From the sequence record MW845758.1: 64,000 nucleotides of DNA. The stretch is one strand, 5' to 3'. The translations under genes were made by a program, and so were the position numbers. Positions within the stretch are counted from its first letter, which is position 1, and each line of letters begins with the position of its first letter. Below the pieces are notes generated by a model. That model saw only the letters and a list, made by a program, of their open reading frames with translations, ran no database searches and was not told where the DNA came from. Of this stretch, positions 1 through 64,000 are shown in pieces.

Positions 1-114
1 GCTGCGCGCGAAGGAATGTGACTGTTCTGACAGCTCGCCCACGGCCGCTGTCTGACCGGGCTCGTTGTTAATCAGCGCCCCGATTTGGATAAAGCCTTGT
101 ATATCTAAACTCAT
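1..114 (-). CDS. 5' part of a conserved virion-type protein, running off the left edge (MSLDIQGFIQIGALINNEPGQTAAVGELSEQSHSFARS...)
   Basis: Hand translation, open from ATG at 114 to base 1; divergent from the ORF at 139; N-terminus resembles phiKZ-like structural proteins (recollection, not a search). Confidence 0.6.
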   Translation of the reverse strand, partial: MSLDIQGFIQIGALINNEPGQTAAVGELSEQSHSFARS

Positions 115-138
115 TATAAAAATACCTCGAGGTGAGCA

Positions 139-633
139 ATGATCGCATCACTGATTAAAATTCTTCCGATCCTAAAATTGTTGATGGAAGTCTTTAAACC
201 GGGTGACGGTGAAAATGTTACCCGCACAGCAAAAATTACTTCACTTGCAATAACCTTGTTACTCGTTTACGGCGGTTTCGTCTCTTACCTGTACTTCCAG
301 CAATTTCATTTACTGGTGCAGGTGCGTGAACATGATCGCTATATGGAAACCGGCTACACCGAGAAGAAAGGACAGGTGGACAAGCAAGCGGACGACATAC
401 GCGACCTGTATAAGCAGCTGTTTGTGTGTCTGGGCAAGGAGCCATATGATAGTTCGAAAAGTCCAGCAGTCTCGGCGGCTCTGATGCCGCCCCCACCTGT
501 TGTTGCGCCCGAAGTGCCGGTTCATGCGAATCCGGCTCCCGTAAAGAAGCGTGACGCGGCCAAACGGCCAGTGGGGGTGTTAGAGACCAACGATTTCCGT
601 CAGTCTATTATTGACCATTTAAATGGGGAATGA
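139..633 (+). CDS. Membrane protein, candidate i-spanin
   Basis: RBS GAGGTG; single TM segment (ITSLAITLLLVYGGFVSYLYF), heptad-like helix, Pro-rich tail; stop overlaps start of the lipoprotein gene. Confidence 0.6.
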   Translation: MIASLIKILPILKLLMEVFKPGDGENVTRTAKITSLAITLLLVYGGFVSYLYFQQFHLLVQVREHDRYMETGYTEKKGQVDKQADDIRDLYKQLFVCLGKEPYDSSKSPAVSAALMPPPPVVAPEVPVHANPAPVKKRDAAKRPVGVLETNDFRQSIIDHLNGE

Positions 634-1109
634 CCATGAAGCCTTATTGTCTCGCCCTCGCTCTGTTCTTCCTGACAGGGTGCGGTCTCGATGGCACTAA
701 GGGTACTATGCCGGCTCCGCAGCGCGGGTGGCCGGCTAGGCAAATGGACAGTCCGCCTTTCGCTGCGAAGTATCCTTTGGGGAACGACGATCAGAAAGCG
801 TTTGAGACATATGTTATCGATGTGAATGTATACGCGTATTACGTCTATACCTACGCTCGTAGTCTTAACGAGTATGTCAAAGCGCGAGGCTGGCATCCGC
901 CGAAAGTAGCACCTTTGTGCGAAGAGTTCGAAACACCTGATTTGCATCCCATCCCTGAACGCATCACGCTCGATCGTAACTCCCGAACCCCGGAACAAAT
1001 CAGCCAAGACTTGGCCAACCAGTTCCGTCAGATTCTGGACAACTACCGAACCGACCGTAAAGCGTTCCGGCACAACTTCGCAGAACATGAGAAGACGTGT
1101 CTGAACTGA
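630..1109 (+). CDS. Lipoprotein, candidate o-spanin
   Basis: Signal peptide II with lipobox LTG-C, no Asp at +2, Pro-rich mature part; ATGA overlap with upstream TM gene. Confidence 0.65.
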   Translation: MTMKPYCLALALFFLTGCGLDGTKGTMPAPQRGWPARQMDSPPFAAKYPLGNDDQKAFETYVIDVNVYAYYVYTYARSLNEYVKARGWHPPKVAPLCEEFETPDLHPIPERITLDRNSRTPEQISQDLANQFRQILDNYRTDRKAFRHNFAEHEKTCLN

Positions 1110-1113
1110 GTGT

Positions 1114-1154
1114 ACCCCTTACTGCCTTCGGGTGGTAAGGGGTCTCTTTTATTT
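1114..1154 (+). terminator. Intrinsic terminator
   Basis: CCCCTTACTGCC-TTCG-GGTGGTAAGGGG stem followed by a T tract. Confidence 0.8.
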
Positions 1155-1200
1155 TACATCATCAACATTTCTAATGTATATCAACAGGAGCGCGTTAATA

Positions 1201-1902
1201 ATGAGAAACGTCAAGATTCCCTCTATCGTAGTTGGAGTGGATGCCGAAACTAAATCCTTACGCCCGGATGCGTACATTCTCTCAATCGGTCAGGCAGCTT
1301 TTGATGTTGCCACGCTGCGTCTGATTGGGGCCGCTTACACCGCAATCGATCCTAACGACCCGGAGGCTTCCAAAGTCTTCCACACTGACCCGTCAACTAT
1401 CGGGTGGTGGGAAGGTAAAGACCGTCCCGAGTATGCCCCGTCTGAAGCTGCCCGTCTGGAAGCGTTCTCTGGTACCACGAACATTCGTGATGCACTGTGG
1501 AATGCCAAGAAGTTCTTGGACAGCCTCGGCGACAAAGATATCGTGCTGACCATGCGTGGCCCAGACTTTGATGCGCCTATCCTGATGAATGCGTTTGCAC
1601 AGTGCGACGTACCGCCGGGTAAATTCCGTAAGTTCTCCATGCTCGATTCAGACCGTACTGCTGAGCGTTTTGCTGCAGCGTTTGGTTTGGACCCGGATAT
1701 GGATGCGGAAGCGCACAACTGGACACGCGGTAAAGACTATATTGAACACCATGCCGGGTTCGATGCCGCCAAAGAAGGGTATATGACTGCGCGTCTGTAC
1801 CACTTGGCGCTTATCGCCCGTACTCACGGTTTCCCACGCATGCTCGAGGCACATGAGCAACTGCGTACCGGCGAGTACATCCCGACCATGTTCTTGGAGT
1901 AA
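1201..1902 (+). CDS. DEDDh-family 3'-5' exonuclease (RNase T / Rv2179c-like)
   Basis: VGVDAET (ExoI), RGPDFDAPIL (ExoII), HHAGFDA (ExoIII); start moved to ATG 1201 after RBS CAGGAG. Confidence 0.8.
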   Translation: MRNVKIPSIVVGVDAETKSLRPDAYILSIGQAAFDVATLRLIGAAYTAIDPNDPEASKVFHTDPSTIGWWEGKDRPEYAPSEAARLEAFSGTTNIRDALWNAKKFLDSLGDKDIVLTMRGPDFDAPILMNAFAQCDVPPGKFRKFSMLDSDRTAERFAAAFGLDPDMDAEAHNWTRGKDYIEHHAGFDAAKEGYMTARLYHLALIARTHGFPRMLEAHEQLRTGEYIPTMFLE

Positions 1903-1912
1903 GTGAGGATTA

Positions 1913-3430
1913 ATGAAAGAGTACGACGTCGCCGTGTTATACACGGACGGAAGTCATACCACCGCCCCAATGGGTTCTGGGGCGGGGATTCATGGCTATC
2001 TGTACAATAAAGCCGATTTCAAATCGGAACGTGGTTATTTCGCGGACGGAATTCCCGAAGCGGTGACGCCGGAAGAGTATCAGATTATCCCTCAGACTGA
2101 AAAGCTGCCGAAGTTACCGGACGGTGTGGTCGAGTGGGTGAACTGTACGATTCCGGTTCCCAAGGACAAGTTCTCGGACGTCGGGGAATTGGTAGCCTTT
2201 ATCTGTGCGTTTGATAATGCACCGTTCAAAGCGAAGAAGTACGTGATTCACGTGGATGCGACTTACGTGCTGAACACCTTCACCAAATGGATTGACGGCT
2301 GGGCGTCTAAAGGTTGGATACGTGCCGACGGTACCCCTATCGCTAACAAGAAATTGATTGAGCGGATTTTCGAAATCAAAACCGATTGCAAGAAGAACGG
2401 CATTACGGTGAAGGTGGTGAAAATCAAAGGGCACTCCGATCGCTACGGTAACGACCAAGCGGACAAACAAGCCCGTCAGGGTTCCACGATGTCCGCAACG
2501 TTTGAGAACGTCGAGCACCGTCCGTTCTGGAGCAGTGAAGAGTCTCTGCCAACAATTGAGCTGGCGGGTGGCAGTGGTGTGCAGATTGGGGCAGCAAACT
2601 TGCCGGCCATCAATACGCAGAAGTACCACTATCTGCAAGTGAACGAACCACACCCGATGTGTACCGTCAAAGACCAGCAATGGTATTACCTGTTCTCGGG
2701 CAACCACTCGAAGGACAAGGACGATATCGTTCTGCTCGGTAAAATGGTACCGGATACCATGTTCTCCATTACCATGGCAAAAGAGCCGTGGGAGAACCTG
2801 TATGCCATCGTCAACACACACGCGAAGTCTGCGTGGGAAGACACTCCGGTATTGAAACGCTTTGACCCGATAGCGATTGTGAACGGGGATTTCTTACGGC
2901 GTAAGAAGTTCGTGGAAGCATCGAAAGAAGGTCTGCCGGTTGCTCAGATGACATTTGAAGCAAACGGGAATGTGTGGATGTATCAGGACTTGGCCATCAG
3001 TCGTATCCTGCGTCCGGCACTGCTCTCTTATCGCGCCATTGAGTTTCGTGATGAACTCACACAGATGTTAAAGTCCGCTCTGTTGAAAGAGCCGCACATC
3101 GTGATGAATGATATCACTGACTTACTGTTCGATGAGAAAGGCAAGCCGAACAAAGAGTTCTATCGCAGTGTTGACCGTTCGTTTGAGATTAAGGCGAAGA
3201 TTCCCGGCACTGAGCAGACTATCCCGATTATTTTAAGTCGTGGGATAGACTTGCCACAGCGTACGGATTTGAACCGTATCAAAGAACCAACGGGACGTTT
3301 CTACGTGTGTTGCTGGCGACCACAGGAACGTTACGTGCGTTATGCGGTAGTGTATATCGGGGAAGAGTACAACGGGTTATGGATTGCCTATTACGCTGCA
3401 AACCGCATCCTTCCTAACGAGATTAAGTGA
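1913..3430 (+). CDS. rnhA: Ribonuclease HI with long C-terminal extension
   Basis: LYTDGS, ELVA, HVDATYV, KIKGHSDRYGNDQADKQA catalytic motifs. Confidence 0.9.
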   Translation: MKEYDVAVLYTDGSHTTAPMGSGAGIHGYLYNKADFKSERGYFADGIPEAVTPEEYQIIPQTEKLPKLPDGVVEWVNCTIPVPKDKFSDVGELVAFICAFDNAPFKAKKYVIHVDATYVLNTFTKWIDGWASKGWIRADGTPIANKKLIERIFEIKTDCKKNGITVKVVKIKGHSDRYGNDQADKQARQGSTMSATFENVEHRPFWSSEESLPTIELAGGSGVQIGAANLPAINTQKYHYLQVNEPHPMCTVKDQQWYYLFSGNHSKDKDDIVLLGKMVPDTMFSITMAKEPWENLYAIVNTHAKSAWEDTPVLKRFDPIAIVNGDFLRRKKFVEASKEGLPVAQMTFEANGNVWMYQDLAISRILRPALLSYRAIEFRDELTQMLKSALLKEPHIVMNDITDLLFDEKGKPNKEFYRSVDRSFEIKAKIPGTEQTIPIILSRGIDLPQRTDLNRIKEPTGRFYVCCWRPQERYVRYAVVYIGEEYNGLWIAYYAANRILPNEIK

Positions 3431-3437
3431 GGCGCTT

Positions 3438-4184
3438 ATGCTTCGTGTTTTTAGTCATGTATTGACATTGCACAGCGAAAAACTGGTTTCCGCGTTAGGC
3501 GAGTATTACCGACTCGTGTTTACGCAGTACGCACACACCATGAAATACACGCCGGCTGAAAAGGAGGCCGTTGACGCGGTCTGTGAAGAGGCCGGGCGTT
3601 GGATGGTGGCGAACATCCTGTTGGAGGGTATCGCCTTAGCTAACGCTCGCACACACCTCTCACCGAGCCTTCGAAGCTTTGACGTTTACGGTGATAAGCT
3701 GGCAGAGCAGTTTGACAGTCCGGTATTGCGTAACAAACTGAGCACCAATACCACCGTTGGGGATTTCTTTGCCTACGTCTGTGCGACCACACCCCTTTCT
3801 GCTTTACTGGAAGGGGCCATGAAATGGTTTGTCGAACAGTTCATGGATGAGGTGTACAACCTGCTTGGCAAAGACTCGTTTGCGATAGACAACTACACGG
3901 GGATTTACATGACCCGTGAGCTACTCATTAAGCAGCTAAAGCAAAGGAAAATCATCCTGCCCTTTATCGAGCCAATGGAGTGGTTGTTTGTGGCGAACGT
4001 CGATCCTGCCGATAGGGATTCTTTACCATCCATTGCAGCGGATATGGAGTACGCGTTTGTTGTACAGGGTGAAGCGTTCATCATTCCTGAAACGTTCCCA
4101 ACCATGGTACTCCCGGACGAAACCGAAGAGATAGAACTCTACGTGTTAAAGCCCGAGGTTATTAAAGAACTGAAAAGGCTGTGA
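3438..4184 (+). CDS. Hypothetical protein
   Basis: Long ORF, RBS GAGG before ATG 3438. Confidence 0.8.
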   Translation: MLRVFSHVLTLHSEKLVSALGEYYRLVFTQYAHTMKYTPAEKEAVDAVCEEAGRWMVANILLEGIALANARTHLSPSLRSFDVYGDKLAEQFDSPVLRNKLSTNTTVGDFFAYVCATTPLSALLEGAMKWFVEQFMDEVYNLLGKDSFAIDNYTGIYMTRELLIKQLKQRKIILPFIEPMEWLFVANVDPADRDSLPSIAADMEYAFVVQGEAFIIPETFPTMVLPDETEEIELYVLKPEVIKELKRL

Positions 4185-4203
4185 GATAGATATTATCTCC
4201 GTG
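4185..4203 (+). promoter_or_regulatory. Phage promoter-like motif, copy 1 (GATAGATATTATC-TCC-GTG)
   Basis: Same motif found five times, always intergenic and upstream of + strand genes. Confidence 0.7.
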
Positions 4204-4224
4204 GTAAATCGTTAGGAGTCACTT

Positions 4225-4944
4225 ATGTTACGCGTGGTCTTACCCGAACTGTATCAGCTTACCACGCCTGCGGCGGAGAAGCTGTTTAACATTGTTTGGG
4301 ATCGTTATTGCCCGGGGAAGATTGCAGACCGTCCTGAATTGTGGGTACGTCGAGATGAGTTCTATCTCGGCGCTTACCCGCTGTTCGTTAAAACGTTTGC
4401 AGTGGCTATCACCGGAATGCTCGATGCTGTAAACCTTGGTCGGGATTTTGATATTCACGAGTTGGAGTTTAACTACGAGGATATCTACAACGACTACCAG
4501 CACGAAGACCTAAACGATGAGATGGAAGGCGAAGTGTTGCTTTTCATGAACTTCGTTGAAGGCGTGTTGGGGGCAGGGGATGCGTTCTTGGATGAGTTGG
4601 CTGATAAACTCGGCACACCTTTTCAAACGTTGTTGGGTTTGCGTAAGCAACACAACATCCTCGGTTTCTGGTTGGATGTCTACGCCACAGACATGCGCAT
4701 TTGGGAAGACAACCCCACGGTCTTTGCTATCCAAGAAGGGGACTTTGAACCACAGTGGCATGACAAATGGTACTCAGGTCCGGACAGCAAGTTTTACGAG
4801 TTAGCGAAAGAAGACGGGATGGAGTTCTATTACTGGGCAGGCAACATCGTGGCAGAATCACCACGTGCGACTATCCCAGAAGGCGAGCCTGTTACCCTGT
4901 GTCATTTAACCCATGAAGCGGTTGCGTTCATGGAACCCATGTAG
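4225..4944 (+). CDS. Hypothetical acidic protein
   Basis: ORF with RBS AGGAG. Confidence 0.85.
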   Translation: MLRVVLPELYQLTTPAAEKLFNIVWDRYCPGKIADRPELWVRRDEFYLGAYPLFVKTFAVAITGMLDAVNLGRDFDIHELEFNYEDIYNDYQHEDLNDEMEGEVLLFMNFVEGVLGAGDAFLDELADKLGTPFQTLLGLRKQHNILGFWLDVYATDMRIWEDNPTVFAIQEGDFEPQWHDKWYSGPDSKFYELAKEDGMEFYYWAGNIVAESPRATIPEGEPVTLCHLTHEAVAFMEPM

Positions 4945-4969
4945 TTTATAAATCGTAAGGAGTATTACC

Positions 4970-5326
4970 ATGAAATTGAATGAACTGATTGCACAGGCAC
5001 AGAAGGCAACTAAAGCAACTGATGGCATGCTACTGATTACGGTTGAACCAACCGTTAATCGTTTTGCGTTGGGTTTTACTGAAACCTGCCCTCAGTTAGC
5101 CGGCACCGAAATCGACGCGGCAAGAAAGTTGCGTGTGGGTGCACAACAAAATCGTGCGTGGGTGGTAGCGTACACCGTTACCCATAACCCGCATTGCATG
5201 CTCGCAAACGAAGTTGACATTGCGCTTCACCTGTGGCAGGACGGCGATAACGTGATTGCGCGTATCGCTAAGTTCCGTGGTCTCGGTAGTAAGCCCGAGG
5301 GTGACTTCGTTCTCGATCAGGAGTAA
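4970..5326 (+). CDS. Hypothetical protein
   Basis: ORF with RBS AAGGAG. Confidence 0.85.
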   Translation: MKLNELIAQAQKATKATDGMLLITVEPTVNRFALGFTETCPQLAGTEIDAARKLRVGAQQNRAWVVAYTVTHNPHCMLANEVDIALHLWQDGDNVIARIAKFRGLGSKPEGDFVLDQE

Positions 5327-5329
5327 CGC

Positions 5330-5770
5330 ATGCTGACAGTGCAAAGCGAAACACTGATGCAAGTCGACCAACTCTTCCGCCACAAATACACTGAACTCAT
5401 CGCTGACGAACGCCTTAACTGGACGTGCGCAGCGGTGAAGTATTTTTTAATGCGGGTCGTCATGGGAGACCGTGACATTCGGGGCGAGAAGCTGGTTGAG
5501 GTTCTTCAAGAGGTGAAGACACACTGGGTGGCCGCGGGTCTCCCGGAGGTGTTGTGGTGGCGAGTGAATCATTTCTTTGTGTGGTTGGAAAGCTTCTCTC
5601 AACACCCGGTTCATCTGCTTGACAGGGAACTCCATCGCATGCTCGAACAAAACTACGTTGAAATTCAATACACCGTACAAAACCTGATATTCAATCAGTA
5701 TCGGGTGATTCGGGCGTTTGACTTGTTACTCACCCATGCATTATTGGAGCCACTCGATGCAGCAAGTTAA
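5330..5770 (+). CDS. Hypothetical protein
   Basis: ORF with RBS AGGAG, tightly packed. Confidence 0.8.
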   Translation: MLTVQSETLMQVDQLFRHKYTELIADERLNWTCAAVKYFLMRVVMGDRDIRGEKLVEVLQEVKTHWVAAGLPEVLWWRVNHFFVWLESFSQHPVHLLDRELHRMLEQNYVEIQYTVQNLIFNQYRVIRAFDLLLTHALLEPLDAAS

Positions 5771-6392
5771 AATGCACATCCTCATGGCGTTAGAGGATTA
5801 CTTCAAACGTATGTCGTTCCACGAGGAGGCCGTGAAGACGGCCTACCTTATTGCAGCGAGAGAAATCTCAAAGCAGGACTACATCGCGGACTGGGCACCC
5901 CTCTCTGGCATGTGGCAGGCGTTACGATTTATCGTGCATGAAGGTGGGCTTGAGCTTGCCCTCGCGGATGAGTATATCGAACCGCGGATAATGAAAAAAG
6001 TACGCCAACTTCTCTTAGCTTTGATGGGGGACTTTGATAACTTTCCACGCCACTCCATGGACGTTAACCGAAGCTACCTCGGCAGTATCAGTGAAGTAAA
6101 GGCATCACTCGACATGCCGTTGGTGTTTGCTCGGGACGAAGACCTGTTAAATTACTCCCTGTGGTTTGCAGGTGAAATGGAAAGTCCGTGTTACGTCCAG
6201 CATCGCATGATAATTGAGACGCAGCAGGAGTGGTGTAATTTGGTGACCAAATACCCACACGGTCCGTACATGTGGCGGGCTGATTGGGACGCATTTGTGC
6301 CGGATATCAACAACATGCGACACAAGCACGTCATGATTCTCGACGTGGAATCAGAACGTGAGCGTTTCGAGATAATCTCTAAGGGGAAATAA
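5757..6392 (+). CDS. Hypothetical protein
   Basis: ORF overlapping upstream stop; RBS GGAG before ATG 5757 (start uncertain). Confidence 0.75.
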   Translation: MQQVKMHILMALEDYFKRMSFHEEAVKTAYLIAAREISKQDYIADWAPLSGMWQALRFIVHEGGLELALADEYIEPRIMKKVRQLLLALMGDFDNFPRHSMDVNRSYLGSISEVKASLDMPLVFARDEDLLNYSLWFAGEMESPCYVQHRMIIETQQEWCNLVTKYPHGPYMWRADWDAFVPDINNMRHKHVMILDVESERERFEIISKGK

Positions 6393-6994
6393 TGCAAGTC
6401 ATTTTGAACATGGCGCTCGGTGAACAAGCGCCGAAAATTGCGGAGCTGATGGTGAACCTCCGTAAAGATTTGTCGTTTGAGCTGCACGACATCATTACCA
6501 AGTACGAACGGGGTCTGAAGAAGGACACCAGTAAGACGCACTTCGTGGTCGAGGCAGATGCTATCGTCGATGAGCTTACCGAGATGGTTGTTGGCCAAGC
6601 AAAAGACGTCATGCAGAAAACCTTTGCGATTCCAGCGAACGGCTTTGACACGGTGGACGAGTTAGCGCTGCGGGTTGAAGAAGCATTCAGCAAGGGCGTG
6701 ACGGAAATCGAGTCATACATCCACCTCAGCACCCGCTCGACGTTTGTGGCCTGTGGTGAGACCAATGAGAAGTCCATGCTCTTCCAGATGGAATCACTCA
6801 ACGATTTGTTCGGGGCACAAGACACGATGCGGGTAGAAAGTATCGTGGGTAAGGCCAAAGAGCAGGTCGGTGTTCTCGCTCGCATGGAAATGGAATCGCT
6901 GTTAAACCGACTCCAATCGTATAAGCTTTCTGCTGAACAGGTAGATGGCATTCACGAGATGGGTCGCGGCGAAATGACGGTAAGTCGTTTCTAA
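6392..6994 (+). CDS. Hypothetical acidic helical protein (MQVILNM)
   Basis: TAATG coupling to the upstream gene. Confidence 0.85.
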   Translation: MQVILNMALGEQAPKIAELMVNLRKDLSFELHDIITKYERGLKKDTSKTHFVVEADAIVDELTEMVVGQAKDVMQKTFAIPANGFDTVDELALRVEEAFSKGVTEIESYIHLSTRSTFVACGETNEKSMLFQMESLNDLFGAQDTMRVESIVGKAKEQVGVLARMEMESLLNRLQSYKLSAEQVDGIHEMGRGEMTVSRF

Positions 6995-7003
6995 GGAACG
7001 TGT

Positions 7004-7498
7004 ATGCGTGTCATTATCGATCTTGTTGATAACGATAGTCAGGAGTTTGTAAAAGAACTCTCGGACTCGTGGGAGTGTACCGTCGCCCAAGCGATAGAGG
7101 ATGAACTGTATAATAGGGGCATTTCCCTCCCGACGGGTGTGAGTTTTAGCGAAGAAGCCATGATGATGTTAGCCCCGTACTACCGGGCATTAACGAAACT
7201 GGTCAACAAGGTTGTTTCGATTGACGTGGGGTACAGTAACGTCATCTCTATTCAGGCAACGGATATCACTGACCGAGTAAATGAGTTGTTAGCGGAATGT
7301 GATGTCGACGGTGAGTTCCCCTCGCCGTTTCGCATGACAATCGATGAAGCGGAGTTCAATTCCCGCGAGTTCTTTGAAATCGGCCGCTGTCGAAAGTTGA
7401 CCCGTTATTTGGAACAACTGCTGCATTCCTTTATATCGGACTGTTATCGCAAAACAGCCGAGCGTAGTGAACAACTGATAATCAATTTTAACCGTTAA
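7004..7498 (+). CDS. Hypothetical acidic protein (MRVIIDL)
   Basis: ORF with RBS AAGGA. Confidence 0.85.
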   Translation: MRVIIDLVDNDSQEFVKELSDSWECTVAQAIEDELYNRGISLPTGVSFSEEAMMMLAPYYRALTKLVNKVVSIDVGYSNVISIQATDITDRVNELLAECDVDGEFPSPFRMTIDEAEFNSREFFEIGRCRKLTRYLEQLLHSFISDCYRKTAERSEQLIINFNR

Positions 7499-7507
7499 GG
7501 ATAAATC

Positions 7508-8146
7508 ATGAAACTGTATCTGAATTTAACTACTGATGAAAACCGTAAAGTCTGGCCTGCGTTAATGATGTCGATGTACGACGAAGTTGAACACATCATT
7601 GCGCACCACTACGCGTCTCAGCCGGACAAAGGCCCATTGATTCGTCAGGCAGCAGTTCAGGCGCTGATGCCGATTATGGATGGCATGACCCGCCTGCAAG
7701 ACACCCTGCTGGAGTTCCACTTTGATGGGAGTGATAACAATGCGGGTGTTATCGACACCACCATCGACCTCTTCACAGCCGATGCCAACGCTGCCAAAAT
7801 TCGCGAAGTGTGGGTCAAAGAGATGCGTGAACGCGGGCCTGTCCATTTCGAAGACTCCGTCGGTGATCAGCATGTGCTTAACCTGAAAGATGAAGAAGTG
7901 GAAAACTTCATCGAGATGGCTGACCAGCGCGTGAAAGAAATCTCAGCGGAACTCTGGGAAAGCGTCACCGAACAAATCAAAACCATCACGCTGCGTTTTA
8001 CAGGCGATGTCACCCAGCAACGTTTCACGACTGCCGAGCGCAAGGTCGGTCTGCATCTGGATGCATCCAATGTGGATGTGACTTTATCAGGTCCTACGGC
8101 TGATGCGGTGGAAGAGCTGAAAGAGAAGCTCAACAAGGACAAGTAA
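7508..8146 (+). CDS. Hypothetical acidic protein (MKLYLNL)
   Basis: ORF with RBS AAGGA. Confidence 0.85.
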   Translation: MKLYLNLTTDENRKVWPALMMSMYDEVEHIIAHHYASQPDKGPLIRQAAVQALMPIMDGMTRLQDTLLEFHFDGSDNNAGVIDTTIDLFTADANAAKIREVWVKEMRERGPVHFEDSVGDQHVLNLKDEEVENFIEMADQRVKEISAELWESVTEQIKTITLRFTGDVTQQRFTTAERKVGLHLDASNVDVTLSGPTADAVEELKEKLNKDK

Positions 8147-8620
8147 ATGCGCATCTATATCTCGTTCGATACGGAAGAGGTCTTAGCGACCAACGGTTTG
8201 CTTCGTCGGGATATCGTGGTCTTCGGACGTCAGTTCTTAATAGACGCGATGAATGAAGACCCCGAAAAGTATAAGGCGTTCGATAACTTTGAATTCCTTA
8301 ACAAACTGAGTGCGGCGATGGCTTCTGGCTGGGTAGCGTTCCTTGAGACGATACAACACAAGTTGTGGATGCTCGACGAACAGGCTCTCGACCACGGGGA
8401 CAGTTTAAAGTGGTGTGAAGATGAATTCGCAGACACCTTTAGAAAGTCCAAGCAAACGTTTCTGGCGAACGTGGAGGCGTTGGAGTGTCCGGTTTACGAT
8501 GCGACGGTGTTAGGGTTACTGGTTGACCGTGTCGATGCTGGGTATCAAGACATGCAAACGACGTTGGTAAACGAGCTCGAGCGTGTCTTTGAACGGGCAT
8601 GGATAATGTTTCGTCTATAG
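8147..8620 (+). CDS. Hypothetical acidic protein (MRIYISF)
   Basis: Starts immediately after the upstream stop. Confidence 0.85.
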   Translation: MRIYISFDTEEVLATNGLLRRDIVVFGRQFLIDAMNEDPEKYKAFDNFEFLNKLSAAMASGWVAFLETIQHKLWMLDEQALDHGDSLKWCEDEFADTFRKSKQTFLANVEALECPVYDATVLGLLVDRVDAGYQDMQTTLVNELERVFERAWIMFRL

Positions 8621-8629
8621 GGAGTTCTG

Positions 8630-9121
8630 ATGCGGGTCTACATTGACTTTAACACTGAAAACGTTTACGACGCGTTTGATTTAGGATACGAAGGGGTGCT
8701 GGAGCGTACACTGGCCCACCATCGGTTACTGATTGCCAATCATGAAAACCCGACGGTGCGTGAGAACGAAGAGTATTATCGTTCGGTGGTGTACCAAAAT
8801 CATCTCAGTTCGATTCTGTACAAAGCGTTTAAACGGTTCCATGACGCGATTGTTTCGCAGTTGGTGTGTTTCAACACCAAACTACCTGTTGACCCTGAAG
8901 AAGACCCGGTAGAAAAACTGCTTAATCTAAGCGCTATGGATGTGCTTCGTGAACTCTTACCCCTTGATACGAAACTTGATATTGAACATATGTTGTTTGA
9001 TGAAGAGTCTCAAGAACTGCTTTTCAATGAGCTCGAAGAGTTTCGTGATGAGCTTATCCGTGTAGTGCGTCGCGAAATTGCAGACGCATTGACGGTTGCT
9101 ATCATGTGGGCAAAGAAATAA
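8630..9121 (+). CDS. Hypothetical acidic protein (MRVYIDF)
   Basis: ORF with RBS GGGAG. Confidence 0.85.
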   Translation: MRVYIDFNTENVYDAFDLGYEGVLERTLAHHRLLIANHENPTVRENEEYYRSVVYQNHLSSILYKAFKRFHDAIVSQLVCFNTKLPVDPEEDPVEKLLNLSAMDVLRELLPLDTKLDIEHMLFDEESQELLFNELEEFRDELIRVVRREIADALTVAIMWAKK

Positions 9122-9171
9122 AAAGTAACCCACCTCTTCGGAGGTGGGTACTTCATTTACTTTTATTTTTT
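9121..9171. terminator. Bidirectional terminator, repeat copy 1
   Basis: AAGTAACCCACCTC-TTCG-GAGGTGGGTACTT with A tract before and T tract after, between convergent genes. Confidence 0.85.
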
Positions 9172-9918
9172 GTTTTCACGCAGCGCTTTCAGACGTTCGG
9201 CTGTTGCGTTCAACGCTTCCAGCAGTTCGTTAGACTGTTTCATGAACAGGCCGAACAACTCAACCCAGTTCGATGCCATGTCCAGTGCCAGCGTCAGTTG
9301 CTCAACCACCTGCGGATGAACCGGCTCGTTTTCCAGTACCGCCGCAGAGGCACTGATAGAACCGATAAGACGAGAGACGTCTTTACGCAGCTTCTTACTG
9401 ATGTCATCACGCAATGCTTTCGCACGATTGAATGCGGTGTCAATCTCAGCGGCCGAGTGGTAGGTCTTTTCAATGGCACGTTGGTCAATGACGTTGTTGG
9501 TATACGACTGGGCGAGTTTGGCCACCAAGTCTTTTGGGTCGATTGCTTTCAGCGGATATTTGAAATCCTTGAAACGAAAACCCACCGGTAAGGTCAGCAC
9601 GCCTTTCTGGTGTGTCATGCTTGCCAGCAGTTTGTCAATCGGTTGCAGCACACCCGGCAGAATGGTTTGCAGGGTATCCCACGTAGACTCCAGACGTTGC
9701 ATGTGATCCATCACGTAGGTGTTAAACCCCGGAGGAACCGGAACCAACATACCTTGGAAATTCAGAAACTTCTCTTTCTGCATCCAGTTCGCCATGCCCG
9801 ACATGTCGTCGTAAGTGGTCAGTGCCAACTCTTGGTCGTTGGTAGTAAAACCTTTGGGTAAAATAACCGACGCTTTAGAAGCAAAAGCTTGCAGCGCGGC
9901 GATAGGATTCAGTGTCAT
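9163..9918 (-). CDS. Probable virion structural protein
   Basis: 251-aa helical ORF divergent from the RecA-like gene; position matches phiKZ-like synteny (inference). Confidence 0.65.
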   Translation of the reverse strand: MTLNPIAALQAFASKASVILPKGFTTNDQELALTTYDDMSGMANWMQKEKFLNFQGMLVPVPPGFNTYVMDHMQRLESTWDTLQTILPGVLQPIDKLLASMTHQKGVLTLPVGFRFKDFKYPLKAIDPKDLVAKLAQSYTNNVIDQRAIEKTYHSAAEIDTAFNRAKALRDDISKKLRKDVSRLIGSISASAAVLENEPVHPQVVEQLTLALDMASNWVELFGLFMKQSNELLEALNATAERLKALRENKK

Positions 9919-10018
9919 TATACTTCCTCGAAGACGGGGTGAAGGGCTACATACTAAGTCTTTTTACGTATAGCGTCGTGTTTATGTAGAACACAAACTA
10001 TTAAACACGGAGCAATCG

Positions 10019-11509
10019 ATGGCAGGTCCAGCTAACCAAGTAATAGGCGAAGTAATCCGCCCGCGCTTTAACGTCTATACCATCATGGACCACGCTTTAG
10101 GTGGCTATGAACGTGGTGCAGACGGCCTGTATTATTTAAACGGTGGCTTTGCCCACATCATGGGGTTCTCAGGACGCGGTAACAGTTTCAAAAGTACCCT
10201 CCTCGACTTCTGCATCTTCCAGATCATGTTGCGTTATAACGCGGCATGGGGTTCGAAATACGACACCGAAGTTTCAGCGGCGTTAGACCGTTTGGAAACC
10301 GGTTACCTGTCAGCGCAGCGTGCCTCAGGTATTGATGATGGCAGTAGCGTACTGTCGATGATTGAAGCCGGTCGTTATAACTTTGTTGCATCAGATATGT
10401 TGCCGGGTGAGCAGTATTACTCTGACTACATCCGTAAAGAGATTGAAGGTCGCTTCGCCAGCTACGTGAAGAAAAAAGACCTGCGTGAGTCTCCGTTCCC
10501 AGACCCGATTCGTCGTCAGAACAAAATGATGCTCGACCCGTGGTTCTACACCATTGACTCCCTGTCAGAATTCCACACCTCGGATATCGAAGGCAAACAC
10601 GCCAAGACCGACGTAGGTGATTCCGACCAGAACATCCTGAACGCCCACGATTCACTTCAGAAGTCGAACATGATGGGTCGTTGGCCGTCAGGCTTAGCAC
10701 GTGGCCACATGTACATGGGCTTCGTGGTGCATCTGGCAGATGACATGGGTGGGGCAATGAAGAACGGCGGTAAACCGTCTGCGGATAAACTGCTGGATGA
10801 TATCTCCGGTGAGTTGAAGTTCTCCAACGTTCCACGTCGTGCGATTTCCTTCTTAACGAACAGTCTGATTGTGGCCACCAAAACCGGTGAGCTGAAAGCA
10901 GATAACTCGTACGATGCGAAAACCGCCACGAACGAACCGATGTACCCGACTGCACGTTCCCGTACCATGAACTCGTCAAGCAACGATTTAAAACTCGTTC
11001 GTTACACGCAGTTCCGTGCCAAGGGCGGTGCGACCGGCGTTAAGTTTGAGATGGTGTTCTCACAGTCGTTAGGTTTCTTCTACCACCTTTCCCTGTGGCA
11101 TTACCTGTCTAAAACATTAGGCACCGACTACGGCTACACGCGTACCGGCGCTAACTATGAGCTCCACCTATTGCCGGGTGTGAAGTTCATGCGTACCACC
11201 ATCCGCGACCAGCTTGACGAGAACCCACGTTTACGTCGTGCATTGGAAATCACGGCTGCTATGGCGTACATGCGCAACAACTACCACACGCTGGAGTTGA
11301 AGTACGCTGATATCGTTCCGGAACTGTTGTACAAAACTATCGCTGATAAAGGATGGGACTGGGATGAGATTATGGACAACACCACTGAATATTGGATGTT
11401 CAAAGACCAAGAAGAGAAGGGCGGGAAACGCACACTAACAGCGATGTCATTACTGGCAATGGCTGTGGATGATGACTGTGTTCCTAAATTCCTGACTCGC
11501 AAAAAGTAA
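10019..11509 (+). CDS. uvsX: RecA/UvsX-like recombinase ATPase
   Basis: Walker A GRGNSFKST, Walker B YTIDSLSE, position next to the RNAP beta-C gene as in phiKZ-like phages. Confidence 0.75.
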   Translation: MAGPANQVIGEVIRPRFNVYTIMDHALGGYERGADGLYYLNGGFAHIMGFSGRGNSFKSTLLDFCIFQIMLRYNAAWGSKYDTEVSAALDRLETGYLSAQRASGIDDGSSVLSMIEAGRYNFVASDMLPGEQYYSDYIRKEIEGRFASYVKKKDLRESPFPDPIRRQNKMMLDPWFYTIDSLSEFHTSDIEGKHAKTDVGDSDQNILNAHDSLQKSNMMGRWPSGLARGHMYMGFVVHLADDMGGAMKNGGKPSADKLLDDISGELKFSNVPRRAISFLTNSLIVATKTGELKADNSYDAKTATNEPMYPTARSRTMNSSSNDLKLVRYTQFRAKGGATGVKFEMVFSQSLGFFYHLSLWHYLSKTLGTDYGYTRTGANYELHLLPGVKFMRTTIRDQLDENPRLRRALEITAAMAYMRNNYHTLELKYADIVPELLYKTIADKGWDWDEIMDNTTEYWMFKDQEEKGGKRTLTAMSLLAMAVDDDCVPKFLTRKK

Positions 11510-11552
11510 CCCTACGCGGGGCAGTGCACGCTGCCCCGTACTGGAGGAAACG

Positions 11553-11849
11553 ATGCAGTATCAACGAGTCATTATTCAGCGCCTTGAACAGGGCCTGCGA
11601 GCCATTGATCCAATCGCAGCAGATGCTCTGGTCGCGCAATTTGCACCACCTGCGGATAGTCTGGGAAGTTTTTGCCCACAAGTTGTGAGCTTCTACCAGC
11701 AGCTATTACGAAATCGGAATATCCCAGATGTTTGGGGTTATCCGTCTGTTCCTGAAAACGGCGAAGCTATCGCGTATTGGATTGAGGACTTAGAGAACAC
11801 CACTCTGCCTCACCTGCGTCTGGCTGCCAAACTGCAAACCGCCTCATGA
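11553..11849 (+). CDS. Hypothetical protein
   Basis: RBS GGAGG; ATGA overlap with the next gene. Confidence 0.8.
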   Translation: MQYQRVIIQRLEQGLRAIDPIAADALVAQFAPPADSLGSFCPQVVSFYQQLLRNRNIPDVWGYPSVPENGEAIAYWIEDLENTTLPHLRLAAKLQTAS

Positions 11850-12517
11850 AACTGAACCCGGTACGCCGTAAAGCGGCAGAAAAGTTCATTCTGGATTTGC
11901 TCTCGTTAATCGACAAATCGGGTATCAACACCAACGCTATGGCGAAGGCGTTCCCGAGAATGTCCGATGAAGACTTTGCTACTATCGCAACACGCGGTAT
12001 TCCGGTGTATAACCCGCCGGGCAGTAAAGTGGACATCGACCACATGCGTAATGTGGAGATTGCCAGAGCGATGGGTCTGGACATGAACCAACGGATGTGG
12101 TTCACCGATGCCAAGACTGGTTTGAAACACCGTACCCGACACCCGCACCTCTACTTCCCGGTACCTGCACGTCGTCAGACACAGATGCAAGAGAAGAAGA
12201 TGGCGGTAGCGAAGAACGACAAAGTGCGTGATAAGCTGTCAGGTCAGGTGGTCGGTCCGTCTAAAGCATCTGGTGTATCTTTCCCGGAAGCCTACGTGAT
12301 GTTTGCGGATGGCTTAGATGAAACCTTGCAAGAGTTCTTGCATGCCCGTGGTGGTAACGACACATTACAGCGTGCGTTCTATCAGTCAATTCGACAGACC
12401 GGGCAAGGACGTATCCACATCGAGGGTGCTGAGCGTACAAGCGCCAAAAGTACCCGGACGTGGAGCGCGTATTACAAACAAATGCACATTGGTAATAACC
12501 TCGGACGCCCACAATGA
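11846..12517 (+). CDS. Virion RNA polymerase beta subunit, C-terminal fragment
   Basis: RRQTQMQEKK..DKLSGQVVGPSKASGVSFPEAYVM..LQEFLHARGGND parallels the RpoB C-terminus (HMVDDK..TQQPLGGK..GEMEVWAL..LQEMLTVKSDD). Confidence 0.8.
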   Translation: MKLNPVRRKAAEKFILDLLSLIDKSGINTNAMAKAFPRMSDEDFATIATRGIPVYNPPGSKVDIDHMRNVEIARAMGLDMNQRMWFTDAKTGLKHRTRHPHLYFPVPARRQTQMQEKKMAVAKNDKVRDKLSGQVVGPSKASGVSFPEAYVMFADGLDETLQEFLHARGGNDTLQRAFYQSIRQTGQGRIHIEGAERTSAKSTRTWSAYYKQMHIGNNLGRPQ

Positions 12518-13245
12518 AACTAACCCGCCGCATCTTAGTGGAAGTAGACGTATTGTTCGATACTCGACTCGGACACGTCAAAGCCACTCAGCCTGAAAAG
12601 CTAGAGCAGTTAGATGAGCTCGCTTACGTGAAACGCATGACGGAAGCATGGGCGGCGGTGATTGGCATTGATGATTGGACGGCCAACTACGCCAAACGCA
12701 CCAAGGCTGCTTTGCAAAATGCTGAGCCGACTGAAATGTTGTTGGTACTGCGTAATTACATTGAGCGTGAGCTCTTGACAATTGCGATGTCATCCCCGAT
12801 TGAAAAGCCAGAGCTGACCATTAACCTCTGGCCATACACTGACCTGACGGAAGAAGAACGCCAAGCGTTTCTGGAATCCTTCAGGGCGTATTATCACATG
12901 GTGAAACTCAATGTCATCTGTGAGAACTCCCTTCGCCTAACACCGGGGCGTTTGCGTTCTGCTTGGGACGCGTGGTATGTGTACGACTGGTATCCGTGGA
13001 TAAAACAAAACGCACATTTATTCCAACAATTGCGTATCCCGGATTTCGTCATTAACCGTCCGAGTTTGTTAACGGAAGAGTTGACTGACGAGATAGTCGC
13101 AACAATAAAAAGAGACCGGGCCAACCCCTTTATAGAGGCGACCCGGTTTATGGCTGAATACGTGACAGTTGACGTATTTGACACTGCGCTATTTAGTCGT
13201 CGTCCTCATCAGTTGGACGACGCTGAGAAAACGCCGTCTTCATGA
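12514..13245 (+). CDS. Conserved hypothetical protein, possibly a degenerate HAD-like fold
   Basis: ILVEVDVLFDTR start resembles HAD motif I; ATGA coupling. Confidence 0.7.
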   Translation: MKLTRRILVEVDVLFDTRLGHVKATQPEKLEQLDELAYVKRMTEAWAAVIGIDDWTANYAKRTKAALQNAEPTEMLLVLRNYIERELLTIAMSSPIEKPELTINLWPYTDLTEEERQAFLESFRAYYHMVKLNVICENSLRLTPGRLRSAWDAWYVYDWYPWIKQNAHLFQQLRIPDFVINRPSLLTEELTDEIVATIKRDRANPFIEATRFMAEYVTVDVFDTALFSRRPHQLDDAEKTPSS

Positions 13246-13672
13246 TTTGCTCGACGTCCACTTGTGAGCCGACCGGCGCTAACTCTCCTTCCTTGTGAAT
13301 CACCGATGGTAAAATCGGTATCATAGGTCGGTGACCGGTATCGGCTCCGGGGGCGTCGTGCCGTTGTATTTTTGCCCCGGCTTTGCCTGTGACCCATTGG
13401 TTCAGGGTATTGGCAACGTCACTGCTGATCTCGTTGGCTTTCTCAGCGGTCGCAATGCGTTTCTTAGTCAGGACCTGTTTGTCCATACCGTCAGCAAGTT
13501 TAGCTAACGAGTTAATGGCCTTGTGGTCTGAGCCTAGGTCTTTGGTGAGGGAAACTTGATTGAGGGCGAGCATACGCACTTGTTGCGTAAAGCGGAGTAC
13601 GTCGTCCTCGTTATTAATGTCACCGTTAAAGCCGACATTAATTTCGGCTGGATTCTCTACATCGCTACTCAT
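13193..13672 (-). CDS. Hypothetical protein
   Basis: RBS GAGG before ATG 13672; acidic C-terminus. Confidence 0.75.
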   Translation of the reverse strand: MSSDVENPAEINVGFNGDINNEDDVLRFTQQVRMLALNQVSLTKDLGSDHKAINSLAKLADGMDKQVLTKKRIATAEKANEISSDVANTLNQWVTGKAGAKIQRHDAPGADTGHRPMIPILPSVIHKEGELAPVGSQVDVEQIMKTAFSQRRPTDEDDD

Positions 13673-13697
13673 CGCGTACCTCTTCAATCAGGATTCA

Positions 13698-13716
13698 GAT
13701 AGATGTTATCTCTGTG
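13698..13716 (+). promoter_or_regulatory. Phage promoter-like motif, copy 2 (GATAGATGTTATC-TCT-GTG)
   Basis: One mismatch to consensus; divergent intergenic region. Confidence 0.65.
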
Positions 13717-13759
13717 AACAACATCACACTGAGGTTATCATGCTTTAGGAAAATCGACC

Positions 13760-14284
13760 ATGTTCAACTGGCTTACGCGTATCATCAAGAACAAGGCGTA
13801 CAAGCGCCGTAGAAGCTTTTTAGAGGCGGAGTACCATAAGAATACCCCTAACAGGCTTAAGCGCGTTCTAGTGGGCTTAGAGCTGCTTACAGAACCACTC
13901 GAGTATAATGGTGACACCTTCCTGCCAATCTCATTGGAAGGGGTGGTTGCTGTGCGTACTCAGACCATGGATACACTCAACAATCGGTTAGAGTTTCTGT
14001 TCATGGAGTACAATCGCGTATTGGCTTCACCCAGTCCGAATCCGGAGTGGTCTGTCTTACCGGGCAACCTGTCAAAGAAACTTGATACGGATGACCGCAA
14101 ATGGCTTGATGAGTATTTCGCTACTTCTCGAGATGAGTTGGCGCGAGATAAACTTCGTCGTGCTTTGGTGCTGCTGCTGTCGTTCGATGAGAACGATAAC
14201 CAGAGTCCCGAACGGGATGTGTTCTTGAATCAGACAGGACAAATCCTACGTGAGTTAGAGACTATTGTGGAACACTACCTCTAG
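13760..14284 (+). CDS. Hypothetical protein
   Basis: RBS AGGA; basic N-terminus. Confidence 0.8.
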   Translation: MFNWLTRIIKNKAYKRRRSFLEAEYHKNTPNRLKRVLVGLELLTEPLEYNGDTFLPISLEGVVAVRTQTMDTLNNRLEFLFMEYNRVLASPSPNPEWSVLPGNLSKKLDTDDRKWLDEYFATSRDELARDKLRRALVLLLSFDENDNQSPERDVFLNQTGQILRELETIVEHYL

Positions 14285-14318
14285 CTTGAACCATCCGCTC
14301 CTTGGAACAAGGTGTAAA

Positions 14319-15146
14319 ATGGGTAAAATTACTGATCTAATCTTAAATGGTCCGCCGGAGGACAGTCCCGTTGGGGTTGAACTTCGAGACGCACACTGGT
14401 CGCTTATCAAGCTAATGCCGATATCATATTCGGATTGGAAAGAGCTGGCAACCCAGTATGCGAACAACCCGATGTACGTGGGTAAGTCCACGGCTGAACC
14501 CAAAGAACGTTTAGGTCGACTGGCGAATGCTTTGTCGGGCGGTAACGTGAAAGGGTTGAGTGTAGACTTTACATGGAAACGTTTTATCGAAGGGTTGGTC
14601 TTGGTGAATGTTGAAACCTTGACCATGTCGATTAAGACGTATCGGGGACGCTTTGAAGACACGAAGGTGGTGAAAGGCTATTGCCATCCGCAACGTGACT
14701 TGCTGCGTACACTGAATGGGGAAGACGATGAGGATCTGCGGGGCAGTGCATCTGATGCATTGAACCTCTATTTCCAGAACGCGCAACAAACCGCGGAACA
14801 GGTCATGGAGCATATCCTCTTGAAAGTGTTGTGGTCGTTGTTTGCGGCTTACGGCATTACCGAGTCCCAGTGGCGTCAACTGGTGACCAAGTATGTCAAC
14901 AACTCTGACAACTGTCCTCAAATCACCAGTCGGCGTAGTGACCGTCGTCACAACCTGCAACAATCTATTCGCCACACCAAGAAGCTTAGCTGGAAACGTT
15001 TCTTAGAAGCGCTCAAGGCTATCGACGTTCGCAAGTTCGAATGCACGTTCTTAGTTCACGTTCCGGGTCAGTACGACGTTGAACATTCCTTCGAGGTGGA
15101 TGTGACTGCACTTTCTTTCCGGAGTAATAAGAATGAACCCGAGTGA
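14319..15146 (+). CDS. Hypothetical protein with an internal domain duplication
   Basis: Two repeats: YSDWKELATQYANNP..FTWKRFIEGL and ESQWRQLVTKYVNNS..LSWKRFLEAL; RBS AAGGTG. Confidence 0.8.
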   Translation: MGKITDLILNGPPEDSPVGVELRDAHWSLIKLMPISYSDWKELATQYANNPMYVGKSTAEPKERLGRLANALSGGNVKGLSVDFTWKRFIEGLVLVNVETLTMSIKTYRGRFEDTKVVKGYCHPQRDLLRTLNGEDDEDLRGSASDALNLYFQNAQQTAEQVMEHILLKVLWSLFAAYGITESQWRQLVTKYVNNSDNCPQITSRRSDRRHNLQQSIRHTKKLSWKRFLEALKAIDVRKFECTFLVHVPGQYDVEHSFEVDVTALSFRSNKNEPE

Positions 15147-16458
15147 CTTTAACCTAACGAACCGCATCACGAAGGCGACGTCGGGGGTAACTGACCGAGT
15201 CAGCCAAGCCCAAAGCGCAGTTAACAATGTGCAGAACCAAGCACAGAACGCTGTCTCTCGTGTAACCAGTACGGTGGACAACGTTGAGAAGGGGATTACC
15301 AATGCCGCAGACACCGCGAAAAACGCCTACAGTAAAGCAGGCGAAGCTTACGACAAAATTACTGACGGGGCATCGACACTGGGCTCAAAAATCGGCAATC
15401 TCTTTGGCGGTAGCGACATCGCTAGCACTGGGGGGACGAAGACTGCTGGATCAGGTGCAAGTGGTGCCTCCCCGGGAAACAAAATAGGGGGATTCTCCAC
15501 TGACCCGAAATCGGTGTTGCCAAGTTTAGACCCACTGAAGCGTGAAGTCGAAACGCCGTTTAAAGCGGCTAACGAAGTGGCCACTGGGGCACTGGATTAC
15601 TTAAAGCCGAGTAAAATCAGTAGCTTACTCGGTTCTGGATTCAGTACCCTGACGTCGCTGCGCGATAAAGGTCTGGCAGCCGTCGGTACGGATTTTGCTT
15701 CGGTGAAGTCTCGTGTGGAATCGACCATGAAGGTCGCAGGCCAGCTTGCTAAACTGCCGGGTCAAGTCCAGTCGGAAATCAACGGCTACGTCAGCGATTT
15801 CAACTCTGCGAAATATCAGGTGACGTCCATTGTTGATGGAGCGAAGACCACCTTTAACTCATTCAAAGATTTGGATGATTATTTGGCGATCGATAACTTC
15901 ATCTCGAGCTTTAAGACATCCAGTTCGGATTCTTACTCAACGCTGGACATCGGTACAACCTCTGCGGTGATTTACGGACTGTCCAGTTCTTTGGCCAGTT
16001 ACAACATGCCGGAGAAAGTTGTCCCGTTGGTGGATGCCGTAGCCGACCCGGTTGCTCAAGCGCAGTTGTATCGTGAGCTGGCAGTGCAGTCCTCCGCACT
16101 CGGTAGTCTGACGTCTGTTGAGTTCTACGTTGGTAAACTCTCTGACTCTGACAAAGTGCTGATTTCTGCTGAAGTGATTGTGAACCTGTTGATGAACTTG
16201 CAGATGGAAACCAACCCACCGTACAAAACCTACGGTACACGTTTGCTGGCGTTGTTTAATACGCTCGACGCACGTTGGGACAAATCGGCCGTTGTGGGTC
16301 AAACGGATGAGGTGGAACTCTACCCTTATACGTTCTGTAACACTAACGCAATTCAAGCGTTGTTGACCACAGAGAAACGTCCGTTTGTGTGTGCTGCCGG
16401 TTACCTGAGTTACGACCGGGCAGACACCATGGTTAACAAGTTCTTCGACGCGGCTTAA
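15133..16458 (+). CDS. Probable virion protein with low-complexity A/S/T/N/Q-rich N-terminus
   Basis: 441-aa ORF; composition typical of jumbo-phage virion proteins (inference). Confidence 0.6.
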   Translation: MNPSDFNLTNRITKATSGVTDRVSQAQSAVNNVQNQAQNAVSRVTSTVDNVEKGITNAADTAKNAYSKAGEAYDKITDGASTLGSKIGNLFGGSDIASTGGTKTAGSGASGASPGNKIGGFSTDPKSVLPSLDPLKREVETPFKAANEVATGALDYLKPSKISSLLGSGFSTLTSLRDKGLAAVGTDFASVKSRVESTMKVAGQLAKLPGQVQSEINGYVSDFNSAKYQVTSIVDGAKTTFNSFKDLDDYLAIDNFISSFKTSSSDSYSTLDIGTTSAVIYGLSSSLASYNMPEKVVPLVDAVADPVAQAQLYRELAVQSSALGSLTSVEFYVGKLSDSDKVLISAEVIVNLLMNLQMETNPPYKTYGTRLLALFNTLDARWDKSAVVGQTDEVELYPYTFCNTNAIQALLTTEKRPFVCAAGYLSYDRADTMVNKFFDAA

Positions 16459-16468
16459 GGGTGCGCAC

Positions 16469-17509
16469 ATGACAATTCCTGCAGACTTCGACGACCCACG
16501 GGCTCGAGAGATACTCCGCGACCTGATTTTACAGGTGGGGGGTATCCAGAACCAGTCGGCCGATATCAGTGTTCCGCGGGCTATTAAGCGGTTGTATCAT
16601 GACCGACTCTGTGGAATCAATAAAGCGGCATTGAACCCTAACCTTCCGTTAAGTGAACGTATTGGCCCGTACATCTACGAGCAACACGACACCACTTACG
16701 CGGCAGCGATGGCCAGTCGCTACGGCTTTAACTTAGGGCCGGAAGCCCGTCAGCGGTATGACGTAATGAAATACCCTGGCGATATTCGCTTGGAGCTCAT
16801 CGGCGAACAGCGCGACGAATTCGTCCGCTATCTGCGTAACATTGGCGGTACTCCGACCAACACCGATATCATCGTTGCGATGGACGGTGTGAATCACCTG
16901 AACATCTATTCGCGCAGTCGTGTGATGCTGGGCCGTTTAGTCAGTAACTTCTGGCAAGACACCAGTCCGTATCGTACGCTGCACGGCGAGATTGCAACAC
17001 TGGAAGGCTACTACCATTTACTGCGTTTGCTCGACTACGCTTACACTCAGCACGAGTTTGAGTTCAGTATCGAGTCTGACCTGTATCTGTTGGATAAGCT
17101 GATTCACCGTTATCCGGAAATCCACCGTCTGTTCCACATGGACGGTACAGAGGCAATTGGCTACGGTCGGAAAATGAAAGCCATGGTGTACGGCGGTACC
17201 GCGTACAAACCCAAGGCGTTCTCTCCGCACTTAGAACGTTGTTTCGTTTGGGCAATGGCCGGTAAGTTCCATCAGGTGAAAATCGGTGACGATACACCGT
17301 GTGGTATCTACATCGCGGAACTGGTTAACGCGAACGTTCCTCTGCTGCACTATTATGTGAAACACGACGGTCCTTACACACCGGCGTACGCAGAATGGTT
17401 GCCAAACATCTGCCAGTGGTTAGGGGAGAACATCGACCCGTTCGATAACGACTTTAACGTGGCGGCTTTACAGCAGAAGGTATTGAGCGAATATGAGCCG
17501 ATTGGGTAA
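16469..17509 (+). CDS. NADAR-family (T4 gp30.3-like) domain protein with N-terminal extension
   Basis: LNIYSRSRVMLGRLVSNF..ATLEGYY..RLFHMDGTEAIGYGR resembles gp30.3 LEIRSN..ALSNF..GGLEGF..RIFGLSGLAAQQAGR. Confidence 0.65.
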   Translation: MTIPADFDDPRAREILRDLILQVGGIQNQSADISVPRAIKRLYHDRLCGINKAALNPNLPLSERIGPYIYEQHDTTYAAAMASRYGFNLGPEARQRYDVMKYPGDIRLELIGEQRDEFVRYLRNIGGTPTNTDIIVAMDGVNHLNIYSRSRVMLGRLVSNFWQDTSPYRTLHGEIATLEGYYHLLRLLDYAYTQHEFEFSIESDLYLLDKLIHRYPEIHRLFHMDGTEAIGYGRKMKAMVYGGTAYKPKAFSPHLERCFVWAMAGKFHQVKIGDDTPCGIYIAELVNANVPLLHYYVKHDGPYTPAYAEWLPNICQWLGENIDPFDNDFNVAALQQKVLSEYEPIG

Positions 17510-18155
17510 TATCCTTGCCGAGATGGATAAAACACGCGAAGACGGGATTGTAAAAGTCGCGCGTGAGTCCATCTCTGTGGAAAAGGAAAAAGAGTATTGC
17601 ATGTGGGTACGTCCAACTGAAGCGGGCTGGGCGTGGTTGCGTGATCATGCGGGTGAGTTCCATCTGGACGTGATGATGCCAATGCAAGGCGGTCGTCGTC
17701 GTGTGCGTATCCATGCGGATAAAGCAGAGCTGACGGTGAAAACCTTTGACGGGGCAGAGCGCGAAGAGGAGAACTCAGAAATCGGGATGAAGTCCGCCAT
17801 GTCGTTTTACGCAGATGGGTTCTTGACCCACCTTGTAAAGCGTGTCACTGTGGAACCCGAAGAGGAAGTGAAGGCAAAGGGCGGTAAGCATTGGGACATC
17901 GATGTATTCTTTGTCGCACAAGACCACCCAGAGCTCCCCGACGCAGATGCGTTGAAAGCCCTGTTTGACGTCGCGAAGCAAGGTACCGCTTACGGCGATT
18001 GGGTGAAAGTGGAACTGGAAGTGGAGCGGTTTGATTTAGAAAGCATTGTTGACCTGATACCGTTCGCGGTAGAAGAGGCGATGCCATCTAAACCGTCTTC
18101 ACCGGATGCGCAGGAATTCCTACGGCATTATTGGGATTCTGTAACACGACTTTAG
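17493..18155 (+). CDS. CYTH-like (triphosphate tunnel metalloenzyme) protein
   Basis: EKEKEY, RVRI, LTVK, EEENSEI, KR, WDIDVF, VELEVE in canonical CYTH order; start could be 17523. Confidence 0.7.
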   Translation: MSRLGNILAEMDKTREDGIVKVARESISVEKEKEYCMWVRPTEAGWAWLRDHAGEFHLDVMMPMQGGRRRVRIHADKAELTVKTFDGAEREEENSEIGMKSAMSFYADGFLTHLVKRVTVEPEEEVKAKGGKHWDIDVFFVAQDHPELPDADALKALFDVAKQGTAYGDWVKVELEVERFDLESIVDLIPFAVEEAMPSKPSSPDAQEFLRHYWDSVTRL

Positions 18156-18157
18156 CA

Positions 18158-18195
18158 GTCCCCCACTGACTTCATGTCAGTGGGGTTGCTTTATT
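18158..18195 (+). terminator. Terminator-like hairpin
   Basis: CCCCACTGAC-TTCAT-GTCAGTGGGG followed by a T-rich tail. Confidence 0.65.
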
Positions 18196-18224
18196 TAAAC
18201 GCACACTTTGGAGGACTACTGAGA

Positions 18225-18878
18225 ATGGCTAGGGATCTGCGGACGTACAGTAGCTATCGCCAGATGCTGAATCGTTGTCTAAATACAAAAAATCATAACT
18301 ACCATTTATACGGTGGAAGAGGCATTAAAATCTCTCCGCGATGGTTAGAATCGTACACTAACTTTTTAGAGGATATGGGCATACGCCCTGAGGGGACCAC
18401 GCTAGACAGAAAAGATAACGACGGCGATTATTGTTTAGACAATTGTAGGTGGTCGACGCACCTAGAGCAGTGTTACAATCGTAGCACATCGCATTGGTTG
18501 ATTCTTCACTATGACAACGTCAATCAATACATCGATAGTGAATTGATTAATTACACCAATTTACCCGATCTGAGAATTCTGATAGAGGGTTTGATGGATC
18601 GCTATCCTCTCTCTAAGATTGAGGGCGGTGTTAAGTTCATCAGTAATATGCACGGTGTTGCAACCTTCGCTCTGCTTAAGGAATTCTCAGACAAAGATTT
18701 GTCAATAGGTGACAAAGTTAACATGCTAACTCTGCACAGACCACTTAAGGTCGGTAGAGGGAATTTAATCTTGTACGAATGGCTTTGCGACTGTGGTAAT
18801 CTAGTTACTGGGTATTGCAACCATGTGGTGGGTGATGATAGAAAATCTTGCGGTTGTCACCGACGCACCACCGAGTGA
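18225..18878 (+). mobile_element. Free-standing HNH homing endonuclease
   Basis: YRQMLNRC..YGGRGI..TLDRKDNDGDYCLDNCRW HNH core; C-terminal CDCG..SCGC; AT-richer than neighbours; RBS GGAGG. Confidence 0.85.
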
Positions 18879-18898
18879 AACCCGCCTCTGATAATACT

Positions 18899-18931
18899 TC
18901 CCTCACTTTCGGGTGAGGGATATTTTCTTTT
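18899..18931 (+). terminator. Intrinsic terminator
   Basis: TCCCTCAC-TTTCGG-GTGAGGGA then T-rich tail. Confidence 0.75.
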
Positions 18932-18950
18932 ATTCACACCGAGGAATACC

Positions 18951-19262
18951 ATGAAAGTAGAAGTGCACGCCACCACAAAAGGTATTGAAGTGTTGTGCGC
19001 GGCTACCCGCGCGAATACCTTTGTTAAGATTGACGACAACTGGGACGATTGGTACAGAACGATAAAGACCGAACTGGCTATCGCGAAGAATAACCAAGCC
19101 CTTTTCATGCTGCCTGACCGCAGCGCTTTCCGTGTAATGGCTTTGGTGGCACAGGATAGCTGTCCACACGTCAGTACCGGATTACTGTCCAATGCGCTCG
19201 GGATGTTCTTAGTCGAGCACGGGGATGAGAAGACCCAGTTGTCGATTGATTTCGACTGCTGA
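18951..19262 (+). CDS. Hypothetical protein
   Basis: RBS GAGGA. Confidence 0.8.
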   Translation: MKVEVHATTKGIEVLCAATRANTFVKIDDNWDDWYRTIKTELAIAKNNQALFMLPDRSAFRVMALVAQDSCPHVSTGLLSNALGMFLVEHGDEKTQLSIDFDC

Positions 19263-19267
19263 GAACG

Positions 19268-19302
19268 AGGCCACCTTCGGGTGGCCTTTTCTTTTTCTTT
19301 TT
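19268..19302 (+). terminator. Intrinsic terminator
   Basis: GGCCACC-TTCG-GGTGGCC followed by a long T tract. Confidence 0.85.
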
Positions 19303-19355
19303 ACGGCAGAGCGAGGTGTTATGTCGAAAACCCAAATTCTAATACGGACTTTATA

Positions 19356-19769
19356 ATGAACAAGATTGAATACATCGAAGGTCAAGGACTTTTCATCAAC
19401 GATCAACTGATCCCAAATTCCGATGACTACCAAAAATGGCGTGATGTGCACCGCACGTACCACGACGGTTTTAATTTGGTTATCACTAACGAACTGGTGC
19501 TGGGTGCCAACCTCGATAAACTTCATCGCGGTCATTGTTTCCGTATCAGTTCCGAGTGCGCCGGTGGGATTCTCAAAGCTGCTGATTTCACCAGTGGCAT
19601 GTATGCGTTTCGCCAGTTAGGTATCCTTCGCGAGTTGTCAGGCAAACACGTAGGTCAGGGTCATCCGCCAACGGTGCTCAAACCTGATAGCATCGTCATG
19701 GTGAGCTACTTCAGTGAAGATGGCGACCCATTGGCCTTTAACATCTTCTGGGGGTTCTTCAATGACTAG
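19356..19769 (+). CDS. Hypothetical protein (MNKIEYIEG)
   Basis: Track start 19281 lies inside a terminator; ATG 19356 preferred. Confidence 0.7.
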   Translation: MNKIEYIEGQGLFINDQLIPNSDDYQKWRDVHRTYHDGFNLVITNELVLGANLDKLHRGHCFRISSECAGGILKAADFTSGMYAFRQLGILRELSGKHVGQGHPPTVLKPDSIVMVSYFSEDGDPLAFNIFWGFFND

Positions 19770-20337
19770 TCTTAACCCATTAGCGGTTGTCGAACAGGTC
19801 GAGCGTTGGAACGTTGCTGCGCTCGTGTATCAGAACGGCAATATCCGTCAACAAATCACCAAATACTACCGCATGTTAGGTACGGTTGCAGAAGGTGTGC
19901 AGAAGATGGACAGCTTGTTGGTCTCAGCGGGCGTAGGACAGGCTGTAACGACGTTAATCGGCGTACTCGGGTTCTACTCCCGTATTCGCAACGTCTCCGC
20001 AGAACACGTCTCAGAGCTTATACTGAAGAGTGCTCTGAATAACATCCCGCCGGGTTTGAAGTACGGCAACGACTACAACACCATGTTGTTCGAACATCAC
20101 AAGGTAATGACTGAGATGTTTGACGTGCTCTTGGAGAACCAAGAAGCTAAGCGTCAGAACGACATCGTGTTCTACACTAAACTCGCGGAAGCGTTAGCAC
20201 TGCTGCTCAGTATCGCCACATCCAAAGATATCGTGGTGACCCGCAGTATTCTCAACGCCGTCAATAAACTTGAAGTAACCCAAGGCGTCATGAACGAACT
20301 GGGGTTATTCGTCAAAACTGTCACGGGAAATAAATAA
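19762..20337 (+). CDS. Hypothetical helical protein
   Basis: Overlaps upstream stop; TAATG-coupled to thyA. Confidence 0.8.
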
Positions 20338-21344
20338 TGCGTCAATATCTGAATCTGTTGGAAACTGTACTGGCCTACGGTCGTGAAAAGAAAGACCGTA
20401 CCGGTACTGGCACGGTTTCAATGTTCGGTGGTCAGATGCGCTTTGACCTGACCGAAGGTTTCCCACTGGTGACCACGAAGAAGGTTCACCTGCGTTCGAT
20501 TATCCATGAGCTGTTGTGGTTCCTCAAAGGGGACACCAACATCCAGTACCTAAAAGACAACAACGTCACTATCTGGGACGAATGGGCAGATAAGGACGGC
20601 GATCTCGGACCAGTGTATGGTAAGCAGTGGCGGAGCTGGACGGCTCACACGGACATGCCGGTCTTTAACCGCAAGGCGTGCGATGAGTTAGAAGCAGAAG
20701 GCTGGGAAGAAGCCGGCGCGCGTGATTCGAATATCCTGTACACCAAAACGATTGACCAGATTTCCAAAGTCATCGACCAGTTGAAGAACGACCCGGATAA
20801 CCGTCGTATCATTGTCAGTGCGTGGAACGTCAGTGAGTTGGATGAGATGGCCTTAGCACCATGCCATGCGTTCTTCCAGTTCTACACGCGTGAGCTGACG
20901 CTGCACGAGCGTGCGCTTGCCGCGGACATCAACGAAACCGAAGCGTATTTCCTGAACCTCAACGAGAAGCATCGGGAACAATACCATGAAGAGCTCGATC
21001 ATTTAGATACACCTCGTCGTAGTCTGAGCTGTCAGTTGTATCAGCGCAGCGCAGATTGCTTCCTCGGTGTTCCGTTCAATATCGCCTCGTATGCCCTGTT
21101 AACTGAAATGGTGGCACAACAGGTGAACATGGTGGCGGAAGAGTTCATCTGGACTGGCGGTGATGTTCACATTTACTCCAACCACATGGAGCAGGTGAAC
21201 GAACAGCTGACGCGTGACCCACATCCGCTTCCGAAACTGAAAATCAAACGCAAACCTGATTCTATCTTCGACTACCAGTTCGAAGACTTTGAAGTTGAAG
21301 GTTACGTTTCCCATCCTGCGATCAAAGCGCCGGTTGCTATCTAG
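20337..21344 (+). CDS. thyA: Thymidylate synthase
   Basis: [57 protein letters not shown]. Confidence 0.98.
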
Positions 21345-21352
21345 GAGTTGCC

Positions 21353-21748
21353 ATGGGCACATCCGTTTACTTACATTCATACCCCAAGACCTCAGTTAGT
21401 GCTAAAGTCCAAAAGGCGTGGGACAACAACAAACCCATCAGTCACCTCGACTACGTGTACGAAGAGGTTGAGGGGCGTGCAGATAAACTCGAGTGGTCTG
21501 CGAAGTACGGCTTCTGTTTAGAAGCGGTGAACTTACTGACGCCGAAAGATGCCAATGGTGCTCACGACGGTGACCAAGAGTTCTCGATAACCAAAGAGCA
21601 ACTCATCGCGTTTAAAGCAAACATTGAACAGCTTGACGTGGGTGGTACTCTGGACGAACGTTGGACGAAACTATCGCTGGCTAATTTACAGACGCTTATC
21701 GATACTTTTGATTTCGATGCCAAGTATCTCACTTTATTCACGGACTAA
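21353..21748 (+). CDS. Hypothetical phage protein
   Basis: RBS AGGAG. Confidence 0.8.
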   Translation: MGTSVYLHSYPKTSVSAKVQKAWDNNKPISHLDYVYEEVEGRADKLEWSAKYGFCLEAVNLLTPKDANGAHDGDQEFSITKEQLIAFKANIEQLDVGGTLDERWTKLSLANLQTLIDTFDFDAKYLTLFTD

Positions 21749-21753
21749 AATCT

Positions 21754-22227
21754 ATGGCTGATAACGTTGTTCGTCTCCCGGTCGGGAAACCGAAAGGGAT
21801 GCCTGAACTGCCTGACATTCCGGTGATGTCATTTACCGGTAAGGATGGGTCGGTGCAGGATGTGGAGTTAACCCACTCGGAATACGTGTGGTATCTCCTC
21901 GTGTTCTCTAAACTCGCCGAGTACCGTAATGCGATTCGTTGGTTCGTGGTCAGTAATCCAGAAGCGTTGAAACTCAATGTTCGACGTTCAATGGAAATGC
22001 GTATTCCGCGTGCCCACTTCGAAGCGTTCACGGCGTCGTTTGATTTCACGTACGTCTCTTCTCTTGCCAGCGCGATGACCGAAGCTGATTTCAATCGTAT
22101 CTTTACGATGGAGCACTGCACGATTATCGATGAGGTGCAATTAGAGAAAACGTTGTTGCCTTATGCTATCTACCTGCTGCCTACAGCGGACACGTCAGAG
22201 TTTGAACTGGTGTTCGCTGAACTCTGA
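21754..22227 (+). CDS. Hypothetical protein
   Basis: ORF in operon. Confidence 0.8.
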   Translation: MADNVVRLPVGKPKGMPELPDIPVMSFTGKDGSVQDVELTHSEYVWYLLVFSKLAEYRNAIRWFVVSNPEALKLNVRRSMEMRIPRAHFEAFTASFDFTYVSSLASAMTEADFNRIFTMEHCTIIDEVQLEKTLLPYAIYLLPTADTSEFELVFAEL

Positions 22228-22257
22228 TTATGCACAGCGCATAAACGGAGAACAGTC

Positions 22258-22584
22258 GTGGGAAAAGAACTGAAGGTAGCCCAACCAATTGACGTGGGTG
22301 ATGTAACGGTCTCGCCTTTTGCGAGTGTAGGTATCGGCGATGCCCCTGTCGGGAAAACGGGTTTACAGCTCGACTACGACGGGGGTGCTATTGATCCCTA
22401 TGCAGAAGTTTCAGAAGTGGCGAAGTTAAAGGATGGGGCTATCAACCTCTCAACACACGTTGAGGTGGGGGCACACGTTCACGTATCTGATACCGTGGAA
22501 ATCTCTGCTGCTGTTACACAAGACGACCCGCAACACGGCGATACCGTACGCGGTGTTTCTGTCGGTGTGAAGTGGACGTTCTAA
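22258..22584 (+). CDS. Small beta-strand-rich protein with OMP-type C-terminal beta-signal (GVKWTF), no signal peptide
   Basis: RBS GGAG before GTG; alternating hydrophobic strands; terminal Phe. Confidence 0.7.
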   Translation: MGKELKVAQPIDVGDVTVSPFASVGIGDAPVGKTGLQLDYDGGAIDPYAEVSEVAKLKDGAINLSTHVEVGAHVHVSDTVEISAAVTQDDPQHGDTVRGVSVGVKWTF

Positions 22585-22644
22585 CTATTTACGTAATCGG
22601 TTTGTTTTATGTTAAAGCAAACCCCTGAATAAAAGGAAGCAAAG

Positions 22645-22836
22645 ATGTCTCAGAAAGAAAGCTCACTGCAAAGCACCATCGACCAGCACGACCAGATGGT
22701 TGCCGACAACGCGGCAGACAGTTTTGACTTGCCGGGTCTGGATGAAGCAGAAGCACGTGTAGCTGAAAAGCGTGTGTCAGAAGAAAGTCAGGCCGACCTG
22801 TCTGATGAAGCTGACTGCGAAGGCTGCAAGATCTAA
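22645..22836 (+). CDS. Small acidic protein ending in an NrdA-tail-like CEGCKI
   Basis: RBS AAGGA; 63 aa, highly acidic; followed by a terminator. Confidence 0.75.
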   Translation: MSQKESSLQSTIDQHDQMVADNAADSFDLPGLDEAEARVAEKRVSEESQADLSDEADCEGCKI

Positions 22837-22843
22837 GCAGTGT

Positions 22844-22878
22844 CTGTCCCGCTGTGTGCGGGACAGTTTTTCTTTTAC
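22844..22878 (+). terminator. Intrinsic terminator
   Basis: CTGTCCCGC-TGTGT-GCGGGACAG then T tract. Confidence 0.8.
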
Positions 22879-22906
22879 TCTTAATTATCGTAAGGATTGA
22901 TTTAAA

Positions 22907-24241
22907 ATGGGCGAACAATTTATTCTGCAAGTGCCGTACGTAGCGCTGATGAACCCTGACCAGTACCTGCTGGAAGTAAACGACCAGCTGCGTGACCTGG
23001 CCGAGAAAGGTAAAGCGAACATTTTGTTCCGTGCTATCTCTTCTCTCGACCGTAACATCGAAACCGGCAAATGGTATATCGAAGGTTTGCTGAGTGCAGT
23101 GGCGGGTGAAGCCGAAGACATTGATATCTACGATTGTGAACTCGATTTACCACAGTTGGATATCCTGCTGGCCGGTCCGCTGAACGATGATAAGAAAAAC
23201 ATCGTTGAGCATCCACGCTATGTTAAACTGCTGCAAATCCCTGAATTGATTACGAATATCAAAGGCTGGTCTACCGCCCGTGGTATTCTGGAAAACGGCC
23301 TGTGGTATTCACAAGCGACCAAAATGTACGAAGAAGACGGTGAAGTTGCGCCGGGTGTGGCCAAGAACAAACGCAATCTGATTATCGATGGTGTCGGTGA
23401 TATGATCGTGGTGATGGTCAACCTGCTGGAGCTGTCTAGCTTTAATGCAGTAGCCATCACTGAAATGGTTGCCCGCATGGGCAAAGAAAGCACCCCGGCG
23501 GGGAACGCGCATTATCTGTACCACAAACTACGCATGTCCAATACGCTAGCGGTGGACTACCTGTGGGAAGTGGCGGGTATTGACTCCCCGAAACAAATCA
23601 CTCGCGAAATGTTTGATGAGGATCAAATCAAGTGCGTGGTTGGTCACTTAACCGAGTGCATCTATTACGCTATTGCTTTAGCTAATGCGTACGAATTCAC
23701 GTTGGAACAGGCGCTGTCTCTGGCGTGGGATGAAATCAAAGACCGCACCGGTTTCCTGAACGCTGACGGTGTGTTTGTGAAGGAGTCTGATATGACTGAA
23801 AACGATCGTATCCAACGCGCCCTGAAAGAAACCGAAAAAGCCGGTGACTTTGATGGCGACACCGGTCCGACTATCAAAGTTGAACTGTCAGTAGCTGAAC
23901 AGCTGAAAGACTACGACGGTGATGTCCAGTCTGGTGGTGTCCCTACGAAAACAGTAGAAGTTTCTTACTTCCCGGTTGACTTGGCTATCGATCAGGTCAA
24001 CTTCGCTATCGATGCCTGTGCACAACACGCTAACGTGCAGCCGGGTGAAGTGACGCTGGTACGCGCTGGCCTGTATTACGGCGGGGCAACGCAGCACACC
24101 AAGCCACACGTCCTGTTCGAATTCTTAGCGCGTGGCGCTGAGAGCAGCGTGGTGTATTCTGGTTACGGTGATGAATACTTCAAACTCACCGAAGATGCGG
24201 CGAGCTATCAGGTATTGGAACGTCAGGTCGCTACGCACTAA
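22907..24241 (+). CDS. MazG-like all-alpha NTP pyrophosphohydrolase with extra N- and C-terminal domains
   Basis: QATKMYEEDGE, IIDGVGDMIVVMVNL, AWDEIKDRTGFLNADGVFVKESD. Confidence 0.75.
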   Translation: MGEQFILQVPYVALMNPDQYLLEVNDQLRDLAEKGKANILFRAISSLDRNIETGKWYIEGLLSAVAGEAEDIDIYDCELDLPQLDILLAGPLNDDKKNIVEHPRYVKLLQIPELITNIKGWSTARGILENGLWYSQATKMYEEDGEVAPGVAKNKRNLIIDGVGDMIVVMVNLLELSSFNAVAITEMVARMGKESTPAGNAHYLYHKLRMSNTLAVDYLWEVAGIDSPKQITREMFDEDQIKCVVGHLTECIYYAIALANAYEFTLEQALSLAWDEIKDRTGFLNADGVFVKESDMTENDRIQRALKETEKAGDFDGDTGPTIKVELSVAEQLKDYDGDVQSGGVPTKTVEVSYFPVDLAIDQVNFAIDACAQHANVQPGEVTLVRAGLYYGGATQHTKPHVLFEFLARGAESSVVYSGYGDEYFKLTEDAASYQVLERQVATH

Positions 24242-24249
24242 GGGGTGCT

Positions 24250-24747
24250 ATGAACCGTATCAAAGTGATTGATGTCATTCCTGATGAGAATGATATCGAA
24301 ATCAATGGTAAGGTGATTGGCTCTGTGAATGACCGCCACGCGATGTTGTGGCGGTACTTCTCGAATGCTGAGCACATCTTTATCATTGAAGATGTGAGTT
24401 TATCGTTTGATGAGACGCCGACCGAGCAGATTACCATTCCGCTTGAAGAGTCCATGTTACGTAAACTCATTGCGTGTGCGGATTACCGTAACGAAGACAA
24501 CGACCCGAATGCGTTGTGGGATGAAGTTGACCCTTCGTTACCAAAAGAGATTGGTCTGCGTGCAGTGGAAACTGTCCGACTGGATTCAATGTGGTTGGAT
24601 TGCAATACCAAAATCCCTGTATGTACACCTATTCTGATTATCCATCTGGATCGCGATGAAGTGGATATGCCGGTTATTTGTATCAGCTATCTTATTCTAC
24701 GCCATCCTACCGAGCGTGACGTAGGAGATAACATTGACCGAACTTAA
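24250..24747 (+). CDS. Hypothetical protein
   Basis: RBS GGGGTG. Confidence 0.8.
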   Translation: MNRIKVIDVIPDENDIEINGKVIGSVNDRHAMLWRYFSNAEHIFIIEDVSLSFDETPTEQITIPLEESMLRKLIACADYRNEDNDPNALWDEVDPSLPKEIGLRAVETVRLDSMWLDCNTKIPVCTPILIIHLDRDEVDMPVICISYLILRHPTERDVGDNIDRT

Positions 24748-25144
24748 TCGCATCCATCGGGTAAACACGAACAAAGTCCACATCAACGATAAGGCAGCAC
24801 CGGATAACCTCGGTATCGCTGACTGGGTGTGGGACTTGTTCGTGCCTAAGGCACAGAGCGGTTTTGAAATTGTGTTCGTTGACCAACCGCACGACGTTGG
24901 GCCTTGGGCACGTATCGGCAATCCCCGGTTCTTTACTACCGATGCCAAAACGGCAGGCTTCCTGTTACGGGAATGCAAGTTCCGTGGGCACTGCACCGTC
25001 GGTGCAAACGCACTGAAGGTTTCTGAAGAGCTCGGGATGGAAATCCCGTATCTGACCAAACCCGTAGGTGAAGCCGACCACAACGCGCTGATTGTGTGGT
25101 ACAACAACGGCAGTTGGACGCTTGTGATGTGTGACGAGCCGTGA
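24734..25144 (+). CDS. Hypothetical protein (TTG start)
   Basis: RBS AGGAG 6 nt before TTG. Confidence 0.7.
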   Translation: MTELNRIHRVNTNKVHINDKAAPDNLGIADWVWDLFVPKAQSGFEIVFVDQPHDVGPWARIGNPRFFTTDAKTAGFLLRECKFRGHCTVGANALKVSEELGMEIPYLTKPVGEADHNALIVWYNNGSWTLVMCDEP

Positions 25145-25150
25145 ATAAAT

Positions 25151-25195
25151 AAAAGTAACCCACTCCCGTAAAGGAGTGGGTACTTCTTTTTTTTT
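25151..25195. terminator. Bidirectional terminator, repeat copy 2
   Basis: AAGTAACCCACTCC-CGTAAA-GGAGTGGGTACTT with A and T tracts, between convergent genes. Confidence 0.85.
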
Positions 25196-25196
25196 G

Positions 25197-27395
25197 CTAT
25201 CGGGCAGGGGTGGAGAAGATGTTCGCCAATACACGCACAGGCGGTAAGTCAAACACCGAGTTCACCACAGAGCCTACGGAGAACGCAGACTTCCACGACT
25301 GTTTCCAGTTCAGGGCATTCATAATCGTACGGTCGATACCGTTGGTACGCTGATGGAGCGTCGCCCCACCTAATACCGCCATGAATTCCGTAAACTTGTT
25401 ATCGTCATCCCACACTGACTGATCCGTTACAATCGGCATGTACATCACACGACTCAGGTCACGAATGGTCACGGAGATGTCACACGACAACGGACACCCA
25501 TCAACACGCCAACCCATACCACCGGCACCGAAGTTCATTGACACCGATGTCACAATCCCGTTACGGATAGAGTGACGCCCACGCGAATACGCTTCCACGT
25601 AGAACGGGTGTGTGAACGACTGCTTACCGGTTGCAATAGGACACGCTGCTGCAATCCAAAACGAAAGTGGCACGATTAAGTCTTGGAACACATCCAAGTC
25701 ATTACCTGACCAACAACGCAATGGAATGTTGAGCGTGACGTCATCCCCATCGGTTGACGAACTGTCCCACACTTCTGGGAAATCAATCACCGAAGAGTTA
25801 TACAGCGACATAATCCCCGAGAGATGCAGGAAGTCTAACGCGCCGGTGAAGGCCGATTTCAATCCGGTGATTAAACCGTCCACGGCATCAAAGCCAGTCT
25901 TACCGCCGGAGAGGTTAACTTCCAGACTACGGGCTTTTTGGGTGGCGGAGTTAACCGTGCCGGAAATCTCTGGCTCTTTGGTGGAGTTCGAGAAGTTACG
26001 GCTGATGGTATCACGTCCGTCAATTTTCCATGACACCCACTGCGAACCGTTTTTGAATTCCGCTTCGGCTTGAGACTCAACCGACTGCGCTAACTTGCCA
26101 ACCTCACCCGCAGCGTCTTTTGCAAAGTCCCCGAACATATCGCCCAAGGTTTGCTTCTGACCGCCATCCATCCAGTTCTGAATCTGTTCCTGATTCGGCT
26201 GGTCGCTCTCTGCACCTTCGGCTTGGTTCGCCATCTGGTTCTGGAGTGCCTGTCGGGCTGTGTCGGTTTGGTTGTCGTAGTCCTTAACGGTTCCGCCTGC
26301 CTCCGATGCTCCGTCGTAGATACCACCCACGTTTTGCAAAATAGCATCTTCTTGGTTGTCCACGTTGGTGAAGCCTGCGTAGTAACCAGAGGATTTCGCA
26401 AAGGCAGCTTCCATTGCAGACAATGAGATTTCCATTGACGCCATGGCTTTGCTGTTCGGGTCGATAGAATTCGAGAACAGGGCTTCTTTGTAAAACGCCT
26501 GCACACGTGAAGCTTGGTCTTCCGGTGACGTTGACTCACGGGCGATTTTATCCAGCGTCTTCGCCTGATAATTCGCGAGTATCTGGTAACGGTTGATCAT
26601 CTTGTAGATGTCAAACTCACCGTTGGCTTTCCAGATATCCGGTAGTGCGGTGTACAAATCTGCTTTGGACTTGTAGTATTTACTCGCCGGGTCATCCACA
26701 TCGCCTGACCCTTTCCCGCCAAAGAACCCAAGCAAGTTCGTTGGAACGAGCTTACGGTAAATCAGCTGGGTGTTAACGATGTTCTGTACCGCACGCAGGT
26801 AAAGGTGCATTGTCGGTTTCACGTAGTAGTAACGCGAAGCCTGTTTGTTCAACGCCGCTTTTAACAGTCGTGGGATAATCAGAATAGCACCGAAGGCTAC
26901 CGTACCCAAGGTCGCCCAGATTGCCGCAGCGGTCACCCACGTTCCCAGTGTACGAATCATGCCCGGGTAATCACCCGTACGGGCGAGGTACGCCAGATTC
27001 GAATCGTACATGTTTGCGAAGAAGGCGGCTACACCGAGGTACTTCGGTTTCCCGAAACGACAGTGGATATAGAAACTGTTTTGCTCAATCGCTTCAGAGT
27101 AGAACGCTCCGTTACGATACGATCCTTGTGATTCTTGGCTATCATGCCACTTACGAAATGTAGACCGGGTCTCATCGTAGGGCTGCGCGAACACTCCACC
27201 GACGGGCGGATCGGCAAACAGGGTAAACCCCGGCGGGGTGTTAATCGCTTGTCCGCCACCGACGGTAGTATCGGCGAAAGACATACGTGCGTCGCTGTAC
27301 ACGCGAAGGTTCGTAAAGCGTGTATCGCGTTGGGTTATCGCACCACCGAACAGGGCAGTGACCCAACCGGTGTCGCTGATGGTTCTCGCATCCAC
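25197..27395 (-). CDS. Tail/baseplate-associated virion protein (phiKZ gp182 position)
   Basis: 732 aa immediately downstream of the tape-measure gene; synteny inference. Confidence 0.7.
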   Translation of the reverse strand: MDARTISDTGWVTALFGGAITQRDTRFTNLRVYSDARMSFADTTVGGGQAINTPPGFTLFADPPVGGVFAQPYDETRSTFRKWHDSQESQGSYRNGAFYSEAIEQNSFYIHCRFGKPKYLGVAAFFANMYDSNLAYLARTGDYPGMIRTLGTWVTAAAIWATLGTVAFGAILIIPRLLKAALNKQASRYYYVKPTMHLYLRAVQNIVNTQLIYRKLVPTNLLGFFGGKGSGDVDDPASKYYKSKADLYTALPDIWKANGEFDIYKMINRYQILANYQAKTLDKIARESTSPEDQASRVQAFYKEALFSNSIDPNSKAMASMEISLSAMEAAFAKSSGYYAGFTNVDNQEDAILQNVGGIYDGASEAGGTVKDYDNQTDTARQALQNQMANQAEGAESDQPNQEQIQNWMDGGQKQTLGDMFGDFAKDAAGEVGKLAQSVESQAEAEFKNGSQWVSWKIDGRDTISRNFSNSTKEPEISGTVNSATQKARSLEVNLSGGKTGFDAVDGLITGLKSAFTGALDFLHLSGIMSLYNSSVIDFPEVWDSSSTDGDDVTLNIPLRCWSGNDLDVFQDLIVPLSFWIAAACPIATGKQSFTHPFYVEAYSRGRHSIRNGIVTSVSMNFGAGGMGWRVDGCPLSCDISVTIRDLSRVMYMPIVTDQSVWDDDNKFTEFMAVLGGATLHQRTNGIDRTIMNALNWKQSWKSAFSVGSVVNSVFDLPPVRVLANIFSTPAR

Positions 27396-27443
27396 AGTGG
27401 ACCTCTCTAAAAAGAATGGGGGCAGTTTCCCGCCCCCGTATCA

Positions 27444-30400
27444 CTACGATGCCTTACGGTCCAGACTCAACGTCGAGGCTGGGGCCGATGAGGATTGCTT
27501 ACGTTGTGCAGCGCCCGGAGCGGTAGCCGCCGGTGCAGCAGGCGCAGCCGCGAGGCTACCGCCTTTCTGCATGAGGTTATACATCTTCTCGAGGAAGTCA
27601 CGACTCTCTTTCTCGATACCGATGAGCTCCGCCATGCTCGTCCCGGTAACCGGGTCACTGGCACTTGCTGGCATATCGCCTGCAGGTTTACGCGGTGTTG
27701 CACGCGCAGCAGCTTGGTTCTCATACCCGGCTTTTACTTTCTGAGCATCACTTGGCGACATTCCATCGGCTTCTGCCTGTGCAGCTGCGTTATCGGCAGC
27801 GGTCGAGACATCAGACGGGGAGTTCGCGGTTGAGATACCCGCTGGGTTAGGGGCAGTTACGGATGCTGCCTGTGTAGACGCATCGTTGGCTGCCTGAGCA
27901 CCTTTCTGAGCAAGCGCAGTGTCCTTGCGTTGCTCTGCACCATTGGCATCGTTCGCCGCTGGAGCGCCTGCTGCTACGGCCGGTTCTGAGGCCACTGGTG
28001 TTTGACCACCCATGGCTTTCTTCGCCAGCTCTGGGTTTGAGGTTGCAATGTTCGCTACCTGAGAACCCATACGGCCATTCAACTCTTGCATAACTTCAGC
28101 GAAACTGCGGATACGTCCGCCGCTGGTGAACACCGACATGTTGTTCTTAATCACGCCCGCCGAAGCATAACGGATTGAGTTAGCCGGTGCGCCCGGATTC
28201 GCTTTGTACGCACGCATGAACTTCGCAGCATCACCCGCACCTAAGAAGTGGTACAGATAAGCCACGCCCGGAGGGACTTGACCACCGTAGTCTTTCTCGG
28301 CTTGTTTGATGTTGTTGCGGATGAAGTTCACCCCGAGCAACACGTTTGCATACGGGTCAAGCTGTGTAGAGCCTGCCGGTATACCGAACTTGTTCCCGTA
28401 GTTCTGCATCTCACCTGCTGCGTTCCCTCTCCCTGACCACGTGGATTTGATGAACTGGAAGAGCCCACCGGCTCCTGAGTCTTGGTTCCATGCTTTGTAG
28501 TTGAACTTCGATTCCGCGTACGCCATGCCAAGCGCCACACCCGGTGGTACGCCGAGCTTCTGCGCCACGTCGACAATCATCGCTTTGACGTTTGACACGT
28601 TATTGAGCTGTGCTCTCGGGTACTTCTCTGCCAGCTCTTTGTAGTTCCCGTCACCCATGGCCCCTAGCGAGACTTTTGAACTACCGGTGGTCATCGCCGC
28701 ATAGTTCGCAATCCCGCCCGCAGAGGCAATCTCCTGACTACCGTTCCAGCCACCGCCTCCGTTGCTGTATCCATCACTGCCGTTAATCGCGTCACCGCGA
28801 GCACGTTCAGCAGAACCCACACCGTAGGAATTGATGTTCGGGTCATCGTTAGCCGCATTGCCGCCGTAGAGACCTTTACTCAACTCTTTCTGCTTCCACT
28901 GGGCACGACCTTGTTTCTTCTCGTTCTCACGCATCAGATTACGCACTGCCAAATCCGCTTCTTTCGAAAGGACGTGGAGTGTTTCCAATTCTGCGTTCAC
29001 CGAGGTTGCCAAGGTGTTGGCATCACCACCGAATGGGTTGATGGCGATATCCCAGATAGACTGACGGATGTCGTTCTTCATGGAGTAGGCACGGGAAGTC
29101 ATTAAGCCGACTTCGTAGAGATAGCCGCCCGAGAGTTTCAAGTCCAGTGGGTTGGACGTTGGTGAGTAACGATACACCCCGGTCACGTAGGTCATGAACA
29201 CCGGAAGGAATCGGTTGAAGAACCAGTATTTCAACCGGTCTGCTTTCTCAGAGGTAGAACCCCCCGGTACTAGCGCATCAATCGCTTCCTGCCATTTCCC
29301 TTTGAATGTGGCATTTTTGACATCGATGTTCGGGTAGACAATCCTCTCCATCAGCAACAGGGATTTCACCTGCGCTGGGTTCAGAGTGACCAGACCGTAC
29401 GCTTTCACCCTCAAGGATTGCAGGGCGTCGACATCTTTCTGCTGAATTACCGAGTTGTAGTCCACCTGAATCGTAACCTGCTCGTTACCGTCTTCCCATC
29501 CTTCCTTTTTGATGGTGTTGTCTTGGCGGTCTTTATCCAAGGCAGCCAGACGGTTCACAGACTCTGCCACACCCGAGACTTTCACACCTTCCGAAGTCGG
29601 CGGTGCTAAGTGGTTACGGGCAGCTGCTGGCCCTTCTGCACGGAACTTGATGGATTTCTCCACTTCAGCCTGCACATCCAGCACGTCATCTGCTTCGAGT
29701 AAGTCCGGTGAGGTAAAGGTTACCGTGTCCCAGAGTTTTGAGAAGAAACCTTGACCGACCTTGCGGGGGTCTTCAATCGCTTTCAAATACTTGGAGTCTT
29801 TGGTCAACACGTTTTTGCCGTAGAGCGTTTGCATATCTGCTTTTGAGACCTTGGTGATGTCTCCTAAGTCTTTCAATGCCACATCCGTTTCCAAGCCACG
29901 AATGGAGGTCATCCATCGCAGGTAGATAGGAATGAATCGCTGGAGCATAAACGCGTGGAAGGAGATGAGTTCAGATTTCTCTTCTTTGTTCACCCCGAAA
30001 CCTTCGGCCAGTTTCTCGACGTCCGCAGCAGAGAGTCCACGCAAGGTAGCGTCTCCCCCGTTGTTGTACGAGATATAACCTTTCAGTTGGTCTTCCAGAT
30101 ACATCGCTTTCGCACCGTCATCTCCGTTCCACTTCTCGTAGTCACGGAAACCGTATTGTGCCAGACGCATCTTATCCAAATACTTCGCAGGAACGTTGGT
30201 TGCAATCTTGTACGCCGCGTAGCTTACTGCTACCACACCGGCCACAACTGCAATCACTGGCCAACCTACCGCCGTTACCACCGCAGAAGCTCCTGCAATC
30301 AACGGAGAGGCGATGGCGCGTACAGCCCAAGGCAACGCACGGGTGGCAACTGCCCACGCCCCACGAGCCATTAACTGCGCAGGTTTGAATACCCCCCATT

Positions 30401-33400
30401 TCCCGAGGAAGGCCAGTCCTTTTCCTAAGCCCCCGAGTACCGAACCGATTCCGGCCACGACGTTGGTGAGTTTATCCACCAAGCCCATCACGCCACCACG
30501 TTTCTGACCACCTGCGGCTCCACCGGTTGGATGACCGTCTTCACCACGGTGTGACTGCTGACGACGGAAGAAGTTGAAGTAATCTTTCTTCTCCGTGGAG
30601 TCACCGAATTTGTTACGACGGGAGAACTTGTTCATCATTCCCCGCACGAACCCTTCAGTACCACCTGCCGCTAACGTGGATGTACGCATTTTATCAAACC
30701 ACGTAATCTCTTGTAGCCCAACCATTTGATTGAGTTTGTCGAGCATGGCCTGACCCACAGTCTTGACTTTCTTTTTACCGGTGTTGATAACACGACCGGC
30801 TGCGTCTTTGGTTTCCTCAGCAGCATCGGATAAATCCGATTTCAGTCGAGCACCGTTCAAGCCCTTACGGCGATAGAGGCGGTCACGATAGAAGTTTGCT
30901 GATTCATCATCACGACCGGCTAAGCGTTGCTCAACCAGATAACGCATGCCGATATCGTGCTCTGCACCGGTATAACGGTCAGCGATGTCCGTAGCCGCAC
31001 CGTGTCCACGACGCAACATATCGCCCAGTGACTGACGACCCCGGTTCCACCATCCACTGACACGCCCACGTGCGCTGTCAAAGCGTTTACCCCAACGACG
31101 ACGGGACATCACCTTACCACGACGCCAAGCGCGTGACAGGCTGTTACGTACGCCACGGATACCACCGCCTCCCGCACGGCCTTCATCTTCCATCGACGAT
31201 GTCCAGCTATCGTCTTCATGGTCACCGGCTAAACGCTGGTTCAGAAGTTTATAGATGCGGATTAGGATGTGGTTGGTTTTCTTGGCACTGCCGCCAAAGC
31301 CTCCGAAGAAGCTGTTACCGGAGAACCATTTACGATCGCCAGACGACCCACGATTACCCCACCAACGTGTGAGTGGGTTATCTTTGATCATCCCCGTGAA
31401 GCGTTCTACGCCACCCCGTAACATGCCCGGGATTTTACCGGCTAAGTCAAAGGCACCTCTCGCAAGGCGACCAATGCGCCCACCGATACGACCCAGTGGT
31501 GATTTGACATCCCGACCCCAACGGTCAACCAGTTTGAAATCGGGGTTAGCCATTTCTGCCGCAGTGATGACATCGTTACCGTGTTGGTCAACAACCGCAC
31601 CTGTAACTTCACTGGCTTTATAGATGACACGACCGCCCTCTTTCAAGCGGTACTCGCCATCGCGCATGCGGTTTGCAAACAGACGTGGGTTGGTTTCCCC
31701 TTTGACGTACACGTCGGGTTGGTTAGTGAACCAGTTACGCACTGTGCGAAGTGGGTTACCGAGTTTACTTGCCAACCGTCCGGGAGCGCCTAGGATACCC
31801 CGACCGAGTTCACCGGCTTTTGCACCGATGGCATCTGAGAGCTTACGCCACGTCGAGCCTGTATAGAAGCTTAAGTCGCCGCCCTGTGCCAAGTCCGTGG
31901 CTGAGAGAATGACATTGCCTTCAATGTCGACAATGTCACGACCCATGCGGATGTCGTCGAGTTTAAACAACTGGGTTAAGGTTGCGGCTTGGCCTTTGCC
32001 TTGCTGGTAGTAATCACCAGCGGCTAAGCGTTTGCCGTTCAGCACAACTTTACCTTGTGCGTTGTACACGTCTTTGGCCCCGAGCAGCCCTTTAGCAAAA
32101 CTCTTCGCCGAAGAGAAGATATTGCCAACCCCGCCCAGTAAACGTGAACCGATACCCGGACCCGACGAAGGGCCACCAAAGCGACCGCGTAACCACGACA
32201 CAATCTTCCCACCGCGAGCACGGGCATTAGACAGGCCACGACGACCTGCTCGCCAACCGGCACCGGCTGAATCCAATCCTAAGCGACCCCAGCGACGAAG
32301 TAATCCACCGCCACCTGACCCACCCGGACCACCGCCACCTCCGGGTCCCGGTGAAGGGCCGTGGAGGTCATCGCCGTCTGCACGTAACGAGTTCAGGATA
32401 AAGACCCCTTCCTCATTCATGTCACGGACGTGGTCAAGGATTTTACTCAACACGTCGTTGTAGTTGTTGCCACGAATCGCCTGAATCAGGTCATCGTTAG
32501 CGCCACCCGTACCGCCCCCACCACCTAACCGGTTACCCAGTGTTTCAAAGAGTTCTGGGAAGGTGGTTGGTTTATCACCGTAGAGTACGTTGGACATCTG
32601 CAATGCAGTAATACCGCCTCGCAGTCCACCACCGAACCCACCGCCCCGACGTTGCTCGTCAGGTTTGCCTGAACCGTCTCCGAGACCTAAGCGACGTAAG
32701 TAGTCACTGGTCGCCGAACCGTTTTTCAGTTTACGGATAATCTCTTGCTCACGTGTCAGTGAACGCCCACTTTTGGTTTTACCCATGGCGAGGTCATTGA
32801 ACAGCGTGTGTGGGTCACTGAGGTCACGGTCAACGTGGAAGACGTCGTTCTTGTCATCGTAGTGGAAGATGCCTGCATCGCGCAGGGCACGTTCACCGTA
32901 GATGCCAGTTGCCTCATCAATACGGCCCTGACGACGCGAGATAGACGACTGGATAATCGCCATCCGGTTTGCCAGCTCATTCGACAGCTCGTAACCGCCG
33001 CCCACACCTTGGCCCGGGTGAGAGCCAAGCAGTTCCTGAATCTTCTCTGAACCGTGGAAGCCCATAAAGCGCTGGAGTGCCTGCGGGTCACGTTTCAGTG
33101 CATCGACGTTAAACGCTTTACCGGTAGAGGCACGCTCTTCGATAAAGTCGGCTAACTGTTGACGCTCTTTCTGGTTCAGGGTCTTGTTGTGGTCGAGGTA
33201 ATCCACGGTGGAGTTAACACTCCCCTGCAGACGTTTACGTTCGTCATCGTTTGCCACGGCTTTACGCACACGGTTACCGATAACCTTACGGTCAACGAAT
33301 CCACGACTGGTGATGTCGTAGGTCATGTCCGCGTGTTCGCCGTAACCCCGTCGAATCGATTTGTTAATCTCACCGAGCCAAGCCGGTAAGACCTCGTTCA

Positions 33401-34763
33401 ACGTCAACCACGACCGATGGTCAAACTTTGCTGCCCGGTCGAGCATGGTTGGGTTACGTTCATCGAGCATTCCCTTTTCACGCTGTAGCGGGTCGATAAT
33501 GCCAAGCATGTTCAGGGCTTTGAACAATCCACCCAGTGGCCCCATGTCTTCCCCAGCAATCGCCGAGTTAGAAATAGAGGACAGGTTACCGAAACCGTAC
33601 TTGCCCCGTTGGGCTAAGCGCATGAACTCCGGGTTCTGTTCGAGCTTCTCACGGGTGGCTTTTTGTAGCTTCTCAACCTGCGGACCCAGTAAGCGTTTGG
33701 CGGCTTGTGAAGCTAACCACCCTGTCGCCTTCTGTGTGCCATTCTGACGACGTTTGTCCGCCGTTAAGGTGGAACTATCATCAAGGTCGAAATCGTCCTC
33801 TACAGCCGTTCCTAGGACCATCTCGAGCATACCACGAACGTCTCCCATTCCTTCGGAGATTTTCTTCTTGGTATTGTCCTTGATTTTGTCAATAAAGCCG
33901 TCCGCGTATTTCAGCGGGTTCGTCCAATCGGCAAGTTGACGTTTGATACGGGCGTAGTGGATTTCCGAGAAGTCTTCCTTGGCGTAATCCGGTAACGCGG
34001 TGTTCTTGACGATGGCTTCGAGTGCCGGGGTGTTACGGTCAAACTGGGCTTGGTTCAGTTTGTTTGCATCTTCCAACGCGAAGAGCATGCGGTATTGCAA
34101 TTCCAGTTGCTTACGGCTGATGTTGAGCATCACACCTTTGGCAAGGGAGGTTTGCATCTGAATGTCTTTTGCCATGCTCGTCATAACGCCGAACATTGCA
34201 TCGGACTTCATGTCCCGGATGGATTCACGCAGGCGGTCTTCTACCGCGGCGTCACGCTCGTCGGCTTGGTCACGAACCTGTTGACGGTAATCACCCTGGT
34301 CACCCATGACGCTGCCGAGTTCACGATCCATCTGTGCTTGACGGGGGTCGTAATTGGCGTATTGAACGTCATCGTTTTTTGCCCAACGGTCAATCTTGCG
34401 AGTCAGCTTATCAGGCAAGTAACGACGCATTGTCGGACCGAGCTGACGGGCCTGTTGCTTCAGGACACGGTTGGTCTTTTGAAGCTCCTCTTTGGTATGA
34501 GCAAGTACGTCCTTTGTCGCTGCCGCCGCATTCTGATAGCCATCGTAGGCATCTGCCGCAGGCTTCGGCATCCCTTTCATTATTACTTGGTCGCGCTTGC
34601 CTTTTGGCCACACGGTTGCCAACGCTGACTTACGTGCAGTGTTAAGCGTGTCCAGCACGGGCTTACGTTTCTTATCTTTTGCGCGTGGCGGCTCGTCGAA
34701 GTCATCCCAATCCATGTTGTCGAGATCAAGATCGTCGAATCCACCTTTGCCTTTTTTAGCCAT
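27444..34763 (-). CDS. Tail tape-measure protein with lytic transglycosylase domain (phiKZ gp181-like)
   Basis: 2439 aa, helical and Gly-rich; SLT motifs AYAES and GAGGLFQF; adjacent to RNAP genes as in phiKZ. Confidence 0.9.
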   Translation of the reverse strand: MAKKGKGGFDDLDLDNMDWDDFDEPPRAKDKKRKPVLDTLNTARKSALATVWPKGKRDQVIMKGMPKPAADAYDGYQNAAAATKDVLAHTKEELQKTNRVLKQQARQLGPTMRRYLPDKLTRKIDRWAKNDDVQYANYDPRQAQMDRELGSVMGDQGDYRQQVRDQADERDAAVEDRLRESIRDMKSDAMFGVMTSMAKDIQMQTSLAKGVMLNISRKQLELQYRMLFALEDANKLNQAQFDRNTPALEAIVKNTALPDYAKEDFSEIHYARIKRQLADWTNPLKYADGFIDKIKDNTKKKISEGMGDVRGMLEMVLGTAVEDDFDLDDSSTLTADKRRQNGTQKATGWLASQAAKRLLGPQVEKLQKATREKLEQNPEFMRLAQRGKYGFGNLSSISNSAIAGEDMGPLGGLFKALNMLGIIDPLQREKGMLDERNPTMLDRAAKFDHRSWLTLNEVLPAWLGEINKSIRRGYGEHADMTYDITSRGFVDRKVIGNRVRKAVANDDERKRLQGSVNSTVDYLDHNKTLNQKERQQLADFIEERASTGKAFNVDALKRDPQALQRFMGFHGSEKIQELLGSHPGQGVGGGYELSNELANRMAIIQSSISRRQGRIDEATGIYGERALRDAGIFHYDDKNDVFHVDRDLSDPHTLFNDLAMGKTKSGRSLTREQEIIRKLKNGSATSDYLRRLGLGDGSGKPDEQRRGGGFGGGLRGGITALQMSNVLYGDKPTTFPELFETLGNRLGGGGGTGGANDDLIQAIRGNNYNDVLSKILDHVRDMNEEGVFILNSLRADGDDLHGPSPGPGGGGGPGGSGGGGLLRRWGRLGLDSAGAGWRAGRRGLSNARARGGKIVSWLRGRFGGPSSGPGIGSRLLGGVGNIFSSAKSFAKGLLGAKDVYNAQGKVVLNGKRLAAGDYYQQGKGQAATLTQLFKLDDIRMGRDIVDIEGNVILSATDLAQGGDLSFYTGSTWRKLSDAIGAKAGELGRGILGAPGRLASKLGNPLRTVRNWFTNQPDVYVKGETNPRLFANRMRDGEYRLKEGGRVIYKASEVTGAVVDQHGNDVITAAEMANPDFKLVDRWGRDVKSPLGRIGGRIGRLARGAFDLAGKIPGMLRGGVERFTGMIKDNPLTRWWGNRGSSGDRKWFSGNSFFGGFGGSAKKTNHILIRIYKLLNQRLAGDHEDDSWTSSMEDEGRAGGGGIRGVRNSLSRAWRRGKVMSRRRWGKRFDSARGRVSGWWNRGRQSLGDMLRRGHGAATDIADRYTGAEHDIGMRYLVEQRLAGRDDESANFYRDRLYRRKGLNGARLKSDLSDAAEETKDAAGRVINTGKKKVKTVGQAMLDKLNQMVGLQEITWFDKMRTSTLAAGGTEGFVRGMMNKFSRRNKFGDSTEKKDYFNFFRRQQSHRGEDGHPTGGAAGGQKRGGVMGLVDKLTNVVAGIGSVLGGLGKGLAFLGKWGVFKPAQLMARGAWAVATRALPWAVRAIASPLIAGASAVVTAVGWPVIAVVAGVVAVSYAAYKIATNVPAKYLDKMRLAQYGFRDYEKWNGDDGAKAMYLEDQLKGYISYNNGGDATLRGLSAADVEKLAEGFGVNKEEKSELISFHAFMLQRFIPIYLRWMTSIRGLETDVALKDLGDITKVSKADMQTLYGKNVLTKDSKYLKAIEDPRKVGQGFFSKLWDTVTFTSPDLLEADDVLDVQAEVEKSIKFRAEGPAAARNHLAPPTSEGVKVSGVAESVNRLAALDKDRQDNTIKKEGWEDGNEQVTIQVDYNSVIQQKDVDALQSLRVKAYGLVTLNPAQVKSLLLMERIVYPNIDVKNATFKGKWQEAIDALVPGGSTSEKADRLKYWFFNRFLPVFMTYVTGVYRYSPTSNPLDLKLSGGYLYEVGLMTSRAYSMKNDIRQSIWDIAINPFGGDANTLATSVNAELETLHVLSKEADLAVRNLMRENEKKQGRAQWKQKELSKGLYGGNAANDDPNINSYGVGSAERARGDAINGSDGYSNGGGGWNGSQEIASAGGIANYAAMTTGSSKVSLGAMGDGNYKELAEKYPRAQLNNVSNVKAMIVDVAQKLGVPPGVALGMAYAESKFNYKAWNQDSGAGGLFQFIKSTWSGRGNAAGEMQNYGNKFGIPAGSTQLDPYANVLLGVNFIRNNIKQAEKDYGGQVPPGVAYLYHFLGAGDAAKFMRAYKANPGAPANSIRYASAGVIKNNMSVFTSGGRIRSFAEVMQELNGRMGSQVANIATSNPELAKKAMGGQTPVASEPAVAAGAPAANDANGAEQRKDTALAQKGAQAANDASTQAASVTAPNPAGISTANSPSDVSTAADNAAAQAEADGMSPSDAQKVKAGYENQAAARATPRKPAGDMPASASDPVTGTSMAELIGIEKESRDFLEKMYNLMQKGGSLAAAPAAPAATAPGAAQRKQSSSAPASTLSLDRKAS

Positions 34764-34795
34764 GATATTATATTTCCAATTCGGGAGCTGACAAC

Positions 34796-36409
34796 GTGAA
34801 AAAGCTTAACTGGGTTGACTTCTACCTGCTGAATGTCAACGCGTCCCTTGTGTCAAAACTACGACCGGTGGTCACCACCGATACGTACCAAGGGATGACG
34901 AAAAACTTTCACCCTGAAGGTTTGTACTCTACCGAGATTTTTGGCCTCGTCGGTAGTGAAGAACGTGATGCCACGTTTTCGTACGTCGATGTAAAACTGG
35001 ACATCATTTCACCTACCGTGTGCATGGGGCTCTTCAAACTGAAGGCCTTGTACGAGGACATTTGTGCGGGTCGTCGATTCGCCGTATGGAACGAGAAAGA
35101 GAAAGACTTTGAACCTGCGCTGCCGGGGGACAAGAACGCGGACACCGGGTTTAACTACTTCCTTAAACATTACAAAGAACTGACCCCTGCCCGTAACGAC
35201 TCCCTGCGTCGAGATGACACCCTTGATTTCTTCTTCAAATTCCGTGACATGTCATTGTCTCGTTATGTACTGGTTCTACCTGCCGGGTTACGCGACCTTG
35301 TGGTTCGCGAGGATGGCCGGGACCAAGAAGAAGACATTGGGGGTTTGTTCCGCCGGTTGATTTCCTTGGCGCGTGCTATTCCAGACCGTAATGCGCGAGT
35401 CGAATTAACCGACCCGGTACGTTGGCGTCTGCAGAGCACGTTCAATGACATCTGGATGTATTACTTCAACATCCTCGATGGGAAAGGCGGTTTCGCCCGC
35501 AGGAAGGTCACTCGTCGTCGGTTGATGAACGGCACACGTAACGTGTTGTCCTCGTTCCCAACCGGGTCGAAAGTGATGGGGCGTGAAGATGAGGTCAGAC
35601 CGACGGACACCCGAGTGGGTTTATACCAGACCCTGAAAGCACTGCTGCCTGTGGCGCAGTTCAATATCCGCGAACGCTACTTAGCGAACATTCGCGCAGG
35701 TGACGGTAACCTCTACGGCGTGAACACCAAAACCCTCAGACGAGAGTTTATGGAAGTAAAAGGTCGGGTCTACGACTTATTCTCTACCGACGATGGTATT
35801 GAAACCCTGATTAACCGAATGGAAGCGCGTGAGTTACGCCACCAACCGGTGATGATTGACAAAGACCACTACGTGGCACTTATCTATCAGGACCAATACA
35901 ACTTCAAAGTCTTTTACGACATCTCAGAACTGCCAGAGACCTTCGACAAGAAAAAAGTCCGAGGGATTTCACTGGCGGAACTGCTGTATCTGTCGGGGTA
36001 TGAACTGTGGAATGAGTATTTCTCGTTCGTCACACGTTACCCCGTAGCAGGCCGTGGTTCGACGTACTCCTCGACCATAAGATTGGAGACCACCACCTCT
36101 TCTCTTTACTTAAAAGAGCTGGAAGACGATTGGACGACAATCAAATCCAAAGGGGCAGTGAGCTTCCCAGACCGCAGTGTGGACACCTTCGTGGAATCGA
36201 TGGCACCGCACCCAACACGTCTGGCAGGTTTAGGCGGTGACTACGATGGTGACACGGGTTCGTTCAACGCCCCGATGTCTCAAGAAGCCCTCGAAGAAAA
36301 CCGCAAATGGTTGAAGTCGAAGAACTACTGGTTTGCAACAGACGGCAGCTTTAAAGTTAACCCGGTGAACGACGTCATTGCTCGTTCCATGAACGCACTG
36401 TTGCGATAA
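34796..36409 (+). CDS. Virion RNA polymerase beta-prime fragment carrying the catalytic loop (phiKZ gp180-like)
   Basis: LYSTEIFG, VLVLPAGLRD, GGDYDGD (DxDGD) metal-binding motif. Confidence 0.9.
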   Translation: MKKLNWVDFYLLNVNASLVSKLRPVVTTDTYQGMTKNFHPEGLYSTEIFGLVGSEERDATFSYVDVKLDIISPTVCMGLFKLKALYEDICAGRRFAVWNEKEKDFEPALPGDKNADTGFNYFLKHYKELTPARNDSLRRDDTLDFFFKFRDMSLSRYVLVLPAGLRDLVVREDGRDQEEDIGGLFRRLISLARAIPDRNARVELTDPVRWRLQSTFNDIWMYYFNILDGKGGFARRKVTRRRLMNGTRNVLSSFPTGSKVMGREDEVRPTDTRVGLYQTLKALLPVAQFNIRERYLANIRAGDGNLYGVNTKTLRREFMEVKGRVYDLFSTDDGIETLINRMEARELRHQPVMIDKDHYVALIYQDQYNFKVFYDISELPETFDKKKVRGISLAELLYLSGYELWNEYFSFVTRYPVAGRGSTYSSTIRLETTTSSLYLKELEDDWTTIKSKGAVSFPDRSVDTFVESMAPHPTRLAGLGGDYDGDTGSFNAPMSQEALEENRKWLKSKNYWFATDGSFKVNPVNDVIARSMNALLR

Positions 36410-36418
36410 GGTCTTAAC

Positions 36419-39400
36419 ATGCTGTTATTGCGCCAATTTAACCAACACTTCTCAATTCGTAAAACGGATGAGTTCAGCAAGCCGCGCATCATCCCGCTTG
36501 AGAAGTTGCAGATCCCACGTGGGTCTGTACTCCACACGGTCGACTTAGACCAAGTGGTATTGGCACCACCCAGCACCCTGCCGTATTTCAAGGAGCTGGA
36601 GAAGCCAGCCCAAATCCGTCACCATTACCGTTTAGCCTCGGATGGTATCAGTGGGAAACCTATCCCAGTGCCGGTGCAAGGTCAGGAACGTTCTATTCTG
36701 GCTTACCATCGTGCTAACCGTACGTTTCGTCGCATGCAGACCGATGAGTTGGTTCGCCGTGATAAGCGTACGCTGCTGATTGAAAACTATACCCCGATGC
36801 TGCCGCACTACCGTTATGCCGATACCCAGCTGAGCTGGTACGATCGTCTGCGTAACGTGATGGTGACCGTAGCGCAACAGATGAAGTACGACACGGCGGA
36901 ATACAACCGTCAGAACTACTACATCCTGAACACCGGTTCAATGTTGCCTGCGTTTGATAAATTCCGTAACACGTACAGTGACCGCATCAAAACCCGCTTA
37001 GAGCATTTCCGTAGCTTCGACCTGCTGTGGCTGTTGGAACTCTACACGTGGGCAACCGGTGAGCAGCAGCTGTCGGTATTCGATGGCATGGACTTCTCTC
37101 AGCTATCGCGCATGAACTTTATCATCGTCCACAACACCGGCTTTACGGTGATGAACATGGGCGTGATTGAGCGCATGCGTAAAAGCTCAGGTGGTCGTCT
37201 GCCGGATGAGATGGTTGCGCGTACGTTTTATAAGTTATTAGTGCAGGTGCTGACCCGTAACCCTGACCCGGTTGCTGATATCGACTTCATTAGCCCATCG
37301 GGTGAAGAGTTGACCATCAGTGAGCCTGTTGTGGATGACGGTGAGCACATCGATGGTCTGGACGACAACGACGACATCGCTGATCTCGAAATGGTAGAAG
37401 ATGATGACCACTTCGATGAGAAAGCGGACTTGGTTATCCAAGAGAAAGTTGAAGATGTCAAGCCAACCACGATTACGGTTGAGAAAGCGATTAACCACGG
37501 ACAAATCATTAAAGACCAAGTGGAGCGACTGGCCGAGGCGGGCCGCCTGTCAGTCAAAGCGTACACTTTCTTGAATGAAGCGTCTGAGCGGTTTGTGTCA
37601 CTGCCTAACCCGTACAACAGCAAAGAGAATTACGGTGAGGGTTTGGCCTTCACTGAAAAAGACTTGGAAGTCGAACCGGTTACGTTGGTGAAAAATACCA
37701 CCGTGGCGGAAGAATCATGGATGCAAAGCACCACCGATGAGATGACCAAACGTTACAACCGCACTATGTTGCCGAAAGACATCTTAGGTGCAGTCGCGTC
37801 GTCTCAGCGTCTGGGTCTCGTGGTACACGACCACAAACTCGAAAAAGAAGTTGCCGTCACCGGTAACGTTGAACACCACACCCTCCGTATTCAGCCAGTG
37901 GGCGGGGAACCTGTAACGGTCCGTTTCAGTGTTCCCGCATTGACAGAAGATGGTACGTGGGTGGCCAATGGCACCGAGTACACCATGCGCCGTCAGCGTG
38001 TGGATGTGCCGATTCGCAAAGTCAGTTTCGATACCGTTGCCCTGACAACCGCGTACGGCAAGAACTTTGTTTCTCGTTCAGAGAAGGCAGTAAACGATTA
38101 CGGTCGTTGGCTCACTAACGCAATCATTACCCGCGCGGTTGATCCGAAGAACACCGAAATCACCGATGCAAAATTGGCGAATGTGTTTAACCCACTCCTG
38201 ACGTTGCCGCGTCAGTACACGATGGTGGCTCGTCGTGTTTCGTCCTTTAATGCAATCGGATACCGCTGGAACTTTGAACACGCCAAACGTGAAAGCTTCT
38301 TTGGTGAAGCTGTCGTGAAAGACCTCGAGAAGAAAGAACTCGTACCGGTCGCTACTGGACGCAGTGGTGTACTGGGCATGGATTCCCATTCTCAGGTTTA
38401 TCGTGTCAAGGGTGACTTGATGGAACCGTTGGGTACGCTTGCTGATGCCTTGGGTATCGAGCAGGTGAAAGCTCCACGTGAAGTCACTGAGTTGAGTATC
38501 ATGGGGCAAAGTCTCTCGTTGGGCTTTGTGTTCTCGTTCTATCTCGGGTTAACCGGGATGTTAAAACACTTCGGGATTCGCTACGAAGTTTTACCACCGG
38601 GACAGCGTATCGATAAGACTACGTTTGATTCGGTGATTCGTCTAGCGGACGCGAAGGTCGTTGTGATGTGTGACAACGATAAACAGCGCATGATTGTTAA
38701 CGGTCTCGACAAGTACCTGAAACACTTGGTGATGTATACCGAGTCGGAAGTGGAACGCGAGGACATCTACCTGAACCTGATTCGCGATGCAGACAGCCTC
38801 ACTCCGAGGTACGTCAATGAGCTGAAACAAATGCGGTCCGCGTTTGTCGATGACATGCACGCACGTATCTTGCGTCGGATGGGTGAACCGGAGACTTTCA
38901 TTGGCTTGCTCGAACGCAGTAATGAACTGCTGCAAACCGATCACTCGAAACCGGAAATCAACCGTGACGAGATGATGTTTATCGGAAACCAACGTATTGC
39001 CTACCACGTCTATACTGCGATGGTGCGAGCAATGCGTAACTACCAAAACGCACCGGGTTCTTCTCGTAAGTTCGAGCTGTCGCAGGACATGATTTGGGGT
39101 GCTATTAACTCCGACCCATCTGTGCTGCTGGCACCGGGTGCAAACCCTATCCAGAACATCAAAGAGAAAGATGTTATCACCATGGGGGGTACAGGCGGGC
39201 GTAACCGTAAGACGATGGTTTATCACACCCGTGAATTCCAACCGTCGGATTTAGGGGTTGTCTCGGGTAACACCGTGGATAACGGGGATGTTGGTATTAC
39301 CGCGTTTGCGGTGGCGAACCCAGGCTTTGATACCGTTGATGGGTTAGGGTCATCGCGCAATCCAGAGGAGTTGGCTCCGGCACAGTTGCTGTCGTTTATC

Positions 39401-40585
39401 GATGGACTGGTGCCCGATACCTTGATGGACGATGCGAAGCGTCAGAACTTCGTAGGGATTCAGTTAGGTTCGGCAATGGCTTGTGTGGGTGCGACCACCT
39501 TGCCTTATCGTACCGAGCTGGAAAAAGCCGTGGCACACCGTACATCGGTGAAGCATGCCCGGGTAATTGACAGACCGGGTAAAGTGGCGGAGGTCAGCGA
39601 CGACCACATCAAAATCAAGTACGACGACGGCACCGAGGACTCGTTCCCGCTGGGTCGTTGGTTCGGGGCACACGAAGGCAGTAACTATCCACACACCGTT
39701 ATTACCGATTACAAAGTCGGTGAGAAGGTTCCCGCCAATTCGGTGGTAGCGTTCAACGAGCAACACTTTGAACGTGACCTGATTGACCGTCATCAGGCGA
39801 ACTGGAAGAACGGCATCGTAGGTTGGATGTCATTGATTGAAGGCGAAGAGGTTATTGAAGACTCCAACGCCATCTCTGTACGTGCCGCGAAGTTAATGGA
39901 AGCAGATGTCACGAAGATGAAAGAAGTGACACTCGGCTTTAATCAAAACCTCATGGAAATCCTGAAGGAGGGTGACCACGTCGAAGTAGACAGTATCCTA
40001 TGCACCTTCAGTGACAACCTGTCTGGCGAGATGGAAGGCTTCAGTGCCGAGGCTGCTGCAACCCTGTACGAGCTGAGTTCATTCGCTCCACGTGCAGGTC
40101 TTCGTGGCTTCGTGGACAAGATTGAAGTCGTGTACCATGGCGACCCTGAGGACATGACACCGACGGTTGCTGCACTGGTACAGAAATACGACCGTAGCCG
40201 TAAGAAGCGTGCGAGTGCGTTGGGTAAAGATGACATCCCAACGTCCGGTAGCGTGAACGGGGATTACCGTGTGGACGGCGTGCCGCTCGCTTACCAGAAC
40301 GTGGTAGTGAAATTCTATATCACGCATCGGGTTGAGATGGCTGCCGCGGATAAGCTGGTCTTGGCCAATCAGCTGAAAACCACAGTGTATCAAGTCATGC
40401 CCGGTGAGAACCACACTGAGAACGGTGACCCTATCGATTTCAAATTTGGACGTACCTCTGTAGATGCACGTATCGTGGGATCGGTAATCAAAATCGGTAC
40501 CACGAATGGATGTGCGCTACGTGGGGGCGAATGGGTGGGTCGTATTTTGGATGGCGAAGAACCACCGAAATTGCCGAAGCTGTAA
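36419..40585 (+). CDS. Virion RNA polymerase beta subunit, large fragment (phiKZ gp178-like)
   Basis: 1388 aa; DDAKRQNF, IEDSNAIS, DKLVLANQLKT, PIDFKFG match RpoB motifs. Confidence 0.9.
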   Translation: MLLLRQFNQHFSIRKTDEFSKPRIIPLEKLQIPRGSVLHTVDLDQVVLAPPSTLPYFKELEKPAQIRHHYRLASDGISGKPIPVPVQGQERSILAYHRANRTFRRMQTDELVRRDKRTLLIENYTPMLPHYRYADTQLSWYDRLRNVMVTVAQQMKYDTAEYNRQNYYILNTGSMLPAFDKFRNTYSDRIKTRLEHFRSFDLLWLLELYTWATGEQQLSVFDGMDFSQLSRMNFIIVHNTGFTVMNMGVIERMRKSSGGRLPDEMVARTFYKLLVQVLTRNPDPVADIDFISPSGEELTISEPVVDDGEHIDGLDDNDDIADLEMVEDDDHFDEKADLVIQEKVEDVKPTTITVEKAINHGQIIKDQVERLAEAGRLSVKAYTFLNEASERFVSLPNPYNSKENYGEGLAFTEKDLEVEPVTLVKNTTVAEESWMQSTTDEMTKRYNRTMLPKDILGAVASSQRLGLVVHDHKLEKEVAVTGNVEHHTLRIQPVGGEPVTVRFSVPALTEDGTWVANGTEYTMRRQRVDVPIRKVSFDTVALTTAYGKNFVSRSEKAVNDYGRWLTNAIITRAVDPKNTEITDAKLANVFNPLLTLPRQYTMVARRVSSFNAIGYRWNFEHAKRESFFGEAVVKDLEKKELVPVATGRSGVLGMDSHSQVYRVKGDLMEPLGTLADALGIEQVKAPREVTELSIMGQSLSLGFVFSFYLGLTGMLKHFGIRYEVLPPGQRIDKTTFDSVIRLADAKVVVMCDNDKQRMIVNGLDKYLKHLVMYTESEVEREDIYLNLIRDADSLTPRYVNELKQMRSAFVDDMHARILRRMGEPETFIGLLERSNELLQTDHSKPEINRDEMMFIGNQRIAYHVYTAMVRAMRNYQNAPGSSRKFELSQDMIWGAINSDPSVLLAPGANPIQNIKEKDVITMGGTGGRNRKTMVYHTREFQPSDLGVVSGNTVDNGDVGITAFAVANPGFDTVDGLGSSRNPEELAPAQLLSFIDGLVPDTLMDDAKRQNFVGIQLGSAMACVGATTLPYRTELEKAVAHRTSVKHARVIDRPGKVAEVSDDHIKIKYDDGTEDSFPLGRWFGAHEGSNYPHTVITDYKVGEKVPANSVVAFNEQHFERDLIDRHQANWKNGIVGWMSLIEGEEVIEDSNAISVRAAKLMEADVTKMKEVTLGFNQNLMEILKEGDHVEVDSILCTFSDNLSGEMEGFSAEAAATLYELSSFAPRAGLRGFVDKIEVVYHGDPEDMTPTVAALVQKYDRSRKKRASALGKDDIPTSGSVNGDYRVDGVPLAYQNVVVKFYITHRVEMAAADKLVLANQLKTTVYQVMPGENHTENGDPIDFKFGRTSVDARIVGSVIKIGTTNGCALRGGEWVGRILDGEEPPKLPKL

Positions 40586-40628
40586 TTAACTCTGGCGGGT
40601 CGCTCCCGCCAAGTACCTTAACTCCGGA

Positions 40629-40928
40629 GTGAACATGAGTATTTTGGATAGCATTCGACTGCGCAACGGCATGCCGCCAGCACGTCACAGCCAGAACCGT
40701 GAAACTGACGGTTTCTCTGCGCAACAGCGCATGAACTTCGTCACCCTTGGTAACACCATTGAATTGGGTACCGAGATTTTATTCGACCTGTTGCACAAAA
40801 CCGATGGGTTGAGTGGCAAGGTCGGCGACCAGCGTTTGTACAAGCGTGACATTGCAGATATGATCGGCGGTAAAATCGCTGCGCGTATTCAGCAGGCTGT
40901 CAGCACCAATAAAGGAGGTGCCGCGTGA
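40629..40928 (+). CDS. Small hypothetical protein
   Basis: ORF between RNAP and the next gene; start may be ATG 40635. Confidence 0.7.
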   Translation: MNMSILDSIRLRNGMPPARHSQNRETDGFSAQQRMNFVTLGNTIELGTEILFDLLHKTDGLSGKVGDQRLYKRDIADMIGGKIAARIQQAVSTNKGGAA

Positions 40929-42394
40929 TTAACCAATATTCCCTGAATGCGGCGACCAACGCCATGTTGCTGGCGAAGCAGTCAAGCCTCAACGTAGCAG
41001 CCGATGAAGGCTCTCCGGTGGGTCTGCTGAATAAAGCCACCCCGAATCGTAGCGTATACGATTCAACCGTTACCGACGAAGTGTTCTATCAGGACTTCGC
41101 TAATGCCACCAAAGTACAGAAGCCTGCTATCGGTACCGGTGAAGAAGCGGTAGTGGTAGACACGGCGGCTGATGCCGTGGTGTTGCGCGTTGATGACCAC
41201 GAGTCAACCCTGTTCGAACTGAAGACCATGGCCGTACAACGTGTGAACGGTATGGTGGACTTCGCCCGTAACGTCGTGCAGCCGTTTGTTGATGACGTTA
41301 TCAAAAACATGCAGATTGCGCCGGTCAAGGAAACGTCGGAAGACTGGAACTTGGAACCGATTGAGCTGGAAGCATCGATTGATGACCCGCTTGTACATGC
41401 GTTGATTAAAAGTGTTGCGACACCAACCGCGCACAGTTATCAGCGTCCTGCGATTGATCTGAAAATCCCAGAGGGTATCGTGCCGCCTGAGTCAGGCAGT
41501 CGTGCGCTGGATGATTTACTGGCCAAGCTCTTAAATGAGAAGGGCTGGAACGTGGGTGAAGCGCTGAGCAAAATGGTTGAGCCGTTCAACCTGTCTCCTG
41601 CTGCGCCAGAAGCGCCGGCTGTTGCGAAAGACCAAGTGCTGTTTATGCTCTTGTCTTCGTTCTACGTGGATAACCCGTGGGAAAACAGTGGCGTGACATC
41701 TGCGAAGTGGGAAAACATCCTCAACAGCATCTTCTACTCCACAGTGAGCTGGACGTACCTGTTCGCACAGGACGTGGTAACGCGTACTGAAGCAGGCCAG
41801 TTGGTTTACTCCTACGACGGCGCGACCAAAACCGTGTACGTGTGTCAGGAAGCCTTTGACCGCTACTTAGAAGAGGGCGGTACCACTGAAGCGCTGCTCG
41901 GTGCTATCTACGCATCTGATGACGGTGACCCGAAAGCGTCTCTACTCAGTAAGTCGATTATTGAGAACTTGGCGAAATACACCCAAGGCTGGGAACGTCG
42001 CAGTTCGGTTAACCGCATGAAGGAAGACACCGATTGGCTGTCGACTAACCGTCAGGCGCTGAAGGCAGCGTTTAACGTGGCCATCGGTAACGCCGACCAT
42101 GAAACCTTCGGGCGTAACATCGCCGGTGACTTACTGTCTGTGGACGAAGTTCGCAAGTCAGTGAGTTCTTCTATCGATTACCTATTCAACCGTGACAGCA
42201 CAGACATCACTGCGTTTGCTATTCGCACCGCAGCGGCAGAAGTGTTCGGTGAGTGGGAAATCGCAGGCTTGCTGCAAGCCATTCACGAAGGCATGACTGA
42301 AGGGGCTAACCCATCAGAAGTGGCTTCTGACTGGGCAGCAAACTACGTGATTGACTGGCTGTTAGGTGGAATTCTCATCGACATGCCTGCCTAA
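40925..42394 (+). CDS. Virion (head) protein
   Basis: RBS GGAGG before GTG; synteny with the phiKZ gp177 region (inference). Confidence 0.65.
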   Translation: MINQYSLNAATNAMLLAKQSSLNVAADEGSPVGLLNKATPNRSVYDSTVTDEVFYQDFANATKVQKPAIGTGEEAVVVDTAADAVVLRVDDHESTLFELKTMAVQRVNGMVDFARNVVQPFVDDVIKNMQIAPVKETSEDWNLEPIELEASIDDPLVHALIKSVATPTAHSYQRPAIDLKIPEGIVPPESGSRALDDLLAKLLNEKGWNVGEALSKMVEPFNLSPAAPEAPAVAKDQVLFMLLSSFYVDNPWENSGVTSAKWENILNSIFYSTVSWTYLFAQDVVTRTEAGQLVYSYDGATKTVYVCQEAFDRYLEEGGTTEALLGAIYASDDGDPKASLLSKSIIENLAKYTQGWERRSSVNRMKEDTDWLSTNRQALKAAFNVAIGNADHETFGRNIAGDLLSVDEVRKSVSSSIDYLFNRDSTDITAFAIRTAAAEVFGEWEIAGLLQAIHEGMTEGANPSEVASDWAANYVIDWLLGGILIDMPA

Positions 42395-42408
42395 ACGGGA
42401 GCATTAGC

Positions 42409-43131
42409 ATGAGCGCCATTGAGACAGCGGTACGTAATCCTGCGAAGGTGCACACCGACTTAATCAAACAAGGCGTGACGTCATTAACCAAAGGGGGGTG
42501 TTTTATTTACATCCCCGTCGGTTACACGTCGAAGGAACTGGCGTTTATCTCCAGCACGGTCGAGATTATTGGCATGTTCGCCATCAGTACCGACCGTAAA
42601 ACCTACGGCGTGAGTAACGTCACGACTCTGATTGAAATCACCCCTTCCTCGTTTGAGGAAATTATGGTTCACGGCGAACCGTATTACGAGTTTCGATTCG
42701 ATCCCGGAACGGTGGTTTTCCCGAACCGGCAACTTCAAGTCATCTCCAACCATGTCTACAACATTGCGTCGTATCAGTTTGACTTTGGTAACCGTCCGTT
42801 CTGGATGAACGCGGTGGATGATGCCGAGACGTTATCGAATACCCAGAAGTGGAATGGCTTTCGAGTATTCGCAGACCAGATTACCGCTGACTGTTACGCT
42901 GCCCACACACAGCGTACGCTCGGTGACCCGCGTCAGTTCTTTCGTTATTCGTTGAAGAAGGACTCGGACCTGTTTAAACCGGTTCAGTTTATTCCTCTGC
43001 GAGACGGCAGTCTTAACAAAACATCTCGATTGGCGAAACTCGCCGACGTTGAATTACGACGCGGCATTATGTCAGCGTTGTCAGTTGACCCGGTACGAGC
43101 CGAACCCCTCGAAGATCTCTTTATGCGGTAA
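42409..43131 (+). CDS. Small virion RNA polymerase subunit (phiKZ gp176-like)
   Basis: Position just upstream of the protease; TSRLAKLADVELRRG resembles a beta-prime segment. Confidence 0.65.
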   Translation: MSAIETAVRNPAKVHTDLIKQGVTSLTKGGCFIYIPVGYTSKELAFISSTVEIIGMFAISTDRKTYGVSNVTTLIEITPSSFEEIMVHGEPYYEFRFDPGTVVFPNRQLQVISNHVYNIASYQFDFGNRPFWMNAVDDAETLSNTQKWNGFRVFADQITADCYAAHTQRTLGDPRQFFRYSLKKDSDLFKPVQFIPLRDGSLNKTSRLAKLADVELRRGIMSALSVDPVRAEPLEDLFMR

Positions 43132-43143
43132 TCAGGAGCGGTC

Positions 43144-43959
43144 ATGGACAACTTATCGATGCGCTACAACTGTGTGGCGCTCGCCGGCGTTAATGCCGGA
43201 GCTAAACTGCAGAAAGACAAGGACGGGTACTACCGCGTGTTACTGGCGGCGTTAAACGTGTTCAACTCCGATGGGGTGTTCTACGCGTTCAACGAATCCA
43301 AGCACGTGTTTGACCGTTCCAACGTCTTTATGCGTAAAGTACAAGCGGGTAACCTTTTCGGTGAAGAGGATCATCCGCCGTGGGAAAACGGCATGAGCGA
43401 TGCGGCCTTTATGGAACGCAACGAGTGGATTGAAACCAAAAACGTTTCACACCACATCCGTGAAGTAGAACTGGTCGACACCGATCAGGTCTGTAACGGG
43501 ATGCCTGTGGTCGAAGTTTGGGGTTGGATTAAACCTAACCGTGAACGTGGTCCACTGCTGGCGGAAGCGCTGGAAAACCCACACCAGAACGTGTGCTTCT
43601 CCCTGCGTGCTATCGTGCGTGAAAAACGCATTGGTGGTACCGTCACGCGTCGTCTCGACAAACTCATCACCTTTGACTGGGTTATCGAAGACGGCTTGCA
43701 GATTTGTAACAAATACTCTGCAATGCAGCGTGGCAGCAAAGTGGCTCAAGAGTCGACCCGTATGTACCTCGACCGTGTTATCACCCGCGAATCGCTGGAG
43801 GCGATTATGTACGCGCAGCGTGAAACCACAATGGTGGGTACAGAGTCCACACGCCAGAACAACCTTCGTGCCATCGCGTCAGAGTATCTGAACCTGTATC
43901 GGGAAACTGAGCAACGTTCTAACCTGCGCGTTGTTGGGATGGGGGCACAGCGCTGGTAA
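43144..43959 (+). CDS. Prohead protease (phiKZ gp175 / SPN3US gp245-like)
   Basis: GEEDHP (His), VCFSLRA (Ser), ITFDWV (Asp); synteny. Confidence 0.85.
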   Translation: MDNLSMRYNCVALAGVNAGAKLQKDKDGYYRVLLAALNVFNSDGVFYAFNESKHVFDRSNVFMRKVQAGNLFGEEDHPPWENGMSDAAFMERNEWIETKNVSHHIREVELVDTDQVCNGMPVVEVWGWIKPNRERGPLLAEALENPHQNVCFSLRAIVREKRIGGTVTRRLDKLITFDWVIEDGLQICNKYSAMQRGSKVAQESTRMYLDRVITRESLEAIMYAQRETTMVGTESTRQNNLRAIASEYLNLYRETEQRSNLRVVGMGAQRW

Positions 43960-44586
43960 ATGGAAACTTACGCCGCGTCTCTTGAGAAATGGCTTCAGAA
44001 CCAGTTACCTCGTGTGGCGAAGAAATCCACTCTTCGCCTACTGGACACCTCACCGCTGCACATCAGTACAGCGCGCATTAGGATGTTCAGCCCACGTATT
44101 CCGTTGTCAGCGATGAGCGATGAAGACAAAACCGTACCGCGGGTTTGTTGCTCGGTGGACTTGGCGCGTTGTATTGCGTCAGCTCGCCATATCCTGAGAA
44201 CCGATGAGGTGCCTCGTCAGATTTTCATTTACGGCTTCGATGAACGCAGTGTCGTCCAACCGTCTGTGGAACTCAGTCAGGAACCAGTGCGTGCCGGGGA
44301 AGTGTGGATTGTCCCTCACCGGATGGGGAATTGGGAAATTAAACCTCTGGTGTTGGGCGAGATGCGCCTACTGGAAATGAACGGGGAAGGGAACCGCTTT
44401 ACCTTCGTGGTTCGCTGTGGTGCCGATGTAACTTTGCGTAACGGGGAACTGTTGCAAGAAGGGAAAGCTTATCGTTTGCCGGTGAGTCTCAACCGTCAGA
44501 CAGAAGAAGTGAACGTCGGGGATTCGTCACCTATCGATTTGGACGCGTTCTATCGCGCTCAGGACGGATACGCCGTAACTTACTAG
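43960..44586 (+). CDS. Probable virion protein
   Basis: Starts directly after the protease stop; PRVCCS motif; synteny inference. Confidence 0.6.
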   Translation: METYAASLEKWLQNQLPRVAKKSTLRLLDTSPLHISTARIRMFSPRIPLSAMSDEDKTVPRVCCSVDLARCIASARHILRTDEVPRQIFIYGFDERSVVQPSVELSQEPVRAGEVWIVPHRMGNWEIKPLVLGEMRLLEMNGEGNRFTFVVRCGADVTLRNGELLQEGKAYRLPVSLNRQTEEVNVGDSSPIDLDAFYRAQDGYAVTY

Positions 44587-44630
44587 CTCCAGTGTTCGTG
44601 GTCTGCAATCACAAACAACGAGGAGGTCGT

Positions 44631-44927
44631 ATGAAGGTTGTAAACGTCAAGGTGCCTCCTAGCCTCCGGGAACTTTCAGCTGATGAGTTGAAACAACTGG
44701 CGGTCCACACGATTTTAGGTCGAGGTGGGAAGGAGGTGCTGGTCGAAGTGCTCGGTGGTCGGTTTGACACCAAACGTAAAGCCAACAATGCAGCCTCTGC
44801 TGTCGCGCCAATGGACTTGGCCACCTTTGCTCTCGATATGCGCCACGTTGGTGCAAGCATCGATTTCAATAAGACGTATTTCTTGCTAACCGAACCTCTT
44901 CGTGGTTTGCTGACTATCAAGCAATGA
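44631..44927 (+). CDS. Hypothetical protein
   Basis: Strong RBS GAGGAGG before ATG 44631. Confidence 0.75.
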   Translation: MKVVNVKVPPSLRELSADELKQLAVHTILGRGGKEVLVEVLGGRFDTKRKANNAASAVAPMDLATFALDMRHVGASIDFNKTYFLLTEPLRGLLTIKQ

Positions 44928-45031
44928 TATCAGTGTGCCGCGAGACTTCAGTAATGGTGGGGGCTGTTACTTTTTTACTGCACGGTGGTTTGCTGTGTGG
45001 AAGAGGTTGATACGGATTAGGAACAATTGAA

Positions 45032-45583
45032 ATGTTAAGTTTAGACAGCGATGGCGTATTTGCAGGATGGCGTAAGTATGTGTTTTCAAAGCACATCTTG
45101 ACGATGAGTCCAGAGGAGTTTAATAAACTGCCAGAGATTCGTCGCAGAGGAATATTGAGAGACATTTATCTCAAGGACCCAGATTTATTTTATAACCTTG
45201 AACCAATCGCCGGGACCGAGCGTATACTCGAAGCGGCTGACACATGTAGCGACGGTTGGGGCATTCTGACATCCAGTTCAGAAGACCACCAAGACTATAA
45301 CCATGTTGTCGAGTGCAAGCACGCTTGGTTCAAAAAGCATTTTGATGTGCCCGCTACGCGAATTACCGTCGTGGAGAATTCGGCAGCGAAACAACAATAC
45401 GCAGGACGCGGACATTTGCTGGTCGATGATTTTCGTCGCAACTGCAATCAATGGGCATTGGCGGGAGGATTTGCACTCTGGACAAAAACAGATGCACCGA
45501 GCGTGGATGCGATTGTGGAGCAACTTCGCAACTATCAGGAAGATCCGAATTTAAATTCGGGAATGCTTTTACTTTTGCAGTAA
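45032..45583 (+). CDS. HAD-family 5'(3')-deoxyribonucleotidase-like protein
   Basis: LDSDGVFA (motif I), ILTS (II), K (III), LLVDD (IV). Confidence 0.8.
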   Translation: MLSLDSDGVFAGWRKYVFSKHILTMSPEEFNKLPEIRRRGILRDIYLKDPDLFYNLEPIAGTERILEAADTCSDGWGILTSSSEDHQDYNHVVECKHAWFKKHFDVPATRITVVENSAAKQQYAGRGHLLVDDFRRNCNQWALAGGFALWTKTDAPSVDAIVEQLRNYQEDPNLNSGMLLLLQ

Positions 45584-45596
45584 TCCGGTTTAATCA

Positions 45597-45639
45597 GAAG
45601 CGAACCTCTTCGGGGGTTCGCTCCTACTCTATTTTTTTA
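45597..45639 (+). terminator. Terminator-like hairpin
   Basis: AGCGAACCTC-TTCG-GGGGTTCGCT with a downstream T tract. Confidence 0.7.
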
Positions 45640-45641
45640 GA

Positions 45642-45660
45642 GATAGATATTATCCATGTG
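45642..45660 (+). promoter_or_regulatory. Phage promoter-like motif, copy 3 (GATAGATATTATC-CAT-GTG)
   Basis: Exact consensus, right after a terminator. Confidence 0.7.
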
Positions 45661-45707
45661 AGTCTTATGCATTATCTTTTACCTATCGACTATCTTAGAG
45701 GCCTATC

Positions 45708-46394
45708 ATGCAATACACCAATGGATCTGAAATCAATAAACTGCGTCTGAAAATCAAAGCCATGTTCAAGTCCTTCTACTTGAAAACCGATTCTGCCCAT
45801 CGCATGGATCACATCGATTCTGTGATGAGCAACGCCATTCGCATCTGTCATCTGATGGACTGGCAGCAGCACTTACCGGTTGTGTTAGTCGCCGTAGGTG
45901 TGCACGATATCTTCAGCACCACTGACTGGCGTGCTGACCACCACATCCGTGCCTTTAACTGGACACTGGATAACAAAGCCAAACTCAAGAAGCGCTTTGA
46001 CATGACTGACGATGACGTCATGAACGTAGCATACGCCGCACTCGAACACCGTGGCAGTTATCGCGGTGAGCGTTACAACGGGGTTATCTCTGAGATTATG
46101 GCGGCAGCAGACCGCGGTATCCCCTCTACGGAAGATGTGGACAACTACCTTGCGCGTTCTTTCCTCTACGCCCGCTCTCACGGTAAGTCTGTGACGGATG
46201 CAAAGTTCCACGCTATCGGCCACATCAAAGACAAGTTCGGACGTAACGGTTACGGACGTGTGCCGGACTGGTACAATGTATTGTTTGCTGAACGCCTGCG
46301 TGCGCGTTTGGAACTGATTGAAGAAATGGACATCAGCCATTTCGATGCTAACTTTACTGACGAACTGGAACGCAAGTACCACGAGTCACTTTGA
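45708..46394 (+). CDS. HD-domain metal-dependent phosphohydrolase
   Basis: AHRMDH, VHDI (HD), EHR, AADR motifs. Confidence 0.85.
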   Translation: MQYTNGSEINKLRLKIKAMFKSFYLKTDSAHRMDHIDSVMSNAIRICHLMDWQQHLPVVLVAVGVHDIFSTTDWRADHHIRAFNWTLDNKAKLKKRFDMTDDDVMNVAYAALEHRGSYRGERYNGVISEIMAAADRGIPSTEDVDNYLARSFLYARSHGKSVTDAKFHAIGHIKDKFGRNGYGRVPDWYNVLFAERLRARLELIEEMDISHFDANFTDELERKYHESL

Positions 46395-46405
46395 AAATAA
46401 ACCGG

Positions 46406-46424
46406 GATAGATATTATCACGGTG
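46406..46424 (+). promoter_or_regulatory. Phage promoter-like motif, copy 4 (GATAGATATTATC-ACG-GTG)
   Basis: Exact consensus, intergenic. Confidence 0.7.
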
Positions 46425-46461
46425 AACTACTCAACCAATCCATCCATTGTAAGGAATAATC

Positions 46462-46971
46462 ATGACCACTAAAATCCATTCTCTGAAAGACCTTATCGCT
46501 GCTCTGGCTCCTGAAGACAAAGCGATTGTAGAAATCAGCAAAGACAACGGCCTGACCACCGAAGTCAAAGACGCTGTTAATGCCGTGTACGCAGACACCC
46601 TGCCGACCGTGACCATCGAAGTGCCGGAAGATCACAAAGGTAAACTGGCGTATCAGGTAACACCTGAAAACATGGATCAGTTCCGTAAGCACGATGCGAA
46701 CTTCCTCGAAGCGTACGGTACCGTACTGACCCCGCTGGTCGGTGAGCACGTGCGTGCCAACGCAGACGTCGCACAGATGGATCTGACCACTGAAGTGGGT
46801 AACTCCAAGTTCTCTGTGGTCTTCGCTCGCCCAACCGGTGAGACGCCATCTGAGAAAGAGTGGGCTTCTTCTGTGGGCTTTGGCTACGCGACGCCGAAAG
46901 CGAAATCGCTGGAAGGCAAAGTGCGTAAAGACTTCGGTAAGTCGTTCTTCGAAACTGAAGATGAAGAATAA
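46462..46971 (+). CDS. Hypothetical protein, probably abundant, with acidic tail
   Basis: RBS AAGGA; strongly biased codons; ends ETEDEE. Confidence 0.85.
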   Translation: MTTKIHSLKDLIAALAPEDKAIVEISKDNGLTTEVKDAVNAVYADTLPTVTIEVPEDHKGKLAYQVTPENMDQFRKHDANFLEAYGTVLTPLVGEHVRANADVAQMDLTTEVGNSKFSVVFARPTGETPSEKEWASSVGFGYATPKAKSLEGKVRKDFGKSFFETEDEE

Positions 46972-47152
46972 AGCCTTCTGGGCACCTCGGGTGACAATTG
47001 AATCTCACCCGAACGTCATTCCTTTCACCGCAATACGAAAGGATGGCACCATCGCACCCCCTGAAGAACTGGGGATGACGATTACCATTCAACGACCACC
47101 GTACGAACAGCCTGCGAATCCTTACCCGATTCCAAAGCGTCGTCGGCGGTAA
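46961..47152 (+). CDS. Small Pro-rich basic protein (MKNKAFW...PKRRRR)
   Basis: Overlaps the upstream stop and fills the gap to a terminator; weak RBS. Confidence 0.45.
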   Translation: MKNKAFWAPRVTIESHPNVIPFTAIRKDGTIAPPEELGMTITIQRPPYEQPANPYPIPKRRRR

Positions 47153-47157
47153 CTGTG

Positions 47158-47190
47158 GCCCCCTACTTCGGTGGGGGCTATTCTTTTTTT
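47158..47190 (+). terminator. Intrinsic terminator
   Basis: GCCCCCTAC-TTCG-GTGGGGGC then T tract. Confidence 0.8.
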
Positions 47191-47206
47191 GATACGGGAC
47201 ATTAAC

Positions 47207-47497
47207 ATGACTAAAGAACAGTGGACTTTACCCCTGACCGTTAAAGAGGCCAAAGAACAGTCTGTCGACCATCCTAAACTTGCGAGCTTATTGACCTTTG
47301 TTATTCAGCGCCTCTCTGATACGTTGTCGCCGTTACCGGACGACGGCTTTATTAGCTTTGAAAAATTGACCAATGAACAAATGCCTTTATCAGACGAATA
47401 TGATATTCGTCAGTACACCATCCCGATTGACTATCAGTTAGGGATGGACTCGCCGTATGTCCACCTGACCTATAAGCTGCCTACAGCAACAACGTAA
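47207..47497 (+). CDS. Hypothetical protein
   Basis: ATG 47207 after RBS GGGA; followed by a terminator. Confidence 0.7.
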   Translation: MTKEQWTLPLTVKEAKEQSVDHPKLASLLTFVIQRLSDTLSPLPDDGFISFEKLTNEQMPLSDEYDIRQYTIPIDYQLGMDSPYVHLTYKLPTATT

Positions 47498-47502
47498 CAA
47501 AT

Positions 47503-47538
47503 AGGGGCGGCCTACGGGCTGCTCTTTTTTTTGTTTTT
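47503..47538 (+). terminator. Intrinsic terminator
   Basis: GGGGCGGCC-TACG-GGCTGCTCT then T tract. Confidence 0.75.
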
Positions 47539-47592
47539 ACACATTCACCTATACATGTGTAGCGAACCAAACACAGCATTGAGGAAATCACC

Positions 47593-47877
47593 ATGCCCAT
47601 TCTGGGAACCATTGAACAAATTCATGTCATGCCACCTGAACCCGTCGCAGAAACGGTACTGGCGGTATTAGAAAAGAACCCACAGAAGTTCCCTTTGGGG
47701 GCTATCGTGGAAGTAGGTATCAGCTTTGAATTCCGTGAAAACTTTATCCCGCTGGAATTCTATGACTTCCACTCACACACGTTCCCCATCAAAATGACGG
47801 AGAAAGTTCCGTACTGCGAAATCCGGGTATCGTGGTTCACCCCTAAAGAGGTAAAGGATGCAGCTCAAGAATCCTGA
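47593..47877 (+). CDS. Hypothetical protein
   Basis: RBS GAGGA. Confidence 0.8.
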   Translation: MPILGTIEQIHVMPPEPVAETVLAVLEKNPQKFPLGAIVEVGISFEFRENFIPLEFYDFHSHTFPIKMTEKVPYCEIRVSWFTPKEVKDAAQES

Positions 47878-48346
47878 GTTCCGCAAAGAGTTCATGCAAC
47901 GTCTCGGTGCTATTGTCGATGCTAACGTCGCTGCGTACAAAGGTAGTGTTGATGATGAAGCGTTCGCGGCAACCACTAACTTCCCAGCCGAAGTTATCCC
48001 GCACACGGTTAACGGATATCAGCGTTTCTTAAACGACAATGTCAAAGCCGATTCACGCGCAACCGTACTGTCCGGGTTTTTGATTAACCTGACAGCACAC
48101 CTGAAGATTGAGTTCGGTAAGGAACTGCTAAAGGAGTTGCAAGAAGACATCTTTGGTGCAAACCGCCCAACCGAAACCGCGAACAACCAGAACACCAATG
48201 CGTTGTCACTGTGGGCTTTGGCTTATCAGCAGTATGATGAGAATACGCCGCCGGCTGACTTTAATGCGATGGTGTCGTACCTGTTCTTGCAACGCTCTCG
48301 TTGGCTGTTAACTCAAGCCAAAGTCGAAGAGATGCGAAAAGAATAA
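47858..48346 (+). CDS. Hypothetical protein
   Basis: RBS AAGGA; overlaps the upstream gene. Confidence 0.8.
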   Translation: MQLKNPEFRKEFMQRLGAIVDANVAAYKGSVDDEAFAATTNFPAEVIPHTVNGYQRFLNDNVKADSRATVLSGFLINLTAHLKIEFGKELLKELQEDIFGANRPTETANNQNTNALSLWALAYQQYDENTPPADFNAMVSYLFLQRSRWLLTQAKVEEMRKE

Positions 48347-48393
48347 AAGTAACCCCACTCCGAAGAGTGGGGTACTTCACTTATTTTTTTTTT
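48345..48393. terminator. Bidirectional terminator, repeat copy 3
   Basis: AAGTAACCCCACTC-CGAA-GAGTGGGGTACTT with A and T tracts, between convergent genes. Confidence 0.85.
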
Positions 48394-48397
48394 GACC

Positions 48398-49276
48398 TTA
48401 GCCTGACAGCTGGTTGGTCATGAACTCGTCAGAAACCGTACGGTAACCACCGGCAGTCGCGTTAACGTCTGGGTTGATGCCATCGGTTTGCTGAGACGGA
48501 GTCAGCCACAGCTTACGAGAGTAAGGACGCAGACCGTACAACTTCATACGTTCCAGTTCCAGATCAGCCGCCTGCATGGCACCCCAACCTGTCCATTGCT
48601 GGGAGGTGAAGGTGATAGACAGTTCGTTGGTCTGTGGCCCAGTGTTCGGATCACGATCGCCGGTATCCTGACCTGCTGCTTCAGGAATCATGTTCGTGAG
48701 CCAGAAGGCGTTCTGGGCTTTACGCTGGTACGCATCCGGTTCGATATACAGCACAGTCATGCTGTACATGTCCGGCAGGAAGTCAGGCACGTTGTTGTTG
48801 ATAGCAACGATGCCCGGGTGACCGGTATCTTTATCCATGATACCGTACATCAGCCACGCCCACAGCATGTTCTGGAACACCTTACCGTGTTTATCCGGTG
48901 AAGTGTGCGTCACGCTGGAGATGGCTTCTGTCACCATACCCGCTTCGTACTGAATGCGGTTGTTACGGCCCTGCTGAGTTTGCACCGCCTCATGGCTCAG
49001 GGTCTTGTCCAGACCAGAGATAGTGGAGTGCACCTCAATGAAGGACTTGATGGCCTGACGCCAGATGGCAGGGTTCGGCATGTAGTCCACCCACTTCGGA
49101 AACTCCATCACGCGAGCGATGACGTTACGACGAAGACGGTGGGCGTTCGTGACGAACTTACCAACCTGTCCAACCGGGCCGTTTTGGCCCGAGCTAAACG
49201 GATTGACCATGTCGTACTTACCGCCATCGACATGGAGCCCCTGATCAGGAAGGATTAAACGATCTGTAAGTGCCAT
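48398..49276 (-). CDS. Tail tube protein (phiKZ gp30-like)
   Basis: 292 aa directly downstream of the sheath; YSMTVLYIEPD..WLTNMIPEAAG..GDRD. Confidence 0.8.
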   Translation of the reverse strand: MALTDRLILPDQGLHVDGGKYDMVNPFSSGQNGPVGQVGKFVTNAHRLRRNVIARVMEFPKWVDYMPNPAIWRQAIKSFIEVHSTISGLDKTLSHEAVQTQQGRNNRIQYEAGMVTEAISSVTHTSPDKHGKVFQNMLWAWLMYGIMDKDTGHPGIVAINNNVPDFLPDMYSMTVLYIEPDAYQRKAQNAFWLTNMIPEAAGQDTGDRDPNTGPQTNELSITFTSQQWTGWGAMQAADLELERMKLYGLRPYSRKLWLTPSQQTDGINPDVNATAGGYRTVSDEFMTNQLSG

Positions 49277-49282
49277 GTGCTA

Positions 49283-51322
49283 TCACTCCCGACGGGTCAC
49301 TTTGATGGTGGTATTGAACTGGGTCAGCAACACACCGCCGGCACAATTCAGGTCCAGCGTGATTGAATACCCGTTCGCGATGTCTTCCGCTGTGAAGTAG
49401 GCATTTGGTGTGACATCAGCGATGCCATCCAATTTACCTGCCAGACGCTGGATGATGTTGTTCTCCACATCCTTGGCGACTTCGTCACGCGTCATACGGT
49501 CTTCACCGGTGGTGTCCGCCCAGACCCGGTCAGAGACACGGTAGACGTACGTCATGATGAAGTTGAACAGCGCGTTGTTCAGGACAGAGCGGTCTTCGCT
49601 GTAGATAGACTGAATCGCCGGAATGAACAGACGATAGTAGTCGTAGCTACGCGCGGTGATGAGGTTCGTTTCCCAGTCGGAAGCGTACACTTCATTACCT
49701 TTCCACGGCTGTGACAGACCAGCGAGGTCTTCGATGATTGTCAGTGAACCGCGGTTGAAACGATTGGCTGGTTTACAGGTACCTTCACCTGCACCCATGT
49801 ACTTCGAGAAGAAGCTCGCGATGCTGTACAACATCGGCACGCGCTTTTTCCAGCTCGAGTTACGGATGACAGCCGACTGTCCCGCAATCAGACCACGGGC
49901 CGCAGGGGTGCCGTAGAAATCCGATTCCGGAATAGAGGTGATCATTTCGTTGATGGCGATTTTAGCCGCTTCTTCAGTCTGGTCATCGTTCTCACCTTCG
50001 CTGTAGACAAAAGTCGACAGGGCCAGATAAGTGTTACGAGAACCGGCGATGAAGTTACACAGCGACTGTTTGGTTTCCATGGTGAAGCCGGAATCCCAGA
50101 AACAGCCCAGCGAGTATTTCAACTCGTTGTCATAACGCACTTTGCCGCCGTCCGGGAACAGCTGCATTTCACGGCTAACGAGTTCGTCGTAGGCCGCATC
50201 ACCCATGGTACCGTCAGCACCGCCGGCGAGATAATGGATGTTGTTCGAACCCAGAATCGCTTTACCGGTTTCAGTCGCAGAGTTAACCTGCAAGCCGTCG
50301 TACAGACCGCCATTCAGATCGTAGCCTGCGAAGACATCGATAAGCCATTTCACGGTTGGACCACCCACCACTTTGGCAGCAGCCAAGTCCAGAATGTCTT
50401 CCAGATTGTCGCGGTAGATGTAGAACTGCTCGAACGGGCCGTAGTCTGGCAGGTTACCGTAATCCGGTAACGTGTTACGCCAAGCATCTGGAACCACGTT
50501 GTCGAAGTCCAAGTCCACCTTCATCGCTTGATAATATGCATCAGGCTTCAGGCTGAACTTAATGCTGGTCAGGCCGCCGATAGTCTTCCAGATAACTGGA
50601 GACGTCACCCCTTTCAGGGTCTCGAAGAACTGCAAGCTGAACACGCGCGCACCCACGTCTTCCTGATACTTCGCCGACAGTGCCGGAGAAGAAGCAGCAT
50701 TCAGTGGAACGATCTTATAGCCGAAGCCATTTGCATCGTTACCCGCGTATGGGGCTTTAATGTCCCACATCGGATAGAGCTTAGACTTCACACCGCCGGT
50801 GCCCGTACGGGTGCCGTCAGTGATAATGCCTGCGCCGAACAGACCAGTCTGTTCGTTGATCTCGATGACACGGTACACGATGTCCAAGCCGGCGATTTGA
50901 GATTCAACCTTTGGCTTGCCATCAGAACCGTATTCGATTTTACCGTTCACACGCACGTATTTGGGAACTTCCGTTTCCAGTACGTCCGCCACCAAACGGT
51001 GGGTCGCGGTGGCCGCATCATCCGGCACCAGGCGCTGCATCATCATCTCGTTAGCGTTCGTGTTGAACATCGCCATAAATGGCGTATTGAACGTCACGTA
51101 GTCACTGCGGAGGTCGAACAGATTACGGCCGAACATTGACAATGCATTATCCCCGAGTAACGGGAACGCCTCGTTGTCCACCCCGCGCTGGGCGAAGGTA
51201 AAGATCAGCGGCTTATGAATCGGATCGCCAGTGGCGGTCCGCACAAGCTCTGGGACAGAGTTATCCTGCCACCCCTGCTTGTTATTCAATGGCGCGCCGT
51301 TTCGTGGAATAAAAATACTCAT
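49283..51322 (-). CDS. Tail sheath protein (phiKZ gp29-like)
   Basis: ~680 aa; YLAGGADGT, FWDSGF, SIYSEDRSVLN; start set at MSIF after RBS GGAG. Confidence 0.88.
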   Translation of the reverse strand: MSIFIPRNGAPLNNKQGWQDNSVPELVRTATGDPIHKPLIFTFAQRGVDNEAFPLLGDNALSMFGRNLFDLRSDYVTFNTPFMAMFNTNANEMMMQRLVPDDAATATHRLVADVLETEVPKYVRVNGKIEYGSDGKPKVESQIAGLDIVYRVIEINEQTGLFGAGIITDGTRTGTGGVKSKLYPMWDIKAPYAGNDANGFGYKIVPLNAASSPALSAKYQEDVGARVFSLQFFETLKGVTSPVIWKTIGGLTSIKFSLKPDAYYQAMKVDLDFDNVVPDAWRNTLPDYGNLPDYGPFEQFYIYRDNLEDILDLAAAKVVGGPTVKWLIDVFAGYDLNGGLYDGLQVNSATETGKAILGSNNIHYLAGGADGTMGDAAYDELVSREMQLFPDGGKVRYDNELKYSLGCFWDSGFTMETKQSLCNFIAGSRNTYLALSTFVYSEGENDDQTEEAAKIAINEMITSIPESDFYGTPAARGLIAGQSAVIRNSSWKKRVPMLYSIASFFSKYMGAGEGTCKPANRFNRGSLTIIEDLAGLSQPWKGNEVYASDWETNLITARSYDYYRLFIPAIQSIYSEDRSVLNNALFNFIMTYVYRVSDRVWADTTGEDRMTRDEVAKDVENNIIQRLAGKLDGIADVTPNAYFTAEDIANGYSITLDLNCAGGVLLTQFNTTIKVTRRE

Positions 51323-51382
51323 GGACGCTTCTCCATACATTCGTCTTTTAAAGACCAGATGGTCATACTAAGGTAATCACCC

Positions 51383-52288
51383 ATGGCGCTCGAAAACGCA
51401 TACACAGGCAATGTCTTTCGCAGCTTTGACCTGATTTCTATCAAAGCCCAGTTAGAACTGGCACGTAAACTTAATCAAACAGTTGCGCAGTCGGAAGAAG
51501 TCCACTATGTGGTCGAGACCGCCGATGTGACACCTTTTCCTCTCCCGATTGTTATCGAGAATGACGTGTATGTTGATGCACGTACATTTACCACGCTGGA
51601 TAAAACTGGCGCGCTAAAAATTCGTAACCCGATCGAGCACGCATTGCGACTCGACCAGGCCCGTTGGGAATTGGTGTGGAAACGGAACAATGGTAAGTTG
51701 GGTGCGCTGATGGCGCAATTACCCTACCACCATGAGGTTTTCAGTAAATGGGTGAGTGATACGATCTCGCACGCATTTTCACTCGCTCCATATCAAAGCG
51801 GGCAAGTACAGGCTTTGGCTGCTTTGTTCTCGGTAGGACAGTTCTACAACAACTTCTCAGACGATGCGCAAATGTTCCGTTTGCAGCAAGTTTTGAGTCG
51901 TGACCTCGGTATTCCGTTCAACATCTTTGAGACGGTGACCGGGAATACCGAGCACCTGTTCCCGCGTGACATCACTGAGTTTGTGGAAACGCTGAAAGAA
52001 GCGGACATCACTCCGCGCCTGAAAGACTTCTCGACCCTGACGTTAGTGCAGGCGTTGAGCACCAGTTTCTTCGGGGTCAGCTACGACCGTCAGTTGGTCA
52101 CCAGTGCGATTGAATATCCGCCGTCACTGCTTGTGATGATCAAAGCCTGTCTGAACGAAAACATGTATAACCGTTCGCGGTTAGGTGGTGTGGTGAAGAA
52201 AACGTCGGTCGCTAAGAAGAAAGACAAATTCCTCTTCACCTACAACACCATCCTGAACCAGAACAGTAAACCGACTAACATACAGTAA
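51383..52288 (+). CDS. Virion structural protein
   Basis: First of three genes between sheath and terminase, as in phiKZ gp28-26. Confidence 0.7.
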   Translation: MALENAYTGNVFRSFDLISIKAQLELARKLNQTVAQSEEVHYVVETADVTPFPLPIVIENDVYVDARTFTTLDKTGALKIRNPIEHALRLDQARWELVWKRNNGKLGALMAQLPYHHEVFSKWVSDTISHAFSLAPYQSGQVQALAALFSVGQFYNNFSDDAQMFRLQQVLSRDLGIPFNIFETVTGNTEHLFPRDITEFVETLKEADITPRLKDFSTLTLVQALSTSFFGVSYDRQLVTSAIEYPPSLLVMIKACLNENMYNRSRLGGVVKKTSVAKKKDKFLFTYNTILNQNSKPTNIQ

Positions 52289-52298
52289 GAGGCACGTC

Positions 52299-54818
52299 AT
52301 GGAGAAATGGCTCACCGCTCACGCCGCGAAGAACGCGTGGCAGCGCCCTTATCTCGATGGACAACTGAATGTCAGGCCCGCTCGTTTGACGGAAGTCACG
52401 GGCGGGATTGGTTTTGTGCGCGAAGCCGGGGGAATTACCCCGATGCCAGAAGCCGGTACGTGGTGGCATGTTTTCCACATTGGGAAACTCCACTCGAGCT
52501 ACGGTAACTTGGCGATTGGTGCGGGGATGTGGAAACGCGTCTCCACTTGCATCAATGCTTTCAGCGCCTTCATTCTGTTGTACAACGAAGCGGGTGTCAC
52601 GATTCCTGCGCACAACGCGTTTTTCTACCGCCGTCCCAACGGTGCGGTGTTGCTGGCCATTCCCCAGTCAGACCGTTACAAATGGTTGGAGACCGATGCG
52701 CTGTATGTGCGTTTTTATCCGGGTTACGACGGTGGCGATAACGCCCCTATCATTAACCCAACCTCGATTGAAGTCTTTACCATCTCCACATTGCAAATGC
52801 GCCAGAAGGCGTTTGACCGGTATGCGCAGTTAAAGGCGGGTGCCAAAGGTTACGTGACCCTGTGGGTTAACGGCAAGTGTGTGGATAATCCGGTACTGGC
52901 CGATGTCACGCTGTGGGACGACTTTGAGATTCGCGTTGACGGTCGTGTGAAACGTGTGGTGGATTTCCGTTGTGGGGATCTCTCCAGTTTCGTTTCAGCG
53001 CTTGACCAGAAACGTAAGTATCTGCTGCACCTGCCAAAACAGTCAGGGACGTGGTCGTTTAACAACGACGTTGAGTTGCATGTGCTCTACGGTCGTGAGG
53101 TGCGTTACTACCACCGTCATCGTCAGCAAGCAGTACGTAACCTGTCGTGGAATGACATGTCGATTCCCACTGAGCGTATCTCGCAGTTGCGTAACTCGTA
53201 TTCCGCGGCTGTTGGTGATATCGACGACATGGTTATCCGGGTGTTGATTCGTGATGACTTCTTGGACATGGCTCCGTTGTTTAACACTGACCACGTTCAT
53301 GAACTCTACAAAATGTCCGATGCACAAATCATCGCGGCATTGGTTGGAGCCGATGCAACGCTCGCTGCGTGGCAGGCTTCTAATCTGGAACAGTCATACG
53401 CGAACCGTCTGGCCGCTGCGAAGCCGCAAAGCATTACCCGCGACTTCTGTACCAAAGCGTACGGATATAACGCTGTGGCGCGTTACAGCGCGGATACGCC
53501 CCAACGTCTCACCATGGACGAACGTGGCTGGGGCTGTCGACTGCCTGCGTTACTGGCGGCTGAGTGCACAGTGTACGAATACGACGGCAATGGCATGTTG
53601 CTCGGTTACCAACCCCATTCGGGTGGTGAGCCGGTCTATTACGCTAAGAACCCGAAAGCACGTATCGTTGAAGCGATTGTAGGTACCGCGGGTACGTCAG
53701 TGAACATCACTGATAACGCCCCGGACTTTGAAATCGCCGATGGTGATAACGTGGGTCTGTGGATTCGCACACTGAAAAACGAAGTGCCGACTGACACCTA
53801 TGCGCAAGCGGTAGAAGGTACCGACTACGTTCGTAACGGGAACCTGATTACGTGGAAGGTGGACCGGACGCGTCGTCACCCAACGGTGATTCACGATAAC
53901 CAGCATCTGTTCTTCGAAGTGGATGTGGAGTTGGATGAAGGGGAAATCCTGATTCCGATTCTGGCGACCAACCAAGAAGGCGACCAACGTACGCTGTGGA
54001 TTCCAATGGAAACCGTAGAGAGTTGGATGAACGGACACCCACTGGTGCATTCGATTGATTACCAGACGGTGTGGCCGAACGTGATGGTTGTGTGTAAGGC
54101 GTGGTCATCAGACACAACCACCAACCGTATCGCAATTCGCTGTCGTGGCGTGACGGGTCTGTTGAAGATTCCGAAGTGTGGCTTTGTGGCTTCGGGGCTG
54201 TTCTCCAACAACTCGCAGTTCGATGTGCGTGACGATAAAGTCATTCGTGTGGTTGCAGGTGGCGGGTTACTGCTGCGTGATGAAGTGGTGTTCCGTGAGG
54301 ACTCAACCATCGGTACGGACATCGTGCCTGACGGTTTCCCGTTCTCTGTGGATGACCCAACGATTCCGCTGCGCGACACCGTTGAAGGTAACACCTACGA
54401 ACTGCGTGACGCTTCCCGTGCGTTGGATAAGTCGATTGAAGATTACCTCACGGTAAAACTGCCGACTCCACCGCCAGCACCGGTTGTGGCTATCGAGCAT
54501 TACTACCACTTGTTCTCACCGCTGCTCAATAAGCTACTGTGGGATAAAAAGTCTGGTGCGCTGACGCTCGTCGAAGATGACCCGAACTATCGTATCTCAA
54601 CGCAACAGCTGGATGAGATTATGCAGCGGTATTCGTACCTGCTGAAATTCGACCCGGCGTATATCGGCTACGATGAGATCTTTGTGAAAGTGCATCCGCA
54701 CGTCCAGTATTCCGTGATGGAAGTGGACGAGTTAATGTTTGCGTTCGCTGACCGTGTGAACCAACGTTACCTGCGTGGTAAGGTGCAGCTTAACCAGTAT
54801 TTGAAAATCAAGGGCTAA
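52299..54818 (+). CDS. Large virion (tail/baseplate) protein
   Basis: 839 aa; synteny. Confidence 0.72.
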   Translation: MEKWLTAHAAKNAWQRPYLDGQLNVRPARLTEVTGGIGFVREAGGITPMPEAGTWWHVFHIGKLHSSYGNLAIGAGMWKRVSTCINAFSAFILLYNEAGVTIPAHNAFFYRRPNGAVLLAIPQSDRYKWLETDALYVRFYPGYDGGDNAPIINPTSIEVFTISTLQMRQKAFDRYAQLKAGAKGYVTLWVNGKCVDNPVLADVTLWDDFEIRVDGRVKRVVDFRCGDLSSFVSALDQKRKYLLHLPKQSGTWSFNNDVELHVLYGREVRYYHRHRQQAVRNLSWNDMSIPTERISQLRNSYSAAVGDIDDMVIRVLIRDDFLDMAPLFNTDHVHELYKMSDAQIIAALVGADATLAAWQASNLEQSYANRLAAAKPQSITRDFCTKAYGYNAVARYSADTPQRLTMDERGWGCRLPALLAAECTVYEYDGNGMLLGYQPHSGGEPVYYAKNPKARIVEAIVGTAGTSVNITDNAPDFEIADGDNVGLWIRTLKNEVPTDTYAQAVEGTDYVRNGNLITWKVDRTRRHPTVIHDNQHLFFEVDVELDEGEILIPILATNQEGDQRTLWIPMETVESWMNGHPLVHSIDYQTVWPNVMVVCKAWSSDTTTNRIAIRCRGVTGLLKIPKCGFVASGLFSNNSQFDVRDDKVIRVVAGGGLLLRDEVVFREDSTIGTDIVPDGFPFSVDDPTIPLRDTVEGNTYELRDASRALDKSIEDYLTVKLPTPPPAPVVAIEHYYHLFSPLLNKLLWDKKSGALTLVEDDPNYRISTQQLDEIMQRYSYLLKFDPAYIGYDEIFVKVHPHVQYSVMEVDELMFAFADRVNQRYLRGKVQLNQYLKIKG

Positions 54819-54821
54819 TCC

Positions 54822-56465
54822 ATGGCATTATCAACTGAACTTATCGACAAGGATCGTGGCTGGCGAGCGTGGGGTATTGATGACCTCTACAACGAAACCA
54901 CGGGCACCGGATTTGTGCCCAATCCCAACGACTGGATTTACTACCCGAGCACGAATATCGTCTACAAAGTTCTGACGGTGAACTACTCGGCCCAGACGTG
55001 GACGAAAGAACCGCTGAACGGGATTCCGTTGGTAGGCGATGACAGTCCGCTGGGTGGTCACTATCCACTGCGTTCGGACAAATACCGTGTCTACGTTGAC
55101 AGCACCAAAAACCCGGCAACGATGTCGTTTGACAACAACGTGACGTGGAACGGTGCGGACGTCGAAGGGGTGCGCATTTTCCGCGGTAACGATATCACTG
55201 ATGCCGGTGAAATCCTCTCGGGCTATTACAAAGACGGGAAGCTGCAGAAAACATATTTGCCAATGGCAAGCATCTCCAACGCCGGTCAACCGACTGTGGT
55301 GAAGCAAGCGCTGCAAGGTGCCTGTTTAGCCGCAGTGGATCACGGTGAGATGATTTCGTTTGTGGTCTACGACGATGTGGGTAACGGGATTGCCATGGGG
55401 ATCGGTTATGTTATCAAAACCAATCTCGTGATGGCACTGGAAACCCCAGCACGCACCGTGTTGAATCTGAAACTGGTGAGTCCGTTTATCTCCGGTGACG
55501 ATTCCAACGTGTTGACCCTGCCGATTAACATCCCGCTGGAGTCTATCCCGCTGTGGTGTGAAGTGCAGTACAGTGACGGCAAGAAAACCTTGGCGGTTGA
55601 CGGTACCCGTGTGAAACTCAACGGGCTGCGTAACTCCGGTTCTCACGACACGTACTACATCTCATCGAACGCCGGTAACGAGCTGCCACTGGTGCTCAGT
55701 TATCAGTTGGCGAAAGGGGAGTCGTACATCGGTGATGATTTGATTGATGGCAAAACCATCGTCAAAGATTACACCGCGGTCACCGAAGTAGTGGATGGGG
55801 CGTACTCAATGAAACTGTTTGTCGTGGCAACGTGGTTGGATGCAACCCGCGGCTATCGCTTGCAGTTCTTGCTGTACAACCTGACTCGCGGCACCGTGTA
55901 CGACGCGACTGCGCAAATCACCTACACCACGGGCGCAAGCTTTGACCCGCTGTTGTACGGTGTGAAGCAACGTCTCAACGTGCAGTGTGATATCAGCAAA
56001 GTGAACGTGGCGTACCGTGCGTATATTCACGCGCAGTCGTTTAGCATCACGCTGATGAATCCGGGCACCGAGAAGAACACCAACTTCCTGCTGGAGTATC
56101 TGCCAAACGGTCTGGTGTTCGGTGAGGGGATTTGGGCGGAGTTCAAATACTCCAACGTCACTTATTCAGAGCTGGACGTGACTTGTAAGAAAACGTCACA
56201 GGCTGAATGGCTGGCGGCGCTCTACGACCCAAGCTACCCACTGTACGATCGTCGTAATGAAGACGGGCCTCTGACCCCGACCCATTTCGAGATTCACGTG
56301 GGTGGGAATATCTACCAGTATGCCATCGAAGACTGGATGTCGAAGAAGGTGGTGAATTACAAAGTGGGCTACGATGCCTCGCTGGTGATTCGTTGGATTC
56401 GTCGCACCCCGACTGATACCTTGCAACTCGCTGCAACCCCGATGCTGGCTCACCACATCGAATAA
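54822..56465 (+). CDS. Virion structural protein
   Basis: 547 aa, beta-rich; synteny. Confidence 0.72.
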   Translation: MALSTELIDKDRGWRAWGIDDLYNETTGTGFVPNPNDWIYYPSTNIVYKVLTVNYSAQTWTKEPLNGIPLVGDDSPLGGHYPLRSDKYRVYVDSTKNPATMSFDNNVTWNGADVEGVRIFRGNDITDAGEILSGYYKDGKLQKTYLPMASISNAGQPTVVKQALQGACLAAVDHGEMISFVVYDDVGNGIAMGIGYVIKTNLVMALETPARTVLNLKLVSPFISGDDSNVLTLPINIPLESIPLWCEVQYSDGKKTLAVDGTRVKLNGLRNSGSHDTYYISSNAGNELPLVLSYQLAKGESYIGDDLIDGKTIVKDYTAVTEVVDGAYSMKLFVVATWLDATRGYRLQFLLYNLTRGTVYDATAQITYTTGASFDPLLYGVKQRLNVQCDISKVNVAYRAYIHAQSFSITLMNPGTEKNTNFLLEYLPNGLVFGEGIWAEFKYSNVTYSELDVTCKKTSQAEWLAALYDPSYPLYDRRNEDGPLTPTHFEIHVGGNIYQYAIEDWMSKKVVNYKVGYDASLVIRWIRRTPTDTLQLAATPMLAHHIE

Positions 56466-56513
56466 GAAAAACTGTGACCCTCGGCCGAAAGGTCGGGGGT
56501 CCGGGAGGGATTT

Positions 56514-58622
56514 ATGATTTTACGTGAAAGTGATTGGGGCTTGCACCCGGGGTCGGTGATTCACGACACCACCAAAAACAGACACTTCCTGAAATTTGCC
56601 AATACGCTAATGGCGTTAGGTGTGCGTCACTACTACGTGCACTTGGCGCTGCACAATCCGTCGCTCAAAGACGTTGACCCGTTCGACCCCAACCTCACCA
56701 TTATCCAGAAAGCGGATATCGTGCAGGAGTGTGCGGAGAACCCGTGGTATTACTTCCGTGAATGTTTACGCGTACCTGCTGATGGTACCACCGGGGTGCC
56801 ATTTAAAATGGACCGCGGTAACTTTGCGCTGTATTGGATTTTCTTCAACAACATCGACGTCGCATTGGAGTTCCTGCGTCAGCACGGTAAGACCATCGGT
56901 GTGGCGTCACTGGAATCGTGGTTACTGAGGTTCTTGGAGAACTCCCGTACCATCCACGTAACCAAAGGGCCGGTACTGCGTGAGGAAACCATCACCACGC
57001 TAAAACGTCTACGTGATGGGTTACCGGACTTCCTCTGGCCAACGCACCCTGATGACCCAGACAACAAAGAAGCCTTTGCGTGTTTGGCCATGGGGAACAA
57101 ACTGATTACCGCTATCGGTCAGAACGATGAGCAGTCTGCTAACGGTGTGGGTCGTGGACTCACTGCCGGTCGACTGTTATCGGATGAAGGCCCGTTCACC
57201 AAAAACATCCAGCACATCCTGCCGGCTGCGTTGGGTTCGGGTACCGCAGCACGTCGTATCAACGAAGAGAACGGTGTACCGTACGGAAACGTGTTCGCCA
57301 CAACGCCTGGGGACTTGGCGACCGAAGAAGGTCGTTTCATGTACCAGTTGATGACATCAGGGATTTCGTGGGATGAGCGTTATATCGATATCCCAACGCG
57401 CAAAGAACTGATTGATTTGATTCAGCTGAACTCCACGGCGAAGATTCCGCGTATCATGTTCTACGTGAAGTTCAACCACCAACAGTTGGGTACGACCGAT
57501 GCCGAGCTGGCAACGATGATTGCCAACGCCACGGGTACACCTGACCAGATCCGTCGTGACTACGGGGGTCAGTGGACCACCGGTGGTTTGAACAAACCGT
57601 ATTCAGAAGAAGATGCGGCAAGGATGACCAAATCACGTCAGCGTGCCGAGTTCAAAGACATCTCTACATCAGGCTATGTCACCGACTGGTATTACAAAGA
57701 AGATGAAATCGGTTCGAAGCTTCGGGCTCGACACATCATCGGTTTGGATACCTCGGAGGCCGTGGGTCGAGATGCCATCGCGATGTCTATCGTGAACTCA
57801 GAGACGGCAGAACTGGCCGGTAAACTCACGGTAAACGAAACAAACGTCATCGGCTTTGCCATTCACTTGGCGAATTTCATGATAAAGTATGAGAACACAG
57901 TTTTAATTCTCGAAAGACGCAGCACCGGGTCGTCGGTCGCCGATGCAATTATCTTGCAGCTGCAATCGAAAATCCGTGACTTGCACAGACGTCTGTATGT
58001 GCGTATTACCCAAGACTACAGTCGTAATGATGAGCTCTACAAAGAGTACCATCGTGGTCCGGGTAACTTCCCAGAGAAGTTCTGGGATAAGTTCCGTAAA
58101 TACATTGGCTTCTCAACGGATCAGAATAAACGTCTTAAGCTTTACGGTGAGGTATTCACTATGGCTCTGCGTTTATCCGCACACCTCATACGTTCCGGGG
58201 AGTTGATAGACCAGATTCTTAGCTTGGTTGAAAGAAGCGGTCGTATCGACCATCAACGTTCAGGGCACGATGACTTGGTAATCTCTTGGTTGCTGGCTAT
58301 GTGGCTGCTCATTTTCGGTAAGAATCTCAATCACTACGAGATATCCAATCACCGTTTAATGATCCGTAACAAAACCATGCTCGAAGGAGGTGATACCCAA
58401 GACGAAGAGTTGTTGGTGGAAGAAGAACAAAAACAACAACAGCTGATGGGTGAAATTGAAGCGGTCATTCGGGATATGCAGGGGGTTACATGTCCAGTGA
58501 AGACCATGCGCCTCAAAGGGCATCTTCAACATCTAGTCAGTCAACTCAACACTGATATGCGAAACGTCGCATCGATGGAAAGTCTAAAAGACTTGATCCA
58601 GCGGCAAAGGATGAATTCATGA
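56514..58622 (+). CDS. terL: Terminase large subunit
   Basis: Walker A RQHGKT, Walker B LLSDE, motif III ATT, nuclease IGLDTS..D and GHDDLV. Confidence 0.93.
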   Translation: MILRESDWGLHPGSVIHDTTKNRHFLKFANTLMALGVRHYYVHLALHNPSLKDVDPFDPNLTIIQKADIVQECAENPWYYFRECLRVPADGTTGVPFKMDRGNFALYWIFFNNIDVALEFLRQHGKTIGVASLESWLLRFLENSRTIHVTKGPVLREETITTLKRLRDGLPDFLWPTHPDDPDNKEAFACLAMGNKLITAIGQNDEQSANGVGRGLTAGRLLSDEGPFTKNIQHILPAALGSGTAARRINEENGVPYGNVFATTPGDLATEEGRFMYQLMTSGISWDERYIDIPTRKELIDLIQLNSTAKIPRIMFYVKFNHQQLGTTDAELATMIANATGTPDQIRRDYGGQWTTGGLNKPYSEEDAARMTKSRQRAEFKDISTSGYVTDWYYKEDEIGSKLRARHIIGLDTSEAVGRDAIAMSIVNSETAELAGKLTVNETNVIGFAIHLANFMIKYENTVLILERRSTGSSVADAIILQLQSKIRDLHRRLYVRITQDYSRNDELYKEYHRGPGNFPEKFWDKFRKYIGFSTDQNKRLKLYGEVFTMALRLSAHLIRSGELIDQILSLVERSGRIDHQRSGHDDLVISWLLAMWLLIFGKNLNHYEISNHRLMIRNKTMLEGGDTQDEELLVEEEQKQQQLMGEIEAVIRDMQGVTCPVKTMRLKGHLQHLVSQLNTDMRNVASMESLKDLIQRQRMNS

Positions 58623-58873
58623 CTGTAATTTATATCGTCAGTGTGTTTTTCGTGTGGGGAATTATTTTCTCAATAGCGACCCATACGTTACACGCTATCC
58701 GCGATTATGGTAGACGAGAACATCTCGGTGCCGTGGCTGTAGCGCGGTGCAAGGTTGTGGTTATTTCGTTTATCATCTGTGCCGGCATTGCTTCCAATTA
58801 CGGCATGTCAAAAGTTTATCAGATGCATCAGGCGGCAGTAGTGGCGACAGCCCCGGTGGTTAACGTTGCCTAA
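58619..58873 (+). CDS. Small two-TM membrane protein
   Basis: ATGA overlap with terL; two hydrophobic segments. Confidence 0.6.
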   Translation: MTVIYIVSVFFVWGIIFSIATHTLHAIRDYGRREHLGAVAVARCKVVVISFIICAGIASNYGMSKVYQMHQAAVVATAPVVNVA

Positions 58874-58885
58874 TATTGCTCCACC

Positions 58886-58937
58886 AAAAAAATAATACCC
58901 CCAACCCGTGATAGGGTGGGGGTATTTCTCTTATTTT
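58886..58937. terminator. Bidirectional terminator
   Basis: ATACCCCCAACCC-GTGATA-GGGTGGGGGTAT flanked by A and T tracts, between convergent genes. Confidence 0.8.
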
Positions 58938-60267
58938 AAATGGCCAAGGAACGAACCAAGAAATACAAGAGTAGTGCAGTACGCACTGCCGACAATGCAG
59001 CATCATCACGCAAGTGGGTTTCTTTCTTCGCTAGGGCTTCGATACGCTTACGCAGGGACAGCACGTATTCATTCGAGGCTTTGGCAGCTTGGTACAATGC
59101 GCGCATGCGGTTGAGTAACGCGGCCACATCTCTGAAGTTAATGCGGTTCGAAACAATGAGGTCGAAGGAGTGACTCAACGTGTCCTCCATAATCGCCTCT
59201 ATCTCGTCACGTTTCTTCCCGAGGGGTAACTGTGCGATATACACCAACAACGTCTTCATGGCGTTAGGAGAGGCCTTAGGCACCATCTCCAGCACCACAC
59301 GCGCTAACTCCTCCTTGTACAGGTTGTTAATGCTATAAGAGGCATCAAACAGATTCTGCTTAGCGGTGTTGAACGCGGTGACTTTGTCGCGGATGATGGA
59401 TTCACCATCGAGTTCCACACGGGCTGACTGGGTAATCACACGACTGTTCTCACGACGCACCCGGTCCAACACTCCGTAGTAGTCTTTCACGGTTTGTTTG
59501 GTACGGGTGTTGAGGTCGGTGATAAAACGAATCAGCAATCCCGGTTGGTCGAACTTCTTGATGTTGTCCCAGTGTGGGGAATCCTTTGAACAGAAGTCCT
59601 GTGCACGTTGTTCGATGTGTGCACCCCAGTTACCCAGACGACGGATATCGAATTTCAGGGAAAGTTGGGAGTAGGTCGCTTCAGCCGCAGGCATGTCGAC
59701 AGGTTTCGGGAAGAAGTGGTAGTAGATACTCGAGTAGAATTTAAACTGGAGTAACTTCACAATCTCCACACCGGCCTTGTAGAAGTCCTTGTCATTGAAC
59801 GAGGGCATCAGTCGGTGCACCACGTAGGCAATGGTCAGGTTCATGGTGTCAGACGCCACGTTCCACGTCGGGTCAATCGTTTTGGTGTTAAGAATCATCT
59901 CCGAGAGTAAATCCTCATCGACCACCAACACTTGGTCAAACAGGGCATAGCGATCGGTATCGAAGAAACGGATACTGTGCACACCGAGCAGGTTCGACCC
60001 GAACCATTCGATATTGCCTTCGCGGGCGAACACCCCCGAGACGTAGTGCATGATACGTGTGCAGAGTTGCTTGTTGAACACGACCTTGGCAAAGGCTTGG
60101 TCGAACGCTTTGAGGAGAGCGGGATTCTTTAACGACTCCGTAGCAAGTTTCTGCTCGTCTTCGAAATCGTCATCGTCGTCCCAGTGTCTTTGCCCGTAAG
60201 GGACATGGCTGCGGTGTCCACCTTCGACATACGCACCCCGATTAAAATCATAAACTAAATCCGACAT
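58936..60267 (-). CDS. Conserved virion/head-associated protein
   Basis: 443 aa helical ORF convergent with the terminase operon; synteny inference. Confidence 0.65.
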   Translation of the reverse strand: MSDLVYDFNRGAYVEGGHRSHVPYGQRHWDDDDDFEDEQKLATESLKNPALLKAFDQAFAKVVFNKQLCTRIMHYVSGVFAREGNIEWFGSNLLGVHSIRFFDTDRYALFDQVLVVDEDLLSEMILNTKTIDPTWNVASDTMNLTIAYVVHRLMPSFNDKDFYKAGVEIVKLLQFKFYSSIYYHFFPKPVDMPAAEATYSQLSLKFDIRRLGNWGAHIEQRAQDFCSKDSPHWDNIKKFDQPGLLIRFITDLNTRTKQTVKDYYGVLDRVRRENSRVITQSARVELDGESIIRDKVTAFNTAKQNLFDASYSINNLYKEELARVVLEMVPKASPNAMKTLLVYIAQLPLGKKRDEIEAIMEDTLSHSFDLIVSNRINFRDVAALLNRMRALYQAAKASNEYVLSLRKRIEALAKKETHLRDDAALSAVRTALLLYFLVRSLAI

Positions 60268-60290
60268 AGCAGAACCTCTAACTTTTTACG

Positions 60291-60309
60291 GATAGATATT
60301 ATAAATGTG
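60291..60309 (+). promoter_or_regulatory. Phage promoter-like motif, copy 5 (GATAGATATTATA-AAT-GTG)
   Basis: One mismatch; divergent intergenic region. Confidence 0.65.
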
Positions 60310-60353
60310 ATAGTATACGCTATATATCATCTTAAATCATAAGGAGTTTTCTC

Positions 60354-61487
60354 ATGCCCACTCACTATCGCAAGGTCGATTGGTTCGAACACCTTCGTGC
60401 CCAAAAAATCGATTACGAAGAAGAAGTTAAACTGTGGATTAACCCCCACGGTTGCCTGTGCGAAATTAAAGAAATCGCTGGGGTCGTTGCACTGGTCAAC
60501 GGGGAGCACCACGCTATCAGCAGTCCCTTTGCCCAGATGTTATTCGACGCCGGCATTACCGGTCCGGTGGTAATCCACTCGACAGAAAGTATCCCGCAAA
60601 ATACCTCCCGTTGGTTAACTTGGTGGTTGAGCAGGAATCCCGCAGAAGACGACGAGTTGATTCGTACCGTCACCGTCTACACCTTCAGTTGCCGACCGAC
60701 GAAGAGCTTGCCCTTCAAAGTCGAAACGATGGAACCGGTGGTGATGCGAGCGGGGGACGTCCGTTCTACTGTGGGAATGCAGTCCCGGAATTTCCATATC
60801 TCGATGTTCGTTGTCGAGCTGGCAAATGGGACGAAGTACAGTCTCGAGCCACAGCGTTATGTTCAGTGTCAAATCGTTGCCTGTACCAAATACGGCTACG
60901 TGTTGCGCTCGGACAATAACAACGTGTTCATCGCAGACAAAATCTCAAGGCACGTTCAAGCCCAACTCCAGAATGCAAATCTGCGCAAGGATGACTTAGT
61001 TGGCACCCGTGTGAAAGTCCAGTTCACGATGTACACAGAAGGCAACCGCCTTTGCAATTACAAAAATCCCATCGTGCACCGGAGTAGCGCTCTCGATCAG
61101 TTGAGCGCTCCGACCGTCCCGTCATACGATGGCCCGTATCTCTTCGAGCCATTACCGCAAACTAACAATGCTACCCTGACGTCCACGCGCTGTTCGCGTG
61201 CGGCGATTACCGTGGTGGACGGCGTTATTTACGGCCGGGACGTTGAGTCCGGCGTGACCCTATTCACTTTCCGCAAAGGTGTTGAACCCGGAGTATATGG
61301 GGCGGAACTGGGAATCGGTGGTCAGGTCGAACACTGGCGATTTGAATCTCCCTACTCTGTAGACGCACTTGACCCAGAAGGGTTTGTGCACGCACTCGAG
61401 CCGAATTTGTATTTCTCGACCGGGTACAGTTTACAGCGTATCGGACTGCATTTCGCTGACCACACAAAGCAGTCTCTCATTGCATAG
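60354..61487 (+). CDS. Hypothetical protein, possibly a degenerate ATP-dependent ligase-like fold
   Basis: RBS AAGGAG; LVGTRVKVQFTMYTEGNRL..NP resembles a ligase OB domain. Confidence 0.6.
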   Translation: MPTHYRKVDWFEHLRAQKIDYEEEVKLWINPHGCLCEIKEIAGVVALVNGEHHAISSPFAQMLFDAGITGPVVIHSTESIPQNTSRWLTWWLSRNPAEDDELIRTVTVYTFSCRPTKSLPFKVETMEPVVMRAGDVRSTVGMQSRNFHISMFVVELANGTKYSLEPQRYVQCQIVACTKYGYVLRSDNNNVFIADKISRHVQAQLQNANLRKDDLVGTRVKVQFTMYTEGNRLCNYKNPIVHRSSALDQLSAPTVPSYDGPYLFEPLPQTNNATLTSTRCSRAAITVVDGVIYGRDVESGVTLFTFRKGVEPGVYGAELGIGGQVEHWRFESPYSVDALDPEGFVHALEPNLYFSTGYSLQRIGLHFADHTKQSLIA

Positions 61488-61497
61488 GAGTTTTATC

Positions 61498-62001
61498 ATG
61501 CTTACTGCAACACCAACGATGGGGCCCGCGGTGAACATCATCTGCCAAGACCGCAGACTGGTGGAGCTGTGCGACCAGTATATCATTACCGCCATTTTGA
61601 ACCACCACCCGCATGTCTATTTTGACACAGCACAGCTACTGGCAGCAGCAGCGGTTCTGCGGAGACTCGAAGGTCGTCTGACCATTGTCGAGTTCTGCGA
61701 TTTCATGGACACGCAACCGGACCTGATGTCAGGCCTCGTGGCGTTAACCCAAGATGGGGTAGGGTCGTTCGACAACGGTATCGGAAACTTCCTGGACTTC
61801 GGTTCCGGATTCGATGGTGGTATGATGTTTGTCACCAAAGAGCGTTTCGATGCTGTTTGGCAGTTCCTCGGCATGCGAGGTGTGACTGTACCCTATGCGC
61901 TGACACTGTTCAGCAACTGGGACATGAACATCTTCGGTGAAGCGGGGATTTGGGTTAAGCCGATTCAACTAGCGCTGGATGGTAACACCATTCATGACTA
62001 G
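61498..62001 (+). CDS. Hypothetical protein
   Basis: RBS AGGAG before ATG 61498. Confidence 0.8.
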   Translation: MLTATPTMGPAVNIICQDRRLVELCDQYIITAILNHHPHVYFDTAQLLAAAAVLRRLEGRLTIVEFCDFMDTQPDLMSGLVALTQDGVGSFDNGIGNFLDFGSGFDGGMMFVTKERFDAVWQFLGMRGVTVPYALTLFSNWDMNIFGEAGIWVKPIQLALDGNTIHD

Positions 62002-62399
62002 GGATAAGCATACGCCGACGTGCCGTTTGGTGCGTCGGCACCCTTTCTACCCATAGGGTAGGATTGATTTATTTTTTTTTGTCTAAAGTCCCTACTGGCA
62101 CTAAGGATTGGTCATTTTTTGACCAGTTAATACACCCCTTTCAAAACCCTTCTAAAAAGCATTTTAAGCGGACTGATGTTGACCCGGTACATTCGGGTTC
62201 CTTACCCCCACTTATGGTCTCTACGAGCCGTACAGAGCGTCTGAGCACCCATCCCAATCCGAATTCGTGGATGCGATTTGCCGCTGGGGTGAAATCGGCG
62301 CGGTCGCCGCACGTTAAAAAATATATTAGCGCTTGCGCGTTTTAGGATACTCAGGATAGCTTAGCTTGAGAGGCGATCTAGTCTCTCGCTAAGTGGTTT

Positions 62400-62700
62400 G
62401 TTCTGTTCCCTTTGAATCTTAAATTTTAATTAAAAAATACTTATAAATCAATTACTTACATCCCATTGCTAACCTACCGGTTAGCAACTGTTTAAATCTC
62501 TTCTATCTACGCGTGTGCGCGCACACGCCATTTCCTACAGGATCTTTTTGTTTTATATATAAATATTATTTAATTATATTTATATAATTATAATAATAGA
62601 TCATTATACCGCGCCCGCAAGCGCGTGATCCTTATTACTAGATCAATTTCAGGATTGAGAAGAATCGGGTGAGATCGATCCCCAATCCCCTCCTCGGATT
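62400..62700. other. AT-rich, GATC-clustered, palindrome-flanked element (candidate replication origin)
   Basis: 48 consecutive A/T (62551-62598), six GATC in 62541-62680, 18-bp perfect palindrome 62511-62528, hairpin 62466-62487. Confidence 0.5.
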
Positions 62701-62724
62701 TTTTACAGGGTTGTGTAGTATTCT

Positions 62725-63070
62725 ATGCAACTCCGATGTCTCGCCATGAACATCCGAGAGAGTTCCACACCCAACCGGTTAGCCCCCGGCGGTGTTCGCC
62801 GTAGTATCCTGAGTCGTGGTAAACACGTTTTGGCTCCAGTCCCTGTTCCGGACTCTGGCGGTGAGTTTCGGCTCACCGAACTTTTCAAAACGTTTGAGTT
62901 ATTACCTATGGCGAAAACGCATTTGGTTTCTCGAGCAAATCGGGAAACGTAACCAGACTAGCTAGCCAGCTAGTAATCTTCGACTGGACGATATTCAGCG
63001 AAGACTCAGACACGTGTATTCAGGTTACATGTGCCGGAAACCAGTTTGCCCCGCGTGCGGGGCCTTTTTC
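62725..63070 (+). ncRNA. Candidate structured non-coding RNA 1
   Basis: Consecutive hairpins, a multibranch with UUCG loop and a 3' intrinsic terminator; no convincing ORF. Confidence 0.4.
63048..63070 (+). terminator. Intrinsic terminator
   Basis: GCCCCG-CGTG-CGGGGC then CTTTTT. Confidence 0.75.
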
Positions 63071-63072
63071 GA

Positions 63073-63480
63073 GTGTCTTCTCGCGAAGACATTGGAAAAC
63101 GGTGTAATACGGCTTAGCCTTCGGGCAGAGTTCAGGTTCTTGTCTTACCCACCGTCGCTGCTAGGCTGAGCGGCATGCGGTGGCGGTTTGGGTTGCGGGG
63201 AGTTGTCCTGCCATTTGAATCTGACAAGTACCGTGGCAGTCTTGGGTGTGGTGAGGTTGGCGCGCGGCGTGAATACCCGCGTTCGGCATCTGCCGGTTGA
63301 TTACACAACCGTGATGGATGGCTAGCCCACCACCCCAGGATGGGGCCAGATTGCATGGTGTGCCTTCTGAGGGGGAGGGCACCACGGGGAGTGAGGTGAT
63401 CACTGTCTTGGCGGCTCGGAAAGACGAGAGGGGTGGGTGTCCACGCTGCGAAGCGTCGATGCCTAGCTGATTATTTTTTA
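63073..63480 (+). ncRNA. Candidate structured non-coding RNA 2
   Basis: G/U-rich; C(UUCG)G and GCGA tetraloops; two crossing 7-bp long-range helices. Confidence 0.35.
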
Positions 63481-63523
63481 CGGCAACCTTGGGTGTTATG
63501 TCTAAACCTCAAGGAATGTTACC

Positions 63524-64000
63524 ATGAATCTCGAAGAGCATTACAACAAGCCGCTGACCGTGTCGGGTGTTTGTGAGCTGCTGGCTGCTGAGCCGTTGTT
63601 GTCCACGGTTCCGCAATCCACACTGGCGGCTATCACCAACGTGTATCTCGGTAATCACCACATCAAGTCCGAAAACGCAACCAGTCGCTGGGTAACCGTG
63701 ACCGCGGGCGGTTCTGGCAAAGACGTTTGTGTCGCACAAGGCAAAGGCGATGCTCGCAGCGAAGGTGAAATTTACCAAGCGCTGCTAGCCAGTGCACTGA
63801 CCACGGTAATCGAGCGAATTGAAAAAACCGCACCACCTAGCCAAAAATCGATTGAGTTGTTTGTCCCAAGAAACAATCCAAGCGAGTGTGGTTTTGTTGT
63901 GGACGGTGAAGTGATGCCTGTTGCGCCGTTTGTGGAATGGATTCGTGCAGCACAAGACGAATTCCATAATCGCTATGCTCTTCTGCTGGAACATCACTTC
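63524..64000 (+). CDS. Hypothetical protein, truncated by the window end (MNLEEHYNKPLTVSGVCELL...)
   Basis: RBS AAGGA; frame open for 159 codons to the last base; missing from the ORF track because it has no stop. Confidence 0.8.
   Translation, partial: MNLEEHYNKPLTVSGVCELLAAEPLLSTVPQSTLAAITNVYLGNHHIKSENATSRWVTVTAGGSGKDVCVAQGKGDARSEGEIYQALLASALTTVIERIEKTAPPSQKSIELFVPRNNPSECGFVVDGEVMPVAPFVEWIRAAQDEFHNRYALLLEHHF

Follow-up and report, generated by a model that had tools for sequence, protein, structure and literature searches.

The NADAR gene of Erwinia phage pEa_SNUABM_11

The window that we analysed is a stretch of 64,000 nucleotides from Erwinia phage pEa_SNUABM_11, a member of the genus Wellingtonvirus whose 251,480-bp genome is deposited as MW845758.1. 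The window begins at position 186001 of that record. All features described here are on the + strand. An open reading frame (ORF) at 16469..17509 (record 202469-203509) encodes a two-domain protein of 346 aa. The product is 100% identical to the deposited CDS pEaSNUABM11_00255, which is labelled 'hypothetical protein'. Its sole family match is PHROG 652 (E 4.5e-92), for which function is unassigned. An all-helical N-terminal domain (aa 1-134; 16469..16870) was delimited using model secondary structure, alignments and a tree. It is followed by a NADAR (YbiA-like) domain (aa about 135-343; 16871..17497), delimited by fold match, hhalign and a profile HMM.

The ORF lies in a tight block of three genes. 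The upstream gene (15133..16458; 441 aa, PHROG 5028) stops 10 nt before the NADAR start, and the motif AAGGG lies ahead of that start. The last 17 nt of the NADAR ORF overlap the start of the downstream gene (17493..18155; 220 aa, PHROG 7768). A terminator-like hairpin of 10 pairs, followed by a T tract (18161..18185), closes the putative transcription unit. The NADAR gene and the downstream gene are probably co-transcribed.

Gene order is conserved in phages Asesino (gp238-251) and SPN3US (gp216-229). The order is UvsX, a vRNAP subunit, several unknowns, the 441-aa gene, NADAR, the 220-aa gene, a MazG-like gene and thymidylate synthase. We measured the spacing in 17 related IMG/VR loci. The upstream gene (400-470 aa) ends 6-13 nt before the NADAR start at 15 loci; at the other two there is an apparent overlap of 32 nt, given the chosen start. 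The start of the downstream gene (217-222 aa) lies at -17 to +6 nt relative to the NADAR stop.

Two sets of relatives

In a tblastn search, 113 phage records matched the protein. SPN3US-like jumbo phages of Erwinia, Salmonella, Cronobacter and Proteus carry it at full length, and 157-kb Vibrio phages match the C-terminal half alone. A phmmer search of 1.84 billion cluster representatives gave 90 matches at E <= 1e-3. About 20 of these are orthologues (E 1e-182 to 1e-27). The other 70 or so, short proteins with lengths of 120-220 aa, cover residues 134-190 and a second stretch; every database name that could be recovered for them is 'hypothetical protein'. A word-indexed homologue search returned 4 close relatives only, and a search of sequencing runs gave no RNA run and one weak DNA match.

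Three alignments were built. A2 contains 21 orthologues. A4 contains 56 short proteins and includes neither the query nor any T4 protein. A3 combines the A2 and A4 sets. Some members of the short family are fusions, to DUF4326 (loci L055 and L067), DUF488-N3a (L047 and L094) or a YpsA/YAcAr-type SLOG domain (L067 and L094). Among 40 short-family loci there was no dominant neighbour family; Macro, canonical NADAR, SLOG and RNA-repair genes each occurred as single cases.

Profile searches link the protein to NADARs through the short family

The earlier note described the C-terminal domain as a NADAR resembling T4 gp30.3. The resemblance could not be demonstrated by simple comparison, since the protein had no match in Pfam or NCBIfam even at E 10, a single-sequence search of PDB sequences found nothing, and BLASTP against T4 gp30.3 (from NC_000866) gave a non-significant E of 0.73. 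The resemblance is demonstrable through profiles and fold only.

The orthologues and the short family are clearly related; hhalign of A2 against A4 gave a probability of 100% (E 1e-41) over 157 columns, spanning residues 131-330. Searching the PDB with the A4 profile recovered Phytophthora NADAR 8bau (E 7e-6) and E. coli YbiA 2b3w (E 4e-3). The same profile aligned with T4 gp30.3 at a probability of 93.8% (E 1.7e-7). When run over whole genomes, the A4 HMM found one place in each: the ORF (E 1e-28; record 202859-203431), SPN3US gp224 (E 1e-34), Asesino gp246 (E 2e-28) and T4 gene 30.3 (E 9e-6). Nothing was found in the phiKZ genome. The orthologue profile A2 found no NADAR in the PDB and reached gp30.3 with a probability of only 7.6%. 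Thus, the link to NADARs is transitive, with the short family as its intermediate.

The Pfam models are blunt for this family. The PF08719 (NADAR) HMM did not match the protein at E 10, or any part of the genome in a six-frame search, and it also misses T4 AdfN, a proven NADAR. The PF08010 (Phage_30_3) HMM had no match in the protein or the genome, and weakly matched 4 of 58 family members (best E 1.3e-4).

The C-terminal domain is predicted to adopt the NADAR fold

An AlphaFold2 model made with A3 had a mean pLDDT of 94.9 and a pTM of 0.90, with residues 1-6 alone below 50. We compared the model with 48,161 PDB representatives in an exhaustive structural search (VIA-align). Only three matches had Z >= 5, and the next had Z 4.8. 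The three were Phytophthora NADAR (8bau; Z 9.7, 148 residues, rmsd 3.3 Å, model residues 135-326), E. coli YbiA (2b3w; Z 9.1) and the DarG1-type NADAR of Geobacter lovleyi (8bat; Z 8.4). These are all three solved NADARs. Foldseek against the PDB also ranked YbiA top, with an E of only 0.95. In the model, strands span 143-145, 168-170 and 173-175, the core helices fall within 178-287 and a hairpin spans 296-303, in agreement with the published description of the NADAR fold (PMC9503650). T4 AdfN was itself recognised as a NADAR via the same three structures, with Z above 9 (PMC11257639).

Taken together, the model fold, the match of a query-free profile to NADAR structures and the whole-genome profile matches agree. 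Hence, we are confident that residues about 135-343 form a NADAR domain, and the fold and profile links uphold the description of this domain as a NADAR of the gp30.3/AdfN-like His type.

Motifs and candidate active-site residues

The motifs listed in the earlier note are nearly all present as written. NIYS is found at N145-I-Y-S148, LEG at L178-E179-G180 and RLF..DG..A..YGR at R220-L-F...D225-G...A229...Y232-G-R234. The motif given as LSNF is there, but its letters are LVSNF (L157-V-S-N-F161); LSNF is the consensus of the wider family.

In known NADARs, the first core helix opens with a catalytic Glu (E43 in PnNADAR, E88 in E. coli C7 NADAR and E36 in T4). E179 (codon 17003..17005) aligns with E36 of T4 AdfN and E43 of PnNADAR (PMC11257639; PMC11543638). 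This alignment was obtained by both hmmsearch and hhalign. R234 (17168..17170), in the G-R motif, aligns with PnNADAR R79, which contacts the pyrophosphate (PMC11543638). H294 (17348..17350), part of HYYV at the start of the last β-hairpin, aligns with H123 of T4 gp30.3. The residue in this last strand is His in phage NADARs, Glu in YbiA and Asp in BC4488/DarG1 (PMC11125620, PMC11543638).

Counting alignment columns, all 78 family members have E179, and likewise N145, G155 and G173. H294 is kept in 77 and K266 in 74. The R234 column is Arg or Lys in 69 of the 78, and G233-R234 is invariant among orthologues. Given the conservation of E179, H294, N145, G155 and G173, together with the 90 phmmer matches, the motifs go beyond chance.

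One position departs from the expected pattern. The phosphate-binding Lys that lies seven residues past the Glu (K50 in PnNADAR, K95 in C7 NADAR, K43 in T4) is replaced at position 186 (17024..17026) by Arg. The replacement is conservative. Arg occupies the position in 21 of 21 jumbo-phage orthologues, and the position is variable within the short family; both His183 and Arg186 are invariant in the jumbo-phage clade. In the E. coli C7 NADAR, the equivalent K95R substitution retained hydrolysis in vitro and lost DarT1 rescue in cells (PMC11543638). The geometry of the pocket around E179, R186, R234 and H294 is one that we infer from these alignments.

The N-terminal domain and helical insert

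In the model, aa 1-134 form seven helices with pLDDT above 90, and the pTM of 0.90 indicates that the domain packs against the NADAR core. Its fold had no clear match. In the PDB, the best matches, for residues 6-98, were generic helical bundles with Z <= 4.8, and a protein-atlas search gave no usable match. The domain is near neutral to slightly acidic (pI about 6).

The domain had been called unique, at about 130 aa, and assigned a targeting role. It is not unique, since 19 of 21 orthologues bear an N-terminal extension (65-146 aa, with few conserved positions), and the targeting role found no support. The short single-domain relatives do not have the domain. A maximum-likelihood tree of the NADAR domain was built with a quick search and rooted at the midpoint. 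It places the proteins of the jumbo phages in a single clade (SH-aLRT 100), which lies within the single-domain forms. This nesting is consistent with a single gain of the extension. A helical insert at about residues 191-222, after the catalytic helix, is specific to the same clade. By analogy with extensions in DarG1 and PnNADAR, the N-terminal domain and insert probably enlarge the substrate-binding surface.

The genes either side of the NADAR gene

The downstream gene is a constant companion of the jumbo-phage NADAR. In HMM searches, 21 of 21 jumbo-clade loci had it, compared with none of the 59 loci of the short family. It also adjoins an orthologue that lacks the N-terminal domain. With identities of 49-78%, its product is more conserved than the NADAR, and it has invariant residues of alternating charge (E30/E32/E34, R69/R70/R72, K132/D135/D137 and K172/E174/E176). 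Sequence methods gave no identification. The structural matches of its AlphaFold2 model (pLDDT 85.5) were almost exclusively to triphosphate tunnel metalloenzymes (TTMs): the CYTH protein 2gfg (Z 9.8), plant adenylyl cyclase (Z 8.8), E. coli YgiF bound to tripolyphosphate (Z 8.3) and the inorganic triphosphatase NE1496 (Z 8.2). Viral RNA triphosphatases and Vtc4 were lower-ranked matches. According to the model, the gene encodes a protein with a triphosphate-tunnel (CYTH/TTM) fold, and is a previously unrecognised enzyme gene. We found no partnership between a NADAR and a TTM protein in the open literature that we searched.

The upstream gene directly precedes the NADAR gene in related loci wherever upstream sequence is available. 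An 80-residue segment of its product is homologous to phiKZ gp174, which is the pin ring of the baseplate (E 2.5e-6 against PDB 9xph and 5.6e-8 against the phiKZ genome); the match spans 80 of about 430 positions. The family of this gene was also found near NADAR-like genes in five more distant loci.

Comparison with characterised enzymes

The ORF protein and T4 AdfN (gp30.3; PF08010) share the YbiA-like fold, a Glu in LEG context (E179/E36), the Arg of the G-R motif and the His of the last hairpin (H294/H123), which is a hallmark of phage NADARs. Both are also orphan genes with no toxin partner. Conversely, there is no significant pairwise similarity between the two, the PF08010 HMM does not match the ORF protein, and Lys43 is Arg in the latter. 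The ORF protein further differs by its 134-aa helical N-terminal domain, by the helical insert after the catalytic helix, and by being fixed in a three-gene block with a predicted TTM enzyme in what is, by homology, a nucleus-forming jumbo phage.

DarG1 (BC4488 family; 8bat and E. coli C7) shares the fold (Z 8.4), the Glu and a basic residue for ADP-ribose binding, and an N-terminal extension beside the core. The last-strand residue is His in the ORF protein and Asp in DarG1, and the ORF has no adjacent DarT. The extensions are also unlike one another. In DarG1 the extension is a small basic β-β-α unit proposed to bind DNA; that of the ORF protein is far larger, all-helical and, with a pI of about 6, near neutral.

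The YbiA family (PF08719; 2b3w and 8bau) provides the best structural match (Z 9.1 and 9.7). E179 corresponds to E43 and R234 to R79, and the helical insert occupies the topological place of that in PnNADAR. However, the family-defining Glu (E125) is His in the ORF protein, the equivalents of W89 and R93 are lost (F251 supplies an aromatic residue, but without the Arg) and the PF08719 HMM misses the protein.

The final comparison is with AdfM (PhiKZ gp104 and Asesino gp217). The logic is the same, in that a de-ADP-ribosylase is kept despite shielded DNA. However, AdfM has a macrodomain fold unrelated to that of NADAR, is specific for the thymine-ADP-ribose made by DarT2, and is known from experiment to enter the phage nucleus by import.

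A nucleus-type phage with an AdfM orthologue

The phage had been described as a nucleus-type jumbo phage. This label holds by homology, as judged from a homologue of Asesino ChmA gp039 at record 16631-18415 (52% identity, E 3e-185). Asesino ChmA gp039 has been shown experimentally to form a phage nucleus (PMC11724907), and Asesino and SPN3US both appear in a list of phages with experimental evidence of a nucleus (PMC13282480). Each of these two phages encodes a NADAR orthologue (gp246 and gp224, respectively). Neither phiKZ chimallin nor PHROG 4795 matched the pEa_SNUABM_11 genome; the phiKZ protein and its PHROG are too distant to do so.

The presence of a NADAR in a phage with shell-shielded DNA had been flagged as notable. 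Morgan and co-workers reported that the phage nucleus gives incomplete protection from DarT2, and that chimalliviruses need, and import, the nuclear macrodomain de-ADP-ribosylase AdfM, of which Asesino gp217 is an example (PMC13309987). Using Asesino AdfM as the query, we found an intact orthologue, pEaSNUABM11_00224, at record 180635-181126 (51% identity). The Pfam Macro model had no match in the genome, even though this orthologue exists. Given the AdfM requirement and an AdfM orthologue in the same phage, the NADAR is less of a surprise than it had seemed.

Some E. amylovora genomes are reported to encode DarTG (PMC13480210). The system appears uncommon in this species, as that study does not name it with the prevalent ones. 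The DefenseFinder survey of Erwinia phages in the same study reported no NADAR-type anti-defence gene, so this NADAR family escapes current tools.

Proposed function and alternatives

As a remote relative of the NADARs, which remove ADP-ribose from the bases of nucleic acids, the protein is probably a counter-defence enzyme, and catalysis is likely to be retained given the conserved residues. Every phage NADAR tested so far (T4 AdfN, Bas32 and Bas60) removes guanine-ADP-ribose from DNA and counters DarTG1 (PMC11257639, PMC11125620). By analogy, we consider that the chances are about even that the ORF product, which is remotely related to T4 AdfN/gp30.3 and belongs to the phage (His) type, is an orphan antitoxin directed against DarT1. 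Cleaning of DNA modified by DarT1 is plausible, and is our best single guess. [quoted passage not shown] In such a scheme, E179, R186 and R234 would bind the ADP-ribose moiety and, with H294, the enzyme would cleave the bond between ribose C1'' and the nucleobase nitrogen, acting as an N-glycohydrolase. The likeliest substrate would be guanine-N2-ADP-ribose, an adduct that DarT1-type toxins of the host would attach to single-stranded phage DNA. The NADAR would then complement the AdfM orthologue of the same phage, which would handle thymine adducts.

It is possible, if on the unlikely side, that the substrate is instead soluble: a nucleotide or ADP-ribose derivative such as an immune signal, a toxic nucleotide or an NAD-derived by-product. 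The TTM enzyme would act in sequence with the NADAR, one enzyme removing phosphates and the other cutting the N-glycosidic bond. What keeps such a role alive is the linkage to the TTM gene, immediately downstream in all 21 jumbo loci and absent from the 59 short-family loci, together with the domain fusions of the short family. The TTM partner outconserves the NADAR and keeps its alternating charged tunnel residues. Fusions to DUF4326, DUF488-N3a and SLOG were described by Iyer and co-workers for viral NADARs and were read as a sign of soluble ADP-ribose derivative processing (PMC9503650, PMC7824862). Furthermore, YbiA-type NADARs cleave small riboflavin intermediates (PMC11543638), and the MazG-like and thymidylate synthase genes are nearby. 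However, the phage NADARs that have been tested experimentally all act on guanine-ADP-ribose DNA (PMC11257639, PMC11125620), no soluble substrate has been demonstrated for any viral NADAR, and neighbouring genes need not share a pathway.

An unlikely alternative is that the NADAR reverses ADP-ribosylation of some other nucleic-acid target, either RNA or the cytidine adducts of other host ADP-ribosyltransferases. The clade-invariant His183 and Arg186 could reflect a different substrate. One recent source reports that NADARs reverse cytidine ADP-ribosylation (PMC12945103), and another, concerned with enzymes reversing RNA ADP-ribosylation, mentions NADAR repeatedly (PMC11833690). Against this, nothing in the locus points to RNA, and AdfN, the nearest characterised relative, is specific for guanine in DNA.

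We regard it as very unlikely that the protein is a virion-associated or structural component, with a NADAR fold and little or no catalysis, produced late together with a baseplate protein and introduced into the host on infection. The segment that the upstream protein shares with the phiKZ gp174 pin ring would fit such a role, as would the occurrence of that family near NADAR-like genes in five more distant loci and the replacement of Lys by Arg; Iyer and co-workers also argue that phage NADARs are frequently packaged (PMC9503650). Conversely, E179, R234, K266 and H294 are invariant or nearly so among 78 sequences, which argues for retained catalysis. The gp174 match covers only 80 of about 430 positions, the orthologues in Asesino and SPN3US are not annotated as structural, and SPN3US gp223-225 are absent from the virion proteins given in the main text of PMC5105663. 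Finally, a chance resemblance of motifs in a protein that is not a NADAR could draw on the lack of Pfam or NCBIfam matches and on the weak BLAST (E 0.73) and Foldseek (E 0.95) scores, but is effectively refuted by the structural search, in which the three solved NADARs are the sole, well-separated matches at Z >= 5, and by the searches of the PDB and of whole genomes with A4, an independent profile that connects the family with T4 gene 30.3 as well as with NADAR structures.

Implications for SPN3US-like phages and for NADARs

Iyer and co-workers, in describing viral NADARs, note that these are common in jumbo phages (PMC9503650, PMC7824862), so finding one in such a phage is no novelty in kind. 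What appears to be new is the assignment of the PHROG 652 family, the two-domain form and the fixed TTM pairing. PHROG 652 thereby gains a fold and a testable activity, and the family is conserved in SPN3US-like jumbo phages, including the models Asesino and SPN3US. Since neither Pfam model (NADAR or Phage_30_3) detects them, many short relatives in other phages are unannotated.

NADARs are the newest class of phage 'orphan antitoxins', and have so far been shown to act as such only in T4-like, T5-like and rV5-like phages. If the DNA-cleaning role proposed above is correct, the NADAR together with the AdfM orthologue suggests that these phages are equipped against both guanine- and thymine-type DNA ADP-ribosylation despite their protein shell. 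Such dual coverage would bear on the leakiness of the phage nucleus.

The strict linkage to the TTM gene is a new lead on the NADAR substrate. One reading, which we hold tentatively and as rather doubtful, is that the NADAR and TTM proteins form a fixed two-enzyme module of SPN3US-like nucleus-forming phages, with a joint role in destruction or cleaning and the N-terminal domain as an adaptation. If so, the module would either break down a product of host immunity that derives from nucleotides, or rid nucleic acid of ADP-ribose before it enters, or while it is inside, the phage nucleus.

A predicted triphosphate-tunnel protein is encoded beside the NADAR gene

The stop codon of the NADAR gene is overlapped by an unannotated 220-aa gene on the + strand (window 17493-18155; PHROG 7768). 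Its product has no match in Pfam. When the structural model was compared with solved structures, Z-scores of 9.8 to 2gfg and 8.3 to YgiF were obtained, and the alternating Glu, Arg and Lys residues of the tunnel are invariant. The protein is predicted, from its model, to have a triphosphate-tunnel (CYTH/TTM) fold. Each of the 21 related jumbo-phage loci has this gene; none was found beside the short, single-domain NADAR-like relatives of other phages.

Further downstream is a + strand HNH endonuclease gene (18225-18878; PHROG 8790/374), with a strong terminator-like hairpin on either side (18161-18185 and 18899-18920). The SPN3US and Asesino annotations have no HNH endonuclease-type gene at the equivalent place. 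Hence, the gene looks like a mobile insertion. A nucleotide-metabolism pair lies 2 kb 3′ of the NADAR block: the genes for a MazG-like pyrophosphatase (19762-20337) and thymidylate synthase (20337-21344), both on the + strand, abut and have one base in common.

The 5′ neighbour of the NADAR gene (15133-16458, + strand; PHROG 5028) encodes a 441-aa protein whose N-terminus is of low complexity. Over a segment of 80 residues, the protein is homologous to phiKZ gp174, the baseplate pin protein (E 2.5e-6, PDB 9xph). Other members of its family occur near NADAR-like genes at five more distant IMG/VR loci (L036, L037, L068, L076 and L083).

NADAR-like domains at other IMG/VR loci

In uncultivated phages, short-family NADAR-like domains are joined to DUF4326, DUF488-N3a and SLOG (YpsA/YAcAr) domains. 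The fusion proteins are at IMG/VR loci L067 (5314-6840), L094 (5566-7203), L055 (5692-6423) and L047 (5584-6444). IMG/VR locus L039 has a 2148-aa open frame (22-6468, + strand), without a Pfam match, that carries a NADAR-like motif close to its C-terminal end; a second ORF, of 1558 aa, follows.

AdfM and chimallin homologues are encoded outside the window

An intact orthologue of the macrodomain anti-DarT2 factor AdfM, deposited as 'hypothetical protein', is at MW845758.1 180635-181126 (locus L096 636-1127). The Pfam Macro model misses this protein, which has 51% identity to AdfM of Asesino (gp217). A homologue of chimallin (ChmA) is at MW845758.1 16631-18415 (locus L007). Too divergent to be detected with phiKZ ChmA or PHROG 4795 as queries, it shares 52% identity with Asesino gp039.

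Follow-up and report, generated by a model that had tools for sequence, protein, structure and literature searches.

The 63-aa acidic protein encoded at positions 22645..22836 (+ strand, stop codon included) of the stretch of phage DNA analyzed in this work (64 kb in total, hereafter referred to as the window) ends in what we consider a genuine likeness to the redox tail of NrdA, the alpha subunit of class Ia ribonucleotide reductase (RNR). Our preferred reading, held tentatively and at a little below an even chance, is that this tail protein is a detachable copy of the alpha redox tail, which would act as an electron shuttle in trans and help the class Ia NrdA of the host. The window originates from Erwinia phage pEa_SNUABM_11 (MW845758.1; 251,480 bp), a phiKZ-like jumbo phage of the genus Wellingtonvirus, and positions in the database record are obtained by adding 186,000 to the window positions. 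The tail protein is no invention of the phage, as a homologue of it is encoded by a conserved chromosomal gene (43 aa) found in Erwiniaceae, the host among them. Its action is probably directed at the enzyme with which the host makes DNA precursors, in a manner not described so far.

The tail-protein gene and its family

The 63-aa open reading frame proposed in the preliminary description was found exactly at its position on the + strand, where an in-frame TAA at 22630-22632 rules out any longer reading and thereby fixes the start. The encoded protein ends in ...DLSDEADCEGCKI, followed by a TAA stop codon. A Shine-Dalgarno-like ribosome-binding site, AAGGAAG (22633..22639, + strand), can be read from the sequence 5 nt 5' of the ATG, and an intrinsic terminator with a 9-bp stem (7 GC), a 5-nt loop and a T run is located at 22844..22876 (+ strand). 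Both expression signals that had been ascribed to the gene are therefore present, and the gene is indeed free-standing, as the ten-stranded catalytic barrel of NrdA (PF02867) is absent from its product, in which no Pfam family at all was recognized at E<=0.01. NCBIfam searches likewise gave nothing for the 63-aa protein, so that its only match in the libraries searched (Pfam, NCBIfam and PHROGs) is phrog_10239, a family of unknown function (E 4.7e-6 over residues 25-63). This family was matched below E=0.001 by eight of ten scanned members (best value 1.8e-13), while one further member reached E=0.044 and one gave no match.

The tail protein is strongly acidic (pI 4.05; 17 D+E versus 5 K+R). 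An AlphaFold2 monomer model, built with 32 relatives in the alignment, contains two helices (residues 3-23 and 32-50) followed by a loose tail, with mean pLDDT values per 10-residue block of 64 (residues 41-50), 51 (51-60) and 52 (61-63); residues 51-63 are without secondary structure and of low confidence. Two parts of the protein deserve separate attention. Codons 27-47 (22723..22785, + strand) encode a central acidic/hydrophobic helix, delimited by conserved alignment columns, by helix 32-50 of the model and by the predicted NrdA contacts described below; in the family alignments this is the second conserved element. Codons 51-63 (22795..22833, + strand) encode the flexible acidic tail, recognized by its sequence, its low pLDDT and the tail counts given below, with Cys58 (22816-22818), Cys61 (22825-22827) and the final K-I.

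Comparison with the orthologue in phage Kwan gave a dN/dS of 0.10 (dN 0.106, dS 1.06). Taken together with the 57 matching protein clusters and with the chromosomal copies in at least 128 bacterial species, this shows that the open reading frame is a real gene under selection and not a product of chance. A search of sequencing runs found none containing the gene.

Near homologues (79-90% identity) were found in phages Kwan and Wellington and in metagenomes, whereas unrelated phages gave weak tblastn matches, every one of which extends through the final residue. The translated members include proteins of Xanthomonas phage DIBBI (41 aa), Serratia phage Moabite (89 aa), Salmonella phage KKP 3828 (94 aa) and Erwinia phages AH04 (45 aa), 2910A (52 aa), Yoloswag (146 aa) and Aioli (39 aa). 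Among 5.8 billion proteins, 63 members were identified with a profile, and a HMMER scan of 1.84 billion cluster representatives (50% identity) returned 57 clusters at E<=0.001. The N-termini differ among the members, about 12 of which carry N-terminal extensions of 60-400 aa; these long forms (127-462 aa) showed no Pfam or PHROG match outside the tail module, and their contigs were uninformative. An N-proximal motif, [KR]-[DE]-L-[ST]-x-Y-[LF], is common to 12 members (P0006-P0008, P0030, P0065, P0077, P0079, P0090, P0092, P0100, P0101 and P0103), and in the window protein it is degenerate, with the Tyr missing. Members of the Koutsourovirus type (KKP 3828, L007:3854-4138, as well as P0009-P0011, P0025, P0031, P0034, P0036, P0038 and P0043) have five or six additional Cys residues near the N-terminus. 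They possess an extra Cys-rich N-terminal stretch, with four Cys close together, and one more Cys ahead of the tail, an arrangement that may point to a metal or Fe-S site within this subgroup.

In the searchable literature, no paper contains the tail strings or a description of such a protein, and nothing relevant was found on small phage or bacterial proteins acting on RNR, in agreement with the earlier view that the protein is undescribed. The chromosomal members of the family are unannotated except for the label "hypothetical protein".

Likeness of the C-terminus to the NrdA redox tail

The conservation of the terminal Cys pair was examined over 112 retrieved family proteins. A C-terminal Cys pair with two or four intervening residues, followed by two further residues, is present in 107 of them, and none of these tails has lost either Cys (107/107). 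Counted by type, there are 94 tails of the form Cys-x2-Cys-x-x, 13 of the form Cys-x4-Cys-x-x and one Cys-x3-Cys-x-x; the final K-I occurs in 98 of the 112 proteins, and D precedes the first Cys in 88/94 CxxC tails. The window protein ends in CEGCKI, so that, as in NrdA tails, its Cys pair lies within the last 6-8 residues, and by its pI and pLDDT it also has the flexible, acidic and unstructured arm that characterizes the NrdA tail.

For comparison, NrdA tails were taken from fetched records. NrdA of E. coli K-12 ends in ...QDDGCESGACKI, and among the enterobacterial NrdA tails (120 clusters) the end CESGACKI is found in E. coli, Salmonella, Erwinia and Pantoea, and CEGGACKI in Pectobacterium and Brenneria. 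Three family members (P0074, P0077 and P0084) also end in CEGGACKI, and thus agree in 8/8 residues with NrdA of Pectobacterium and Brenneria and in 7/8 with that of E. coli, Erwinia and Pantoea, while P0099 ends in CESGACEI. From typical amino-acid frequencies it can be roughly estimated that chance would give complete C-terminal identity over 8 residues with one or another of a few thousand host proteins in far fewer than one of 10^5 trials. A T4-like phage NrdA ends in ...DCSSCKL and a T5-like one in ...CSSGGCTL; the former indicates that CxxC is a natural NrdA spacing too, and the rare family ends T-I and K-L parallel these phage ends.

The Cx4C-subgroup profile could be aligned end to end with residues 752-761 of NrdA at 13.5 bits, a score reached by none of 5000 shuffled sequences, whereas the HMM of the whole family scored -0.1 bits on the NrdA tail, which was equalled by 570 of 1958 scored shuffles. 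When solved structures were searched with the protein, with the family profile or with the Cx4C subgroup, NrdA was never listed at E<=10, nor was there any other meaningful match. As the likeness goes undetected at database scale and only the Cx4C sub-profile scores, we regard it as mimicry, or else as homology confined to about 10 residues, and not as membership in the NrdA family. The proposal that the protein ends in a mimic of the NrdA redox tail is nonetheless borne out, with identity of up to 8/8 residues, the same spacing of 2 or 4 and the same end residues, and the terminal Cys pair proved conserved (107/112, with K-I in 98).

Compared with the redox tail of NrdA (Cys754/Cys759 in E. 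coli), the family therefore shares a flexible acidic arm at the extreme C-terminus and two Cys with 2 or 4 residues between them, after which K-I, K-L or T-L follows. Unlike it, the tail proteins are separate (about 39-146 aa, a few being longer), lack the catalytic barrel and possess a conserved helix of their own, and they show no statistically detectable homology to NrdA beyond these approximately 10 residues. The spacing differs as well, the chromosomal copies of Erwiniaceae, like the window protein, having CxxC and the NrdA of these bacteria Cx4C.

Chromosomal homologues and genomic neighbourhoods

In a scan of one genome per species, a 43-aa chromosomal form of the protein was found in at least 128 bacterial species, belonging to Erwinia (including E. 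amylovora, the host of the phage), Pantoea, Mixta, Tatumella, Winslowiella, Izhakiella, Kalamiella, Hafnia, Sodalis and Biostraticola; Rouxiella was added by a separate protein profile search. All of the 80 loci kept encode the C-terminal end ADCEGCKI or DDCEGCKI, and the E. amylovora protein (residues 8-43) and the phage protein (residues 27-63) align with 23/38 identities. In Pantoea, all 7 changes between the copies are synonymous (0 non-synonymous). At 76/80 loci, a + strand ORF with a length of at least 150 aa precedes the 43-aa gene, its end being less than 300 bp away. At the seven loci inspected, this upstream ORF is about 300 aa long and YedI (DUF808)-like, and it ends 32-46 bp before the gene (284 bp in one case), a gap that makes co-transcription of the 43-aa gene with yedI probable. 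Pantoea and Mixta loci with Pfam calls have DUF808 as the upstream ORF and a yodC orthologue as the next downstream gene, and across Erwiniaceae and some relatives, E. amylovora included (L075:3001-3129), the gene is likewise located between yedI and yodC. At the syntenic spot of E. coli K-12 (L112:4189-5367), yedI and yodC are separated by 78 bp, with no orthologue of the 43-aa gene there. The chromosomal protein presumably does for the cell what the phage copy would do.

In the window, the tail gene had been placed between thyA and a MazG-like gene, and both neighbours are as proposed, with three small ORFs separating the tail gene from thyA. The cluster starts with a MazG-like gene directly 5' of thyA (19714..20337, + strand; phrog_10269, 3.2e-33; phrog_7855, 5.1e-9), which is followed by the gene for the 335-aa thymidylate synthase ThyA (20337..21344, + strand; Pfam PF00303, 1.9e-119), the three small ORFs, the tail gene and a gene for a MazG-like nucleotide pyrophosphohydrolase (22907..24241, + strand; phrog_7855, 1.5e-111; no Pfam match at E<=0.01). 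Two MazG-like paralogues thus flank the thyA and tail-gene cluster. In phage Kwan the tail gene directly follows thyA.

Several further features of this region were observed. The downstream MazG-like protein is extended at its C-terminus by about 150 aa that have no match. The window ThyA (335 aa versus the 266 positions of the Pfam model) was aligned with E. coli thyA in three pieces that cover 69% of the query, from which it follows that it carries one or more insertions; ThyA of Kwan has 372 aa. Among the small ORFs, a 108-aa one (22258-22584) gave sub-threshold matches to outer-membrane beta-barrel families (PF24653, 2.3e-4; PF13505, 4.2e-4), a likeness that is odd in a phage nucleotide-metabolism cluster, and this ORF is missing from the Kwan locus. 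A hairpin at 25158-25181, located between convergent genes ending at 25144 (+ strand) and 25197 (- strand), scores as a terminator on both strands.

The absence of nrdA from the window, as originally reported, was confirmed and extended to the remaining phage genome, where neither nrdA nor nrdB was found. A tblastn search for NrdA and NrdB over 250 kb of pEa_SNUABM_11 gave a best E of 0.18, and no RNR Pfam family was present in the 41 largest ORFs (from about 490 aa upwards, the record being covered up to its last 1.5 kb). No RNR was found either in the 50-kb phage DIBBI, in which the tail gene is present.

The neighbourhoods of the tail gene in other phages, like thyA and MazG in the window, link it to dNTP supply. 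Within five phage lineages, genes of ThyA, dCMP/cytidine deaminase, MazG or thymidylate kinase are located 0-4 kb from the tail gene; thyA lies at a distance of 1.3-2.2 kb in 2910A, Yoloswag and Aioli, and a cytidine deaminase gene at 0.5 kb in Yoloswag. In AH04 and two related metagenomic contigs (L002, L023 and L024), the tail gene is preceded, after a gap of 3-4 bp, by a glutaredoxin (Grx) gene, and in contig L025, with a rearranged gene order, the Grx gene is still found 476 bp from it. The whole genome of AH04 (262,639 bp) encodes NrdB, Grx and the tail protein, and NrdA nowhere. Its NrdB (AH04_199, L116:37409-38539) has 78% identity to E. coli NrdB (PF00268, 7.8e-48), and the 716-aa protein encoded beside nrdB is no RNR. 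Since AH04 has no NrdA, its NrdB is an orphan, which would have to pair with the alpha subunit of the host. An RNR beta subunit is useless without alpha, and so AH04 appears to supply the host alpha with three accessories, i.e., a radical generator, a reductant and a free tail. Several contexts (Moabite, DIBBI, L026 and L030) have no nucleotide-metabolism neighbour. In the AH04-like metagenomic contig L023, a gene similar to tad2 (anti-Thoeris) is present at 1781-2080, about 3 kb 5' of the Grx and tail-gene pair.

Putative action on NrdA and alternative explanations

The complex of E. coli NrdA with the window protein was predicted using the alignment of the latter. The three scores, 0.40, 0.42 and 0.35 versus 0.01 for the best control, are rated as weak support, and passes of up to 0.60 are false more often than not, except where the guess had been likely from the start; the mark used was passed by 58/80 solved complexes and by 2/110 mismatches. 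The confident interface residues of the small protein (27, 29-32, 34-36, 38-39, 42-43 and 46-47) belong to the conserved helix, and the predicted contacts on NrdA are residues 314, 318, 321, 323-324, 347-350, 394-404 and 711-716. According to a 2.6-A cryo-EM structure, NrdA residues E314, N322, R323, G324 and E397 contact the body of NrdB, and G707-Q712 contact NrdB residues 360-368 (PMC11551348, supplementary tables S9 and S10). Because the predicted contacts overlap these NrdB contacts, the predicted docking site is the NrdB face of NrdA; the model may simply reproduce known structures in which an NrdB peptide is bound to NrdA. The Cys tail was not placed in the prediction, which gives no support for its entry into the NrdA active site.

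The tail protein resembles the C-terminal peptide of NrdB in having a short acidic/hydrophobic segment and in the overlap of its predicted surface on NrdA with the NrdB contacts, but sequence profiles reveal no corresponding likeness. The idea that the N-proximal motif and the central acidic block are a copy of the NrdB tail near Tyr356 was dropped as far as sequence is concerned, since the profile of the motif region scored 0.4 bits on E. coli NrdB and ranked 567 among 6258 decoy ORFs and 3000 shuffles. The likeness to NrdB of the S-S-Y-L stretch in 12 members is likewise not significant.

The shuttle that we favour would operate as follows. Residues 51-63 form a flexible acidic arm, the two Cys and final K-I of which imitate the NrdA tail. 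Given this likeness, the arm would be reduced by glutaredoxin or thioredoxin and would undergo dithiol exchange with the disulfide arising in the NrdA active site at every turnover. The central helix (approximately residues 27-47) is tentatively predicted to dock on the face of NrdA that NrdB uses too, by which the local concentration of the arm would be high whenever NrdB disengages. Faster or more robust re-reduction would then allow the host NrdA to produce more dNTPs during infection, and a 251-kb phage without its own RNR would depend on this output. We infer that the effect is to help rather than to block. Both Cys are kept in every tail, and a mere blocker would not need them; phages without RNR, one of them with 251 kb to copy, could hardly afford to shut down the host enzyme; and AH04 combines the tail gene with Grx and an orphan NrdB. 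Counting against the shuttle, NrdA already has a tethered tail, so that it is not evident what additional free tails would contribute, and the likeness spans only about 10 residues, with CxxC versus Cx4C in the host and with some contexts devoid of nucleotide genes. Taken as a whole, the original reading is upheld in part, by the tail likeness, the free-standing gene, the missing nrdA and the dNTP context; the likeness is too brief to show up when profiles are compared with solved structures.

A broader proposal, which we consider possible and on balance doubtful, is that the detachable alpha tail represents a third kind of class Ia RNR partner, which would dock at the NrdB site, alternate with NrdB and re-reduce the enzyme in trans; it would belong to the core genome of Erwiniaceae and would be used by nrdA-less phages to overdrive the host alpha subunit, sometimes together with an orphan NrdB and glutaredoxin.

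A serious rival, in our estimation an unlikely one, is that the protein is a small disordered inhibitor of the host class Ia RNR, the helix of which would block the NrdB face while the tail would compete for the active site or for reductants, in the manner of yeast Sml1 or of synthetic NrdB C-terminal peptides. It remains serious because the predicted site is the NrdB face, where published NrdB contacts are overlapped and where docking would suit an inhibitor equally well, and a chromosomal copy could act as a brake on dNTP synthesis. Like Sml1, Spd1 and Hug1, the tail protein is small, largely unstructured and free-standing; PMC6382339, citing Zhang et al. 2007, names Sml1 as blocking the regeneration of the R1 active site, and in that paper and in PMC4245953 proteins of the Sml1 type are proposed to act at the step in which the C-terminal Cys pair of the large subunit regenerates the active site. 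However, these proteins are eukaryotic inhibitors without a Cys-pair tail of their own, they are absent from all homologue search results of the tail-protein family, and the genomic context of the tail gene argues for a helper over a brake: neither pEa_SNUABM_11 (251 kb) nor DIBBI (50 kb) has an RNR and both need that of the host, the AH04 set of NrdB and Grx without NrdA fits helping the host NrdA, and a steric blocker would need no Cys pair, yet the pair is kept in 107/107 tails.

We hold both the redoxin decoy and the metal site to be less likely. The tail of class Ia RNR is a natural substrate of Grx and Trx, and a free copy of this motif, tightly linked to a phage glutaredoxin gene, might soak up host or phage redoxins or be charged by them as a buffer, and so redirect the flow of electrons while leaving NrdA untouched; this is quite unlikely in our view, since it leaves the conserved central helix and the predicted NrdA docking unexplained and a phage would hardly put a decoy beside its own Grx. 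The known RNR reductants themselves (glutaredoxin, NrdH and the T4 thioredoxin NrdC) are, like the tail protein, accessories of RNR electron supply in phage nucleotide-metabolism clusters, and in AH04-type phages Grx directly adjoins the tail gene, but the tail protein, with its two helices and loose tail, has neither a thioredoxin fold nor a Pfam or NCBIfam match, and its motif copies the substrate (the tail) and not the reductant. Improbable, too, is the binding of Zn or Fe by the Cys residues, across a dimer or with a partner, in a role unrelated to RNR, with a convergent likeness to NrdA. CxxC pairs are frequent metal ligands, and the additional N-proximal Cys of the Koutsourovirus-type members would fit such a role; most members, however, have two Cys only, in contrast to the four Cys at fixed spacing of zinc-ribbon and rubredoxin sites, and the two end residues remain NrdA-like across a spacing that switches between 2 and 4 (3 in a single member), some tails are identical to NrdA tails in 8/8 positions, and the neighbours are nucleotide-metabolism and Grx genes. 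Finally, the small size and the C-terminal Cys could suit a RiPP precursor or a spurious ORF, but both readings were rejected as very improbable: no maturase-like gene is common to ten different neighbourhoods, strong purifying selection acts over the whole ORF, and the changes among the Pantoea copies are exclusively synonymous.

RNR sets the supply of DNA precursors, and its re-reduction via the alpha tail is among the least visualised of its steps, as the tail is disordered in structures. If the shuttle reading is true, a natural, separately encoded tail would offer a handle on this step, and the family would represent a new type of bacterial RNR accessory factor as well as a new route by which RNR-less phages exploit the host enzyme. 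The family further provides a clean example of the mimicry of a short motif, common to a small protein of the host and to many unrelated phages.
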